Shown here in pieces: positions 1-64,000 of a stretch of DNA of 64,000 nucleotides. Each line of letters begins with the position of its first letter. The stretch's first letter is position 1. A program made the position numbers and the translations under genes. Source of the DNA: Candidatus Heimdallarchaeum endolithica (lineage in GTDB: Archaea > Asgardarchaeota > Heimdallarchaeia > Heimdallarchaeales > Heimdallarchaeaceae); contig CP084167.1 of the NCBI GenBank assembly GCA_021513715.1, positions 2,016,001-2,080,000 on the forward strand, written 5' to 3'. Under the pieces are notes generated by a model. It made no database searches. It was not told where the DNA came from and saw nothing but the letters and a program-made list of their open reading frames with translations.

Positions 1-512
1 GAAAACCTCTAAACTTTTCTGGAAGATACACCTTATAGTTGGTTTACCCTCTCGAGCTATAGTCTCTCTCGCTCATTCTGCTAGTAACACTCACGATAGT
101 AAAGTCTTCGGTTTACTCTGGCAGAAACTTCCTTCTGCACTCTTGAGACCTTTCTTGCGATTTTATGGAGACTGTGCCTACTGGACAGAAAATATCGTTG
201 GACTTCTTAGCCAACATTCCTTTTTCCCTGTTATTCCCCCAAAAAGTAATGCTCGTTATCCCTCTCCTCCTCCCCTCGGACCAATAGTTCAAGCTCATCG
301 TCTCTACCCTGGTCTGTATCGTCGTAATCATCATCCCGAGTATCGTAGTAGTATTGAACACGTCTTTGGTCTCCTTAAACTCTCTCTTCCCCCAATCCTT
401 GATCGTTTACCCTCCACCATTCTCTCTACCTTGTACAGTTCTCTTCTCTGTTACAACTACCTTTTACTCCTTCGGACCGTTTAGTTGGTGAAAAAGAATT
501 TTTGGACATGCT
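1..512 (+). mobile_element. Right end of an IS5-like insertion sequence
   Basis: Transposase 3' end with strongly C/T-rich composition; probable terminal repeat near 495-511 (GAATTTTTGGACATGC); the other end lies outside the window, so the boundary is approximate. Confidence 0.55.
2..484 (+). CDS. IS5-like DDE transposase, C-terminal part (5' end outside window)
   Basis: Frame is open from nt 2, in frame with ORF 143..484: FWKIHL...THD...YGDCAY...IPPKSN...YRSSIEHVFGLLK, typical IS5/IS4-superfamily DDE motifs (D-x-A-Y; R-x-x-I-E-x-x-F-x-x-x-K). Confidence 0.8.
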   Translation, partial: KTSKLFWKIHLIVGLPSRAIVSLAHSASNTHDSKVFGLLWQKLPSALLRPFLRFYGDCAYWTENIVGLLSQHSFFPVIPPKSNARYPSPPPLGPIVQAHRLYPGLYRRNHHPEYRSSIEHVFGLLKLSLPPILDRLPSTILSTLYSSLLCYNYLLLLRTV

Positions 513-587
513 TTAATTTTTAAAAATGCAATTAAAAAATTAGCTAGAAGAAATTTAAAATTGTCTTGAAGCAAAAAATACTAAATA

Positions 588-1898
<1,311 letters not shown>

Positions 1899-2034
1899 TT
1901 AATTTCCACTCCACATGTAAGTTAAAACTAAAAACAAATAAGAATTAAAAAGTGCTATGATTGTTGTTTTTTTTTAGAAATTAGAAAAGAAAAGAGAACA
2001 ATAGAGGTAAAATTAAACGCCTCAGCATTTTTCC

Positions 2035-2625
2035 TTAATTGTTAAATTTTTTTACATTTTTAAGTAAATGTTTGAATCTATCACTTTTTGTAGTTTTTGT
2101 AACTAGATAACTAAATATTTCTGCAGTAAGGATAGGAATTTCAAATTGATTAAATAAGTTTACAGCTATTTTATAATCAGTTTCATTTCTCGATGAAGTA
2201 GCATCAGAAATGACTATAGGAATAAGGTTATGTTCAAGAGCTCCAAGAGCTGTTTGTAAAACACAAATGTGGGTCTCCACTCCAACAATTATAAAATATT
2301 TTAGAGAGAAATAGGAGTTAAGGTGTTTAACAAAATTTTCATTATCAAAACAATTAAATTCCATCTTTTGAATAACTGTTACCTTATCATCTACAATTGA
2401 ACTTAGAGATCCAATTGTAGATCCTAGTCCCTTTGGATATTGTTCAGTGAAAAAAACAGGAATATTAAAGGCTATGGCATTAGATAATAAAAACTCTATT
2501 TTATTAAGAACATCTTTCCAATTTTTTGTTGCAGACAAAATTGATTGTTGTGCATCAATAACGACAATAACTGAGTTTAAATGATCCATATCATTTAAAT
2601 TTACATTTTTCATAATTTGCTTCAA
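2035..2625 (-). CDS. Isochorismatase/cysteine hydrolase family protein (YcaC-like)
   Basis: VVIDAQ, TEQYPKGLG, K-x-E-F, GVETHICVLQT motifs; start probably at ATG 2613. Confidence 0.85.
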   Translation of the reverse strand: MKQIMKNVNLNDMDHLNSVIVVIDAQQSILSATKNWKDVLNKIEFLLSNAIAFNIPVFFTEQYPKGLGSTIGSLSSIVDDKVTVIQKMEFNCFDNENFVKHLNSYFSLKYFIIVGVETHICVLQTALGALEHNLIPIVISDATSSRNETDYKIAVNLFNQFEIPILTAEIFSYLVTKTTKSDRFKHLLKNVKKFNN

Positions 2626-2657
2626 ACTCCTGTGCTAAAAAGTATTTCGAATGGGTT

Positions 2658-3383
2658 TTGTTTCTTAAAAAGACTTTTATTGCATTGTTCGATAATATTC
2701 ATATGCAAGTTTATCATGTAATTAAAAAAGAACTAAAAGAACTAAAATCTCCATACACTTTTTTAGATGGAGATGTTTATGTTGTTGAAACTGATAATAT
2801 TCTCTGGGTTTGGATTGGTAAAAGGAGCTATGCTGACGACAAAGCTGTAGGTGCGTGGGCAGCCAAGGTTATTGAAGAAAAAAACAAAAAACTAGAGATC
2901 AAAACAATAATGCAAGGTGATGAACCTCCAGAATTTCTAGATATAATAGAATTTGAAGTAAAGAGAGGAGATACACCTGGTTTTCTTAAGCACATAGATA
3001 TAAAGGTAAAGAAGGATTTTCGTCTATTACATATTGAACAAAATGAAAAAGGAGAGGTAATTACTAAAGAAATTCCTATTGAGTATAAATTATTTGAGTC
3101 CGATGATGCATTTGTTCTTGACTTTTATAATGAGATTTACATATGGATAGGTAAAGATTGTCAAGTTAAAGAAAAATATGAAGCAGGAAAAATAGCTAGA
3201 AAGCTAGAAGTTGAACGTAAGAGAACACCCATTGTATATGTTATTGAAGAAGGTGACGAACCAGAAGGATTCAGAGATATGATCACAAAAATGGCTTGGA
3301 GAGATGCTGCACTGGAACTAAGAAACGATGACAAGAAAGAAGATTCTTCTAAAAGAAAAAAATGGTGGCAATTCTGGAAGTAA
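2658..3383 (+). CDS. Two-domain gelsolin-family actin regulator (Asgard 2DGel-like)
   Basis: Two gelsolin repeats: DVYVVET...LWVWIGK...QGDEPPEF and SDDAFVLD...IYIWIGK...EGDEPEGF; likely start ATG 2703. Confidence 0.85.
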   Translation: MFLKKTFIALFDNIHMQVYHVIKKELKELKSPYTFLDGDVYVVETDNILWVWIGKRSYADDKAVGAWAAKVIEEKNKKLEIKTIMQGDEPPEFLDIIEFEVKRGDTPGFLKHIDIKVKKDFRLLHIEQNEKGEVITKEIPIEYKLFESDDAFVLDFYNEIYIWIGKDCQVKEKYEAGKIARKLEVERKRTPIVYVIEEGDEPEGFRDMITKMAWRDAALELRNDDKKEDSSKRKKWWQFWK

Positions 3384-3733
3384 CTCCTTTTATAATTCTT
3401 TATCCAAAACTTGCCAATATTTATTGCTGAGTTTATATACTATTTTCTCTTTTTTACTATTAGCTACGAATTTCATATTCAATATATGGATTCGTATGGA
3501 GTAAAAACATACTACCACCAAAATGTCATCACACATAGCTAGAAGTTCGCACAGCGGTCACAGAGGGTGGCTCTGTAGAGGGTGTGCAAACTCTTCTCTT
3601 CTCTTTTCTTTTTTTATTTTATCTAAATTCTAAAAGATAATTCACAATAAATACAACTTATATTACCCACGTAAACCGAGAAGGACATATGAGTACATGT
3701 ATAGGTGTTTTTCAAGTATTACATGGAATTTAA

Positions 3734-3955
3734 ATGTCATCTACAGATGAAATATCAAAGGTGATTAGAATTAAACTTGTAACTGTTCATTTACCATCTG
3801 AATTTCTTAATAGTTTGGATGAACTTGTTCGCCAAAAGCGTTATCCAAATAGAAGTGAAATAATTAGGGTGGCTATTCGAGATTTACTTAAAGAAGAGTT
3901 TTGGGGACAACAAAAGAACGTATATAATGGAACCATCAAAGAAAATGCATATTAA
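3734..3955 (+). CDS. Ribbon-helix-helix transcriptional regulator (CdrS/CopG-like)
   Basis: KLVTVHLP...LDELV...YPNRSEIIRVAIRDLL matches the conserved small archaeal RHH family that includes the cell-division regulator CdrS. Confidence 0.8.
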   Translation: MSSTDEISKVIRIKLVTVHLPSEFLNSLDELVRQKRYPNRSEIIRVAIRDLLKEEFWGQQKNVYNGTIKENAY

Positions 3956-4011
3956 ACACACGCTTTTTATTTTTCTCGAAAGCCACTTTTATTTTCTTCA
4001 AAAGAGAATGA

Positions 4012-4692
4012 TTAGAAGTGTATTTGAAATGATCTAATTATTTTCTCATATATAGATAAAATGGAACCTTCTCCTAGAGTCTTCTTCTTTCGAATTGATT
4101 CTAATACATCGTCAACTGTTTCTGCATCTTTTGGAACAAGAGTATAAGCTAAGCCTATATCTTTAACTCTATGGCTATCACTTCCTCCTGTTTGTGCTAA
4201 GGAATTTTTTTCTGCAAAATTTCTTGCTTTGTTATTAAAAACTTTAGTTATACATGATGCATTTACTGTTTCAATGGCGAGATTAGAAAAATTCACTTTT
4301 GTTATTTTTCGTCCTATTCCTTTTCTTAAAAAGTCAAATGGATGAGGAACAACAATTTCTCCCCCATAGTCAAATATTTGTTCTATTGTTTCTGCGATCG
4401 ATTTGTTTTTTTCTATTAGTTCAGATACCCCTAGTCCTATTAAATGCCCATTAGAAGTTGAAATCTCTATTCCAGGTATAATTAATAAATTTGTTTCCTC
4501 CCGAATACTTTTGTGAAAAGATACAGTATTATGGTCTGTTATTGCTAGACCAGATAAACCTATTTTTTCAGCTTGCTTGAAAATATCTTTTGGTTTACTT
4601 TTGCAATCATAGGAATAGAAACTGTGAACATGCAAATCAAAGAGACTATACTCCTCATTTGCTTTTTTAGAGTCAATGATCAACTTTTTCAC
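4012..4692 (-). CDS. PHP-domain metal-dependent phosphoesterase
   Basis: DLHVHS, AITDHN, GIEI, PHP, GGSDSH motifs. Confidence 0.85.
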   Translation of the reverse strand: MKKLIIDSKKANEEYSLFDLHVHSFYSYDCKSKPKDIFKQAEKIGLSGLAITDHNTVSFHKSIREETNLLIIPGIEISTSNGHLIGLGVSELIEKNKSIAETIEQIFDYGGEIVVPHPFDFLRKGIGRKITKVNFSNLAIETVNASCITKVFNNKARNFAEKNSLAQTGGSDSHRVKDIGLAYTLVPKDAETVDDVLESIRKKKTLGEGSILSIYEKIIRSFQIHF

Positions 4693-4694
4693 CG

Positions 4695-5369
4695 TTAGCT
4701 ACTTTCTTCTTTCTTTTTCTTTTCTTCTTCGAATATGATACGTTCAAGCTCATCTAAATCAGTAATTTGAGCATAATCACCAATACTTTGAGACGACCAA
4801 AATGCTGCTTTTTTTTCACTTAATTCTCTCATCTGACGTTCTATAAAATTATAAACTGTACTGTGTTTTGCACCGTGTATAAGTCTTATCACCGCAGTCC
4901 TTGCTATTTCCACATACCTTAACTCTCCAATTATTCCTACTGTGTTGTGATATACTGAGATATATGTCCGTGTCGCTTGTTCAATAAAATTTCTTGTACT
5001 ACCTTTTCTTCCAATTACACGCGAACGGACATTCCTCAATGCATTTGAAGATGTCCCTACTATTTCTCTCAAACTGATAATTTCAAAAATATAATTTGGT
5101 TGCATAATTGTATATGCTCTTTGTGGACTAAAACCACGTCCAATAGCTTTAACGATATCTCTAGCTTTCCATAAATTAATTGGATCATCAAGTTCTTCCT
5201 CAGCAAGGATGACAACATCACCATTATTACTATCAATTTTCAAAATACAACCGGTTAAATCTTCAATATGTTTTTTTGTAGAACCTTTTGGTCCAATAAG
5301 AACGGCAATACGTTCAAGAGGCAATCTAACTAAAAATTCTCCTGACATTTTTTTCACTTCATAACTCAA
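4695..5369 (-). CDS. KH-domain pre-rRNA processing protein Dim2/Pno1
   Basis: Two KH GxxG loops (IGPKG, IGRKG), AIGRGFSP; conserved aIF1A-Rio1-KH operon; likely start ATG 5348. Confidence 0.9.
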   Translation of the reverse strand: MSYEVKKMSGEFLVRLPLERIAVLIGPKGSTKKHIEDLTGCILKIDSNNGDVVILAEEELDDPINLWKARDIVKAIGRGFSPQRAYTIMQPNYIFEIISLREIVGTSSNALRNVRSRVIGRKGSTRNFIEQATRTYISVYHNTVGIIGELRYVEIARTAVIRLIHGAKHSTVYNFIERQMRELSEKKAAFWSSQSIGDYAQITDLDELERIIFEEEKKKKEESS

Positions 5370-6219
5370 TTTTTATTTTTGGATCAGGTTTAAATCCTGT
5401 CACATGTTCAAACAATTCATCATTTTCGAGAACATCTACACCTATGGAACCAAAAAAACGATTGATATTTGAAATATCACGATATAAGAAAAAGTAAGCA
5501 TTAGGATGATCAAGAAGTACTGCCTGTGATACATCAATTATCACAGGTTCTTTATTATAATAGAGAATATTGTATTCACTCAAATCTGCGTGAACCATTT
5601 TTCCTTCGTTATATAATCTAGAAATATAATCTACCATTTTACTATATATTTTTCCTTTTCTTTTGCTTCTTATTTTTACATCCTTTAATAACGGGGCAGC
5701 TTCTCTTTTTTTTCCTATAAAATCCATAACTAGGACATTCTTTCTAACAATTATTGGAGACGGAACAGCTATTTTTATTGAACTCATTCTTTGGAGATTC
5801 TTAAATTCTTTTTTTGCCCAAAGATAAATGAAAGAATAAGTTCCCTTTTTATACCTTTTAAAACGGGGATCTCCTTCTAAATATCTCCAATTTTGCTTAA
5901 AAATATTTGTAGTTGTTCGATATATCTTAATCGCTAATTCTTTTCCATTTTCTCCATAAGCGTGATAAACATTTGCTTCTTTGCCAGTAGAAACAACGTG
6001 GCTTATTTCTTTAATAATACCTTTATTCATTAGAGAAACAATAAGTAAAGCAGTTTGTTCGTCAAAAACACTTTCAATTACTTGTAGTGCTTTTTCATCT
6101 TTAGTGCGAATACGAGACTTGTCTATTTTCGCATCTAAATGACGAACATCATACTTTTCTGTTTTATTCATATTTATCATCCCTTTTTCATTATTTTTAC
6201 TGACAGGTTTTGTTGACAA
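5359..6219 (-). CDS. rio1: RIO1 serine protein kinase
   Basis: STGKEANVY, AIKIY, VHADLSEYNIL, IIDVSQ. Confidence 0.92.
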   Translation of the reverse strand: MSTKPVSKNNEKGMINMNKTEKYDVRHLDAKIDKSRIRTKDEKALQVIESVFDEQTALLIVSLMNKGIIKEISHVVSTGKEANVYHAYGENGKELAIKIYRTTTNIFKQNWRYLEGDPRFKRYKKGTYSFIYLWAKKEFKNLQRMSSIKIAVPSPIIVRKNVLVMDFIGKKREAAPLLKDVKIRSKRKGKIYSKMVDYISRLYNEGKMVHADLSEYNILYYNKEPVIIDVSQAVLLDHPNAYFFLYRDISNINRFFGSIGVDVLENDELFEHVTGFKPDPKIKIEL

Positions 6220-6368
6220 TGGAAGTGATTTTCACTGATTTATTAGCTATAATTCAAGGAGATTTTAAAGCTAAATAAAATTGTTGTTTAGCGTTTATCT
6301 CAGTTTTGTTAAACAAAATTTCATTTTATTATCTTAAAATAGTATTAAAATATTTATTATAACGTCAT

Positions 6369-6710
6369 CTAACTCACAAAATCTTCAGGAACATACCCAT
6401 TTTTTATTAACCATGATACTTCATTGTTTTTGTATCGATAGACCAACTCACCTTTTTCATCAGGATTCATTCCATATAAAGGCATTACAACTATAAGATC
6501 TCCAATTCTACACCACATTCTTTTTCTATATTTTCCAGGTATTCTTACTTGACGAGTATTACCATCTAAACAACGAACCAATAAAATACCTGCTCCGAGT
6601 ATTTGAACAACTACTCCAAACACTTCTCCTTCTTCTGGTAGTCTTGCTCTAATTGCATCAGACGATTCTACTTCCCAAGCCCCACTTTTACTTTTACTTT
6701 TTTTATTCAC
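6369..6710 (-). CDS. eif1a: Translation initiation factor aIF-1A
   Basis: RLPEEGEVFGVV..LG...VRCLDG..R..RIPGK.RKRMW...GD. Confidence 0.92.
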   Translation of the reverse strand: MNKKSKSKSGAWEVESSDAIRARLPEEGEVFGVVVQILGAGILLVRCLDGNTRQVRIPGKYRKRMWCRIGDLIVVMPLYGMNPDEKGELVYRYKNNEVSWLIKNGYVPEDFVS

Positions 6711-6855
6711 TTTTATTTCCTCTGAAAGTTTTCAGTGATATAATATTTAACATTCAATTTAAATTGTTTTTGTTTCATCTAGATTTAAAATTATTATAAA
6801 CAATTAACGAAACAGAAAAAAAGGCAAATGTAATCTTCTTTTTAAGGAGATTATA

Positions 6856-7266
6856 ATGAGTTATGACGAATTATTGAAAAGAGCACGAAAACAACTACCA
6901 GAAAAAGTATTCGAAGAAGATCGTTTCAAGATACCAAAAGTGCAAGCTGTTATTGAAGGGAACAAAACTATTGTTACTAATTTCAAGCAAATAGCTACTT
7001 TAATTAACAGAGAAGAAAATCACTTGTTAAAGTATTTAGCAGGAGAACTTGCTACATCAGCAGCAATTGAAGGAAGTAGAGCTGTTTTTGCAGGAAAACA
7101 TTCAAGATACAATTTACAAAAATTGTTAGAAAAGTATCTAGAAGAATATGTTCGATGTGGAGAATGTCACAAGTATGACACACATTTCGAGACTATCTCA
7201 AGAATCCTTTACAAACGATGTGAAGCATGCGGAGCAACAACAGCAGTAAAACCATTAAGAAAATAA
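6856..7266 (+). CDS. eif2b: Translation initiation factor aIF-2 beta subunit
   Basis: YDELLKRA...RFKIP...GNKT..NF...ELAT, C-terminal CxxC...CEACGA zinc ribbon. Confidence 0.92.
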   Translation: MSYDELLKRARKQLPEKVFEEDRFKIPKVQAVIEGNKTIVTNFKQIATLINREENHLLKYLAGELATSAAIEGSRAVFAGKHSRYNLQKLLEKYLEEYVRCGECHKYDTHFETISRILYKRCEACGATTAVKPLRK

Positions 7267-7293
7267 TTCCATTTTTTTCAAGGATTTGTTTTT

Positions 7294-7617
7294 ATGGGTT
7301 CTAGAAATTATTACATCAAGATTTATTCTCATCAAACTGAGAGACTTGTTGCAATTTGTGATGAGGATATAATGGAGCTATCCTTAGAATCCAGAGGAGT
7401 AAAAATAAAACCTACTAAAAAGTTCTATGGCGAACAATTAGTAACTGAAGCAGAGGTTCTTACAGCATTAAAAGAATGTACATCAGCAAATGTTATTGGA
7501 AGAAGAATCATTGATCTCCTTATTAAACACAACATTATTCACAAGGAAGCAATCTTATGGATTGACCATCCAGATAAATCAGAAAAGAGAATAGGTCATG
7601 CTATATTAATCAAATAA
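7294..7617 (+). CDS. DUF424 family protein
   Basis: LVAICDEDI...FYG...ANVIG; usual neighbour of aIF2beta/Nmd3. Confidence 0.75.
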   Translation: MGSRNYYIKIYSHQTERLVAICDEDIMELSLESRGVKIKPTKKFYGEQLVTEAEVLTALKECTSANVIGRRIIDLLIKHNIIHKEAILWIDHPDKSEKRIGHAILIK

Positions 7618-7655
7618 AGTAGAGTAAATATATTAAAAGAGTATAGTGACCTTAG

Positions 7656-8774
7656 ATGACTAAAGGAAGATTTTGCGCTATTTGTGGGACTACAAAAGGA
7701 CCTTTTGTTAAAAATTTATGCGAAGAATGTTATTTTAAGGAGTATACTATCGACGTTAAACTACCAAAACAGCTTATTTTTAAGCTATGTCCCTCTTGTG
7801 GTACAATTAGTATCACAGGAATGAGTGTAAACCCCTTTTTAGTCGAACAAGATTTTGATATTGTTCTTCGCGAATTAGCTAGAAGTAAGATTACAGAAAA
7901 TATTAAGAGCGATATTCCTTTTCGATACGAGTTCAAGGAAGACGATATTTCCTTAGAAAAAATAAATCAAGGATACAAAAAATTCAAAATAATTATAATT
8001 TTTTATTTTAAACCAGAAATTCAATTTAGAGAAATAGAAAAAGAGTTTGAAGTTGAAATTAAAATTAGAAAAGCTACTTGTGAGCAGTGTATAAGATATA
8101 AAACAGGATATCATGAAGCTGTTCTTCAAGTTAGGGGGACAAATAGAAAACTTCATGAAACAGAAGAAAAAGAAGTTGAGGATCTCCTACAGCAAGAGTT
8201 AGAAAACAGCTCATCTAATTCAAATTACCTCACAGATATTCAAATTAATAAGGATGGTGTTACAGCTAACGTGAGCACAAAACTCTTTGCGGAAGAACTA
8301 GCAAAAAAAATAAAAGAAAAAATGGCTGCAAGATACTCTGTTGCGTATACTTTAGTTACACAAACGCGAGACAAACAAGACGTATATAGAAACACCTACC
8401 TTGTAAAACTTCCTGAATTCATAAAGGGAGACATTGTTAACTTTGCAGATAAAACATGGATTGTAATCAACACAAAAGCAGAAGAAGTAATATTACTCTC
8501 ACTTGAAGAACATAAAGAAAAAAAAATCAATAGAAAAAAGTTCGAGAAAACTGCAAAAAAAAGAAATGATGAAATATTCGAGAGAGAATACATGTATTTA
8601 TCTGATGAGGGAGATAGTATCCTTGTAATGACAATGGATACATATGAAAATTTCGAGGAACCTAAAGATAAAATTCCAAAAGAGATGCAAATAGGAGAAA
8701 CACTGAAAGGATTTATCCTTGATGAGAAAAATTACTACTTCCCAAAAAAAGTGAAACCAAACAAAAAATCGTAA
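7656..8774 (+). CDS. nmd3: Nmd3 ribosome biogenesis protein
   Basis: Four CxxC pairs, GYHEAVLQVR, YRNTYLVKLP, C-terminal eIF5A-like MTMDTYE. Confidence 0.85.
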   Translation: MTKGRFCAICGTTKGPFVKNLCEECYFKEYTIDVKLPKQLIFKLCPSCGTISITGMSVNPFLVEQDFDIVLRELARSKITENIKSDIPFRYEFKEDDISLEKINQGYKKFKIIIIFYFKPEIQFREIEKEFEVEIKIRKATCEQCIRYKTGYHEAVLQVRGTNRKLHETEEKEVEDLLQQELENSSSNSNYLTDIQINKDGVTANVSTKLFAEELAKKIKEKMAARYSVAYTLVTQTRDKQDVYRNTYLVKLPEFIKGDIVNFADKTWIVINTKAEEVILLSLEEHKEKKINRKKFEKTAKKRNDEIFEREYMYLSDEGDSILVMTMDTYENFEEPKDKIPKEMQIGETLKGFILDEKNYYFPKKVKPNKKS

Positions 8775-8805
8775 TATTTTTAACAAAAAGAAAGAATGAA
8801 GAAGA

Positions 8806-10596
8806 TTATTCAACCAATTTTTCTAATTCATTGACAAAATGTTCATATTGCTTCATACCTAAATCCCAAAACTCAGGTTTTGTAATATCAACACCCATTA
8901 TTTCTCCAAGTTCTTTTGGAGATTTACTTCCTCCTAAAGATAATAATTGTTTGAATTTAGGAATGAATTCTTTTCCTTCTTTAATATATTTTTGATAAAG
9001 GCTGTAGACGAAAAGTTGTGCAAAAACATAAGGATAATTATAGAATCTGAAATTAGCCATAAAGTAATGAGGTTTCATACACCATTCCCACTTCATTTCA
9101 TCGAACCATTCCATCGCGTCACCATATATTTTATCTCGTCCTTTTACCCAGTATTTCGCTATTGTCTCACCATTCAAGAACTCCCCTCTTTCTACAGCTT
9201 CATAAAGGTCTTTCTCGAAGAAAACTCTTGCACTCACTTGAAATATTGCCATTCCAGCTCCATCTAATACTCGTGCCAAGATTTCCTTTTTCATTTCTTT
9301 ATCTTCTATCTCATTTAGTAACATGTCAGTTAAAAGTAACTCTCCAAATATTGATGCTGTTTCTGCTGTAACCATCGGAGCTCTTGAATTGAGTATTGTT
9401 TGATTTCTGAAAGCGTAGTAATTATGCGTAGCATGCCCCAATTCATGAGCTAGAGTATATATGTCCCTTAACGATTTACTGAATGTTTGTAAGATGTAGG
9501 AATTCTTTTTCTTATATACCCCACTGCAAAATGCTCCATTTCTTTTTCCGAATCTGGGACTAGCATCAATATGATTTTTTTCAAACATCTCTTTTGTTGA
9601 TGTTGCATACTCCTCATCAAATTGTTGATAAGCTTTGATTACTAAATCACGAGCTTCTTCCCAATTATATTCTTTAACCATTGTAGAAATAGGGGCAACA
9701 ACGTCCCAATTTTTTAGAGGAGCTTCTTGTCCCATAATTTTAGCTTTTAGTTTTAGATATCGTTGATAAAGTGAAGAGTTTTTTTCTATTGCTATCATTA
9801 AATTATCTATAATTTCCTGATCTACGTCATTTACGATTAGACTTTGATGCATTGGCGAATCATATTTACGCATTTTTGACACTTGTACCCAATCTGCACA
9901 GATATTTCTCAGTGCACTAGAAAAAATAATTTCATCTTTTCCTAATCCACCATAGATAGCTCTATAAGCTGATTCTCTTGTTTTTTGATCTGGGTGAGCT
10001 AACAATCCATTTGCTTCTCCATAAGTAAGTTTCTTTTTTTCGCCCAAGACTTCTACTTCAAAGAAACGAGTGTTCAGCCATTGAGATTGAAGTTGAGACC
10101 AACCACTTACACCATATTTATCTTTTTCAATAATGATCTTTTCTTCTGCTTCAGAGAGCATATGAGGTGCATGACGTTTTACCTTTTCTAAATAGTGTGA
10201 GTATTCTTTTAATACAGGAGAATCAATTAAACTTTCATTTGCTAAGAGAAGTTTACCTAGTTCGATGTCCACAAAAGCAAGTTTTTTTTCTATTTCAGAG
10301 GTTATTTCTCTCATTTCATTAAACAATTTTTGATTTTCAATGGTGGTCATATTTGCAGAGAAAGTTAAACCTGCAAATTGAGCATATTCACTTAGATTCA
10401 TCATTAATTCTTCTATGTCACGTAATAACTCTAAGAGTTGATTTTCTGTGAAATCAGATGAATTTATTTTTCCTTTATATTTTTGTTTAATTTCATCCAC
10501 TGTCTTGTGTAACCATTCAACTCTCTCCTTGAGAGTCGGATCTTCTGCAGAATCAAATAATTCTGTTAAATCCCAAGCTATTTCATTTTGATTCAT
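8806..10596 (-). CDS. pepF: M3B oligoendopeptidase F
   Basis: WDLTEL, GKRNGAFC, TLAHELGHATH (HExxH), AETASIFGE, HYF...FYNYPY. Confidence 0.9.
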   Translation of the reverse strand: MNQNEIAWDLTELFDSAEDPTLKERVEWLHKTVDEIKQKYKGKINSSDFTENQLLELLRDIEELMMNLSEYAQFAGLTFSANMTTIENQKLFNEMREITSEIEKKLAFVDIELGKLLLANESLIDSPVLKEYSHYLEKVKRHAPHMLSEAEEKIIIEKDKYGVSGWSQLQSQWLNTRFFEVEVLGEKKKLTYGEANGLLAHPDQKTRESAYRAIYGGLGKDEIIFSSALRNICADWVQVSKMRKYDSPMHQSLIVNDVDQEIIDNLMIAIEKNSSLYQRYLKLKAKIMGQEAPLKNWDVVAPISTMVKEYNWEEARDLVIKAYQQFDEEYATSTKEMFEKNHIDASPRFGKRNGAFCSGVYKKKNSYILQTFSKSLRDIYTLAHELGHATHNYYAFRNQTILNSRAPMVTAETASIFGELLLTDMLLNEIEDKEMKKEILARVLDGAGMAIFQVSARVFFEKDLYEAVERGEFLNGETIAKYWVKGRDKIYGDAMEWFDEMKWEWCMKPHYFMANFRFYNYPYVFAQLFVYSLYQKYIKEGKEFIPKFKQLLSLGGSKSPKELGEIMGVDITKPEFWDLGMKQYEHFVNELEKLVE

Positions 10597-10706
10597 TGGT
10601 ATCAGAAACTAAAGAAATTAAGCACTATAAAAGATTATTGTCGGACAAAAAAAAATTTGAACGGAACTAATTCATAAAAATAAAAGAAGAAAGATAAATA
10701 ATTAAT

Positions 10707-11609
10707 CTACCTTTTTCGCTTCTTATTGGCTAACAACAAACCTGCAACGATAATTGGGGACATAATAGCAATTCCCCAAGGATATGGAGTTTCAGTTAGA
10801 GTTGGAGTTGATGTGGAGGTTGGTGTAGGTGTTACTTCACTAGGTTTATCCCATGCATATTTGATATCAACGTTAAACGGACTTTGATAGCCAAAATCAT
10901 CTGTAGCTATTGAGCGTATTTTTAAGATTAAGGCATTAAATATACCTACCTCTGCATCAAATGATAATGTAAGATTTAATTTAAAGTCAGTAAGGTTCGT
11001 TGGTAATTGCATTGGAAATCCCATTCCACTTCCAAGTGAACCAGTAAGTTGCGTTATTAGTTCTTCTTCTACTTTAGGAGTATATAGGTCGATTTTTAGA
11101 GAGAGAAGTTCGGTATCTAAAAGTGAATAAATAGCAATAATTGTATCATTGCTCATAGAGGTTGTATTCAAGAGTTCATCAAAGTCACCAAACATTGTAG
11201 AAGTTTGATTTACCAATTCACCTAGATAATTTAGATAGTCCGTTGAATCAAATTGAAGAGGTAAAGCAACAGGTAATCCAACAGGAAGAATAAATGTACC
11301 ATTTTCATTAGTCGTTACCTCGAAATTTGTCGAGTTTGTGGATAATAATTCATCGTTTGTAGCATTATAAACATTGTAAGTGTAGCCAGTATCATTCAAT
11401 TCCGTGAATTTTACGTAGATATTAAATTGTGCTTTTACAAATTTGGTATAATCTGTATCAGCGATACTGAAATTTAAGAGTTCGAAATTATATTCTTTAT
11501 CTACTTCTACACCCCAAGTTGCTGCTGCACTTGCAGGATTAATAACTAGCGGACTTAAAGTAAGAATAAATAGAACCATAAATAGATATTTTTTTTCCAT
11601 TCTAATCAC
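10707..11609 (-). CDS. Secreted/surface protein with C-terminal membrane anchor
   Basis: Signal peptide, WGVEV start of mature domain, many N-x-S/T sequons, Thr/Pro linker, TPYP + TM helix + KKRKR tail. Confidence 0.7.
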   Translation of the reverse strand: MIRMEKKYLFMVLFILTLSPLVINPASAAATWGVEVDKEYNFELLNFSIADTDYTKFVKAQFNIYVKFTELNDTGYTYNVYNATNDELLSTNSTNFEVTTNENGTFILPVGLPVALPLQFDSTDYLNYLGELVNQTSTMFGDFDELLNTTSMSNDTIIAIYSLLDTELLSLKIDLYTPKVEEELITQLTGSLGSGMGFPMQLPTNLTDFKLNLTLSFDAEVGIFNALILKIRSIATDDFGYQSPFNVDIKYAWDKPSEVTPTPTSTSTPTLTETPYPWGIAIMSPIIVAGLLLANKKRKR

Positions 11610-11647
11610 TGTTTAATATTTATGTAAAAAACTAATTAAAAAGGTAT

Positions 11648-13459
11648 TTATTCAAAAGAAATTGAATTTGTCAAGTTTTTTGCTAAATTTAAAACTTGAA
11701 CCGCTGTTTGCTCATCTACTTTAAGTAATTTCATTATTTCATCAATAGATGCAGCCCCTATATCCTGTAAATTATCGAAATAGGTGTTTAACAATACAGC
11801 TTTTTTTGGTCCTATTCCCTTTATTTGTTCAAACACAGAACGACCTAATTTTCTTGTTCTCAGTTGTTTTGAGTATTGAATGGCAAAACGGTGAGCTTCA
11901 TCTCTTATTCGTTGAAGAAGTTTCAACACTTCAGATTCTCTTGGAAGAACTACAGGATTTGTATCCCATGGAACAAAAAGTTCTTCCTCTTTCTTTGCTA
12001 TTGAAACCAAGGGTAAGTCCAACTTTAATTCTTTTAATACTTTAACTGCAACATTAAGTTGGCCTTTTCCTCCATCAAGTAAAATTAGATCAGGTTGTGG
12101 TTCTTCAAAATCATTATAATTTGAATAATGTCTTTTTAACACTTCATGCATCATAGCATAGTCATTTGGGTCAGTATATTCTTTTCTTATTTTAAATCGT
12201 TTATAAAATCTTTTTTCAGGTTTCCCATTCTTGAACACAACACATGAGCCGGTTGAGTGTTTTCCTCCAAGAGTAGAAATGTCATATCCGTGTATAATTA
12301 TTGGGAGTTTAGGAAGTTTTAGAATTACTTTCATATCTTCCAATACGTTTTTGATGTTTTTCTCACGAGTTTTTGAGGTAAAATAACGTGCAATCTCGTT
12401 AAAAGCGTTTCTTTTTGCTATAGTATATACATCTTTCAATATTTTACTATCAGGAGTAATTAGTTTTATCTTTAGATCATTTTGGGTTTTTTTAATGAAA
12501 ACCTCATCTACAACTAAACGGTCTATCTCAGAAGGATCAGTACCTATTAAAGACAATAAATTAGAGAGAGAAAAATTTTTACTTCTTGCTTCAAGAACAA
12601 TAGAATCTGAGATTATGCGATTAATTCTTTTATTTTTAATTTCAATTTTACAGAAGGATAACACTTCTTGCTCTTCTCTGGTTGCTATTACAACCATATC
12701 ATCCACGTCAAAATTGTTTTCTTTCTGAATCGAAACTATTTTTCTAACAGAATTTATTAAATCACGTAGAACTGCAGCACGTTCAAAATTTTCTTTTTTT
12801 CCTTCTTCCCACATCTCCTTTTCCAAAGAATCTAGAAGTGCGCCCACATTTCCTTCTAGAAAGTTTATCACATTTTCAACTATCTGATTATATTTCTCTG
12901 AGCTCACACTCTTATCACAAGCAATACATTGACCTAGTCTTTTACGCATACATCGGTTTACACTTTTCTTTTCTCTATACTTGTATAATTTTTCACCACA
13001 ATTAGCTATAGGAAATAGTTTCAAAACTAGTTTTACTGTATCCCTTAGTTTCCTGTCGTATCCATAAGGACCAAAATAGATGCTCCCTTCTACGTGAGGG
13101 TCTGTTTCTCTTACTACATATAATTGAGGAAATGGTTCCTCTTTACTAATACGGATAAGGAGAGAGGATTTATCATCCTTACTTCTAACATTTAGTTTAG
13201 GTTTAATATCTTTAATCAATCTCCTTTCAAGCAATATAGCTTCTGTTTCTGTTCTTGTTTCCAAAAAATCTATATTGTAAGCTTGTTCTTGAATCGCTCG
13301 TTCTTTCTTTATTTCTAAAGATGTTTCAGAAAAATGTTGTTTAACTCTATCTTTTAGATTTTTAGCTTTTCCGATATAGATCACATTTCCCTCTGAATCT
13401 TTGATCAAATATACACCAGGACCAGTAGGTAATCTTTCTATATCAGAAACAATATTCAT
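11648..13459 (-). CDS. uvrC: Excinuclease ABC subunit C
   Basis: GIY-YIG (PGVYLI...IYIGKAKNL), UVR domain, YDISTL, DLILLDGGKGQL, RIRDEAHRFA, HhH. Confidence 0.95.
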   Translation of the reverse strand: MNIVSDIERLPTGPGVYLIKDSEGNVIYIGKAKNLKDRVKQHFSETSLEIKKERAIQEQAYNIDFLETRTETEAILLERRLIKDIKPKLNVRSKDDKSSLLIRISKEEPFPQLYVVRETDPHVEGSIYFGPYGYDRKLRDTVKLVLKLFPIANCGEKLYKYREKKSVNRCMRKRLGQCIACDKSVSSEKYNQIVENVINFLEGNVGALLDSLEKEMWEEGKKENFERAAVLRDLINSVRKIVSIQKENNFDVDDMVVIATREEQEVLSFCKIEIKNKRINRIISDSIVLEARSKNFSLSNLLSLIGTDPSEIDRLVVDEVFIKKTQNDLKIKLITPDSKILKDVYTIAKRNAFNEIARYFTSKTREKNIKNVLEDMKVILKLPKLPIIIHGYDISTLGGKHSTGSCVVFKNGKPEKRFYKRFKIRKEYTDPNDYAMMHEVLKRHYSNYNDFEEPQPDLILLDGGKGQLNVAVKVLKELKLDLPLVSIAKKEEELFVPWDTNPVVLPRESEVLKLLQRIRDEAHRFAIQYSKQLRTRKLGRSVFEQIKGIGPKKAVLLNTYFDNLQDIGAASIDEIMKLLKVDEQTAVQVLNLAKNLTNSISFE

Positions 13460-15438
13460 ATTCTATCAACCTGCTTCTCAATTTCACGTATCTTATCTCG
13501 GTAAATAGCAGCTTTTTCAAATTCTAAGTTAGCAGCAGCTTCTGCCATTTTCTCTTTTAGTTCATTGATAATAACCATTATCTCTTCTACTGTAAGTTCA
13601 CTTCTATCAATAGTTATCTCTTCTTCTTCCTCCTTTTGAGACACTTGCATTAAAGTTTCTACTATGGATTTCACTTCTTTCTTTATTGTTTGAGGGTTAA
13701 TTCCATGTTTTCGATTATATTCTATCTGTATTCTTCTTCGTCTGTTATTCTCAAATATAGCTTCTTTCATAGAATCTGTAATTTTATCAGCATACAAAAT
13801 AACACTCCCGCTAACGTTTCTACTTGCTCTACCCATTAATTGAATTAGAGAGCTTTTAGATCTTAGAAAACCTTCTTTATCTGCATCAAGAATAGCGACT
13901 AACCCTACTTCCGGAAGGTCTAGTCCTTCACGAAGAAGATTAATCCCAACTATGACATCATACTTTCCGATTCTTAAGTCCCTTAATATGTTTATTCTGT
14001 CTAATGTATCTACTTCATGATGTAAATAGACAGAGTTGATTCCGTTATCAATTAAATAATCCGAAAGCATCTCAGCGTTGTCTTTTGTTAATGTGGTAAC
14101 AAGTACTCTATCGCCCTTCCTAACTTGTTTTTTTATTTCTCCTAATAGGTCATCTATTTGCCCTTCTGTTTTTCTTACTTCAATTTTAGGATCTACAAGC
14201 CCCGTGGGTCTAATAATCTGCTCCACTATCTGTTCAGAGTGCTCAATTTCATAAGGCCCGGGAGTTGCACTAGTAAAGATGACTTTTTTCATATATTTCT
14301 TAAATTCATCAAATTTTAAAGGTCTATTATCAAAAGCGCTAGGTAATCTAAAACCATAATCCACTAGATTCTTCTTTCGAGAATAGTCTCCACCAAACAT
14401 TCCTTTTATTTGTGGAATAGTAAGATGACTCTCATCAATTACCAAAAGAAAATCATCAGGCATATGATCCATCAGAGTATAAGGAGGTTCTCCTTTTTTT
14501 CTTCTGTCTAAATGACGAGAATAATTTTCAATTCCAGGACAATATTTTGTCTCTCTTAGTAATTCTAGATCATATTTCGTCCGTTGTTTGAGCCTTTGGT
14601 ATTCAACAAGTTTACCTTGACTTTTTAATTCAGCCAATCGTTCTTCCAGCTCTTGTTCTATATCAGCTAAAGCTTGGTCAAATAAATTATCACGAGTAAG
14701 ATAATGTGTGCCAGGATAAAAAGTGAGTTCTTGGAATTCACGAACTTGGTTATATGTAACAGGATCTCTGGAAGTTAATCTTTCTATTTCATCTCCGAAA
14801 AATTCTACACGATAAATATAATCTCCATACTGAGGAAAAATGTCGATAGTGTCTCCCCGAACCCTAAATTTTCCTCTAGTTAGATTAATATCGTTACGTT
14901 CATATCGGTTATTGATGAGTTGTGACATTAACTTTTCTCTATCAAATTCTTGTCCAACAACAAGCTCTAAACGCTTTGCTCGATAGATTGCAGGGTCTCC
15001 AATACCATAAATACAACTAACAGAAGCAACAACTATCACGTCATCGCGAGTAGCTAATGCTTCGGTGGCAGAATGGCGTAAGCGTTCAATTTCTTCGTTA
15101 ATATCAAAATCTTTCTCAATAAGAAGATCCTTGGAAGGAAGATAAGCTTCAGGTTGATAATAATCATAAAAACTAACAAAATACTCAACACGAGCTGAAG
15201 GAAAAAGAACTTTAAACTCACCATAAAGTTGAGCAGCGAGAGTTTTGTTAGGGGCAATAACCAAAGTGGGAAGTTTAAGACGGTCAATGACCCATGCTAT
15301 GCTGTCAGTCTTGCCACTGCCTGTGGTACCTAAAAGTGTCTGTAGTTTGTACCCTTTTTTTATTCCTTCTACTAATTGCTCAATTGCTTTTGGTTGGTCT
15401 CCTTTAGGAGTAAAAGGAGTTTCGATATTTAATGGCAT
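13456..15438 (-). CDS. uvrB: Excinuclease ABC subunit B
   Basis: GTTGSGKT, YDYYQPEAY, DESH, GINLLREGLDLPEV, C-terminal UVR domain. Confidence 0.97.
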   Translation of the reverse strand: MPLNIETPFTPKGDQPKAIEQLVEGIKKGYKLQTLLGTTGSGKTDSIAWVIDRLKLPTLVIAPNKTLAAQLYGEFKVLFPSARVEYFVSFYDYYQPEAYLPSKDLLIEKDFDINEEIERLRHSATEALATRDDVIVVASVSCIYGIGDPAIYRAKRLELVVGQEFDREKLMSQLINNRYERNDINLTRGKFRVRGDTIDIFPQYGDYIYRVEFFGDEIERLTSRDPVTYNQVREFQELTFYPGTHYLTRDNLFDQALADIEQELEERLAELKSQGKLVEYQRLKQRTKYDLELLRETKYCPGIENYSRHLDRRKKGEPPYTLMDHMPDDFLLVIDESHLTIPQIKGMFGGDYSRKKNLVDYGFRLPSAFDNRPLKFDEFKKYMKKVIFTSATPGPYEIEHSEQIVEQIIRPTGLVDPKIEVRKTEGQIDDLLGEIKKQVRKGDRVLVTTLTKDNAEMLSDYLIDNGINSVYLHHEVDTLDRINILRDLRIGKYDVIVGINLLREGLDLPEVGLVAILDADKEGFLRSKSSLIQLMGRASRNVSGSVILYADKITDSMKEAIFENNRRRRIQIEYNRKHGINPQTIKKEVKSIVETLMQVSQKEEEEEITIDRSELTVEEIMVIINELKEKMAEAAANLEFEKAAIYRDKIREIEKQVDRI

Positions 15439-15490
15439 CTATATTATCATCCCTTTTTATTTGAAAAATATATTTATTGATTCAGAATTA

Positions 15491-15697
15491 TTTACATTAT
15501 AAACTAATTTATGATTTACTTTTTTACGTAAAGTTTTTCGCACTCTGTCTTGCAAGAGAGGAAACAAGTAAAAGTTTAATCTCTTGAACTCAACCAAGCC
15601 ATACAATGCTATGAAGGGGTTGAGACAGACATCATACACGAAGCGTGGGAATCATAAAGAAGAAAAGAAAGTTTTTCTTTCTTTTCTTCACTCCACG
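15491..15697 (-). ncRNA. Predicted TnpB omega-RNA (scaffold 15697-15511, guide about 15510-15491)
   Basis: Directly downstream of tnpB; multiple stems (GAAAAGAAAG/CTTTCTTTTC, CACG/CGTG, TCTGTCT/AGACAGA, CTCAACC/GGTTGAG, CAAGAGA/TCTCTTG, ATGATT/AATCAT); conserved in a second copy. Confidence 0.72.
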
Positions 15698-17365
15698 AGA
15701 GACAAAAAAGAAAGAGAGAAAACTAACTCTAACACAAGAGGAGAGAATTAGTCCTTTCCTTTTTTGTCTACTGGGGCTGCAACCAATGGCTGAGTCCTAG
15801 GCAAACAGTGAAATGAGTAGAACTGTATCGCTGACCAGTGAGGTAATCAGTAATAGTTGTTCCTCGAGGACGAAAAAGAGCACCAAGGAACTTAAGAGCG
15901 ATATTTATTGCTCCTGTGAGGTCAGAGTGGAAAGTGTAGTTGCAAGAGGGGCAATGGACTAAACCTCTAACGGGACGGATAACTTTCCTCCCACAACGAG
16001 CACAGTGAGAAGATGTTCCTCTTTCCTCCACAGTTAATATTCGGTGAGGTTCAAAACCTCGAAGTATCAATGCCCGACGGAGAAGAGTAAGAACAAGGTA
16101 AAAATTCCATTGATGAAGTTTCCTGCGAAAATTACGAGTACTTTTACCTTTTCCTTTCTCCTCACGAACATGTTTAGGGTAACCTACAACGACGAAAAGG
16201 TCATACACTTGTGCATAAGTTTCTATCGTATGCACAACTTCACTTATAAATTGGTGAATATAGGCTCGTTTAACGTTTTTATATCTTCTTCGGAGAAGAC
16301 CGAGAAAACGGTAAAGTTGGTGTTTTTTACCCGACTGGTCGTTTAAAGCTGCTTTCCTCTGAAGACGGGAAAGTTTGAGTTTATATCTATGATTGACTCT
16401 ATTCCACTGTTTGGTATACCAGAACTTTATCTCTTTGTTTGTTAATTTCTTTTTAGGGGTCAGTAACACTCCTGCAGCAGGAATGTTTATCCCTAGATCT
16501 ATTCCCAGCACAGCTGGAGGAAGAGAAGAAGAATTATCTTCTTTAGTAGGATAAAAGGAAGAAGGAAGAACTCTTAGTTGGAAATACACCCACCACTCAC
16601 GTGTAGAACGTTTATATCTTAGTTCTAAACTTTTTATTCTTCCTTTCTTTAACTCTTTCTGGTGGAAAGTGCTCATCTCTAAAGGTAACCATAGTTTCTG
16701 GTGGTAAGGGGTGTTTCTTTTCCACGTATCCAACGAGTCTCTTATCCCCACCCACCAACGAGTGAGAGTGTTATTCTTCTCTTTAGGTAAATGAACGAGA
16801 ATGAACCTCTTTGCATTAATTAGTTGTCTTCTCGCTCTCTTTATTGGAGGACGAGTAGGACTGGGTCTATACCCTTGCTCATATAGTTGAACAGCTATAT
16901 CTCTACATTCTTGGAATTCATTGTGAGAACAATAAGGGAACATTTTCTTAAGATCGTGAGGAACAGTCTTTCTTCTCTCTTTTTCTTTAACTTTTGAAGT
17001 CGTTAGCGTCAGTTCATCTAATTTTCCTCTATGTACTCTTATTTTCCCTTTTTTAGTTTTAGCACATATTTTTCTTCTATTGTGGTGTATTATTCTCACA
17101 TACTTTTCTATTATCCTCGTGTCTCTCCCCGTTATTCTCCTTAACCTTTCCTTCTTCCTCGTCGTCAATACCTCCTTCTTTATTCTCACTTTCAAGGTTT
17201 TGACGACGTCCTCCACCATCTTTCTCTTTTCTCCTTCTTTCCTCTTTTTTGTTTCTTCTTCTCTTTTTATTTTACTTTTTTTCCCTATAAAAACCCCTCT
17301 CCTTCCTCTCTTCTCTTTTTCCTCTCCTTCTTCCTCAACAACTGTAAATTACGTAAAAAATAGAA
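15511..17365 (-). mobile_element. tnpB-only (non-autonomous) IS200/IS605- or IS607-related element
   Basis: tnpB without tnpA; right end set by where homology to the second copy stops (...AAATCAT, nt 15511); TTACGTAA palindrome near both ends (about 15524-15531 and 17349-17356); left boundary approximate. Confidence 0.7.
15768..17219 (-). CDS. tnpB: RNA-guided endonuclease TnpB
   Basis: RuvC-I LGIDLGI, RuvC-II VVVGYP with alternative Glu in VEERGTS, zinc finger CARC...CPSC, RuvC-III HSDLTGAINIA. Confidence 0.9.
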   Translation of the reverse strand: MVEDVVKTLKVRIKKEVLTTRKKERLRRITGRDTRIIEKYVRIIHHNRRKICAKTKKGKIRVHRGKLDELTLTTSKVKEKERRKTVPHDLKKMFPYCSHNEFQECRDIAVQLYEQGYRPSPTRPPIKRARRQLINAKRFILVHLPKEKNNTLTRWWVGIRDSLDTWKRNTPYHQKLWLPLEMSTFHQKELKKGRIKSLELRYKRSTREWWVYFQLRVLPSSFYPTKEDNSSSLPPAVLGIDLGINIPAAGVLLTPKKKLTNKEIKFWYTKQWNRVNHRYKLKLSRLQRKAALNDQSGKKHQLYRFLGLLRRRYKNVKRAYIHQFISEVVHTIETYAQVYDLFVVVGYPKHVREEKGKGKSTRNFRRKLHQWNFYLVLTLLRRALILRGFEPHRILTVEERGTSSHCARCGRKVIRPVRGLVHCPSCNYTFHSDLTGAINIALKFLGALFRPRGTTITDYLTGQRYSSTHFTVCLGLSHWLQPQ

Positions 17366-17421
17366 GCATGTTAGCCCAAAAGATAATAAAATTAATATAA
17401 ATTAGAGTACATGTCTAAAAT

Positions 17422-17868
17422 GTGAGTTTGGGTAATAACAATCAGGATGAAACGATTTTTCTTTCTCTTGAGGGGATTTTGACAATTACCTTAATTGGAT
17501 TATATTTGTTTTTGTACATCAGATATACTCCCACTGTATTATGCATTATATACCCAATAGAAATAACTTATATCTTGTTCTTTTCTATTACAACACTATT
17601 AGCTCTGTCTAATACCTATAATATCACTATCTACCTTTGGAAATTTAGTAAAATCGTATCAAACATGTTCATCCTAAGAATAATTAATTTTGTTATTAGT
17701 CTAACTTTAACATTAATTTATCTTATTTGGCATAGTAAAGGATGTGGAAATTTAAGAACAATACAGCTATTACTCGTTAAATTGATACCTTTCTGTATTG
17801 GTTCTCTGTTTCCTATTCTACTTTTACTGCTAATTAAAGAGATCCTTGCACATAAAAATAAGACATGA
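17422..17868 (+). CDS. Hypothetical membrane protein (about 4 TM)
   Basis: 148-aa hydrophobic ORF with no recognisable motif. Confidence 0.45.
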   Translation: MSLGNNNQDETIFLSLEGILTITLIGLYLFLYIRYTPTVLCIIYPIEITYILFFSITTLLALSNTYNITIYLWKFSKIVSNMFILRIINFVISLTLTLIYLIWHSKGCGNLRTIQLLLVKLIPFCIGSLFPILLLLLIKEILAHKNKT

Positions 17869-18029
17869 AAATATTATTACATTCAAGCTAGGAGAACATT
17901 TTTGAGCAATTAGAAAAAAACTAATACAAACATTCTATTTAAGTTAGTGAAAGTGCTAGAAAGAGAAAGTGCCTATAAACACTCATTTCAGGGTATAGTT
18001 GCAGTTTTAACCATTCAGCTTAATAACTC

Positions 18030-18345
18030 GTTCCAGTGGAAATAAAACAATCACCATCTAATAAGGGGTTCTTTACAATAAGAAAGTAACAAATAATAAT
18101 ATACCACCTTTCAATAACGTATATTAGACATCCATAATAAAATTAGGAGTTATAAGCTATATTATTCAAGAATATAACATTTTATAAAATAAATTCAAAC
18201 ATTGCAGTAAAATTGCAGTGGAAATTGCAGTAAATCTGCAGAGAAATTGCAGTAAAAAAGAAATAATGCAAGAATAAAGGTCAAAAGTATAAATGCACAT
18301 CATGATTTATAAAATATCAAAAAAAGTTGCAGTGAAATTGCAGTA
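18030..18345 (+). repeat. ORB core plus tandem mini-ORB-like array (candidate Orc1/Cdc6 binding region)
   Basis: GTTCCAGTGGAAAT at 18030-18043; (T/C)TGCAG units at 18202, 18213, 18225, 18236, 18247, 18327 and 18338 (11-12 nt period), with an AT-rich spacer. Confidence 0.6.
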
Positions 18346-18377
18346 GACAAGAAGTAAAAAATAGATGGTGATTAAAT

Positions 18378-19127
18378 TCAACTATTTAAAGGAAAATAAA
18401 GAGGATAAATTATTTTTGCAAAGTTCTTATAGACTGGAACTCGATAATCGTATTGTTCAATTAATGAAGTTAATCTGATTATCTCAAATTCTGAATACGG
18501 TTTCATTCCTGGAAATTGCTCTGGATCTCCGTAATCTAGGATTTTATAGATTACCTCGTCCAATTCATTTAACTCTAAATAAACTTGAATTAATAAGTGG
18601 ATGTGAGGAGTTAGGAGTTCAACTTTCTTTTCTTCTTCAACTGAATTAACTATTCGCAATATTGAAAAGATCACTGCTCTTCGTGTGATGTAATCTTTTG
18701 AGTAAACCACTTCTTTCAAAGAAGATAAAATGTCAACGTCATCAAGATAACCTATTGCTCTAATAGCTGCATATTGTAAATCATAATCACTTTCTTCAAT
18801 AATTTTTTTGATAAAATCTTTCGAGGAATAGTCTCTTAACTGTCCCAGGATTTCTAATACAGACAGTTTTGTAGCTAAGGATCTCTTTTCAAGTAATTGA
18901 TGAAGCTTTAGTAGGATTTCCTCTTTTTTTTCTGGATAAAGATTAACGAGTTTAATTATAGTCAATGCTGTAGCGTTTCTTACATTCCAATCCTTGTCAC
19001 TTAAAAGTGGCAAAAGATTATTGATGTCCTTGTCTTTCCCCTTCTTTCTTAAAAAAAGAACAGCTTTTAGTCTATCTAAGTCTATTTCGCTTCCTAATTT
19101 TTTTATCATTAACCATCTTTTAAACAT
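18378..19127 (-). CDS. HEAT-repeat protein
   Basis: LSDKDWNVRNATALTI, YDLQYAAIRAIG, DYITRRAVI repeats; overlaps upstream gene by 8 nt. Confidence 0.8.
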   Translation of the reverse strand: MFKRWLMIKKLGSEIDLDRLKAVLFLRKKGKDKDINNLLPLLSDKDWNVRNATALTIIKLVNLYPEKKEEILLKLHQLLEKRSLATKLSVLEILGQLRDYSSKDFIKKIIEESDYDLQYAAIRAIGYLDDVDILSSLKEVVYSKDYITRRAVIFSILRIVNSVEEEKKVELLTPHIHLLIQVYLELNELDEVIYKILDYGDPEQFPGMKPYSEFEIIRLTSLIEQYDYRVPVYKNFAKIIYPLYFPLNS

Positions 19128-20745
19128 AGTACATTCCTTCCTTTATTAGATAACTTATAGCGTTTCTTTGAGGTTGAGAGAGTTTCTTCAAATGTGTATA
19201 GTCTACTCGTTCAACTTCCATTTTCTCTTTTTCTTCATCGAGTTCAGTTTTGTATGCATCCTTTCTTTTCGTTACTTGAACAGCTCTAGTCACAATAGGC
19301 AAGTTATAGGGACTAATTGGTTGTTTTCTACTAATTTTATGGACAGCAAACAAAGTTGCAACGTGCATACCTCTGATTTTTTTGAAAGCGATAATGTCTG
19401 CAAAAGCAGGAAGTATGGTAGCAAAATCTTCACGATATAAAGCCATGTGATTATGCAAAATAACCAATTGATCTAGTCCCACACCTTCGTTATTGATTTC
19501 AAAGACATAAACTTTCTTTTCATCAACAGTTAAATATCCCTTGAATTCTATTTTTGGGTTATCATCCATCAATTGTCCAAAAGTACTGTATTTCTTTCTA
19601 TATATCTTTTTGATGTAATTTTCCAGTTGTGTCCAACCATAAGCATAAACAGACCAAATATCAGTGAAATTGGTAGTTGTTACATGCCAATCCTTTAACA
19701 CTTTTTCTGAATGAGCTCTTTTTTGTTCAGACACCCAATTTTTTAGCTCTTGCCAATCGAAAGTCTCAAGAAATTCTAAATCAGTCCTAAAGCTAAACAG
19801 TTTATCAAACAATCTTTTTTCAATTTCTTCTGACGAAAGGCTCTCCTTTTTCTCTTTTTCTATTTGTTCGCTTATAGCCAATTTTAGTTTATCAACTAAG
19901 AACAAACTTATTTTTCCAACAGGGGGAGCCATAAAGGGTTTAAGTTCTTTAGGAAGATTCTTGGGGACCTGTTTATTTTTATTCAAATAATCTAAATGCA
20001 TCCTTTGAATATAGAATGCAAATCCTTCATCGATTAAATCGTGGAGATGTTTCTTTCTTGATTCTTTTGCTCTTTCCTTTAGAACCTTAATAACCTCAAT
20101 TGAAAAGTTGTTGAATAAAGTGTATTTTCTTGCTTCTTCAGGAGGAGAATAAAAGTCTTGTACTCCAGCCTCAACAAACAATCGTATAACGCTTATTAGA
20201 TCCTGATAGTACTGCCAAGTCCACATCAACTGTTTGTTTGTTTCTTCGTTAATTTTGTAAGCATTATTTTGGAATAATTCTTTCAAAATTACATCTAATT
20301 GGTATATACGAGATAATTGTCTAGGATTATTGGATTCTGTTTTTTCATTCATATAGGCATGAGCAAAAGCATGAACTAGCATTATTCTCAAAGTTAATTT
20401 CTCTTCCTCTGTCAATTCATAACGAGGTGTTGAAAGATAAATTAAAGTAGGTATGCTGTTAAAAACTGTTTCTTTTCCTAACGGCATATATTCATTATTT
20501 CTTGCAGATTGTAGATGAACAACTTCTTCAGCAGTTAAGATTGCTTGGGGAGTTCCTGCACTTTCAATCACCCGATTAACAGAAATATGTAGGTCAGGGT
20601 TAAGAAATATTAGTATTCTATAATTCTCTGGTGTTTCTCCTACCAGTTCTAAGAAATCTTTTCTTGCTTTTAGATACACATTAATGATATCAGCTAATTC
20701 GTCTTTATGCATGGTAAATACTCTCCCGTAGTACTTGCTCTCCAA
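19120..20745 (-). CDS. Hypothetical protein with degenerate gluzincin motifs (probable pseudo-protease)
   Basis: LVHAFAHAY (HExxH with E->A) and downstream DEGFAFY; likely start ATG 20712 overlapping the vWA stop. Confidence 0.6.
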   Translation of the reverse strand: MESKYYGRVFTMHKDELADIINVYLKARKDFLELVGETPENYRILIFLNPDLHISVNRVIESAGTPQAILTAEEVVHLQSARNNEYMPLGKETVFNSIPTLIYLSTPRYELTEEEKLTLRIMLVHAFAHAYMNEKTESNNPRQLSRIYQLDVILKELFQNNAYKINEETNKQLMWTWQYYQDLISVIRLFVEAGVQDFYSPPEEARKYTLFNNFSIEVIKVLKERAKESRKKHLHDLIDEGFAFYIQRMHLDYLNKNKQVPKNLPKELKPFMAPPVGKISLFLVDKLKLAISEQIEKEKKESLSSEEIEKRLFDKLFSFRTDLEFLETFDWQELKNWVSEQKRAHSEKVLKDWHVTTTNFTDIWSVYAYGWTQLENYIKKIYRKKYSTFGQLMDDNPKIEFKGYLTVDEKKVYVFEINNEGVGLDQLVILHNHMALYREDFATILPAFADIIAFKKIRGMHVATLFAVHKISRKQPISPYNLPIVTRAVQVTKRKDAYKTELDEEKEKMEVERVDYTHLKKLSQPQRNAISYLIKEGMYYV

Positions 20746-22090
20746 GTTTGTTAATTTGTGCAGGATCTACTAAAATAGGTTTAGTTATACCTTTCAACAT
20801 TTGATACGTATGACTATAAATTTCCTTTTTTCTCAAAGCTTCTGTACCCATCAAAAAGTAACTTATGTTCCAATTTCTATTAGGATCTGATTTTAAGTGT
20901 TTAAATATTGCATTTAGTTGTAATAAGCATTCTATTGTCTCTGGACTGGTTTTAGTATCGATTGAATTGAAATAATTCTTTAATGAAGAACTAATTTTGT
21001 AATTAAATGGATAAACAGGTATGTTTGGCATACCATCTGTTACAATTGTAAGCTGAACATCGATATTTTTATGTTTATACTGTGCTTTAGCATGCTCAAT
21101 AGCTTTCAAAACACTGCTTACAGTATGTGTCTTTCCTTTTGCTTTAGCATTCAATAAAAGATCTTCCATTTTTGTATCATCATCTACTACAAATGGGTTT
21201 CTAACAATAGGAACTACTGCAAGTTGAAACATATCGTATCTTTTTCTTTTTCTCCTGTTGGCAGTCTTAAAGTAGTAATATAAACTTAGAGCAGTTAACA
21301 GAGCTCCATCTAACCTTGTCATTCCCCCCTCAAACACTTCTTTTTGCATTGATTGGCTCAAATCCACTAAGAAATATACTAAACTTCTTCTATCCTTTTT
21401 CACACGAATAATATCTTCTTGTTTTACGCGCGTTGGAGGAATTGATTGGGAACTAAGCACTGCACTTTTATAGGTTTCTCGAAGTCTAATTGTTCCTCTT
21501 GGGCGTTTTTGAACTTCATCAATAGGAAGAACATTGATTTGCTTTAATAGGTAATGCCCAAGGATGTTACCTAAAACATCCATCACTTCTTCTCGTTTTA
21601 TCCTCTTCTTTCTTCCATATGCATCTGTAATTTCCAAATCAACAATATCTTTAAGAGAGTTCAACTTATCTGCAAGAAGATTAAGATCAACTGTTCCCTC
21701 ATACTTCAGTTCTCGAAGTAAATTCTGGATGTATCGGATAATATCGTCCACTGTTTGAAGTTCATTCTTGTTTACGCGTTCTAGGACATCAGGGAGGACT
21801 CTATCTCCAATAAACTGTAATATTTTTAGTTCATTAATTAGTCTCTCTTCTTCTGCTTCAGTAAGATATGTTGTCATTATTTTTTGGAGTATGTTTTGGA
21901 TTGCAACAGCGTTTTTTGCACCTAAAGATAGTACAGCTCCTTCTCTAGAGCTCCTACCTAGGTGAGGATTACGCCAAAGTTTTAATAATTCAGCAGCACC
22001 TTCAAAGTCTAATATAAACTCAGCATCGCCGTAATTTTGTAGGGGGTCTCTAAACTCTGATTCCGTAAGTAAAAAAATTCGATGGGGCAT
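20705..22090 (-). CDS. von Willebrand factor A domain protein
   Basis: MIDAS DLSQSM...GKT...IVTDGMPN in the C-terminal half; adjacent to AAA+ ATPase. Confidence 0.85.
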   Translation of the reverse strand: MPHRIFLLTESEFRDPLQNYGDAEFILDFEGAAELLKLWRNPHLGRSSREGAVLSLGAKNAVAIQNILQKIMTTYLTEAEEERLINELKILQFIGDRVLPDVLERVNKNELQTVDDIIRYIQNLLRELKYEGTVDLNLLADKLNSLKDIVDLEITDAYGRKKRIKREEVMDVLGNILGHYLLKQINVLPIDEVQKRPRGTIRLRETYKSAVLSSQSIPPTRVKQEDIIRVKKDRRSLVYFLVDLSQSMQKEVFEGGMTRLDGALLTALSLYYYFKTANRRKRKRYDMFQLAVVPIVRNPFVVDDDTKMEDLLLNAKAKGKTHTVSSVLKAIEHAKAQYKHKNIDVQLTIVTDGMPNIPVYPFNYKISSSLKNYFNSIDTKTSPETIECLLQLNAIFKHLKSDPNRNWNISYFLMGTEALRKKEIYSHTYQMLKGITKPILVDPAQINKLGEQVLRESIYHA

Positions 22091-22115
22091 TAGTTTTTGC
22101 CACCTTCACCAAATT

Positions 22116-23669
22116 TTAGATATAGTCTACCTTCAATAGAGCTTCATAACTCGGTTTGAGTTGTTCAACGATTTTAGGTAAAACATCTGATTCATAGTAT
22201 CGTTCTAGTTTTTCGTAATTGATAATCAATTCTGATAATTCTTCGTCACTTAATGCCTTCATCTTTGATATATCTTCACTTATATCTTCTGCTTTAACAG
22301 CCATTCCTGCGCTTTTAAGGTTGGACCTGAGTTTTATTTTTATTTCTTGTAGTGCATCATTTACCATTGCTAAAGGAATATCATAATCGTCTAATACTTT
22401 TCTTACATGTTCTATTGTAACAACATTATATTCTTCATCTTGGAGCTCTCGTTCTCTATTGAGCAACACGCTACCTACAATGTTTGATGTTGTACGTAAA
22501 TCTATATGTGGATTTCTTTGAGGATCATGAATTTCATCTAATCCTGCATAAAAGTCTAATCTTTGAACCCTGCTTTCAGAACGAATTCGTCCTTTTTTAA
22601 GAGCTTCTGGTAAAGAGTTGTTTCCAATGAATGCTAGGAAATCTATGGCTAATTTACTCACATAATCCTTCGAGCTTTTTTCTCGATCATATAATTGAAC
22701 AATACTTGGGTTTGCAGTTATTTTTTGTCTAGAGAGCGTAACTTGTTCTCTGAACATATCCCGAACAATTTGACTCCTACTTTCCACAGATCTTGCTGGC
22801 CAAAGAACTTCTGGAATACGATTGATAATAGGTTGTGATTCTTCTCCAAATACTGTTAAGGGAGCATTAGAAGTGAATATCATTGCTCCATCAATATAAA
22901 CAGGTTCACCTTGAAGATTATACTTTATTGAAGTTGTGTCTTCAAGAAATCCCATCAGTGCTTCAAGCAATGATAGGGGAAGACGCTGAATTTCGTTAAC
23001 TACAATAAAACCTTTACTAAGCACACCTACTTTATGTGATGTTGGAGTATAAGTTGTTGAAGTTTCCTTTCCAAACAGTTCTTCTAGATTCTCTACACCA
23101 GCTAATAGCATATAGAGGCTTTCAGGGTCTGTTCTTGGGTCAAGTTGTGCTTTCCGTACAACAGTTTTTTCCACACCGATTTTCAATAATTTTTCTTTGA
23201 ATTCAGCAGGTTTAATTTTAAGTATACTAGATGTATTATCTAATTTTACATCTCCTTTTCCATCACTCAAAGCATTTTCTATTTTAGTTCGACAGAAAGG
23301 ACAAAGAGATTGTAAGACCCTTATCCCATTAAAAGGATCAACTTCAAATTGCTCTACAACATCAATAATGTATCCTGCATCCTCAAGGAAAGGACAGGAA
23401 TCAATATGATACTTATGATCATTAATTTCTCGAACAATGTGATCTAGGAGAATACGACTGAATAGCGTTTTAGCTTCTCCTGTAGGACCTGTAATAAGCA
23501 CTTTTCCTCCGACAGCAAGCTTATCCATGACTAAATTCTTTGCGTCTTCATTTCCTCTAACACTTGGATCATTGATTACACGTTTTCTAAATTCGTTATT
23601 CATTAATATATGCCTAACTGAATACCCTTTATAGCCAGTTTTTATTAATTCCTCAACTGTATTGACCAT
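22116..23669 (-). CDS. AAA+ ATPase, ChlI/MoxR (helix-2 insert) clade
   Basis: Walker A GPTGEAKT, CPF...CPFC insert, Walker B IVVNEIQR, FTSN sensor-1, IINR arginine finger; N-terminal TVEELIKTGY..SVR resembles bacterial Mg-chelatase-like ATPases paired with vWA proteins. Confidence 0.8.
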   Translation of the reverse strand: MVNTVEELIKTGYKGYSVRHILMNNEFRKRVINDPSVRGNEDAKNLVMDKLAVGGKVLITGPTGEAKTLFSRILLDHIVREINDHKYHIDSCPFLEDAGYIIDVVEQFEVDPFNGIRVLQSLCPFCRTKIENALSDGKGDVKLDNTSSILKIKPAEFKEKLLKIGVEKTVVRKAQLDPRTDPESLYMLLAGVENLEELFGKETSTTYTPTSHKVGVLSKGFIVVNEIQRLPLSLLEALMGFLEDTTSIKYNLQGEPVYIDGAMIFTSNAPLTVFGEESQPIINRIPEVLWPARSVESRSQIVRDMFREQVTLSRQKITANPSIVQLYDREKSSKDYVSKLAIDFLAFIGNNSLPEALKKGRIRSESRVQRLDFYAGLDEIHDPQRNPHIDLRTTSNIVGSVLLNRERELQDEEYNVVTIEHVRKVLDDYDIPLAMVNDALQEIKIKLRSNLKSAGMAVKAEDISEDISKMKALSDEELSELIINYEKLERYYESDVLPKIVEQLKPSYEALLKVDYI

Positions 23670-23705
23670 TTAAATGCACCATTTATCATTCTTTCAAGTA
23701 AAGAT

Positions 23706-24305
23706 TTAAGATTCATTATCATTTTTCTTATCTACAATAACAATCTTTTTTTGAGAAAGTTTAGTTTTAAGACTTTCTTTTCTTTCCCAATCTAATGTCC
23801 AACCCATCCATATCGCTTCCTTAAGCCAGTTTAATGCGCTTAATAAGTCGTTAACGTCTCCAACCTCAAATAGCTTCCAAACCCTATCTGTTAATCTAAC
23901 AAGCGACAGATTCTCTATCAGTTCTCCACTTGTTAAAGAGCCTTGTAAATTACTATTATAAGCACAAATTGCTATTGGTTTTTCTCTTAGATCCTCGTTC
24001 CAAATGATTCTTTCCCAAAAGAAAGCTCGCTCATGCTTAATCATATCTTCTTTTGTAGCATCGATAAGATATAAAATCCCCTCAAATGTTTCGAAAAGTT
24101 TAGGCTTAAACTTAAACTTGTCTTCAACTGGAAGCTTAGAAAGATAGTCATCTAAAAGAAAATCATCAATTGAGATTTCTGCATTTAACAGTTTTACTCT
24201 ATTTCTAGCTGCTGGAGTATCATTTCCCATAATCAATATTGAAACTTCTGGCTTTCCCAATCGTCTTCGAATTGAGAGCAATAGTTGATTTATTTTGTTG
24301 GACAT
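23706..24305 (-). CDS. Arf-family small GTPase-like protein with degenerate nucleotide-binding motifs
   Basis: Arf scaffold retained (SILIMG, EGILYLID, LREKPIAICA, ELIENLSL..LTDRVWKLF, DLLSALNWL); G1 is GNDTPAAR, no DxxGQ, G4 is YNSN. Confidence 0.7.
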   Translation of the reverse strand: MSNKINQLLLSIRRRLGKPEVSILIMGNDTPAARNRVKLLNAEISIDDFLLDDYLSKLPVEDKFKFKPKLFETFEGILYLIDATKEDMIKHERAFFWERIIWNEDLREKPIAICAYNSNLQGSLTSGELIENLSLVRLTDRVWKLFEVGDVNDLLSALNWLKEAIWMGWTLDWERKESLKTKLSQKKIVIVDKKNDNES

Positions 24306-24393
24306 TGTCTCTTGATTTCGAGAAATAATAAATGTTTATAAGGATTTCATTTCGAAGGAAAAATAATTAATGATATAAACATACTAGAAAAAT

Positions 24394-24915
24394 ATGAACG
24401 AAACTAAACGTAGAATTTTAAACGTTGTAGTAGCAGGAATACGTGACACAGCAGAAAATAAATGGTTATTAATTCGTCGAGAGAGAGGAGATTATATTGG
24501 AAAATGGGCCTTGGTAGGAGGAAAGTTAGAATTTGGAGAAACAATTAAAGAAGCATGTTTAAGGGAAGTTTTAGAAGAGACTAATCTAAAAGTAAAATGG
24601 AAAAAACAGACAGCTGTAATAAACGAACGTTTAATTGAACATAACACAAAAAAACAACTAAAACAATTTCTTATTTTCTTGGCTGAGACAACAGTAAAAT
24701 CTGGAAATGTAAAAGAAACAGACGAGGGGACTCTTTCATGGTTTTCAGAAGAAGAAATTAGAAATATGAAAAGAGATATCATACCAAGTGACTTTTTTAT
24801 GTTAACAAATATTTTGATTCCTAACAATCAGTTTCCCGAAACAATAGAGATTGATATGATACAAAATGGCAATGAGTTATATATCGCTAAAATAGTAAAT
24901 CAAAATGAGACTTAA
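24394..24915 (+). CDS. NUDIX hydrolase
   Basis: Nudix box GGKLEFGETIKEACLREVLEETNL. Confidence 0.92.
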   Translation: MNETKRRILNVVVAGIRDTAENKWLLIRRERGDYIGKWALVGGKLEFGETIKEACLREVLEETNLKVKWKKQTAVINERLIEHNTKKQLKQFLIFLAETTVKSGNVKETDEGTLSWFSEEEIRNMKRDIIPSDFFMLTNILIPNNQFPETIEIDMIQNGNELYIAKIVNQNET

Positions 24916-25938
24916 GTGAAAAAAATGGATGTATTAAAAGAAGTTATTAAAGCAGAATGGAGAATTAAACAACATATAAGAAAAACACCCCTTGAATTTT
25001 CTCCTTATCTTAGCAGAATAACTGATTCAAGGGTTTTCTTAAAATTAGAAAATATTCAAGTTACAAACTCATTCAAAGTAAGGGGAGCTTTTAACAAACT
25101 AATTTACTTAAAAAATCAAGGTATTCATTCTAACATTATTACTGCGTCCACGGGAAATCATGGTCTTGCTGTAGCTTACGCACTAGATAAACTTGGTTTA
25201 GGTGGTACAATTTATCTTCCATTAACTGTAAAAACAAACAAAGTAGAATCTCTTAAAGAATATAATGTAAATATAGAATTTTATGGACATGATTGTCTTC
25301 AAACAGAACTTTATGCCAAAAAAAAAGCAAAAGAAAAAAAGGCACATTATGTTAGTCCATACAACGATATTCATATTATTGCTGGTCAAGGAACTATTGC
25401 CCGTGAAATTGAAACACAAGAAACTAATATAGATTGTGTTTTTGTTCCTGTAGGAGGTGGGGGGTTAATTTCAGGTATTGCAGGATATTTAAAAGAAAAT
25501 AAAAAAACAAAGAATACATCTATCTTCGGTTGTCAACCTAAAAATTCTCCTGTGATGAGCAAGTCAGTTGAAGCTGGTAAGATAATAGATTATGATGTCA
25601 GCCCCACCATCTCTGATGCGAGTGCCGGGGGAATAGAAAAAGGATCAATCACTTTCGATTTTTGTTCCAAGTACGTCGACGATTTTATTATAGTATCAGA
25701 AGAAGAGATAAAAGAAGCAATAGAAATAATATATAATAAACATTTCATGATAGCAGAAGGAGCAGGGGTCTTATCACTTGCGTCTTTTTTGAAAGAACAA
25801 GAAAAATTTGCCAATAAAACAGTGGTTTTGGTTATTTCTGGAGGAAAGTTACCAAAAGAGGTACTAGCAGAAATTATCTGTAAAAAAGAAAAAGAAAAAA
25901 TATTCGTTAACCCATTAGATTCTTTAAGACAGCCATAG
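24916..25938 (+). CDS. Threonine/serine dehydratase (PLP, fold type II)
   Basis: KLENIQVTNSFKVRGA, ASTGNHG, PVGGGGLISG, ISGG; no ACT domain. Confidence 0.88.
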   Translation: MKKMDVLKEVIKAEWRIKQHIRKTPLEFSPYLSRITDSRVFLKLENIQVTNSFKVRGAFNKLIYLKNQGIHSNIITASTGNHGLAVAYALDKLGLGGTIYLPLTVKTNKVESLKEYNVNIEFYGHDCLQTELYAKKKAKEKKAHYVSPYNDIHIIAGQGTIAREIETQETNIDCVFVPVGGGGLISGIAGYLKENKKTKNTSIFGCQPKNSPVMSKSVEAGKIIDYDVSPTISDASAGGIEKGSITFDFCSKYVDDFIIVSEEEIKEAIEIIYNKHFMIAEGAGVLSLASFLKEQEKFANKTVVLVISGGKLPKEVLAEIICKKEKEKIFVNPLDSLRQP

Positions 25939-26860
25939 TTGTGTGTAGCCTATTTTCTGCTTCATCAAAAACTACAGAATTTTCTGACTCGAATACACTT
26001 TCTTCTGCTTCTTTGTGTTTATATGGAAGGCAGTGCATAAATATGTAATCAGGCTTTGCATTTGCGACTAATTCTTCTGTAACAACGTAATGCTTGAATG
26101 CTTCGAGTTTTTTCTTAGCTTCAGCTTCTTCACCCATAGAAACAAAAGTATCTGTTACTACAACATCGGCATCCTTTACAGCTTCAACAGGGTCATGTGT
26201 CATAACTAATTTTGCGCCACTTTCTTCTGCAAATTCCTCGCACATTTGAACTACATCCTCAGGGATTTCATAACCTTTTGGAGTAGCAACATACATATCG
26301 ATACCCATTTTAGAACAACCAATTAGTAAAGAGTTAGCAACATTATTACCATCTCCAACCCAGGCTAATTTTAATCCTTTTAGCTTTCCTTTGTGTTCTT
26401 CAATAGTTAATAGGTCAGCTAATATCTGTAAAGGATGGAATTTATCTGAGAGAGCATTTATCACTGGAATACTTGCATATTCTGCTAGTTTTTCTACATC
26501 AGAATGAGCATACACGCGAGCTAAAATACCATCATTAAAACGGGATAAAACACGAGCAGTATCTTGTATGGTTTCACCAGCTCCTAACTGAATATCATCA
26601 GCACTTAGGAATATGGCATGACCACCTAAAAAGTACATAGCTGTTTCTGTTGAAACACGAGTACGAGTGGAACGTTTCTGGAAAATCATTGCAAGTGTTA
26701 AACCTTTCAAAGGTTTAGTTCGCTCATAAGCCTTAAATTGCTTTTTCAATTTCTTTGATTCATCTAAAAGAAATCGGATCTCTTCAGGAGTGAAATCAGC
26801 TAAAGTTAACAAATTACGTTCTTTGAGGTCCATAAGACTCACCAATTCTCTTGAAATCAT
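25907..26860 (-). CDS. argF: Ornithine carbamoyltransferase
   Basis: STRTR, HPLQ, GDGNN, SMG, HCLP, EAENRLH; likely start ATG 26833 behind a GGTGA RBS. Confidence 0.95.
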   Translation of the reverse strand: MISRELVSLMDLKERNLLTLADFTPEEIRFLLDESKKLKKQFKAYERTKPLKGLTLAMIFQKRSTRTRVSTETAMYFLGGHAIFLSADDIQLGAGETIQDTARVLSRFNDGILARVYAHSDVEKLAEYASIPVINALSDKFHPLQILADLLTIEEHKGKLKGLKLAWVGDGNNVANSLLIGCSKMGIDMYVATPKGYEIPEDVVQMCEEFAEESGAKLVMTHDPVEAVKDADVVVTDTFVSMGEEAEAKKKLEAFKHYVVTEELVANAKPDYIFMHCLPYKHKEAEESVFESENSVVFDEAENRLHTTMAVLKNLMG

Positions 26861-26947
26861 ATAACCTTAAAAAATGTTCGATTTCACTGTTTGAATACTA
26901 TAGCTAATAAAAAATTTAAGAAAAAAAGAGAAAACAAGTTTAACCAT

Positions 26948-28171
26948 TTAGATGACTTTAATCTTTTTCCCGACTTTAGTTATAATCTCTAAAGCTTCAT
27001 CTATAAGATCAGCGTTCATTGAAGCCATATAAGAAGTACGTAACAATTCACGACCTTTAGGGGTAGCTGGAAAACGCACAGGATTAGTGAAAACACCCTT
27101 AGGTTCATGTTTATAAAGTTCATGAAAGAACTTTAACATCTTTTTCTCTGATCCTATAATTAGAGGAATAATTGCTGTATGGCTATCTGTTACCTCAAAA
27201 CCAGCATCACTTAAACCAGTCTTCATTTTTAGAGCCATATCCAAGAGGTTTCTCTGATAGGAATCATCTTTTTCAATAATGTCAAGAATAGCAAGAACAG
27301 TTGCACAAGTAGAAGGTGGAGGGCTCGCGGTGAAAATAAATGGACGAGACTTATGACGAATCCAGTTACAGACCTCCTTACTGGCTGCGATATATCCTCC
27401 AACAGAAGCAAAACTCTTAGAAAATGTTCCCATAATTAAATCAATCTTATCTGTGACACCGAAATAGTCTGATGTTCCTCTACCATGAGAACCTAAAACA
27501 CCAACTCCATGAGCATCATCGATATAGACAAAAGCATCATAGTCTTCAGCTAAATCCACGAGATGACCTAAAGGAGCAATATCTCCCTCCATTGAAAAAA
27601 CACCATCGGTAATAATCATACCTTTACCTTTAGGTACGGAACGTAAACCTTTTTCCAAATCATCCATATCATTATGTTTGAAAATATACTTGTTTTCTTG
27701 ATTAAAACGCCCCAACCTAATACCATCAATTATTGAAGCATGATTATATTGATCTGATATAACCCATTCATCCTCCTCTGACAATAAAGCAGAAATAGAG
27801 CCAAAGTTTGCAAGTAAGCCAGTTGAGAAAACAACACAATCTTCCATACCCAGAAAATTAGCTAAACGTTGCTCTAACTCCACATGAAGTTCCATTGTCC
27901 CATTTAGCAGTCGAGAACCAGTAGTACCCACACCAAATTCGTTAATTGTTTCAATAGCTTTTTCCTTTACTCTTGGGTGACTAGTCATTCCGAGGTAGTT
28001 ATTACTACCTAGCATAATAGTAGGTTTTCCATCCATTTCAACAACAGGATTTTGTTCAGAATTAATATGCATAAAATAAGGATAAACACCAACTTTCTTA
28101 GCCATAGTAGGAGCGCCAAATTTATAATAGCGATTACATTTTTTCCTGAATTTAGACATCGAATAAATCAC
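26948..28171 (-). CDS. Alpha-oxoamine synthase family PLP enzyme, serine palmitoyltransferase-like
   Basis: GVYPYF, GSNNYLG, GSRLLNGT, HASIIDG, DGVFSMEGD, DDAHG, GTFSKS (PLP lysine); likely start ATG 28159. Confidence 0.8.
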   Translation of the reverse strand: MIYSMSKFRKKCNRYYKFGAPTMAKKVGVYPYFMHINSEQNPVVEMDGKPTIMLGSNNYLGMTSHPRVKEKAIETINEFGVGTTGSRLLNGTMELHVELEQRLANFLGMEDCVVFSTGLLANFGSISALLSEEDEWVISDQYNHASIIDGIRLGRFNQENKYIFKHNDMDDLEKGLRSVPKGKGMIITDGVFSMEGDIAPLGHLVDLAEDYDAFVYIDDAHGVGVLGSHGRGTSDYFGVTDKIDLIMGTFSKSFASVGGYIAASKEVCNWIRHKSRPFIFTASPPPSTCATVLAILDIIEKDDSYQRNLLDMALKMKTGLSDAGFEVTDSHTAIIPLIIGSEKKMLKFFHELYKHEPKGVFTNPVRFPATPKGRELLRTSYMASMNADLIDEALEIITKVGKKIKVI

Positions 28172-28350
28172 TCTTAGATACGCTAGTCTTAATCTTTTTA
28201 GGTTGTTTATATTTTTAATTATTAATTGCTACAAGCAAAGTAAGTAAAAAAACCTATATTAAAAAAAATTAACAGTTCAAGACAAAAAATAAAGTTTGAT
28301 GTTTATAAAAATTACAAAAAAAACGAGGAATAAGAAAAATGGATAATATT

Positions 28351-28665
28351 CTAGGAACTATCTGCTGTTACAATTTCCATTAAAGAAAGAATTTCCTCCA
28401 ATTTAGATTCTAAATCAATTCCAACAAGCCCAGCTAAAGCTAAAGTGCTTAATAAACTCTCAACTAATTCATCCTCAATATACGGATCAGATTCTAATCC
28501 CTCAATGTCACTCTGAATTTGATTTGCAAAAGCATCAAGCATCCTCTCCCCTATTATCCTACTAGGAAGTTTGGGAATACGAACTGTGTCTGTTTGCTTT
28601 ATACTATTTCTACTATGAATAAGTTCAAGTAATTTCTCTTGGGCTTGTGCTATTGTTGTCATCAT
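28351..28665 (-). CDS. Hypothetical protein, weak resemblance to MazG-like all-alpha NTP pyrophosphatases
   Basis: EDELVESLLSTLALA...GIDLE pattern; start taken at ATG 28665 rather than 28746. Confidence 0.45.
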   Translation of the reverse strand: MMTTIAQAQEKLLELIHSRNSIKQTDTVRIPKLPSRIIGERMLDAFANQIQSDIEGLESDPYIEDELVESLLSTLALAGLVGIDLESKLEEILSLMEIVTADSS

Positions 28666-28747
28666 ACCACCAGTTTTTGCTTTCACTATATTAACTGAGA
28701 TGTTATTATTTAAAAAGTAACCTAATATAATATTAAACTTTCTCATT

Positions 28748-28863
28748 GTTTCAGTGGAAATCTATAACAAAAGGTTCTTTCTTTAGTGTTTATTAGAAAG
28801 AGACATTAGAGGCGCCAAAAATGATAAAAATGGAATACTCCATTGGAAATGAAGGGGAGGGGG
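28748..28863 (+). promoter_or_regulatory. Two ORB-like elements (candidate replication origin)
   Basis: GTTTCAGTGGAAAT (28748-28761) and CTCCATTGGAAATGAAGGGGAGGGGG (28838-28863; ORB core plus G-string), followed by an A-rich tract. Confidence 0.55.
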
Positions 28864-29080
28864 CTTTAACATGAGACCAAGTATAAAAAAACGAACAAGA
28901 AGTTTTATGTCGGAAAGTCTAAAAAGCTGAATTAAAAAGAAAATGTAATACCCGGATAATTATTAGAAAAATATAGGTGAAAAAGGAAGAAAAGAGAAAA
29001 GAAAATTTGTAACTAATAAAAAAATTTTTTAGCACAAAGAAAAAGAAAAACAAAAAAACAAAACATGCAGAAAAAAGGAT

Positions 29081-29157
29081 GCCTCGGTGGCTTAGCTCGG
29101 TAGAGCGTTTGACTTGTAATCAAATGGTCGGGGGTTCAAGTCCCCCTCGAGGCTCCA
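29081..29157 (+). tRNA. tRNA-Thr(TGT)
   Basis: GCCTCG/CGAGGC acceptor, TTTGA-CTTGTAA-TCAAA anticodon arm, GGGGG-TTCAAGT-CCCCC T-arm, encoded CCA. Confidence 0.95.
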
Positions 29158-29243
29158 ATTAAGTTTTTATACTTTTAAATAAACAAAAACAAATTACAAA
29201 TATAATTAAAAAAAGAAAATAAATCAAAAATAGAAAAAGTATT

Positions 29244-30182
29244 TCACACTGTAATAACCTTAACTTTATCTTGGTCTTTGATGTTTAACACATTTAGTAT
29301 TCCTTTTATGAGTTCATCTTTTGTTCTAGCTTTTTTCTTTTCAAGATATTCATATACTTGTTCAATGTATCTTTGTGCCTCTACATGAGACTCTTCTGGA
29401 TTTATGATCATGGTTATTATCACGTCACTTCTTTCGTGGCATACAAGTTTTATATTTTCGTTTGAGGTAGTCGATAATTTTTCTTCTTTAAGTGTAGCTG
29501 ATTCATATTTAAATATTTGAGCTAATAATTCTCTGATTTGTGATATTTGCTGCGATAATCCTTCAAAATCTAAGAATAATTGTACCCTTCCGAGTGTTGT
29601 ACTGATTATCAAGCCTTTTGGGTGGACTATCTTTTCTTGTCCTATTTGTTTTAGTTTATTTGTAAACCAATTTAAAGCATCATTTATTCCTTCTCCTGTT
29701 TTGTTACTGGTCTTAAATATCTGGAAACTGATCTTTGAGTAGTTACTCAGTCTTGGAAGTTCGAGCGTTTCAATGATTTCTTCTATTGACATACATTCTA
29801 AATCTGCTTTATTGGCAAAAAAGGCAACTACTATTCTGTCCTCAATTTCAATATTTTTAATAAGGTACCAGAACCACTCCTTACCTTCGGCAGTTTTTTC
29901 TTTATCAGAAGCGTCAAAGACAAAAATAATACCATAGCTATTTGATGCGTAATTCACCCAAAACTGTTTACGATAAACAAATTGTCCCCCAACATCAAAT
30001 ATCTTGAATAAGGTGTCGCCCACTTTAAAAGATTCAAAACTTACTCCTAGTGTGGGAGTAGTATCTTCCACAAAGGAGCCTGTTTTTAATCTTTCAACTA
30101 AAGTGGTTTTTCCAGCATTTTCTAACCCTAGTATAGTTACTGGTACTGATTCTTTTCCTACCTTTAGTACTTTATCATTCAC
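29244..30182 (-). CDS. Arf-family small GTPase with C-terminal longin/roadblock-like domain
   Basis: G1 GLENAGKTT, G2 PTLG, G3 DVGGQ, G4 NKAD; about 130-aa C-terminal extension with beta-beta-alpha-beta-beta-beta-alpha pattern. Confidence 0.85.
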   Translation of the reverse strand: MNDKVLKVGKESVPVTILGLENAGKTTLVERLKTGSFVEDTTPTLGVSFESFKVGDTLFKIFDVGGQFVYRKQFWVNYASNSYGIIFVFDASDKEKTAEGKEWFWYLIKNIEIEDRIVVAFFANKADLECMSIEEIIETLELPRLSNYSKISFQIFKTSNKTGEGINDALNWFTNKLKQIGQEKIVHPKGLIISTTLGRVQLFLDFEGLSQQISQIRELLAQIFKYESATLKEEKLSTTSNENIKLVCHERSDVIITMIINPEESHVEAQRYIEQVYEYLEKKKARTKDELIKGILNVLNIKDQDKVKVITV

Positions 30183-30314
30183 AATCTATCAATGATAAGT
30201 TAATGTTTATCATTTTTAATTTTAGCGGTAGTATAAACAATATTAAATTATTTTAAAAAAAAATAGAACATAACTTAAAAATATAAAAAAGAGAAAATAT
30301 TTATTTTTATTATT

Positions 30315-31367
30315 TTATATCTCAGGGAACCAGCAGCTAACGTAATGATTAGGTCTAATTTCCTCCAAAGGAGGTTGCTTCTGAGAGCAAACCTCTTTAG
30401 CTTTCCAGCATCGAGGATGAAAAGGACAACCACTTGGAGTGTTAATAGGACTTGGGGGGTCTCCTTCTAAGATTATTCTATCCATTTTTATTCTTGGATC
30501 TGGTCTTGGTATTGCAGACAATAAAGCTATTGTATAGGGGTGAGCTGTATTTCTGAACAATTCGCCCGTTGGTGCCATTTCCATTATTTTTCCTAGATAC
30601 ATTACTGCTACCCTGTCCGACACATGTTTAATTACGCTTAAATCATGTGCTATGAACATATATGTTAATTTGAAATCTATTTGTAAGTCATGTAGTAGAT
30701 TTAATATTTGAGCTTGAACTGATACATCTAATGCAGATACTGGTTCATCTAACAGGATAACTTCTGGATTCATGGCTAAAGCGCGAGCTATTCCTATTCT
30801 TTGCCTTTGTCCGCCAGAGAACTCATGAGGATATCTTAATGCATGATAATCTTCAAGACCAACTTTACTTAGAATTTCTAGTACTCTTGCCTCCTTTTCT
30901 TCATAAGGCATATCGGCGAAATGTATGTCAAATGGTTCTTTTATAATATCTAAAACCATTCTTCTTGGGTTTAAGCTTGCATATGGGTCTTGGAAAACCA
31001 TTTGTATCTGTCTTTTTATTGCTAGTTCTTCAACTCTTGTCATAGGTTGAAACATATCTATTCCTTTAAAATAGACAGACCCCTCTGTTGGTTCTTCTAA
31101 TTTAATAATTGTTTTTGACGTTGTACTCTTTCCACACCCACTTTCTCCTACTAACCCAAGTGTTTCACCTTTATGCAAAAAGAGATTTACTCCATCTACT
31201 GCTTTAATGAAATTTACTGTTTTTGAATAGAGTAGTGATTGCTCAGCTACAGGGAACCATTTCTTAAGATTTTTTGTTTCAAGAATAGGAAATTTATCAG
31301 GGTCCCATGCTGAAAATAGGTCTGTATCTAGTACTTCATATTCTTCAAATGATCTCATGCTTGCCAC
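30315..31367 (-). CDS. oppF: Oligopeptide ABC transporter ATP-binding protein
   Basis: GESGCGKST, FSGGQRQR, DEPVSALD, oligo_HPY C-terminus GCPFHPRC. Confidence 0.92.
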   Translation of the reverse strand: MASMRSFEEYEVLDTDLFSAWDPDKFPILETKNLKKWFPVAEQSLLYSKTVNFIKAVDGVNLFLHKGETLGLVGESGCGKSTTSKTIIKLEEPTEGSVYFKGIDMFQPMTRVEELAIKRQIQMVFQDPYASLNPRRMVLDIIKEPFDIHFADMPYEEKEARVLEILSKVGLEDYHALRYPHEFSGGQRQRIGIARALAMNPEVILLDEPVSALDVSVQAQILNLLHDLQIDFKLTYMFIAHDLSVIKHVSDRVAVMYLGKIMEMAPTGELFRNTAHPYTIALLSAIPRPDPRIKMDRIILEGDPPSPINTPSGCPFHPRCWKAKEVCSQKQPPLEEIRPNHYVSCWFPEI

Positions 31368-31369
31368 TT

Positions 31370-32428
31370 TTATACACCTTCCACAGAAACAGTTGATCTT
31401 CTCACTTCTTTCACTTTCTCTTTATCGATTGTTAAATCCAATTCTTCCCAATGATGGCATTGTACACGTCTTGTTTCTGTCACCCACACATCAGGAGGAC
31501 GAGCCATTCTGCATATTTCTGTTGCATATTTGCATCTTGGATGAAATCTACAACCTTGTGGTGGGTTGATAAGCTGAGGTACTGTCCCGGGTATTGTTTC
31601 CAATCTTGTCTTATCTTGTTCTAGTGATGGGATACTATCGAACAATGCTCTTGTATATGGATGAAAAGGATTAACGAATATTTCCTCTGTTGGCCCTGAT
31701 TCCACTACTCGTCCACCATAGAATATATGCACTCTTTTTGTTATTTCAGCCACTACACCTAAATTATGAGTGATTAACATCAAAGCTAAACCAAATTGTT
31801 TTTGCATTTCTTTAATTATTTCCAGAACTTGAGCTTGAATGGTTACATCTAATGCGGTTGTAGGCTCATCAGCAATCAACAAACTTGGTTGTAATGCCAA
31901 TGCTCTAGCGATTAGAATTCTTTGTCTCATTCCGCCACTAAATTGATGAGGATAATTGTCAATTCTTTCTGCTGAATCAGGGATGCCCACGGCTTCCATC
32001 ATTTCTATAGCTATATCTCTTGCTTCGTTTTTGTTTACCTTTCTATGTAACTGTATAACTTCGACCATCTGGTCACTTATTTTAAAAATGGGATTAAGGC
32101 TTGTCATTGGATCTTGAAATATCATAGCAGCCTCTTTTCCTCTAACATGTCGCATCTGTTCATCTGTTAAGTCTAAAAGATTAACTCCTTTATAGTATAT
32201 TTCACTTGGAGGTTGTAGTATACGTCCATTTTTAGGTAAAATTCTCAGCACACTATGACTTGTTACTGTTTTTCCGCACCCGCTTTCACCTACAATTCCA
32301 ACAGGTTCTCCGTAACCTACATCAAAGTTAACACCATCAAGTGCCTCAACTACACCACTCTCTGTATAAAAGCGAGTGTAAAGATTTTTCACATCTAGTA
32401 TAGGTTCTATTTTTCTCATTATTCTCAT
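31370..32428 (-). CDS. oppD: Oligopeptide ABC transporter ATP-binding protein
   Basis: GESGCGKT, FSGGMRQR, ADEPTTALD, GCRFHPRC. Confidence 0.92.
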   Translation of the reverse strand: MRIMRKIEPILDVKNLYTRFYTESGVVEALDGVNFDVGYGEPVGIVGESGCGKTVTSHSVLRILPKNGRILQPPSEIYYKGVNLLDLTDEQMRHVRGKEAAMIFQDPMTSLNPIFKISDQMVEVIQLHRKVNKNEARDIAIEMMEAVGIPDSAERIDNYPHQFSGGMRQRILIARALALQPSLLIADEPTTALDVTIQAQVLEIIKEMQKQFGLALMLITHNLGVVAEITKRVHIFYGGRVVESGPTEEIFVNPFHPYTRALFDSIPSLEQDKTRLETIPGTVPQLINPPQGCRFHPRCKYATEICRMARPPDVWVTETRRVQCHHWEELDLTIDKEKVKEVRRSTVSVEGV

Positions 32429-33660
32429 TACTCCTTTAGTCTTGGATCCATTGCATCCCTTAAAGCATCACCCAACAAGTTGAAAGCCAATACAACGAAA
32501 AATATTGAAAAACCAGGGATGAATGCGAGCTCAGGATTGGATCTGAAAACAGTTTGGGCTTCATTCACCATTTGCCCCCAAGAGATAGTTGTTGGACTAC
32601 CCAAACCCAAGAAAGTCAATCCAGCTTCTGATAATATTCCTCCTGCAACAGACAACGTTGCTATAACAATTATAGGAGCTAAAATATTAGGTAAAATATG
32701 AAGCAAAATGATACGGCGATTACTAGCCCCTAGCACTCTTGCAGCATTGACATAATCTAACCTGTAGATCTGTTTTGTATTTGCCGTTACCAACCTACAC
32801 AGTCCTCCCCAACCAAATATTCCCAGCACAATAATAATAACCATTGATTGAGGAATTTGTTTCAAGAAAGCTATTCGTCCTCTTCTAATAAATGCTACAG
32901 CTAGGATAGCAATAACTAAGAAAGGTAGAGATAGGAACATATCTGTGATTCTCATAATAATTTCTTCTGACCAACCGCGATAATATCCTGCGATAGCACC
33001 TAATGATACACCAATAAAGACAGAAAGAACAGTAGAAAATACACCAACTGTTAGAGAAACCTCAGAACCAGCAAGAACTCTTGAGAACTCATCTCTACCG
33101 AGAATGTCTGTACCAGCAGGGTACTTCAAATTAGGTCGAGCAATTGAACCACCGCCATTCCAGGCATCAAATAAAGGAACTTGCTGTACAGGGTTAAAGG
33201 GTAAAAGAATAGGATAGATAATAGCAATTAAAGTTACAATTGCGACTACACTCCCAGATAATAGAGAAACTTTGTTTTTCTTATATCTTCTCCAGATAAG
33301 ACTCCAGTTAGAAGGACTACGTTCCCGCAACGTTCCATCTTTAGCAATAATAAGTTCTTTTTGCATAGCAGTTTGTTTATAAAGTCTAATGGAAAATCTA
33401 ACTGCACCCCAGATTCCTGCAACAATTAAAGACCAGAAAAGAATCCAAATGAAAGTATAATCCCAAGTCACAAATAAAAAGATAAGAAGAAAAACAAAGA
33501 TAGCCAAACTTTCAACAACTATATCGATGCTATAGTGTTTCCAAGCGATAGCTATTTTTGCTACCCAAGACATTGATGGAGGAAGACGATGCTCTTCCAT
33601 ATACGTTTTAACATTATTTTCAAATACAGTTTTTCTTTTTTCACGAGCAACACGTAACAT
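32428..33660 (-). CDS. oppC: Oligopeptide ABC transporter permease with N-terminal extension
   Basis: GTDILGRD, EAA loop YVNAARVLGAS, HILPN, LGDALRDAMDP. Confidence 0.9.
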   Translation of the reverse strand: MLRVAREKRKTVFENNVKTYMEEHRLPPSMSWVAKIAIAWKHYSIDIVVESLAIFVFLLIFLFVTWDYTFIWILFWSLIVAGIWGAVRFSIRLYKQTAMQKELIIAKDGTLRERSPSNWSLIWRRYKKNKVSLLSGSVVAIVTLIAIIYPILLPFNPVQQVPLFDAWNGGGSIARPNLKYPAGTDILGRDEFSRVLAGSEVSLTVGVFSTVLSVFIGVSLGAIAGYYRGWSEEIIMRITDMFLSLPFLVIAILAVAFIRRGRIAFLKQIPQSMVIIIVLGIFGWGGLCRLVTANTKQIYRLDYVNAARVLGASNRRIILLHILPNILAPIIVIATLSVAGGILSEAGLTFLGLGSPTTISWGQMVNEAQTVFRSNPELAFIPGFSIFFVVLAFNLLGDALRDAMDPRLKE

Positions 33661-33670
33661 TTTTTTTCAC

Positions 33671-35392
33671 CTACAATTCAATTCTCGGGTCAACAGCAAC
33701 GTAAAAGATATCCGTTACTAAATTACCTAAAAGGATCAAAATAGTAAGAATAGCAGTTGTACCCAAAATCATTGGAAAGTCTAATAATCCAACAGCAACA
33801 ACATACCTATAACCCAAACCTGGCCAAGTGAAAAGCGTTTCTGTAATGGGAGCACCAGCTAAAGCTGAAGCTAAAAACAGACCCACATAGGTAACTACAG
33901 GAATAAGAACATTTCTCCAAGCATGTTTCCAAGTAATAACTCGTTCAGAAAGGCCATTAGCTCGAGCAGCTAAAATATAATCTTGACGAAGGACTTCCAA
34001 CATGGTTGTTCTAACTAAACGAGTATAAGTAGCGAGAGAAGCAAATGTCAAAGCGGTAGTGGGGAGAATCATGTGAATTATCGAATCACCCGTACGCGTC
34101 ATCAACGAGCTCCACCATGTTCCCCAATCACCAGCACGAAGTGCCGACCAATCAACCATTGGAGTTGGAATAGAATGTGCTTTTGCAGCAGGTAACCAAC
34201 CCAAGCCATATCCACTGAAGATGTAAATAAGCATTAAACCAAAAACGAAGATAGGCATAGATAGACCAAGAAGGGCAATAGTACTAGCAGTAGAATCAAT
34301 CCAAGTATTCTGGTTTTTAGCAGCCACTACACCTAGGGGAATAGCTATAAGTAAAGCTAAAACGAAAGAAGCAAGTTGAAGTTTTAATGTCTCCCAAACA
34401 AGTTCGCCAATCATAGTATTAATAGAACGACCACCACGATAACTTTCACCCATATTACCATGAAGGAAGTTATAAAACCAAATAACAAAACGAGCATAAA
34501 CAGGTTGATCCAACCCAAGAGAACGAGTAAGATTAATCTTGTCTTCCTCAGTAACGTTGATTTTACCTAAAAGTAAGAGAGCAACAGGGTCACCCAAACC
34601 AGAAACCATTACAAAAGTCATAACCATAATAGCAATAAACAAAGGAATAAGTGTAAGAAGACGGCGAAGAATATAGATAGTCAACCTCATTGTAGCAAGT
34701 TGTTTAATAAAAGATACAGGTTTAGAGTTAGAGAATTTTCTGCTAAAAGTGCCCTCAACAGGTTTGGTCCAATCAACAGGTAAGAACAAACCCGTTAAAG
34801 CAAGAAGAACGCCAATAATATAAACATAAAACATGAAAGTCATTTGGCCACGTAATGTAATTAAGAAATAAGATGGATTACTATCATTGGGATTGAAAGT
34901 TACAGCAGCTGAAGGAGTAGCTGTCTGCCCAGATAAAAGAGTTTTATATTCATTAGCAGTGAAGTTCAAAGTTCGGTTGATAGCGATTATAAGAACAATC
35001 AAAGAAACTAAAAGAAATAACGCAGCCATGATATCAGCCATATTACCTCTCTTTTTTACGCCTCCAGATTGAAATACTTGGCCTAAAGCGGCAGCAAGAA
35101 CACTGAAAAATAACAAAAACCATAGTGAAGCAGAAAGTATGACTATATTACTCGGAATCTGTAACTCAGTATACACCTTAGTAACGTTGTTGTTGTAATC
35201 ATAGCCAATAGTATTATACTCAACTCTTGAACCAAATATACGAATTAAAAGAGAATCCTGTGTATACTTGTCATGCTCACTCAGAGGAGTAGCATCATAA
35301 TAAATTTTATAGATAGGCACAAAGGCCGTGGTGAATATTAAGACAAAACCTAATACTTTCAATCCAATTGCAATTGCTTTCAAGTTGATCAA
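33671..35392 (-). CDS. oppB: Oligopeptide ABC transporter permease with extra N-terminal 4-TM domain
   Basis: YILRRLL, GLDQP, QDYILAARANGL, ETLFTWPGLG, VDPRI; about 235-aa extra N-terminal region. Confidence 0.9.
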   Translation of the reverse strand: MINLKAIAIGLKVLGFVLIFTTAFVPIYKIYYDATPLSEHDKYTQDSLLIRIFGSRVEYNTIGYDYNNNVTKVYTELQIPSNIVILSASLWFLLFFSVLAAALGQVFQSGGVKKRGNMADIMAALFLLVSLIVLIIAINRTLNFTANEYKTLLSGQTATPSAAVTFNPNDSNPSYFLITLRGQMTFMFYVYIIGVLLALTGLFLPVDWTKPVEGTFSRKFSNSKPVSFIKQLATMRLTIYILRRLLTLIPLFIAIMVMTFVMVSGLGDPVALLLLGKINVTEEDKINLTRSLGLDQPVYARFVIWFYNFLHGNMGESYRGGRSINTMIGELVWETLKLQLASFVLALLIAIPLGVVAAKNQNTWIDSTASTIALLGLSMPIFVFGLMLIYIFSGYGLGWLPAAKAHSIPTPMVDWSALRAGDWGTWWSSLMTRTGDSIIHMILPTTALTFASLATYTRLVRTTMLEVLRQDYILAARANGLSERVITWKHAWRNVLIPVVTYVGLFLASALAGAPITETLFTWPGLGYRYVVAVGLLDFPMILGTTAILTILILLGNLVTDIFYVAVDPRIEL

Positions 35393-35621
35393 CTCTGACT
35401 AATTTTAATTATACCTTAAAGAATAATATTCTTTTCTTTAACTCACCAATTGTTGATATTTTTATAAGTTTTTTCTAAAGAAATCAAATGATAAGTTAAG
35501 ACAAAAAACTAAACAAAAGAAGACAATAATTAAAAAAAATAAAAAAAGAAGAAACAGAGAGGAAAAAAGTCAAAAATAAACTTTTTTGCTGTTTAAATAA
35601 GATAATAGAGTTAACAACGCT

Positions 35622-36494
35622 ATGAAGAAATTGAAGAACAAAAATTCGGAAAAATTGAGAGAAAAGGTAGTAATAATAACGGGAGCATCTTCAGGAATAG
35701 GGGAACAAGTAGCAAAAGAACTAATAAAATACAAAGCGAAAGTAGTACTATTTGCAAGAACAGAAGAAAAACTAAATAAAGTAGAACAAATACTACAAAG
35801 AAAAAAAATTGACACATTAAGGATAGTAGGAGATATAAAGAAAAACGAAGATATAAAGAGAATAGTAGATGAAACATTAAAGAAATACGGAAAGATAGAC
35901 GTATTACTAAACAATGCAGGATATGGAAAGAATATTGATTTCTTAGAGCAAAGTGATGAAGACATAGAAGAAATGATAGAAACAAACGTGACAGGATTAA
36001 TAAAATTAACAAAAAAAGTAGCAAAAATAATGAAAAAACAAGGAGAAGGGCATATCATAAACATGTCATCTGCAATTGCAGCAGTGCCAACCTATAGGTT
36101 CACAACTTACTGCATAACAAAAGGAGCAGTAAAAATATTAAGCGAAAGTATAAGAAACGAACTAAAAAAAAGTGGAATAAAAGTAAGCACAATTTATCCT
36201 GCACTCCACGATACACCATTCTGTGAAAAAGCTAATATAAACACAAAAACATTCAAAACATACAAAAAAGAGGATCTAGCAAAAGAAATAGTAAAAATAA
36301 TGATAAACAAGAAAAAAGAGTTATATTACCCAAAAATGTATGGAATACTAGCGAAATTAACAGAACACAGCACACAAATAAAAACAGAACTTAGTAAATT
36401 TTTTTCTCGTAAACTAGAAGAAAGTAGATTAATTGAAAAAAGCGAAATAAAAGGAACAAGAAGGCAAACAAATACTAGTAAAACAGTTAATTAA
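35622..36494 (+). CDS. Short-chain dehydrogenase/reductase
   Basis: TGASSGIG, NNAG, YCITK (YxxxK). Confidence 0.92.
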   Translation: MKKLKNKNSEKLREKVVIITGASSGIGEQVAKELIKYKAKVVLFARTEEKLNKVEQILQRKKIDTLRIVGDIKKNEDIKRIVDETLKKYGKIDVLLNNAGYGKNIDFLEQSDEDIEEMIETNVTGLIKLTKKVAKIMKKQGEGHIINMSSAIAAVPTYRFTTYCITKGAVKILSESIRNELKKSGIKVSTIYPALHDTPFCEKANINTKTFKTYKKEDLAKEIVKIMINKKKELYYPKMYGILAKLTEHSTQIKTELSKFFSRKLEESRLIEKSEIKGTRRQTNTSKTVN

Positions 36495-36683
36495 TGATAT
36501 TTAAAGGAAGAAGAAGAATTAATTTACTACCCCATCTTTAACCTTTTGGTTTATTGAATAAATGATTCTTTTTTGCAATTTAATCAAAAAAAAATAGAAT
36601 AAAACCAAGAATTAGAAGCATTATAACTGTTGATTTTAAAAGTTCTTAATAAATAAGGGGACAGTTTGTATACAGTGATAAAA

Positions 36684-36809
36684 ATGGCAGAAAGAAAAAT
36701 AGGAAGAACAGAAAAATACTGGAAACAAAGACCAGTACAAAAAAGAACGAGACGTGAAGAATTAACTCAAACTTCAATGTATCTCACACAAAGAAGGTGT
36801 ATTAAATAA
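36684..36809 (+). CDS. Small basic hypothetical protein (41 aa, MAERKIGRTEKYWKQRPVQKRTRREELTQTSMYLTQRRCIK)
   Basis: ATG preceded by an AGTGA RBS-like motif, followed by a T-tract; too short for the ORF track. Confidence 0.4.
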   Translation: MAERKIGRTEKYWKQRPVQKRTRREELTQTSMYLTQRRCIK

Positions 36810-36909
36810 AAGGACTATACACCATTTTAATCTATTTTTTTAAACTTTGAATTCCATTAAAAATAAAAAAGTATAATTGTTAATAAAACTAAAGAATATA
36901 AAATAAGCA

Positions 36910-37111
36910 CGTAAAGTGAAGAAAGAAAAGCTTTCTTTTCTTATTTATGATTCCCACGATTCGTGAATGATGTCTGTCTCAACCCCTTCATAACAGTGTA
37001 TGTTTGGATTGAGTTCAAGAGATTAAACTTCCTTTAGTTTTTTCTCTTGCAAGACAGAGTGCGAAAAACTTTACGTAAAAAAGCAAATCATGTTAAGTTA
37101 AAGCCTATAAC
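36910..37111 (+). ncRNA. Orphan omega-RNA-like cassette (scaffold 36916-37091, putative guide 37092-37111)
   Basis: About 85-90% identical by eye to the reverse complement of 15511-15691; no tnpB ORF attached; TATA-like TATAAAA at about 36897. Confidence 0.72.
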
Positions 37112-37271
37112 AGCATTTATCTTAAAGAGATTCTGCAGGCAGTGTTAAAATGTTCAAATGATTTGAATAATCAATCAACTAACTAAATCGTAGTTGAAGA
37201 AAAATAACTCAACAAAAAATATTTATACTGAAGAAAAAAAAAAGCAACAGAACTTAATAAGAATAAAAAGT

Positions 37272-37349
37272 GGGGTAGTGATCTAGCCCGGCTATGATAC
37301 CTCCTTGACGTGGAGGATGTCACAGGTTCAAATCCTGTCTACCCCACCA
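37272..37349 (+). tRNA. tRNA-Val(GAC)
   Basis: GGGGTAG/CTACCCC acceptor, CCTCC-TTGACGT-GGAGG anticodon arm, ACAGG-TTCAAAT-CCTGT T-arm, encoded CCA. Confidence 0.95.
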
Positions 37350-37468
37350 CAGCATTTTTTAAAGTTCCAAGCCGTCTTGTTGGTGTTTACTATTTACGAC
37401 TGATTTGTCTTAATGACTAACTTAATAAAAAAGTAATTTTTTAAAAATCTAAAAAAGGATGAATAACT

Positions 37469-38317
37469 TTGATTAAGTCCAAAGTAGTTATTGTTTTTCC
37501 TAAGAGAGATCAAGCTGCATCATCAATGTGGGATGTAATTAAAGAATCTTCTCTTTTCAAGAGATTAGATTATGAACAAGAGATTTATGCTTATACCAGG
37601 TTTTCTAATGATATTAAAGCTATTCATGTCGATAACGATGGTGTAAATATTTCTAATTTGGAGGAAATAATTAATACTGATTTGTTTATTTTTGCTAGTA
37701 GACATAGTGCTGAATCTGGTTTTCCTGCTTTACTTATTCACACTCCTGGTAATTGGGGTGAAGCTAGACTAGGAGGCAATAGTTACGAGCTTGCTTATTC
37801 TTCTGCTTTAGCCATCAAGATAGGATTAAAGAACTTGAGATTTTTCAAAGACGATTTAAAACTTGAAGAATACAGAGTTGGGATTGAAGTCACCCACCAT
37901 GGTCCTACTAATATGAGTACTCCCTTATGTTTTATGGAATTAGGAAGTAGTGAAAAATATTGGACAGATAAGCGAGGAGCTGAGGGAGTTGCAAAAGCTA
38001 TAATCAAGACTGCAGAGGAGTATTTAAAGGCAAAAAGCAGAGAAAATGGAGAATCTGTTTATGTTGGTTTTGGTGGAAATCACTATGCTTACCGTTTTGA
38101 AAAAAAGTTATATAGTGAAGAAAGCATTCTGATTGGCCACATTGCGCCCAAATATGTATTGGATCATATTAATTATGAGATAGTTAAGCAAGCTTTTGAA
38201 AAGACTATTGAGAACCCTTTCGCTGCCATGGTAGACAAGAAAGGAACAAGATCTGAACATAGGAAGAAGATTAGAGAATTCATTGATAAACTGGGTAAAG
38301 AGTATTTAGAGGTATAA
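37469..38317 (+). CDS. dtdA: D-aminoacyl-tRNA deacylase (archaeal DTD2/GEK1)
   Basis: FASRH, HTPGN, EVTHHGP, FMELGS, GFGGNHY, GHIAPKY. Confidence 0.9.
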   Translation: MIKSKVVIVFPKRDQAASSMWDVIKESSLFKRLDYEQEIYAYTRFSNDIKAIHVDNDGVNISNLEEIINTDLFIFASRHSAESGFPALLIHTPGNWGEARLGGNSYELAYSSALAIKIGLKNLRFFKDDLKLEEYRVGIEVTHHGPTNMSTPLCFMELGSSEKYWTDKRGAEGVAKAIIKTAEEYLKAKSRENGESVYVGFGGNHYAYRFEKKLYSEESILIGHIAPKYVLDHINYEIVKQAFEKTIENPFAAMVDKKGTRSEHRKKIREFIDKLGKEYLEV

Positions 38318-38451
38318 AATTGTTTTTGTGTAATATATTACTTCACTCTTCTTCGTTTTTTCTTATTTTTTTATTTATAGTGTTTTTCACTTAGTGTTTT
38401 TTTGCGCACAGTCACATAAAATTTAATAGGTACAATCATTTTTTTTTCTTT

Positions 38452-38922
38452 ATGAATGTAGATTTTGATATTGATTCCATCCTAGCGCGTTATAATTTTG
38501 ATTCTAGCGCTTTAATTCAGATTTTGTCCGATGTTCAAGATAAATATGGTTATCTCCCACGTGAAGTCTTAGAGGACATTTCACAAAAAATTGAAGTCTC
38601 TTTAAGTAAAATGTGGGGTGTAATATCTTTTTATGCCTTATTTAAACTTAAACCTCCTGCCAAATATAACATAACAGTTTGTCAAGGTACAGCATGTCAT
38701 GTTTCAGGAGCAAAACGCAATCTTGAGTACATTGAATCAAAGTTAAATCTAAAAGCTGGAGAACATTCTCCTGATGGGAAATACTCTCTTGAAACTGTAG
38801 CTTGTATTGGTTCATGTGCTTTAGCCCCAACGATCGTTATCAACGGAAAAGTTTATGGCAGAAATACAGTAAAAACAATTGATAAGCTACTTTCGAGATT
38901 AGAGGAGGGCGAAAAAAAATGA
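38452..38922 (+). CDS. NuoE/HydC-like [2Fe-2S] subunit
   Basis: CQGTACH...CIGSC. Confidence 0.9.
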   Translation: MNVDFDIDSILARYNFDSSALIQILSDVQDKYGYLPREVLEDISQKIEVSLSKMWGVISFYALFKLKPPAKYNITVCQGTACHVSGAKRNLEYIESKLNLKAGEHSPDGKYSLETVACIGSCALAPTIVINGKVYGRNTVKTIDKLLSRLEEGEKK

Positions 38923-40859
38923 ATAAATCTAATCATTTTCATGATATAACTGAAGAAGCAATATTATATAGCAAGGAGAAACATAATAAAAATAGGATTA
39001 TTATAGGCTATGGGACTTGTGGTATTGCTGCAGGAGCAGAAGAAGTTCTGAAAGAAGTGCAACAAGTGCTTCATGAATTAAAAATAGAAGATGTCATTAT
39101 AGAAAAAACAGGATGTATAGGTTGTTGTTCTTATGAACCTTTAATGGATATTGAACTAGCTAACTCACCCAGAGTTTCTTATAAAAATGTTAAACCTAAG
39201 GAAGTAAAAGAGATAATAGATAAACACTTTGAAGGAGAACTCAAAAAAGAAAAAGTTTTCTGCATGTTTGATGAACAAGAAAATATTATTCAAAACCAAG
39301 AGTCATGGAAATATAATATTCCAGAGATTTACTCTGGACTACCAACTTTCAAATCCTTGCCAATGTTAAAGAAACAAAAGAGAATAACGTTAAGAAATGT
39401 TGGAATAATTGATCCTGAAAACATCAACGATTACCTTGCTAGAGGTGGCTACCAAGCCCTTTACAAAACTCTAACTGCTCTTTCTCCCAAAGAGGTTATT
39501 GATGAAATCAAATCTTCTGGCCTTCGTGGTCGTGGTGGTGCTGGTTTTCCTACTGGCGTGAAATGGGAATTCGCATATAATGCAGAACTTTCAAAAACGA
39601 CTGAAGATAGTATTGAAAAAACTGAAAAATATGTTGTCTGTAATGCTGATGAAGGCGACCCTGGAGCTTTCATGGACAGATCTTTGATTGAAGGAGATCC
39701 TCATAGTGTAATTGAAGGATTGACTATTGCTGCTTACGCCATTGGAGCAACTAAGGGATTTATTTACATCCGAGCTGAATATCCACTTGCTATTAAACGT
39801 TTAGAGATTGCACTAAAACAAGCCTACGAAAACCATTTTCTTGGAGACAACATTTTTGGTACTGATTTTCATTTTTCTATTGAAATCAGAAAAGGAGCTG
39901 GTGCTTTTGTTTGTGGAGAAGAAACAGCTTTAATAAACTCTATAATGGGATTACGTGGTGAACCTCGTCCCCGTCCTCCTTATCCTGCTGTTTCCGGATT
40001 ATGGGGTAAACCAACAATTATCAACAATGTTAAGACTCTTGTCACAGTTCCTGTTATTCTTCTTAATGGCGCTAAATGGTTTAGCAGCATTGGAACAGAA
40101 GACACTAAGGGTACTGCTGTTTTTGCTCTTACTGGGGACGTTAAAAATTCTGGTTTAGTTGAAGTCCCTATGGGTACAACTCTTCGTGAAATCATTTTCG
40201 ATATCGGTGGAGGTGTCAAAGGGAATAAACAGTTTAAAGCAGTTCAGACAGGGGGTCCTTCTGGTGGTTGTATTCCTTTTTCGCTAATTGATACTCCAGT
40301 TGACTTTGCTTCTCTTAAGAAACTTGGTTCTATTATGGGTTCCGGAGGCATGATTGTCTGTAGTGAGTCCACTTGTATGGTTGATTTAGCTCGTTATTTC
40401 ATGACATTTATCGCATCTGAATCTTGTGGAAAATGCACTCCTTGTCGAGAAGGAACAGTTCGCGCATTAGAAATGCTTGAGAAAATCACATCTGGTGATG
40501 CTACAATAGACATTCTTACTGATTTAGAGCAATTATCACTTGTTATCAAAGATACTGCTCTCTGTGGTTTAGGTCAAACTGCTCCTAATCCTATTTTGTC
40601 TACTCTTAAATACTTCAAAGAAGAATATATTGAGCACATTGAACAAAAAGTATGTCGAGCAAAGGTTTGTCCTGGATTATTCAATTATGTTATTAATGAT
40701 GATCTTTGCATTAAATGTGGTGTGTGCCAAAACGTTTGCCCAGTTGATGCTGTTTTTGGTTCTAAGGAGACTGGTTTTTTCATTGAGAATCGTCTATGTA
40801 TCTCTTGCAATGCATGTTTTGAGCGTTGTCCAAAGAGAGCAATTGAGAAGGTGAATTAA
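38919..40859 (+). CDS. NuoF/HydB-like FMN/NAD(P)H-binding subunit
   Basis: N-terminal thioredoxin-like [2Fe-2S], GRGGAGFPTG, NADEGDPGAFMD, GGPSGG, ESCGKCTPCREG, two C-terminal [4Fe-4S] motifs. Confidence 0.92.
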   Translation: MNKSNHFHDITEEAILYSKEKHNKNRIIIGYGTCGIAAGAEEVLKEVQQVLHELKIEDVIIEKTGCIGCCSYEPLMDIELANSPRVSYKNVKPKEVKEIIDKHFEGELKKEKVFCMFDEQENIIQNQESWKYNIPEIYSGLPTFKSLPMLKKQKRITLRNVGIIDPENINDYLARGGYQALYKTLTALSPKEVIDEIKSSGLRGRGGAGFPTGVKWEFAYNAELSKTTEDSIEKTEKYVVCNADEGDPGAFMDRSLIEGDPHSVIEGLTIAAYAIGATKGFIYIRAEYPLAIKRLEIALKQAYENHFLGDNIFGTDFHFSIEIRKGAGAFVCGEETALINSIMGLRGEPRPRPPYPAVSGLWGKPTIINNVKTLVTVPVILLNGAKWFSSIGTEDTKGTAVFALTGDVKNSGLVEVPMGTTLREIIFDIGGGVKGNKQFKAVQTGGPSGGCIPFSLIDTPVDFASLKKLGSIMGSGGMIVCSESTCMVDLARYFMTFIASESCGKCTPCREGTVRALEMLEKITSGDATIDILTDLEQLSLVIKDTALCGLGQTAPNPILSTLKYFKEEYIEHIEQKVCRAKVCPGLFNYVINDDLCIKCGVCQNVCPVDAVFGSKETGFFIENRLCISCNACFERCPKRAIEKVN

Positions 40860-40860
40860 A

Positions 40861-43572
40861 ATGTCAGAAGAAAAAATTTCTATTATTGTTGATGGTCAAA
40901 AAATCTTATGTAAAAAGGATGACACATATCTTTCAGCTATCACCCGTGCAGGAATAGAGATCCCTACTTTGTGTCATATGGAAGAATTAAAACCGTCCGG
41001 TGCCTGTCGTATTTGTGTTATTGAGGTTGAAGGAGCGCCTAATTTAGTTGCTGCTTGCGTCACACCAGTTCGTCCTAATGCAGTGGTTACTACCTATAAT
41101 GAACGAATTCATCGTGCGCGTCAAACTAATATTGAATTACTTCTTCGCTCGCACCCATTAAACTGTATAGTGTGTAATAAAAATGGTGTTTGCACTCTAC
41201 AAAAACTAGCCTATCAGTATGTTCCAAAGAGTCGCTTAAGTAAACTAGAGGGTAAAAAACCAACTACAGACCTAGCAGAAGTGAATGAATTTTTTGTGCT
41301 CAATTATTCCGCCTGTATCCGTTGTCAGCTTTGTGTTCGTGTTGCAGATGAGATACAAGTATGCAATGTTCTTTCCATGCAGGACAGAGGTTTTGATATC
41401 TATCCTAGTGCTGGTTTTGGTAGAAGTTTTGAAGAAGCAGGGTGTGTCGCTTGTGGGAATTGTGTAGAAGTCTGTCCAGTTGGAGCACTAGTTAGCAAAT
41501 CTATCAAAACTACAAAAAGTCGGTCTTATGAATTAAAGAAAACAGTAACAACATGTACTTACTGTGGAGTTGGTTGTCAACTAGAGATATTAGTAGATCC
41601 AAAACAAAACAAGATTGTTAACGTTCAATCACATAGAGACAGCATAAATGGGTTATCACTTTGTGTGAAAGGGAGATATGGATGGAATTATGTCCATCAT
41701 CAAGACAGAATAAATACTCCATTAATTAAGAAGGATGGAAAATTTGTAGAATCTAGCTGGGAAGAAGCTTTCGATCTTATTGAAAAGCAATTCAAGAAAA
41801 TTATTAGTGAATCGGGCCCTGATTCTCTTGCTTTTCTAACTTCTGCCAAATGTACAAATGAGGAGAATTATTTGATGCAGAAGCTTTCCCGTGCAGCTAT
41901 TGGAACAAACAATATTGATCACTGTGCGCGCCTTTGTCATGCTTCTACAGTCACTGGACTTGTCAAAGCTTTTGGCTCTGGAGCGATGACAAATAGTATT
42001 TCTGATTTAACTAATGATGCTGAAGTTATCTTTATTATTGGAAGCAATACAACAGAGGCGCACCCAGTAATAGGGACAAAAATTAAGCAAGCTGTTAAAA
42101 ATGGCAAAACAAAATTAATTGTTGCTGACCCTCGTAAGATTGAACTATCAGATTATGCTGAAGTTTATATGTCTCAAAGACCAGGTAGCGATGTTGCTCT
42201 TATCAATGCTATGATCAAGTACATTATTGATGAAGGGTTATATGATGAAGCGTTTATTAAACAAAGGACAGAAGACTTTGAGAAATTAAAAGAAAACATT
42301 AGCAAAATAGACTTTTCCTCCCTCTGTAAGATTGCTAATGTTGAAGAAGAAGAAGTAAAAAAAGCTGCATCACTTTATGCTACTGCAAAAACTGCAGCCA
42401 TAATTTATGCTATGGGTATTACCCAACATACAACAGGGACAGATAATGTTCTAAGTCTAGCTAATTTGGCTATGATAACTGGAAATGTTGGAAAACCAGG
42501 TACTGGAGTTAACCCGTTACGTGGTCAAAACAATGTTCAAGGAGCTTGTGATCTGGGAGGATTACCTGATGTTTTCCCTGGTTATCAAAAAGTAACTAAT
42601 GAAGAGAACATCAAGAAATTCAAAGATTTTTGGGGAGTAGATAAGCTTGATAACAAAGAAGGATTAACCGTTGTTGAAATAATGAACGAAGCCCATAAAG
42701 GAAATATTAGAGGAATCTACATCATGGGTGAAAATCCAGTCATTAGTGACCCAAATGTTAACCATGTTAGAGAAGCTCTTGAAAAGGTGGAATTCTTAGT
42801 TGTTCAAGATTTATTTATTACTGAAACTGCAAAATATGCAGACGTTATTCTTCCAGGACAGTCTTTTGCTGAAAAAGACGGTACTTACACCAATACAGAA
42901 AGAAGGGTACAGAGAGTTCGAAAAGCTATAGAAACAGAAGGAAGTAGATTGCCTGATTGGAAAATATTAGAGATTATGCTTAACCGTTTTGGAATTGAAA
43001 AACACTATAACTCTCCGAGTGAGATAATGGATGAAATTGCTCAAGTAACCCCAATCTATGGAGGAATTAGTTATGAAAGGTTAGAAAATAGAGGTCTACA
43101 GTGGCCATGTCCATCAAGTGATCACCCTGGTACTCCTATATTACACAAGGATAAATTCTCTAGAGGAAAAGGAAAATTCCACACTATAAATTACTTGGAC
43201 CCAGACGAACTTCCTGATGACGAGTATCCTCTAATTTTAACCACAGGCCGTAATTTATTCCATTTTCATACTGGAGAGATGACACATAGAGTTGCAGGAA
43301 TTCACCAACGTAAACCAATCGAAAAAAGTGAAATAAACGTTAAAGATGCAAAGAAATTAGGAATAAAAACTGGTGATAAGGTCATCATTGAATCAAGGAG
43401 AGGTAAAGTACTAACAGAAGTAAAAGTCACTGACAGGATTAAGGAAGGAGTCGTTTTCATGACTTTCCACTTTAAAGATTCAGCTGCTAATCTCCTAACA
43501 AATGATGCCCTTGATCCTCTTTCAAAAATACCAGAACTCAAAGTATGTGCAGTAAAGGTAACAAAAAAATAG
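40861..43572 (+). CDS. fdhA: Formate dehydrogenase alpha subunit (Mo/W-bisPGD, Cys-ligated) with N-terminal NuoG-like Fe-S domains
   Basis: CRIC, HxxxCxxC, 2x[4Fe-4S], CTYCGVGC, DHCARLCH, LRGQNNVQG. Confidence 0.92.
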   Translation: MSEEKISIIVDGQKILCKKDDTYLSAITRAGIEIPTLCHMEELKPSGACRICVIEVEGAPNLVAACVTPVRPNAVVTTYNERIHRARQTNIELLLRSHPLNCIVCNKNGVCTLQKLAYQYVPKSRLSKLEGKKPTTDLAEVNEFFVLNYSACIRCQLCVRVADEIQVCNVLSMQDRGFDIYPSAGFGRSFEEAGCVACGNCVEVCPVGALVSKSIKTTKSRSYELKKTVTTCTYCGVGCQLEILVDPKQNKIVNVQSHRDSINGLSLCVKGRYGWNYVHHQDRINTPLIKKDGKFVESSWEEAFDLIEKQFKKIISESGPDSLAFLTSAKCTNEENYLMQKLSRAAIGTNNIDHCARLCHASTVTGLVKAFGSGAMTNSISDLTNDAEVIFIIGSNTTEAHPVIGTKIKQAVKNGKTKLIVADPRKIELSDYAEVYMSQRPGSDVALINAMIKYIIDEGLYDEAFIKQRTEDFEKLKENISKIDFSSLCKIANVEEEEVKKAASLYATAKTAAIIYAMGITQHTTGTDNVLSLANLAMITGNVGKPGTGVNPLRGQNNVQGACDLGGLPDVFPGYQKVTNEENIKKFKDFWGVDKLDNKEGLTVVEIMNEAHKGNIRGIYIMGENPVISDPNVNHVREALEKVEFLVVQDLFITETAKYADVILPGQSFAEKDGTYTNTERRVQRVRKAIETEGSRLPDWKILEIMLNRFGIEKHYNSPSEIMDEIAQVTPIYGGISYERLENRGLQWPCPSSDHPGTPILHKDKFSRGKGKFHTINYLDPDELPDDEYPLILTTGRNLFHFHTGEMTHRVAGIHQRKPIEKSEINVKDAKKLGIKTGDKVIIESRRGKVLTEVKVTDRIKEGVVFMTFHFKDSAANLLTNDALDPLSKIPELKVCAVKVTKK

Positions 43573-43575
43573 GCT

Positions 43576-44583
43576 TTATTTCTTTTTAATACCTAGTTTT
43601 TTCTTTAATTTTTTTATTTCAGTATCAATTTCATCAGAAACCTTATTCTGCAAACTATATGACAAATCTTGTAGCGCATGTAATCCTAGGAAGGGGATAT
43701 TGTTTTCCATCCAATATTTATATTCTGACTCTAGTGTTAAGTTGACATATTGAGAAAAGAGGTCAAATTCGAAAATTTGATTATTAAATAAGTACTTCGC
43801 CACTAAGAATGCTAAGAAGAAGTGCCTTTTTTCAATTAAATGATGAATCCACTCTTTAGGATTATTATTTAATTCATAGCTATCAAGAGGTTCAAAATTT
43901 TTTCTTTCTATAATTTTAGATTTAGGTAATAAATAATCCTCTTTTTCTAAAGAAAAGTTTGAAATATTTAATCTTGGAGTATTAACATTTAAAAAAAACC
44001 TATATTCAAGAGTATTCATATCAATTATTTTTGTTGCATCATAAAGCCTGATTCTAGGAGCTAAACGAATAAATACATCAGCTCTACTTAAACCAAAAGA
44101 AAAAATAAAAGATGGAGGAACTGCGTAATCTTCAGCATATAGAGCAAGCAGTGGTTCAATCAACCCATTTTCATAAATAAGTATCGTTACTCCCTCTTTT
44201 ATTGTCTCTAACTGTCTTAACAGCCTCACATCAAGGTGGGGACGATCACAGGGAACAAATTGTATCGAGGTTTTTGGTAATAATTTTAATAGTACAGATG
44301 CTATCCCCTTTCCTACACCAATAAAATTAATTTTTTTGTTATCTTCAACAAATCCAATATTATCTCTTTTTAGGAGAGGTTTTAATATACCCTCATATTT
44401 TATTTTCCTTTTATGGTTGTTTAAGGATACAATAACATTGTCATAATTATTAATTCCATCTTCTACTATTTTAAAAAGCAAAGGCTTGGCATTTATGTCC
44501 ATTAATGCTTTATCTATAAGTTCTCCTTTCTGCTTGTACCTTTTCGAATCACCACCAGATAAGACAGCCAAACTTACCTGTAT
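43576..44583 (-). CDS. mobA: Molybdenum cofactor guanylyltransferase (MobA-like) with C-terminal extension
   Basis: AVLSGGDSKR...DKAL, VPCDRP, IEPLLALY, FLNVNTP; next to fdh; frame open to ATA 44583 behind AGGAGGT. Confidence 0.7.
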   Translation of the reverse strand: MQVSLAVLSGGDSKRYKQKGELIDKALMDINAKPLLFKIVEDGINNYDNVIVSLNNHKRKIKYEGILKPLLKRDNIGFVEDNKKINFIGVGKGIASVLLKLLPKTSIQFVPCDRPHLDVRLLRQLETIKEGVTILIYENGLIEPLLALYAEDYAVPPSFIFSFGLSRADVFIRLAPRIRLYDATKIIDMNTLEYRFFLNVNTPRLNISNFSLEKEDYLLPKSKIIERKNFEPLDSYELNNNPKEWIHHLIEKRHFFLAFLVAKYLFNNQIFEFDLFSQYVNLTLESEYKYWMENNIPFLGLHALQDLSYSLQNKVSDEIDTEIKKLKKKLGIKKK

Positions 44584-45076
44584 GTAAATTACCTCCTAAT
44601 AAAAAATAGGTTAGTATCAGCTTTTTAATTATTTCTCCTTTTAAAAAAATGAAAAGTCTACATTAAAAGTCTATTAACAAAAGTTCTTTGATGTTTAATA
44701 TTTAACTTTTCTCGAGAAATAGTTGTTATACAAAACAGAATAAAAATAATCAACATGAAACATAATGACTTTAGAGCAATAGGTTAAAAATATAGATAAA
44801 AACGTATTTTTGCTTATTTTTCTATTCACAAAATATAATATAATATATAATAATTATTATCTAAGACTTAAAAGTTTTTTATAACTATCAATCCAAACCT
44901 TGAATTTAAGGAAGATATAATCTAAAGTAATAATTGGGAACATAATCTTAGAAGCAGCTTAGATGGCTTTAGCTAGACACAATTAAAATGTTCCGACAAA
45001 AAACCTAATACTATGTATGGTGTTTTTATTAACTAGTAAAAATTTTTATAGTTGTAAGTAAAAGGTTATATGAAAG

Positions 45077-45114
45077 TGATAGCACTATCAAAAATGATAG
45101 TAATTGAATGATAG
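45077..45114 (+). promoter_or_regulatory. TGATAG operator-like repeats just downstream of a TATA box
   Basis: TTATAT at about 45066; TGATAG-CA-CTATCA inverted pair at 45077-45090, further TGATAG at 45095 and 45109. Confidence 0.55.
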
Positions 45115-45147
45115 CCGAAATAAAAAAATCAAAAAAGATGAAAAAGA

Positions 45148-45744
45148 ATGTTACAAGGTCAAGAGCGATGGGATAAGATAGAAGAATTAAAAAAACAAGG
45201 ATTTACATATTCAGAAATCGCCCCCATTATAGGCCTTGGTTCAGGAAAAGCTGTTAGTGTTTGGGTTGCGCGTAACAGAAGCAAGTATGAAAGTGGGAAA
45301 AGTCAACCACGTAAAAAAAGAACTGAAAGAGTTAAACGTTTTCCACAGGTATATGATGAAAAACAAATTTATAATCTTCATAAAGAAGAGATCGAGAAAG
45401 GAGAAAGTTTGGATATCAGCCAATTTAATAATGAAGATATAGAAACTTTTCTTATATCCATCCTCAACTTATGTGATGTCGATGTAACGAAATTTCACAT
45501 TCACAAAGATGAAGAAAATGAACGTTGGACAGTAGGCATTCTTGCAGAACTCAAGAGTCGTAATAAAACTATTTTCCCATATAGCGTTAGAATACGGACA
45601 ACAGCAGCTATAGGAAAATATCTTCCAGAACTTAAAGATCAGGAAGAGATAGAGAAAAAAAGAGTTATTGCCTCTAAGATCAAGTCAGTTGCTCAAGAAG
45701 TAGAAATTTTAAGTGCAGCAATGGGAGAAAATAATACAGAGTAG
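45148..45744 (+). CDS. Hypothetical DNA-binding protein with N-terminal helix-turn-helix
   Basis: KIEELKKQGFTYSEIAPIIGLGSGKAVSVWV HTH pattern followed by a basic linker. Confidence 0.7.
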   Translation: MLQGQERWDKIEELKKQGFTYSEIAPIIGLGSGKAVSVWVARNRSKYESGKSQPRKKRTERVKRFPQVYDEKQIYNLHKEEIEKGESLDISQFNNEDIETFLISILNLCDVDVTKFHIHKDEENERWTVGILAELKSRNKTIFPYSVRIRTTAAIGKYLPELKDQEEIEKKRVIASKIKSVAQEVEILSAAMGENNTE

Positions 45745-45914
45745 AAGTGAGCATAAAAGAGAAAATAGCACATTTAGGAAGAACAAACCTTTGTTATTAC
45801 TTAAAAAGCGATATCAGTATGTTTTTTTGCAGAATTTACTCTAATTAAGTTATAAGAATAAATTTCAACAGATAGGTCATTTTTTTCTATGAAGTTAATG
45901 TAAAACTTAAAAAA

Positions 45915-45956
45915 CACTATCACTATCACTACCACTATCACAATTACTATCACTAT
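45915..45956. repeat. Seven tandem CACTAT-type hexamers
   Basis: CACTAT CACTAT CACTAC CACTAT CACAAT TACTAT CACTAT. Confidence 0.85.
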
Positions 45957-46011
45957 CGAATGATAAAAAATATTAGGAAAACTGTAATAAAAAAAAGAAA
46001 AAAGATAAGAA

Positions 46012-46905
46012 CTAATCTAGTTTTGTCCCACAAGATATACAAAACTTATCTTGTATCTCATTCTTTGCTCCACAGTTAGGGCAAAACTTGGCTTGAACTA
46101 CATCTTGTGTCGACAATGATTCGGAAGGTTGTGAAGGAACTGAAGAGGGAGGTACAGAAGAGGGATCTTGACCAGGAGTTTCTGTTGGAGGTTGTGAAGG
46201 AACTACGCCTAGTGGTGCTACTAAAAGAATATCCCTTTCTAGATCCTTCAACCCTATTATTAAAAGGATAAAACCAACTAGAGACAACAACCCGCTAACG
46301 CCGAACATGGCAATACCGGTAATAAACTGCATTATATTAGCAATTATTGTAAAAGCCACTGCAATGAATAATTTTTTAGATGCTGGCTTAGCAAATCTAC
46401 CTTGTTTCCTTAAATCTTCGAATGTATCGTAGATAAAATAGAAACCAGCAGCTAATGAGAAAGAACTTAAAAGTGAGAGTATCTTTCCAAAAGTTCCAGG
46501 GATAAAGCTTAAAACATAACAGACAATATAACCATAAATACCAAAACTAACATTTTTTGTATTTTTTAGGGATTGATCTAAATTTGCAAATTCTGAAAAA
46601 CCACTTCCGAGTCTGTAATATTGCACTAATATCATAATTATAACAACAATATAGGCCAAGGCAAGCAACAAGATGAAAATGCCCAAAATTATTAGAGGCC
46701 CAAACATTACGCCGACTAATGAATATGGATTGTTTGGGTCAACAGTCATTTCACTTCCTAACGCAATAACCAATATAATAATTGCAAGGATCAATAGTAT
46801 AAAAGACAGCACAACAACAGCTAAAAGTAATTTAGCTATTTTTCCTGAACTTTCAGATATTTTTCTTTTTGATAATTCAAAAGGATTTACTTGTGTTTGA
46901 TACAT
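46012..46905 (-). CDS. Multi-pass membrane protein with C-terminal double zinc ribbon
   Basis: About 6 TM segments, Pro/Ser linker, FCPNCG...FCISCG. Confidence 0.75.
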   Translation of the reverse strand: MYQTQVNPFELSKRKISESSGKIAKLLLAVVVLSFILLILAIIILVIALGSEMTVDPNNPYSLVGVMFGPLIILGIFILLLALAYIVVIIMILVQYYRLGSGFSEFANLDQSLKNTKNVSFGIYGYIVCYVLSFIPGTFGKILSLLSSFSLAAGFYFIYDTFEDLRKQGRFAKPASKKLFIAVAFTIIANIMQFITGIAMFGVSGLLSLVGFILLIIGLKDLERDILLVAPLGVVPSQPPTETPGQDPSSVPPSSVPSQPSESLSTQDVVQAKFCPNCGAKNEIQDKFCISCGTKLD

Positions 46906-47078
46906 TTAAACACCAAAACATATAAGTTTATTCTAGTTAATAAATGTGTCTCAATAATTATCTGAAAGTTTATTATTCAACAACTAATAAAGGTTAAAGT
47001 GCAAAAATTATAAAGAATGAAGTCAATAGAAACAATAGAATAATAAAAAATAAAATTAGACACAAATAATAAACTTTT

Positions 47079-47579
47079 TTATTTTTGTATATTTTCCTTC
47101 ACAATGTCATTTTGCTCTTTCTGTACTTCATTTCTTTTCTCTTCTAAGTCTTTTGTTGCATAGACTTTAGTTGGAAATTGTTCGTTTCGTGAGTCTCCCA
47201 CATGTCCAACTAAATCAGAAACGATATATTTTTGCTGCACAGTTTTATGTAAATCACCAATATTGTCTTCTGTTAATTGTTGCAATCTACTTCGGATGCC
47301 CACACGTTCTCCTGAAGATAACAAGAATCCAGACCTACTTATAGTATCTGCTTGTCTTCTTGCAGTTCTTTGAGCTACCAAACCTAAACTTTTTGCAAAT
47401 ATTAGGTTCCACTCGTTTCTATTCCTATTAAAAATCAACAAACCATCAACACCTACGCTATCTAAACTTGCACTTATTTCATCGGGAGAACCTTGTGTTA
47501 TCGATTTGAATTTCTTTTGATCCGTAGGTTCTTTAAATTCCCTTACAGAGTGATCATAAATGAGATAAACATGTTCCAT
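47079..47579 (-). CDS. Hypothetical protein, possible divergent single gelsolin-like domain
   Basis: SLDS..V..LLIF.....W.L.F......AQRTARRQADTI resembles the gelsolin core; AGGTG RBS upstream. Confidence 0.5.
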   Translation of the reverse strand: MEHVYLIYDHSVREFKEPTDQKKFKSITQGSPDEISASLDSVGVDGLLIFNRNRNEWNLIFAKSLGLVAQRTARRQADTISRSGFLLSSGERVGIRSRLQQLTEDNIGDLHKTVQQKYIVSDLVGHVGDSRNEQFPTKVYATKDLEEKRNEVQKEQNDIVKENIQK

Positions 47580-47722
47580 ACTAACACCTAAAAGATACTA
47601 TATTATGACTGATTTATTTTTTATTAAAAAATTTCCTCACTAGGCAACATAAAATTTTTGGAATAAAATAAAAAAGCAGAAAAATAAGTTTACAATTTAA
47701 AATAGTAAAAAAAAGAAAAAAA

Positions 47723-49972
47723 CTATTGCCCTTTTACTTGAGCCAAATCATTGTTTACATTTACTAATACTGCATTAATGTGGTCTAAACGGTTATTTAC
47801 TTCTGTAATTTCACTTGGAGATGGGCTACCACCTTCAACAATAGCAACTATAACATTTATGTCTGTTTGTATGGATATTAAAGAGAAATATATTATCGCA
47901 ATAGCATCTCTTGAACCACTTAATTGAGTCATTCCATTATTCGTTGTTTGATTAAAGTAATAGCTAGCGTTCCACATCTGCTTGATAGATGAGTCCAAAG
48001 AGGTGTTTGCTGCTAGAAAGTTAGTATAGGCAGTTGGATAATCGGCCCCATCAAAAGCAGTTGCTCCAGCATTAATATACCCCTTAATCTCTTTAAGATC
48101 TTTCATTGCTCCAAACAAATAATAGAATGATTGAGCTATATAATAGGCATTGTCAAGGTTTGAACTAATATTAAATGCCTGGAAATTAGAGGCAAATTCA
48201 TTTGCAGTTTCACTGAACTCTCCATAAATATTTGTTGTTGCATTTTCCTTAATTCCTGATATTCTAGTATCTAACGAATGAGCGCTTGTTTGTAGGTTTT
48301 CCAAGTTTGTTATACTTTCAGAGAGATCCGCTCTTACAGTGTCATAATCGCTAACATTTTCGTAACCAGTAGAGAAAACTGAAAGCGTACTATTTAACCC
48401 TATAAGTACTGGACCTAGATCTCCTCCAAAGAAACTTAAATCTGCAGCTAACCCAGTCATATCCACAATAAAAGCAACTGTACCATTCAATATAGGGGTG
48501 TCTGAGTGAACTAACTGAGCAACAGTTTTTGTTTGTAAAGCATTATAAGTGACATTGAAGTGTTCACCAGCTCTGTTAAAGTAGATTTCTGTTCCCGTAA
48601 AGTTAGTTTCATCACCTATAATTTCTTGAGCTTTCATTATATTATAAGCTCCAAAGAAGAAATGAATCAACGTCGCATAATTACTTTGACTACCATTTTC
48701 AAATGTTGGTTTTGATACTAACACATCAATCAATCCTGTTGCATTCTCGAAGATACTGAGATAACCTTCCATCTGATCTAGGGTTGAATCAATTTCATCC
48801 ATTCCTTCTATTGGTAATTCATGAAGTTCAGTTTTTATTTCCTGCCAATTCACCTGTTCTATCTCGTTTAAAGCGTCATCAAAAACATAACTACTATTAT
48901 CAAACAATTCTAGACCCTCATTAATATATTCAATACCTTGATTGAACAAGTCATCATCTATGGTTTGCTTAACTTGATCACCTTGCATAGTTAATGATTC
49001 AGAACTTGTATTCAAAGCGTTTGAGATCAGATCAAACCCTTTGAACAACTGATAAGATCCATTAACAAATGTTCCTGCTCCACCTAGGAGTATAAATGCT
49101 GCTTGGAACAGATGGTTAAAGTCATCTGCTGCATCACCTAAATAAGGTGACATAGAAAGAGCGCCTAATAATAATTCAATATCTTTTCCTCCTTTTTGGA
49201 ACCATTCTGAGGCTAAATTCAAATTGTTTACTGCTTCATTGATATCTGCTTGATCTGCATTCTGTAAATCTTGAAGGTATGAAAATCCATTTACCATATA
49301 TAAAGCTCCAACGCTCATATTAGTTCCTAGGTCAACAACTCCCGCAATAATTAGGTGAACAAAGGGTGTCATAACCATTCCTATTATAAAAAATATCAAA
49401 GCAAAAAAGGCTGAGAAAATTACCCACCATTTAGGTTTCTGAGTAAATATCTGAACTATCCACGTCACCGATAATGTACCAAAAATAAATATCGGTAAAC
49501 TAATAACTAAATCAACTACAAATGCAAAACCTGCATATTGCTTAATACTCTCTAGATTGTTCAACAGGTCTGCAGGGATATTATTTGATATGGAAGTATT
49601 AGTAATGGAATCAAGTTCGTCTACTATCACAAAAACTCTTTCTGAGACAGGAGCTAATGGATTATATACAGGAGCGTTAACTAAGTGCAACAAGTAACCT
49701 GCACCAAAGATAATTATTATTGCTAAAGGAAAGGTTACAAAAACTTTCCATTTACTTCTGGTCAACCCTGCAAAAACACCTAGACCTAGTAGCCCTAAAA
49801 CATAGGCAACAATTGTAGCTATAATACTGTCAGTAGGGTGTAGAGCCACCTCGAGTATAAACATCAGAGCTATTGTCCAAATTAGAAGAAACAGCAACCC
49901 CCAACCTAGAAAACTCCACTTTTTCTTTTTTTCTTCTTGATCTAAAATTTCTTTTTCTTTTTCTTTTGTCAT
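47723..49972 (-). CDS. Large membrane-anchored protein with long extracellular helical region
   Basis: About 5 N-terminal TM helices, then an acidic helical domain rich in N-x-S/T sequons. Confidence 0.65.
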   Translation of the reverse strand: MTKEKEKEILDQEEKKKKWSFLGWGLLFLLIWTIALMFILEVALHPTDSIIATIVAYVLGLLGLGVFAGLTRSKWKVFVTFPLAIIIIFGAGYLLHLVNAPVYNPLAPVSERVFVIVDELDSITNTSISNNIPADLLNNLESIKQYAGFAFVVDLVISLPIFIFGTLSVTWIVQIFTQKPKWWVIFSAFFALIFFIIGMVMTPFVHLIIAGVVDLGTNMSVGALYMVNGFSYLQDLQNADQADINEAVNNLNLASEWFQKGGKDIELLLGALSMSPYLGDAADDFNHLFQAAFILLGGAGTFVNGSYQLFKGFDLISNALNTSSESLTMQGDQVKQTIDDDLFNQGIEYINEGLELFDNSSYVFDDALNEIEQVNWQEIKTELHELPIEGMDEIDSTLDQMEGYLSIFENATGLIDVLVSKPTFENGSQSNYATLIHFFFGAYNIMKAQEIIGDETNFTGTEIYFNRAGEHFNVTYNALQTKTVAQLVHSDTPILNGTVAFIVDMTGLAADLSFFGGDLGPVLIGLNSTLSVFSTGYENVSDYDTVRADLSESITNLENLQTSAHSLDTRISGIKENATTNIYGEFSETANEFASNFQAFNISSNLDNAYYIAQSFYYLFGAMKDLKEIKGYINAGATAFDGADYPTAYTNFLAANTSLDSSIKQMWNASYYFNQTTNNGMTQLSGSRDAIAIIYFSLISIQTDINVIVAIVEGGSPSPSEITEVNNRLDHINAVLVNVNNDLAQVKGQ

Positions 49973-50089
49973 TTAGATTCTACCCTAAAAAGTTCTATTA
50001 TATATATTTGTGTAATAATATTTATATGTGTTGAAATTTTGTGATTTCTGAATTTGAAGTCCAAAAAATAATGTTTTAAGGTCAAAACA

Positions 50090-50872
50090 ATGAATAAAAC
50101 GAATCTGGATAAATTAAAAGAGTTGGCTCAACCATTTTTCTTAAAAGCCAAAAAAAAGGAATCAAATACTTTGATTTTACTAGTACATGGTTTTGGTGCG
50201 TCGTGTACAGAAACACGTCCTTTAGCTGAATTCTTAGCTGGAGAAGGATATGATTGCTACGGTATTTTACTATCAGGTCATGGATCTTCATCAAAAGATT
50301 TAGATAAAATAAAATGGACAGATTGGATCAATGATATCAAAGATGCTTATGACAAATATTCAAAAAAATATGATAAAGTAATTATTGGAGGAGTATCATT
50401 AGGCGGAGCTCTATCTTTATACTTTGGAAGCTTATTCCATGTTAACGGGATCTTTACTATAAATGCCTTTTATGAATTCAAACCTTTACACAAAATCATT
50501 ACTCCATTATTAGCTATATTCAAGAAACATATTCCAAGGAGTGAACAACGTATAACGTGGTATATTGAGAACAATCTTTTTTCATATTCATATGATTCTA
50601 CTTACGGAGCTTATCAGATTTTAAAATTTCATAAAAGACTACACAAAAATATTAAGAAAATTAGCGTTCCTGTTCTTTTAACCCAAAGTCAAACAGATCA
50701 GACAGTTAAACCTAAAAACGCTGAAAAAATCTACAAAAAGCTACAATGTAAAAAGAAACTTGTAAAAATACCGCAAGGAGATCATATTCTCACAGTGGAT
50801 GAAAATAGAGAATTAGCTTTTAAAGAAATCATAGCGTTTATTCGTGACATAAATTATACCAATTCCCCATAG
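50090..50872 (+). CDS. Alpha/beta-hydrolase carboxylesterase/monoacylglycerol lipase-like
   Basis: VHGF, GHG, GVSLGG nucleophile elbow, DQTV, GDH. Confidence 0.88.
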   Translation: MNKTNLDKLKELAQPFFLKAKKKESNTLILLVHGFGASCTETRPLAEFLAGEGYDCYGILLSGHGSSSKDLDKIKWTDWINDIKDAYDKYSKKYDKVIIGGVSLGGALSLYFGSLFHVNGIFTINAFYEFKPLHKIITPLLAIFKKHIPRSEQRITWYIENNLFSYSYDSTYGAYQILKFHKRLHKNIKKISVPVLLTQSQTDQTVKPKNAEKIYKKLQCKKKLVKIPQGDHILTVDENRELAFKEIIAFIRDINYTNSP

Positions 50873-52104
50873 TTTCCCCCTCCTCCAGGAATGATTTCCA
50901 ATTTATTTTCTCTCATCAACTCTATTTTTTTACCAACATAATCATTCTCTTTTCTAATTTCTTCTATTGATGCATTAAGTAAAATATTGTATTCATTTTC
51001 AAATGTAGCTATTAAACGGTTATACTCTTTTATCACCGTTTTTGAATCAGGATTCTTTATTTTAAGCCCTTTAGAAATAAGTGACACGAGAGGTACACTA
51101 TCAAAATAAGGAGGACGTTTTGTGTTTTTTTTATTTGTAGTCGCTAATAATTCTACTCTGTCATTCACGCCTAATTTAAGTAAACCATTACATGCAGGAC
51201 AACGTAGTTTTCTAGCTGATATTGAAATCATGAATTGTTTCTCATTTTCTTTTTCAAAATAAATGAACTTTTCATCATAAATTTTTGAAGGATTATGAAT
51301 ATATACTATCCTTCTTCTACATTTATAGCAAAAAGACAGATGATATTTGCCCAAACGAGGATCTAATCCAACATTCAAAATAATCTTGGACTTCTTTCCT
51401 TTTTCTAATGACTTTTGGATTGAACTGAAAGATACATCATCAACCTCTATCACATTTGCTTCTCGTCCTATTTTCGATGATTTAGGAGAATGGCTATCTG
51501 AATTGCTTAAAAAAGTATACCCCCAAAGTTCTTTTATTTTATCAGCCATCGCAGAATTTGCAGAAAGGCCGAGCTCTACAAAGTCAACCTTAGCAGTTGA
51601 TTCTTTAAAACAGTCTTTTAGTGATGAATATTTATTTTCTCTAAAAATTGAAGTAAAAGGGGTAAATATATGTGCAGGACCAATTAAACAGTTATACTCT
51701 CTTACCAAATCTACAAGTTGAGAAGCATCCATGTTCACTCTAGGTCTTCCACCATAGCGAGATAGTTTTATTTTGTTCTTTTTTTCAAACTCTATTGCTA
51801 TCTCAATACCAGTTTTTAAACTAGGAACTATAACTAAATGATGAATATGTTCGTTATCCTCAACTTCTCCTGTAGCAATAAACAATGTATTGGATTCTTT
51901 CTTTGAAGGGCTGTATAATCCATCAACTTCATAAGACAAATTTTCTTGAAGGTATTGATTCCATTGTTTGTGAAAAACATCTCCTGTTCCTATTATATCA
52001 AGTCCTTTTTTTCTTGCTTCTGCAGCTAAAATGGAAATCTTCATGTTTTTTGATACACCACGCGAGAAAGGACTATGGATATGAAAGTCAACTATCTGCT
52101 TCAA
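50854..52104 (-). CDS. Endonuclease Q / TIGR00375 family PHP nuclease
   Basis: DFHIHSPFS, GTGD, PAHIFTP, ELGLSA, SNSDSHS, GKYH..CxxC, CPAC, PGGGGNYG. Confidence 0.85.
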   Translation of the reverse strand: MKQIVDFHIHSPFSRGVSKNMKISILAAEARKKGLDIIGTGDVFHKQWNQYLQENLSYEVDGLYSPSKKESNTLFIATGEVEDNEHIHHLVIVPSLKTGIEIAIEFEKKNKIKLSRYGGRPRVNMDASQLVDLVREYNCLIGPAHIFTPFTSIFRENKYSSLKDCFKESTAKVDFVELGLSANSAMADKIKELWGYTFLSNSDSHSPKSSKIGREANVIEVDDVSFSSIQKSLEKGKKSKIILNVGLDPRLGKYHLSFCYKCRRRIVYIHNPSKIYDEKFIYFEKENEKQFMISISARKLRCPACNGLLKLGVNDRVELLATTNKKNTKRPPYFDSVPLVSLISKGLKIKNPDSKTVIKEYNRLIATFENEYNILLNASIEEIRKENDYVGKKIELMRENKLEIIPGGGGNYGELV

Positions 52105-52119
52105 AAAATCAACTCATGT

Positions 52120-52740
52120 TTAACTTTTTTTTGTTGAGAAAATCAAATACCCGGTTTTTAGTTTTGATGCTTCTTCCTCGGTTAATATTTCAACAGTTAG
52201 TTTTTCTTCATCATATGGGACAATTAAACTATTTCCTAGTGGATCTTCAATAATAAATGTAAGAGGTAAACTTCTTTCTATATAACTATTTAACTGGTTA
52301 ATATATTGGATAATTTTTTCTCGTTCACCTTTGCTTTGTGCATTCTTAAGTAAAAATAGAACTTTTTCTTTCACATCTTGCAGTACACCTTCTATATTAT
52401 TTATAAAACCAGTTGAACTTGGTCCTGGTTCTATCAAAACACCCAATTCAGGAATTCTCACTGTTCCATTGGCAGAGCGAACTATTTTAGAAGTATAATC
52501 TTTGGCATTTTCTACTCTATAAATATATCTTGTTGCTTCCTTTGATTCAAGGTTTAACATATCGTTATGTTTGTAACCACAATTATTGCATTTAATGTTA
52601 TACAACCAAACCTTTGAAAAATGAGGAATATTTAGAATCTTCTGAGAGACCTCAACATCGTTACTTTTACAAGATGGACATGTAATATCGAATTCTAGAG
52701 CACCAATGTCTTCGATTGTCATTTGCGTGACGACATTCAC
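52120..52740 (-). CDS. ZPR1 zinc-finger protein
   Basis: CPSC..IPHF...CNNCGY, IPELG..IEPG, NIEG, EDPLGNS. Confidence 0.9.
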   Translation of the reverse strand: MNVVTQMTIEDIGALEFDITCPSCKSNDVEVSQKILNIPHFSKVWLYNIKCNNCGYKHNDMLNLESKEATRYIYRVENAKDYTSKIVRSANGTVRIPELGVLIEPGPSSTGFINNIEGVLQDVKEKVLFLLKNAQSKGEREKIIQYINQLNSYIERSLPLTFIIEDPLGNSLIVPYDEEKLTVEILTEEEASKLKTGYLIFSTKKS

Positions 52741-52816
52741 TGATGTTAATATAAAACTTCGGAATCACTAGTTTACTAAACAAAAATTAATTTATAATCA
52801 CAATTTCTTACATACA

Positions 52817-53446
52817 ATGAGTTTAAGCGAAAAACTACCTCTTATTTATCAAAAATTATTAGAATTCTATGGTAAGCAAAACTGGTGGCCAGGAGAAGGA
52901 ATAGAAATAGCTATAGGAGCAGTACTAACTCAACAAACATCATGGAATAATGTTGAAATAGCGTTAAATAACCTCAGAAAAGCAAATTGTTTGTCAATTA
53001 AATGCTTACAATCAATCGAATTAAGTAAACTCGAAGAATTGATTCGTCCATCAGGTTATTATAGATTAAAGGCCATTCGGTTGCGTAATTTGATTAATTT
53101 ACTTGCAGAAAAACCTAAACCTACACGGGAAGAGCTTTTAAGTGTTAAAGGAATTGGATTCGAGACCGCAGATTCTATTTTAAACTATTTATTTGAAAAA
53201 CCCTTTTTCGTAGTCGATGCTTATACTTTCAGAATTTTTAAAAGACTAGGGATTTATAATAAAGAGAAATTTGATTATAACGAATTACAAAAACTAGTAT
53301 CACAAAATATACCTGAAGATGTAGAATTATACAAGGAATTTCACGCATTATTAGTTAAACATGCAAAAGAGACATGTTCAAAAAAAAGTCCCAAATGTAA
53401 TGAATGTCCTCTCAACGACATATGTGAAAAATTAGTGGTTTATTAA
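52817..53446 (+). CDS. HhH-GPD DNA glycosylase, endonuclease III-related
   Basis: GAVLTQQTSW, KGIGFETAD, VVDAYT, C-terminal C-x6-C-x2-C-x5-C. Confidence 0.88.
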   Translation: MSLSEKLPLIYQKLLEFYGKQNWWPGEGIEIAIGAVLTQQTSWNNVEIALNNLRKANCLSIKCLQSIELSKLEELIRPSGYYRLKAIRLRNLINLLAEKPKPTREELLSVKGIGFETADSILNYLFEKPFFVVDAYTFRIFKRLGIYNKEKFDYNELQKLVSQNIPEDVELYKEFHALLVKHAKETCSKKSPKCNECPLNDICEKLVVY

Positions 53447-53499
53447 CCAAAAATAGACAATTGAAAGTGTTTAAATAAAAACAAGTAAAGTTAGAAGTA

Positions 53500-54696
53500 A
53501 TGTATCTAACCAAAGAACAAGAAAGAATTTTAGAAGGAGAGGAAGGGGAATCTCTTTCTAAAATGCTACAGTTAATAGTTAAAATTGGAGAAGTAAATGA
53601 TGCAGAGAAGCTTATTTCTGTAAATAGTGCTCAAATTGCAGGAGTTTCTTATTTAACTGTAGGTGATGCAATATTTTCTTTTTTTGACATGATAAATAAA
53701 GACAATTTGAAAGTAAAGATCCCTTCGTGGTTAAATCCAGCAGGAATGGATATGGGCAGATACAAAGAGATGGGAATTGATAGTTTATTTTCTAAAAAGC
53801 AAATACAGATTATTGAAGAGTATAGAAAGCTAGGGATAAAAGATACTTTAACTTGCACACCCTATTTAGTGGGGCACGAACCAAAATTTGGAGAACATGT
53901 TGCATGGAGTGAGAGTTCTGCTGTTTCAATGGCTAATAGTTATTTTGGAGCAAGAACAAATCGTGAAGGAGGGCCCTCATCTTTAGCTTCAGCGTTAACA
54001 GGGCTTACTGCAGAATATGGATTACATTTACCAGAAAATCGTAAACCAGAGGTATTAATAGAAGTAGATGCAGTATTAGAGTCCTTCGCAGATTTTTCAG
54101 TTTTAGGGTTTTGGTTTGGAGAGAATCAAGGAGGAAAAATTCCTTTTTTTAGGGGAATAAAACAACTGTCTATAGAAAAAGCAAAGAGTCTATCTGCAGC
54201 AATGGCTGCATCGGGAAGCGTAGCGATGTATCATGTAGAATACTTCACACCAGAATATAAGAAAATTAAAAAAGAGGATTTAACAGAAACAATTCACTTT
54301 ACTGAAGAAGAAAAAAAGTCAATCTATGAAAGATTTAAAGAGCAAGATAATATTGATTTGATTGCAATAGGTTGTCCCCACGCTTCAAAAAAAGAAATAA
54401 AAATGATCTATAACGTTGTTAAGAGCAAACAGAAAAAATCTGATGTAGATATAATGATTTTTACTTCAAGGAAAGTTCTAACTGATGAAGAGATAGTTTC
54501 AATAGTAAAAAAAATGACTAAAAAGGGTATAAAGGTTTATGCTGATACATGTATGGTTGTCTCTCCTGTGACTAGACAAAATTACAGAAATATTATAACT
54601 AACTCTTCTAAAGCAGTTTTTTATTTAAGTAAAAACAAAGAAACTAATGTTTTCCTTGATACACTTGAAAATATTTTAAGGAGAATTGTAAGATGA
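53500..54696 (+). CDS. Aconitase X large subunit (probable phosphomevalonate dehydratase)
   Basis: GVSY, TCTPY, WSESSA, RTNREGG, GCPH, DTCMVVSP, TNSSK. Confidence 0.88.
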   Translation: MYLTKEQERILEGEEGESLSKMLQLIVKIGEVNDAEKLISVNSAQIAGVSYLTVGDAIFSFFDMINKDNLKVKIPSWLNPAGMDMGRYKEMGIDSLFSKKQIQIIEEYRKLGIKDTLTCTPYLVGHEPKFGEHVAWSESSAVSMANSYFGARTNREGGPSSLASALTGLTAEYGLHLPENRKPEVLIEVDAVLESFADFSVLGFWFGENQGGKIPFFRGIKQLSIEKAKSLSAAMAASGSVAMYHVEYFTPEYKKIKKEDLTETIHFTEEEKKSIYERFKEQDNIDLIAIGCPHASKKEIKMIYNVVKSKQKKSDVDIMIFTSRKVLTDEEIVSIVKKMTKKGIKVYADTCMVVSPVTRQNYRNIITNSSKAVFYLSKNKETNVFLDTLENILRRIVR

Positions 54697-55109
54697 AAGA
54701 AGTAGAAGTAAAAGTAATTGTAACAGGTAGTGTTAAAGGAGAAGCAATTGTTTCCAAAAAATCTATTTCTTTTCTTGGAGGAGTAGATGGAAAAAAAGGT
54801 ATAATTGCAGACATACAAAGCGAACTACACGGAAAATCAATTAAAGATAAGATATTTGTCTTTCCTGAAAGTGTGGGTTCCACAGTAGGATCTTATGTAA
54901 TATACAGTTTAAAGGTAAATAACGTTAGTCCTCTAGCTTTAGTAACAAATCAAGCTGAAACAATTGTTATTGCAGGAGCAATTTTAGCAGAAATACCTTT
55001 CTTTGAAGTAGCAAATAGAGACGTCACAAAAATAGTGTCCACAGGAGATATAATATCAATTAACCCTGAAAGAAGAACATTAACGATAGAAAAAAAAAGT
55101 AGTAGTTAA
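54693..55109 (+). CDS. Aconitase X small subunit (DUF126)
   Basis: ISFLGGVD, GSTVGSYV; 4-nt overlap with the large subunit. Confidence 0.88.
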   Translation: MKEVEVKVIVTGSVKGEAIVSKKSISFLGGVDGKKGIIADIQSELHGKSIKDKIFVFPESVGSTVGSYVIYSLKVNNVSPLALVTNQAETIVIAGAILAEIPFFEVANRDVTKIVSTGDIISINPERRTLTIEKKSSS

Positions 55110-55119
55110 AATAAAAAGT

Positions 55120-56859
55120 TTAATCTTTCTTTTTTGAACTATTTTGAAGTTGAGATAGACGTTTCTGAAACTCTTCTTGAAGAAGTGATTCTTGTTCTTC
55201 AAGCGCTTTCTTTTTCTCTTCTTCCATCTGAGCACGAAGTTCTGCTAAAGCTCGGTTTTTTTCTTCTTCAGCTTCCAACTTGAGCTCTTCTATCTCCTTT
55301 TTATGTTGGCTGTTTAATTCATTCATAAGTTCTTCTATTTCTTGTTTATGTTTTTCACTAACTTCAGCTTTAGTTTGTTCGATAATAGTAGACTTTTCTT
55401 CCTCAAACTTCTGACGTAACTCATTTTCGAGATTGGTTAACTCTTCTTGATGACGGGTAGACAACTCTTGCTTCTCTTTTGCAAATTCTTCCTGTAGTTC
55501 AAGTTTTACTTTCTCTACTGCAGCATCAATTTTCTCTTGAAGCACTCTATCACGCTCTTCCTTTATCTTTTGTACAAAATCAGGCGAGGTTATATCATCA
55601 AAGAAATTAAAGGCTTTAGAGATACTCAATATGCTAGATTCAACACTTTTAAACTCCTCTTTACTTATATCTTCTTCTGCAGCACGTATGATATCACGAA
55701 TCAAAGAAATAGTTTTTTCAACCACTTCGTCTGGAAGAATTAAAGAGTTCTTTAATGATTCTTTATAATTATTGCATCGTGCTTCAAAATCAGCTAATTG
55801 TCCTCCCAGCTCTTTTGACAAACTAACTTCACGAAAGATAAGATCATAAGGCCCAATCATCATTGTTTGTTTGGTTTGAAGTTGGTCATAGAAGGTTACC
55901 TTACCACTAACCTCATGAGTAACTTCTCCAGTAGCTGACATACAACGAAAAGTAAGAGAATGCTCATGCTTTTGTCCAGAAGTTAATTCAGGAACAGTGA
56001 ATTGTTTCTGGCCATCTAAAATTTCAACGTCATCAGGAATATAAAGTTGAAAATCAATATTAAAAGCGTCACCTTCACCTTCATTCTCCAAGATAACTTT
56101 TAGAGTACTGGGCTCATTTAGAACTAAATCGCGAGAAAAATTAAGTTCAGGAATGATTTTAGGAAGCTTAATCTTAGAGCGGAAAATGCGAACAACATCA
56201 TCAAGAGAACGATCAATGGCATCAACAAAAGAAGCATCCATCATCTGAGAAAGATGGGGTTTTAAATGACTCCCAACAAGTTGTTGAGCACTAAGAAGAG
56301 CCTTTGCATCCAAATCTTTAACCGCCTTAATGGCATAACCTGCGGCATAAAGAACCTGTTGAGCAACAGTAAAGCCAGGATCATTCTGAATTTGAGAGAT
56401 ATATTGATTGTAATATTGTTCAGCAAGGCTAAAATCCTCTAAAGAAAATAGAAGAAAACAAGAAGCAGAAACCAAAGTAATAGCACGTTCATACTCATTC
56501 CATAATTGCAAATAATCTTGAGCTGCAGATAAAAGATCATCAATAACAGCACGCATAGCAGCAGACCAATTTTCTTTATCATTCAATTTTTTATAAATAA
56601 GAGCAATTTGGTAGAGGTTTTGAGCACTAGTACGGTATTGCTTTTTTTCTTTATAATCCTCAGAAGCACGTAAAAAGTTCTGAATAGCTTCATTATATAA
56701 ATCACGAGCTTGCTCTAAGCCTAAGGTCTCATGTTGAACTTCAGCAGCTTTAAGATACTTATTAGCTGCCTGTGAATAATTGGCAGATTTAAAAAGATCA
56801 CGAGCTTCAGACATTAAACGAGCGAGATCACCATCATAACTTGTTCTTTCACCAGACAT
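55120..56859 (-). CDS. TPR/SNAP-like helical repeats + Ig-like domain + long coiled coil
   Basis: N-terminal A-A-x-x-Y-x-x-A-A helical repeats; LKVILENEGEGDAFNI Ig-like segment; E/K/Q-rich C-terminal coiled coil. Confidence 0.65.
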   Translation of the reverse strand: MSGERTSYDGDLARLMSEARDLFKSANYSQAANKYLKAAEVQHETLGLEQARDLYNEAIQNFLRASEDYKEKKQYRTSAQNLYQIALIYKKLNDKENWSAAMRAVIDDLLSAAQDYLQLWNEYERAITLVSASCFLLFSLEDFSLAEQYYNQYISQIQNDPGFTVAQQVLYAAGYAIKAVKDLDAKALLSAQQLVGSHLKPHLSQMMDASFVDAIDRSLDDVVRIFRSKIKLPKIIPELNFSRDLVLNEPSTLKVILENEGEGDAFNIDFQLYIPDDVEILDGQKQFTVPELTSGQKHEHSLTFRCMSATGEVTHEVSGKVTFYDQLQTKQTMMIGPYDLIFREVSLSKELGGQLADFEARCNNYKESLKNSLILPDEVVEKTISLIRDIIRAAEEDISKEEFKSVESSILSISKAFNFFDDITSPDFVQKIKEERDRVLQEKIDAAVEKVKLELQEEFAKEKQELSTRHQEELTNLENELRQKFEEEKSTIIEQTKAEVSEKHKQEIEELMNELNSQHKKEIEELKLEAEEEKNRALAELRAQMEEEKKKALEEQESLLQEEFQKRLSQLQNSSKKKD

Positions 56860-57010
56860 AATTTCTACCTTCTATTATATATTAATCCCATAAGTATAAA
56901 AAAGGAACTAATATAAAAAAAACTTTGTGGTTAAAAGAAAATCCAATAATGGAAAATGAAGTAAAAAAAGAAAGCAAGCCAAGACCAATAACTAATTATT
57001 AAAAAATGGG

Positions 57011-57121
57011 TGGTGGACTGGGGGGGATTTTCAGATTAGGTGCCCACAGCGCCTAAGACATCAATTGAACCCCCGGCCTTTTCCATGCCAAGGAAACGTT
57101 CTTCCTCTGAACTACCAGCCC
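57011..57121 (-). tRNA. tRNA-Ala(GGC) with 36-nt non-canonical intron in the T-loop (59/60; nt 57028-57063)
   Basis: GGGCTGG/CCAGTCC acceptor with G3:U70, TTTCC-TTGGCAT-GGAAA anticodon arm, BHB (TTCA/TGAA helix, ATT and AAT bulges), encoded CCA. Confidence 0.92.
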
Positions 57122-57199
57122 ACAATTTTTTTCACAATTTATGGCAATTGTGATTTTCTTCTTTTATAAATTTTTTTTGGGTTAGTAAAATCTAACCTT

Positions 57200-57364
57200 T
57201 TAGTGTTTATGCCATGCATATTTTCTTATTTTTGCTGTTTTTCCATATCCACATGATGCACAAACTTTTTTTGTTCGGTGATATGATCTTTTTCCACATC
57301 TTCTGCAGATCATGTGTGTTGCTGCTTTATTGTGTCTTCCGAATGATGGTGTTCCTTTAGTCAT
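57200..57364 (-). CDS. rpl37e: 50S ribosomal protein L37e
   Basis: [41 protein letters not shown]... (54 aa, not in the ORF track); conserved SmAP-L37e pair. Confidence 0.95.
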
Positions 57365-57388
57365 TTTTATCCCTTTCTTTTTTTATTC

Positions 57389-57622
57389 TTATATCACTGG
57401 AGAGACCATTATCACATTGTCTCCTCTTAGTATTATGTCTCCTAGAGGTATAAGTCCTTCCTCTCCTATTTCTTCTGCATTTTCTAGTATCAAGTTGAGG
57501 TGCACATCGTAAGCTTTTAGTGTTCCTCTCATTCGTCTATTTCCTCTTAGCCTTATCAACACTGTCTTTTCTCTTGCGTTATTCAATAGGTCCATTGGTT
57601 TTTGTGTCTTACTCATTGTCAT
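57389..57622 (-). CDS. Sm-like archaeal protein (Lsm/SmAP1)
   Basis: KPMDLL...GTLKAYDVHLNLIL...IILRGDNV; start ATG 57622 or 57616. Confidence 0.93.
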   Translation of the reverse strand: MTMSKTQKPMDLLNNAREKTVLIRLRGNRRMRGTLKAYDVHLNLILENAEEIGEEGLIPLGDIILRGDNVIMVSPVI

Positions 57623-57853
57623 TACTCCAATTCTCTCGTTCCTCAAGTTTATACTGTTAATATAAATATTTCTTTTTTCGATTATTATTTAAAAAAAGAG
57701 TCTTTGTTTTTTTCACCTTTTTCAACGTATTAAGCTCTAACTCTAAACTTCCTTTACATTTACTCAGTAATTAACTAATTAGAAAAAAAATCAAAGCAAT
57801 AAAAAGAGAGAAAAAGAGAAAAGGAGAATAGCAAATAAATTAAGGATCAGAGC

Positions 57854-59101
57854 TTATATACCCCATTTTTCTAAAGCTTTGGCTAATTCCTCGTGTTCTT
57901 TTGCATACTCCTCCAATGAAATATCTTTCAATGTCGCATCTAATGCCTGTCTCATTGCTGTTGCACCTTTTCTTGTTCCATCAGGATGACCGTGTATACC
58001 TCCACCTGCTTGAATAATAATATTATTTCCACCATATTTTACTAGGTTAGGTATCTTTCCTGGGTGTAATCCCCCAGAAGCTACAGGAAACGTAGTTTTA
58101 AATTCGTACATGGGTTGTGTAAGACTATCTTTTATTTGTAATTCTAATTCTCTGTCAGTGTCCATCTTACCTTGACCAAACGAACCAATATGCAATTGGT
58201 CTCCACCAGACATACGAACTATTTTAGCGACAGGTAACATAGAAATTCCATGAAGTGGATTTCGAGTGAAAGCAGCATGCATTGTTCTATGAACATGTAT
58301 AGGGACATTAACTGCCGGGTCTTCAGCCATTTGAGCAAGTTCTTGAAAACCAGTTAATATTACATCAATCATCAAACACTTTGCTCCGTTATCTAAGGCA
58401 GTTTCTATCCTTTTCCACATAACATCATGCTTAGCAGTAACATTTACAGCATGCAAAACAGTGCGACCAGTTTCTTCTTTAACCTGGTCTAATTTTTCAA
58501 GTACTTTTACAACTCGATCTTCTAACCTGCAGAAGGACTGATTAGACAAATTTTCATCATCTTTGATGAAGTCAACACCCCCTATAGCTGCTTCATAGGC
58601 TACATCTGCCCACTCTTGAGCGGTTAAACCCATTTTGGGTTTGACAATTGTTCCAATATGTGGTCGATTAGGAAATTCTCCTTTATCTGTCCCTATTATC
58701 TTTCTTACACCTTCTATACCAAATTTAGGACCAGGGTAAGTTTCAGCAATGACTCTAGGAAACTCAACATCTAACCAGCGTATGTTTCTTAAAGCACCAA
58801 GACCAAAAAGATTTCCTGCAAGCATGGAGAGAATACTGGTAATACCAGCCTCTAAATCAAAGGTCTCTATTTTAAAACCAATTAATACTTCACCAGTTTG
58901 ATAACCATCCTTCTCAGAAAAAACTTTGGTATCCAAAACTTCAGCTCTAAGTTTAGCAACGTGAGGCTTACCCTCTGTAGTACGCAAGTCTGTCCAAGTG
59001 CCAACACTTTCTTCATCACAGATTTCTTCTGCGGCTTTTTCTACGCTTTTATGCTCAACGTAATAGCGAGCAACTACTAAATCTTTATATGCGTCATTCA
59101 T
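57854..59101 (-). CDS. rbcL: Form III RuBisCO large subunit
   Basis: EESVGTW, GNLFG, KPKMGL, KDDE, HVHRTMH, loop-6 GQGKM, SGGLHPG, GGGIHGHP: catalytic residues intact. Confidence 0.9.
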   Translation of the reverse strand: MNDAYKDLVVARYYVEHKSVEKAAEEICDEESVGTWTDLRTTEGKPHVAKLRAEVLDTKVFSEKDGYQTGEVLIGFKIETFDLEAGITSILSMLAGNLFGLGALRNIRWLDVEFPRVIAETYPGPKFGIEGVRKIIGTDKGEFPNRPHIGTIVKPKMGLTAQEWADVAYEAAIGGVDFIKDDENLSNQSFCRLEDRVVKVLEKLDQVKEETGRTVLHAVNVTAKHDVMWKRIETALDNGAKCLMIDVILTGFQELAQMAEDPAVNVPIHVHRTMHAAFTRNPLHGISMLPVAKIVRMSGGDQLHIGSFGQGKMDTDRELELQIKDSLTQPMYEFKTTFPVASGGLHPGKIPNLVKYGGNNIIIQAGGGIHGHPDGTRKGATAMRQALDATLKDISLEEYAKEHEELAKALEKWGI

Positions 59102-59284
59102 AAAATAAAAATGGCAAATGAACTTTTAAATGGTCTGTTTTGTTCAAATTTACTAGTCATGAAAAATGAAAATTAAAAGAAATCTTTACTAGTTATTAAA
59201 AAAATTGTAAATATGTTAGAGAAAAAATCAAGCAAAAAGTCAATAGAAAAATAAAGAAAAAAGAAAAAAGCTGGTTCATAAAAT

Positions 59285-60223
59285 TCATTCATTTAAGAGC
59301 ATAAAGGGATAATTCTCTTTAATAATCATGTAAACCAAGGAAGGAGCAAAAATACCAGCTTCAGTGATTACACCATCAATAAGATCACGAGAAACAGTCT
59401 CAAAAGCAGGATTAAGAATTTTCAAACCTTTAGGAGGATCTTCCCAAACTTCAGAAGGAGGGCGAAATTCAATCGCAGATAACTTGCCAATAGTAGTGGA
59501 AGCATCATACTTCAACAAGTTGATAGCGGTATAAAAAGGAACATCCATTTCCCTAGCAGCCAAAGCTAAAAGACGAGTACCAATCTTATTAATAACAGTA
59601 CCTTGGCTAGTAATAGCATCAGCACCAGTAATAACAATGTCAACATTATGTCGATTGATTACATAACGCATAGCACTATCAACAACCATTGTAGTAGGAA
59701 TCTCAGCATCAACCATCTCCTTAGCAGTAATACGACCCTGCCACTTAGGACGAGTCTCAGTAAGAAAAACCTCAATGTTTTTACCCTGACGGTGAGCCTC
59801 AATAATTATACCAGTAGACAAGGAAGAATGACAATGAGTCATAATAACACTATTATCACGAATACGGTGAGCTCCATAAGAGATAACTTTCCTTTTAGAA
59901 TCCTTCAACATCTCAACGTATTTCTGGGAAAGAGAAGAAACAAGTTCCTTAGCCTCAGAAACAGAACTAGCTTGATGTTCTAACTCGTAAAGAATAAAGT
60001 GTAAACCATTACGTAAAGCAGGTTCAGTTGCTCTAGCAGTAGATAAAATAATACTAGCTTTCTTAAGATGTTCAAAATAATCAGGGAGAGAAGAAAAATC
60101 TATTCGCTCAGCTAAAGAAGAAAAAGCCTTAACGCCCTCAATAGCAATATTGGTCGCTCCTTGAATACGAAGAGCTCGGATATCATCAACTATTTTCTGA
60201 AATTTATCATCCAGTTCAATCAC
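59285..60223 (-). CDS. Ribose-1,5-bisphosphate isomerase (eIF2B-like)
   Basis: IQGATNIA, RATEP, THCHSS, ETRP, GADAI, NKIGT, NPAFE; adjacent to RuBisCO. Confidence 0.88.
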   Translation of the reverse strand: MIELDDKFQKIVDDIRALRIQGATNIAIEGVKAFSSLAERIDFSSLPDYFEHLKKASIILSTARATEPALRNGLHFILYELEHQASSVSEAKELVSSLSQKYVEMLKDSKRKVISYGAHRIRDNSVIMTHCHSSLSTGIIIEAHRQGKNIEVFLTETRPKWQGRITAKEMVDAEIPTTMVVDSAMRYVINRHNVDIVITGADAITSQGTVINKIGTRLLALAAREMDVPFYTAINLLKYDASTTIGKLSAIEFRPPSEVWEDPPKGLKILNPAFETVSRDLIDGVITEAGIFAPSLVYMIIKENYPFMLLNE

Positions 60224-60386
60224 CTATATTAGACAATAAATAAATTAGAGAAAACAATTTATAGATTTATCGTTAAAGCAAAGAAAGAGAAAAAGTGTAA
60301 AAACAGAAAATAAGAATAGAATAAAAAAATTTTCCAATATCCTTTTCCTTTAACTAAAGAAAAACGATAAACTATATCAAAAGAAC

Positions 60387-60513
60387 TGGTGGGCCACGCA
60401 GGATTTGAACCTGCGACCGTCCGGTGGCTCTTTTGCGTTTTTTACGAGTTAGACGTTCTCTAGAACGCAAATTATGAGCCGGATGCTCTAGGACCAAGCT
60501 GAGCTAGTGGCCC
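60387..60513 (-). tRNA. tRNA with CAT anticodon, probably tRNA-Ile2, with 47-nt intron at 37/38 (nt 60426-60472)
   Basis: GGGCCAC/GTGGCCC acceptor (Ile-type), TCCGG-CTCATA^A-CCGGA anticodon arm, intron stem TTTGCG/CGCAAA, encoded CCA. Confidence 0.85.
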
Positions 60514-60604
60514 TGTCTTGACTTTTTTTCGTTTTACTCTTTCTCTTTCTTTCTTAAATTTTTCTTTTTGGGTCTCTTTTTCTCCTTTCTTAGATTTACA
60601 TTCT

Positions 60605-61651
60605 TTAAAAGAACTCCTCTATGTGTATTTTTTCATTTGCTATTTTTAATGGTCTGGCATCCACATTTATTTTTTTTCTTAGATAAGCTGCCAATTCACT
60701 TTCAAATCCATATAATGTATATATTTTATTTGGTTTTATTTTTTTAGCGTATTCTTCTATTTCTTTTGCATTTGCGTGCATCGAGAACGGAAAAGCTTTT
60801 TCGAAACTTGTATAATTAAATCTTGCTGCCTGTCCTGTTACTATTGCTCTTTTCACTTTTATTTTTTCTTTTATTATTTTTTCTGGTATTTTTTTTTCTC
60901 CCCTTGATAACAGTATCAGGCTATTTTTTGGGTCTATTTTTTCTTCTATTTCTTCTATTTTTTTGTATTTTAGTTTTACTCCATTTTTTTTGTACACTTC
61001 ATTTATTCTACTTGTTTTTTTGTTGCAATAGATATTTATTTCTAGCATTTCATTTAGGTAAGCTATTATTTCTTGTGCTGGCCCCATATTTCCCACATTT
61101 ATTACTGCCAAGTTATTTTCTTTTATTTTTTCTACTATCCAGTTGAATATTTTCATTTTTACTTTTTCTCTTGGTTCGAAGTATAGGTCTGGTTTTCCGT
61201 ATGTTGCTTCTGTTATCAGTATGTCTATTTTTTCTTCTGGTTCTTTTGCTTCTTTTACTGTTTTCATTTTTCCAAAGCTTATATCTCCAGTATACAGTAT
61301 GTTCTTTTTTTCTGTTTTAAACAGAATTTGTGCTGCTCCTAGCAAGTGTCCTGCTGGTAGTGCTTCTATATTCATTTCTTTAATTTTTATTTCTTTATTA
61401 TATTCCATGAAAAATGTATTTTTGCTTTTTTTTCCTGTTAATGTCGAAAACAATTCACTTGCTATTTTTGTTGCATATACTTTTATTCCTTCATTTGGGA
61501 AGGCTATTGCGTGATCTGTATGTGCATGTGTTATTATTGCTGCTGTATTCTTTTTTGCTGTTGCTATTGTTGTTGGATCAGCTATTAGGCTTGTTTTTCT
61601 TTCTGTATCTATTACTCTAATTCCATTTTCATATTTCACAAGACTTGGCAT
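60605..61651 (-). CDS. Metallo-beta-lactamase/beta-CASP-like nuclease
   Basis: THAHTDH, AGHLLGAA, YTGD, EATYG, SMHA. Confidence 0.85.
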   Translation of the reverse strand: MPSLVKYENGIRVIDTERKTSLIADPTTIATAKKNTAAIITHAHTDHAIAFPNEGIKVYATKIASELFSTLTGKKSKNTFFMEYNKEIKIKEMNIEALPAGHLLGAAQILFKTEKKNILYTGDISFGKMKTVKEAKEPEEKIDILITEATYGKPDLYFEPREKVKMKIFNWIVEKIKENNLAVINVGNMGPAQEIIAYLNEMLEINIYCNKKTSRINEVYKKNGVKLKYKKIEEIEEKIDPKNSLILLSRGEKKIPEKIIKEKIKVKRAIVTGQAARFNYTSFEKAFPFSMHANAKEIEEYAKKIKPNKIYTLYGFESELAAYLRKKINVDARPLKIANEKIHIEEFF

Positions 61652-61771
61652 GTTTGTATTCCTAATTACTCTTTTTTTTCCCCATTAAAAAGTTGTTTTT
61701 TCACTTATTTTTCCTTTCTCTTTTCTTTCTCATTCAGAAAAATTAATTACAATTACTGTGTATGCCAAATT

Positions 61772-62479
61772 ATGCCTAATGTTTACACTATCCTTGTTGC
61801 TGATTCTTCTTTGGAAACTTTTCCTTCTGAGCTTTTATCCAATTTACCCGTCCGTAACTTTTTTCGCAAGATAAAGAAAAAACCTAGTGATATTATTCTT
61901 GATTCCAATTATCATTCTCGTTTTATGTCTAATTTACCTAATTTATCCAAGCGTGGTCGTCCTGATATCCCACATTTAGCTCTTCTTGCTTGTTTTGGTT
62001 CTCTTCTTTCCCAAGACAGTCGTCTTCGTGTTTTCATTCACACAATTAATGATTTAATTATAGAATTCCATCCTTCTATTCGTCTTCCTAAAAATTTAGA
62101 TCGTTTTAAGGGGCTTATGATTCAACTTTTCAAGGAAGGCCGTGTTCCTCCTCTTTCTGATGAGCCTTTACTCACTCTTCGTCCTCAATCTTTAACTCAA
62201 TTCTTAATTTCTGCTCGTGAAAAACATGATCTTATTGTTGAATTTTCTCAAAAGGGAGATGTCTTACCTTCTCGTGAATATGCTTATCTTCTTTCTTCTC
62301 GTTGTTCTAATCCTCTGCTCATTTTTGGTGGCTTTTCCCATGGACACCTTAATATTGACTCTAAATTTGTTGATTATCGATTATCAATTTATCCTCATGG
62401 ATTAGAACTTTTTTCTGTTATTTCTCACGTTTTAGCTACACTTTACAACTTTGAAGAAGAACAAAATGTCAACCTATGA
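61772..62479 (+). CDS. nep1: 16S rRNA pseudouridine N1-methyltransferase Nep1/Emg1
   Basis: LDSNYH, RGRPDIPH, FIHT, RLPKN..RFKGLM, GGFSHG. Confidence 0.9.
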   Translation: MPNVYTILVADSSLETFPSELLSNLPVRNFFRKIKKKPSDIILDSNYHSRFMSNLPNLSKRGRPDIPHLALLACFGSLLSQDSRLRVFIHTINDLIIEFHPSIRLPKNLDRFKGLMIQLFKEGRVPPLSDEPLLTLRPQSLTQFLISAREKHDLIVEFSQKGDVLPSREYAYLLSSRCSNPLLIFGGFSHGHLNIDSKFVDYRLSIYPHGLELFSVISHVLATLYNFEEEQNVNL

Positions 62480-62584
62480 AAAAAAATTATTTCAAAAAAT
62501 AGTAGATAGGGAAAAAGAAAAAAGGAAAAAGAGAGACAAATTTCTTTTTTTTTGTAATTTATTAACTAATTATTGTCATCTTAG

Positions 62585-62818
62585 TTATTTTTCTACACAA
62601 ATCATAGTCATTGTTGAGCGAACATTTTCTAATACTCTTAAGTTATCAGTTACAATCTTTTTTAAAGAATCCATTGTTTCTGATTCAATTTTAGCTATTA
62701 GGTCATATACACCATAAACTACATGAGCTTCTTTCACATTTGGCATTCCTAACAGTTGTTCGAGAACAGATTTTTCTTCTCCTATTTCACTATTTATTAA
62801 TATAAAAGCTGTTGCCAT
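62585..62818 (-). CDS. Stand-alone Lrp/AsnC ligand-binding domain protein
   Basis: AFILIN...EAHVVYGVYDLIAKI...VRSTMTMI. Confidence 0.88.
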   Translation of the reverse strand: MATAFILINSEIGEEKSVLEQLLGMPNVKEAHVVYGVYDLIAKIESETMDSLKKIVTDNLRVLENVRSTMTMICVEK

Positions 62819-63161
62819 TTAATCACCTATGTAGTATACTGATTTTTTCTGTTAAAAATCTTTTTCAGATAAAAATAGCTTTTATTCTTTTTTCTTCTTT
62901 AGATGGTTTTTTTCTAACCATCCTTGAGAGCAAAATTGTCTTACAAAAATTAAGCTAATCAATATTTAACTACCCCCAGTTTACTATCAATTAAATGAAA
63001 AAGTTATTAATGTACGAGTGAATGAACTGGAAGCTAATTTGTAAATCAAGATAGTTTATTGAACTACTCGTTCTAATTCTCTTCCTTTTTCTCCTCAGAA
63101 ACAACAAGTATTTATTATTTTTAGTAAAATGGTTTTTAACCCACTTTAACTGTTGATTTAA

Positions 63162-64000
63162 ATGGATACTGCAAAAAAAATTGATCTTATCAAGTATAAT
63201 ACTACTGAAATTGTTACTGAACAGGAATTAAAAGAGCTTTTAGAGACTAAAGATTCACCTAATATTTATACTGGCTACGAACCTAGTGGTCCTGTTCATC
63301 TTGGTCATGCAGTTACTGTAATGAAGTTAAAAGATCTTGAAAGTGCTGGTTTTCATATTAAGATTTTACTAGCTGACGTTCATGCACTTTTGAACAAAAA
63401 AGGTACTAAAGAGGAAATAAGTGAAAATTGCGTTCTCTGGGAAAAAGCTATGCGTGCTTTGGGTCTTAAAAATCCTGAAATCGTTCTTGGCAGCGAGTTT
63501 CAATATAACAAGGAATACATTCAAGACTTACACCGTCTAGCTTTGCGTGTAACTATTAATCGTGGTTTACGATCTATGCAAGAAATTGCTCGAGACATTG
63601 AAAATGCTACCGTATCTCAGATGATTTATCCACTTATGCAAGTATTAGACATTAAATATCTTGATCTTGATGCTGCTCAAGGAGGAATGGAGCAAAGAAA
63701 GATTCACATGTTAGCTAGAGAAGTTTTCCCTAGTGAATTAAAGTTAAAACCTCCAGTATGTATTCATACTCCTCTTATTTCTTCCCTCATGGGACCAGGA
63801 TCAAAGATGTCTTCTTCAGTCCCAGAATCGATGATATCAGTCATAGATTCCAAGGAGGATATTCAACGCAAACTTAAGAAGGCATATTGTCCTGCTAAAA
63901 TCGTTGAAGACAATCCTGTTCTTCAGATAGCCAAGTTGGTTATTTTTCCAAACACTAAATCATTAACTGTTGAAAGGCCTGAGAAATTTGGTGGAGATAT
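63162..64000 (+). CDS. tyrS: Tyrosyl-tRNA synthetase (3' end outside window)
   Basis: YTGYEPSGPVHLGH (HIGH), YPLMQVLD, GGMEQRKIH, KMSSS. Confidence 0.95.
   Translation, partial: MDTAKKIDLIKYNTTEIVTEQELKELLETKDSPNIYTGYEPSGPVHLGHAVTVMKLKDLESAGFHIKILLADVHALLNKKGTKEEISENCVLWEKAMRALGLKNPEIVLGSEFQYNKEYIQDLHRLALRVTINRGLRSMQEIARDIENATVSQMIYPLMQVLDIKYLDLDAAQGGMEQRKIHMLAREVFPSELKLKPPVCIHTPLISSLMGPGSKMSSSVPESMISVIDSKEDIQRKLKKAYCPAKIVEDNPVLQIAKLVIFPNTKSLTVERPEKFGGD

Follow-up and report, generated by a model that had tools for sequence, protein, structure and literature searches.

A five-gene operon of Heimdallarchaeia

The window, a stretch of 64,000 nucleotides of the Candidatus Heimdallarchaeum endolithica genome, carries five closely packed genes on its minus strand, numbered 1–5 here. 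Gene 1 (23706–24305, 199 aa) encodes a predicted pseudo-GTPase derived from the Arf/ArfR family, gene 2 (22116–23669, 517 aa) a clade-7 AAA+ ATPase nearest to PrkA/YeaG, gene 3 (20705–22090, 461 aa) a vWA protein with an intact MIDAS, gene 4 (19120–20712, 530 aa) a SpoVR-like protein of zincin fold and gene 5 (18378–19127, 249 aa) a HEAT-repeat protein. The length of gene 4 is counted from its ATG; the TTG at 20745 chosen by the ORF finder gives 541 aa. Gaps of 36 nt and 25 nt separate gene 1 from gene 2 and gene 2 from gene 3, and 8-nt start/stop overlaps, read directly from the sequence, join gene 3 to gene 4 (20705–20712) and gene 4 to gene 5 (19120–19127), so that the tight, apparently coupled same-strand operon described in an earlier note on this DNA is borne out. 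A promoter and terminator scan for bacterial-type consensus sequences returned 36 matches against 27 ± 4.5 expected, about the level of chance.

The gene order is kept in most Asgard archaea of the Heimdall group, the lineage that stands nearest to eukaryotes among those known. Gene 1 stands in order at 35 of the 41 loci holding genes 2–5, which makes these complete ordered five-gene sets, and the linkage of genes 1–5 therefore exceeds chance; the conserved neighbourhood that the earlier note had proposed to look for is thus present. Among 400 Asgard genomes the AAA+ and vWA genes are confined to 55, every one of them from Heimdallarchaeia, and the pseudo-Arf is present once in 55 of 83 Heimdallarchaeia genomes. 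In some genomes gene 1 lies outside the operon, and it is found in nearly the same set of genomes as the core genes also where it is unlinked. The operon was not found in the 22 genomes of one family (f5, probably Hodarchaeales), and a search for eukaryotic orthologues of the core genes found none for any of them.

NCBIfam (genes 1–4) and PADLOC gave no meaningful match, so nothing points to a described defence system. In the literature searched, no paper deals with this operon, with Asgard pseudoGTPases or with SpoVR as a zincin. The earlier view that the combination is not a described system thus stands for the literature searched, but it had missed the closest known system, PrkA–YeaH–SpoVR.

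Likeness of genes 2–4 to PrkA–YeaH–SpoVR

Genes 2–4 follow the same AAA+–vWA–SpoVR order as the module formed by PrkA/YeaG (PF08298 and PF06798), YeaH/YhbH (DUF444) and SpoVR/YcgB (PF04293), although none of the three has a Pfam match to any of these families. The module occurs in bacteria, haloarchaea and phages, and its members YeaG, YeaH and YcgB are cofit (10.1101/072470).

Gene 4 belongs with SpoVR by fold rather than by a sequence cut-off. SpoVR is its sole structural match in the Atlas, at full length (TM 0.54 over residues 3–523), and five SpoVR motifs, including the HxxxH...E-G motifs, are in register with it. The profile score between the two, 34.6, was reached by none of 40 block shuffles (maximum 34.0), and taken on its own the profile match is weak, with a probability of 13%; Pfam SpoVR has no match in gene 4, and neither gene 4 nor gene 2 matched a PDB structure in Foldseek at E ≤ 0.001. 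A HAFAH motif lies at 20373–20359, and Zn may be bound by H114, H118 and E229. All 24 rows of the alignment lack the catalytic Glu at the HExxH position. Canonical SpoVR, which is absent from every genome carrying the operon, keeps the same ligands at the same positions and likewise lacks the catalytic Glu; since gene 4 is SpoVR-like in this respect too, the three-gene core matches the PrkA–YeaH–SpoVR layout. The protein taken for a pseudo-gluzincin in the earlier note is SpoVR-like: the zincin fold, the HAFAH motif and the missing Glu hold, but the His pair is not conserved in all lineages.

An ATP-dependent protease, in which the AAA+/vWA pair would feed unfolded substrates to gene 4 as an atypical zinc peptidase (H114/H118/E229, with the general base borrowed from elsewhere), is an unlikely account of these features. 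The gluzincin fold, the ligands shared with canonical SpoVR and the H..H..E pattern that 14 of 22 orthologues and a distant copy (L051) retain agree with it, as do the requirement for YeaG in starvation-induced proteolysis in E. coli, where it drives bulk proteolysis in starved cells (PMC13684143), and a report that B. subtilis PrkA is a protease (PMC9512850). PrkA biochemistry is disputed, however: the pure B. anthracis protein had no protease activity (PMC13001217). The HxxxH of gene 4 without a catalytic Glu argues against a peptidase, and at least one Zn ligand is gone in the other 8 of 22 orthologues (family f4 and the f2 genome), where the operon is nonetheless intact and conserved.

The ATPase encoded by gene 2 has the variant Walker motifs already noticed in the sequence, GPTGEAKT (Walker A) and VVNE (Walker B), almost invariant in 20 orthologues. 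Walker A K67, Walker B N225/E226 and sensor-1 N268 are invariant, as are R284 and R392, the presumed arginine finger and sensor-2 residues, and a Cys/His insert follows Walker A, as the same Cys-containing insert does in PrkA. By profile score the protein is closer to PrkA/YeaG (hhalign 96–98%, best of the references; E 2e-9 to 4e-14) than to the ChlI type to which it had been assigned (E 5e-5 to 9e-6) or to MoxR (lowest profile scores with a small reference set, 51–74%, E 1e-4 to 3e-5, and a separate branch). An Rv0958-like set reaches 83–87% (E 4e-6); this Rv0958/Rv0959-like reference set was gathered by a sequence motif, and its label comes from that motif. Both core segments of gene 2 score higher against PrkA, which is also the only outside family matched by the gene 2 profile, and four of five matches in a tblastn search of plasmids fall over the P-loop/insert region, the best-annotated being PrkA. 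Residues 295–517 match the PrkA profile with a probability of 0.15%, the PrkA C-terminal domain (PF06798) has no Pfam match in gene 2, AAA_PrkA (PF08298) has none listed among the 20 family members, and the AAA profile matched no PDB sequence. In the tree, gene 2 forms its own clade (99/98), outside the PrkA clade (100/99), outside the ChlI clade and separate from the Rv0958-like clade; its position as sister to PrkA is weak (91/43), and long branches meet there.

Gene 3 matches Pfam VWA_2 (E 0.008) and has no match to DUF444. Its MIDAS is intact, as claimed, with D243/S245/S247, T321 and D352 all invariant in 17 orthologues, and its helical N-terminal region has no profile match. With hhalign values of 97% for ChlD, 93–96% for Rv0959-like proteins and 86–92% for YeaH, and Atlas features of Rv0959 type, it appears nearer to ChlD/Rv0959 than to YeaH. 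Weak vWA matches in other Asgard classes were rejected as orthologues; they are ChlI/ChlD fusions.

The vWA comparison would suit a chelatase or cofactor-insertion chaperone of the Rv0958/Rv0959 or ChlI/ChlD kind, with gene 4 as a ChlH/CobN-like acceptor or client and the PrkA likeness convergent or ancestral, an account we regard as slightly less likely than a protease. Gene 2 shares with the Rv0958-like set an N-terminal motif, the AKT-type Walker A, the NE Walker B and a similar length, and gene 3 a similar pre-MIDAS segment; Atlas features of gene 2 point to ChlI/AAA_5 clusters, and an AU test does not reject its grouping with Rv0958-like proteins (p 0.11) or ChlI (p 0.11). ChlI/ChlD and the MoxR/vWA pairs (RavA–ViaA, CbbQ–CbbO, NorQ–NorD) also have the clade-7 AAA+ fold, the MIDAS adaptor and the general working principle in common with genes 2 and 3. 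Against this stand the preference of the gene 2 core for PrkA, a gene 4 that is SpoVR-like and not ChlH/CobN-like, the lack of any SpoVR-like gene beside 80 Rv0958-like loci, and conserved operon neighbourhoods in which no tetrapyrrole or metal-cofactor gene, ChlH/CobN or known MoxR client was found.

The pseudo-Arf and the HEAT-repeat protein

Gene 1 matches Pfam Arf (E 9e-7), and its family profile matches Arl3/Arl1 at E 2e-11 to 4e-11, with Arl3 best at 2e-11; the profile search gave 93 matches, and all 60 matches listed are Arf, Arl or ArfR proteins. G1 and G3 are missing by pattern match in all 22 orthologues. Aligned with intact ArfR proteins of the same genome, the family rows are degenerate at G4, and the switch I/interswitch region is shortened; gene 1 would therefore have no nucleotide-controlled toggle. 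The earlier reading of a true Arf-derived pseudo-GTPase is supported. A patch of aromatic residues on helix 3 is conserved and specific to the family. The amphipathic N-terminal helix proposed before is also upheld, with an amphipathic, cationic N-terminus in 11 of 22 orthologues compared with 17% of background ORFs; in family f7 the helix is very short. The Arf-type C-terminal half, this helix and the Heimdallarchaeial distribution are shared with the Asgard ArfR/AArf GTPases, unlike the loss of G1, G3 and G4, the shortened switch region and the operon linkage to an AAA+ gene, and the papers on ArfR/AArf mention no such operon (10.1101/2024.02.28.582541; PMC11914678).

Gene 5 matches Pfam HEAT_2 (E 1e-12), its best PDB matches are alphaRep proteins, and its N-terminus is amphipathic and cationic in 20 of 25 orthologues compared with 17% of genome ORFs. 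It is most like prokaryotic HEAT_2/PBS-lyase/alphaRep proteins and not specifically like eukaryotic coat solenoids, and the eukaryote-like solenoid of the earlier note is not supported in that form. A complex prediction for genes 1, 4 and 5 with gene 5 as partner scored 0.75, against 0.70 for a control in which gene 4 was substituted, and is counted neither for nor against an interaction. Elsewhere, the trio of core genes is accompanied at one locus (L054) by a HEAT protein whose hydrophobic N-terminus probably spans the membrane, and a distant copy (L286) lies among 12 mutually homologous helical-repeat genes; neither has an Arf near the core. This repeated pairing with helical solenoids points to the seat of specificity. 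Some distant genomes have the ATPase gene without the partners beside it (L056, L284, L285); for one distant ATPase (P0043) no viral relatives were found, nor any relatives of its SpoVR-like neighbour.

That the Arf and the HEAT solenoid form a coat-like membrane adaptor, remodelled or disassembled by the AAA+/vWA pair as a proto-trafficking machine, is the least probable account, for although gene 1 does derive from Arf, both N-termini exceed background, one lineage has a likely membrane anchor and the distribution is restricted to Heimdallarchaeia, gene 1 has no G boxes with which to switch, the HEAT protein is short and of prokaryotic type, the core, a prokaryotic module, is found with no Arf nearby as well, and neither the f5 genomes nor eukaryotes yielded it.

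A proposed AAA+/vWA remodeller

Genes 2–4 probably represent a deeply diverged sister lineage of PrkA(YeaG)–YeaH–SpoVR(YcgB); together with genes 5 and 1 they would form an AAA+/vWA remodeller with a solenoid adaptor and a pseudo-Arf accessory. The SpoVR fold, an ATPase that scores best with PrkA but lacks the C-terminal (kinase-like) domain and branches as a clade apart from the PrkA crown, and a vWA protein nearer to ChlD/Rv0959 make the core a divergent sister rather than a member of that module, from which the NE Walker B, the Zn ligands lost in one family and the added HEAT and pseudo-Arf genes also set it apart. The remodeller joined to eukaryote-like adaptors that the earlier note had suggested is thus kept in part: the MIDAS pair, the clade-7 AAA+ and a true Arf derivative remain, with a prokaryote-type HEAT protein and a PrkA/SpoVR-like core.

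By analogy with other clade-7 AAA+/vWA pairs, gene 2 would form a ring, the MIDAS metal of the vWA protein would grip an acidic residue of the client, and ATP hydrolysis would pull the client so that it is remodelled or unfolded. The SpoVR-like protein may bind peptides or act as a scaffold without catalysis, the HEAT solenoid may serve as the specificity adaptor and the pseudo-Arf as a nucleotide-independent accessory subunit, and the amphipathic helices of the last two may keep the machine at the membrane. Judged from YeaG/PrkA, the likeliest role would be to turn over or remodel proteins when cells starve or grow slowly. A more specific version, which is speculative and rather doubtful, is that an Arf-family protein was recruited as a nucleotide-independent membrane anchor on the HEAT solenoid, placing a PrkA-type unfoldase at the membrane, perhaps so that membrane-associated proteins are turned over during starvation; if true, the prokaryotes standing closest to eukaryotes would possess an Arf–solenoid–AAA+ assembly.

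The operon would thus encode an unannotated machine, near-universal and single-copy in several Heimdallarchaeial families, in which a prokaryote has put the Arf fold to use again in an accessory protein that does not switch. It has a bearing, too, on the biochemical role of PrkA–YeaH–SpoVR, a matter long unsettled: the ATPase and the MIDAS are kept, whereas the 'kinase' tail is dropped and, in one family, the SpoVR zinc ligands with it, a pattern that suggests an ATP-driven pulling step as the conserved core. The recent link between YeaG and starvation proteolysis makes this idea testable.

Layout and conservation of the operon

The operon comprises five minus-strand genes (window 24305 to 18378), hereafter genes 1–5, encoding a pseudo-Arf, an AAA+ ATPase, a von Willebrand A (vWA) protein, a SpoVR-like zincin-fold protein and a HEAT-repeat protein. 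Their spacing reads from the sequence as the earlier note had it, with 36- and 25-nt gaps and two 8-nt overlaps; gene 4 starts at an ATG at 20712 and encodes 530 amino acids. Each gene is single-copy in the closed 3.33-Mb genome, and the ATPase shares 98% identity with its counterpart in Ca. Heimdallarchaeum aukensis.

The conservation of gene order proposed as a check was borne out: genes 2–5 keep the same order in 41/41 loci holding them. Gene 1 precedes them in 35 of the 41, is not nearby in 5, and is inverted and 1.8 kb off in 1. Among 400 Asgard genomes, the ATPase is present in 55 and absent outside the class Heimdallarchaeia, with 29/30 genomes in its own family, 16/16 in three other families of the order, 9/12 in family f7 and 0/22 in f5, and the vWA follows the same pattern. 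From NCBI labels, f4, f7 and f5 probably correspond to Kariarchaeaceae, Gerdarchaeales and Hodarchaeales, respectively; farther ATPase orthologues (36–43%) are labelled Hodarchaeales, Hermodarchaeota or Promethearchaeota. In the same sequence of families, the pseudo-Arf occurs in 29/30, then 1/1, 1/3 (one weak match) and 12/12, then 11/12 and 0/22 genomes, a set almost equal to that of the ATPase, and it is kept even where the gene has moved out of the operon. This co-occurrence suggests, among related and hence not independent genomes, a link that is functional as well as positional.

Several features flank the operon. Immediately past gene 5 lies a single-copy non-coding stretch (window 18049–18373), also found in H. 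aukensis and bounded by a perfect 12-nt inverted repeat; it contains a 14-nt direct repeat in four copies and may be a regulatory site or terminator region. A TnpB-like gene (window 15768–17219) sits within a 1.9-kb element (window 15500–17400) with about 12 near-full-length genomic copies; H. aukensis has no copy at the same site, so this insertion is recent. An intact Arf-like GTPase with an extra C-terminal domain (window 29244–30182), 5 kb upstream, is not conserved beside the operon in other genera. In f7, the HEAT gene is followed by a conserved, co-oriented gene of 133–136 amino acids (L026:6550–6960 and loci L045–L049).

Relation of the core to PrkA–YeaH–SpoVR

The Walker A lysine, Walker B glutamate (with asparagine replacing aspartate), sensor-1 asparagine, presumed arginine finger and presumed sensor-2 arginine are invariant in gene 2 orthologues, so the protein is probably an active ATPase. 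Its predicted model aligns with RavA, a MoxR protein, BchI and MCM over the core and lid, placing it in clade 7. The reference profile for PrkA, built from phage loci and from annotated genes of plasmids and E. coli, is its best match (probability 96–98%, E 2e-9 to 4e-14), followed by members that we take to be Rv0958-like, picked by a sequence motif (83–87%), and by the small ChlI (67–83%) and MoxR (51–74%) sets. PrkA also scores highest for the P-loop/insert and Walker B/SRH segments taken separately, and the N-terminus and Walker variants are similar to the Rv0958-like set. The C-terminal 220 residues match none of these four profiles; the PrkA tail is therefore absent. In trees, the family groups with two distant metagenomic members as a separate clade (99/98), whose sister relation to PrkA is weak (91/43), with alternative groupings not rejected in tests.

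The operon would resemble PrkA–YeaH–SpoVR in its working, yet is not a member, since two of the defining features tested were not found. Gene 2 differs from PrkA in its missing tail and separate clade, and gene 3 scores higher against ChlD (97%) and Rv0959-like proteins (93–96%) than against YeaH (86–92%). The MIDAS of gene 3 is invariant across orthologues, and the Atlas features of its product indicate an Rv0959-type vWA. Beyond sequence, fold and gene order, what we say of this operon we infer: on balance, we favour a divergent machine of the PrkA–YeaH–SpoVR type with scaffold, adaptor and pseudo-Arf accessory roles. The AAA+ ring would pull a client gripped by the vWA MIDAS, while the gene 4 product would serve as scaffold and the HEAT solenoid as adaptor; the pseudo-Arf would be a constitutive accessory or would anchor the machine to the membrane.

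YeaG, YeaH and YcgB genetically act together (10.1101/072470), and starvation-induced bulk proteolysis in E. coli needs YeaG (PMC13684143); whether PrkA by itself acts as a protease or a kinase is disputed (PMC9512850, PMC13001217). An ATP-dependent protease is an unlikely reading of the operon. A chelatase-like chaperone, the direction in which the ChlD match of gene 3 would point, seems slightly less probable still beside the PrkA match of gene 2.

The pseudo-Arf and HEAT proteins

Gene 1 is indeed Arf-derived, matching Arl3, Arl1, Arf and Asgard ArfR structures (best E 2e-11). Compared with intact ArfR proteins of the same genome, its G boxes are lost, as first read, and its switch region is also shortened; the N-termini are similar. 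The HEAT solenoid described as eukaryote-like proved to be a HEAT_2/PBS-lyase-type repeat, not specifically eukaryote-like, and a proto-coat is the most doubtful reading. A cationic amphipathic first helix is predicted in 20/25 orthologues of gene 5 and 11/22 of gene 1. The background among ORFs of the genome is 17%, and genes 2–4 reach 4/20, 1/17 and 2/22, respectively; these counts carry uncertainty in the start codons and come from sequences related by descent.

Our literature search found no paper describing the operon. New here are the mosaic scoring against four families, lineage-specific loss of zinc ligands, co-occurrence of an unlinked pseudo-Arf, amphipathic or anchored HEAT proteins, a solenoid-array copy and a tie to the 2026 YeaG result.

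Distant and rearranged copies

The solenoid-array copy came from a profile search over 1.8 billion representatives, which recovered the ATPase-family protein P0043 on a contig of 57% GC (L286:101–17906, Logan SRR26786796_97554). Homologues of genes 2, 3 and 4 lie there in unchanged order (E 4e-20, 2e-25 and 6e-9, within a small tested set), in a run of 16 co-oriented genes where 12 helical-repeat-like genes, all homologous to one another, surround the trio; a Pfam search of the contig's genes gave no matches. This arrangement, found in 12 contigs from related samples, suggests that the trio predates its Heimdallarchaeial form and repeatedly pairs with solenoids, and that the Arf would be a lineage-specific addition.

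At a rearranged locus (L054:3894–9530, GCA_046759345.1), the ATPase is divergent from the vWA, gene-4-like and HEAT genes, the zinc ligands are lost and no pseudo-Arf lies within the locus. The HEAT gene (391 amino acids), in a position equivalent to gene 5, has a hydrophobic N-terminus that may span the membrane. Three further loci (L056:7365–9551, L284 and L285) carry an ATPase orthologue near SRP54, and the gene in front of it encodes 192 amino acids resembling a winged-helix protein; the partner genes were not found within these loci. A distant family member, P0050 (L065), is full-length (572 amino acids) on a 2-kb contig and basal in the family tree. Canonical PrkA–YeaH–SpoVR and SpoVR genes also occur in one Asgard bin (L077, G079:C578, and L062), on short contigs beside PhoH-like genes; they look phage- or contaminant-derived, and an intein probably interrupts one SpoVR.
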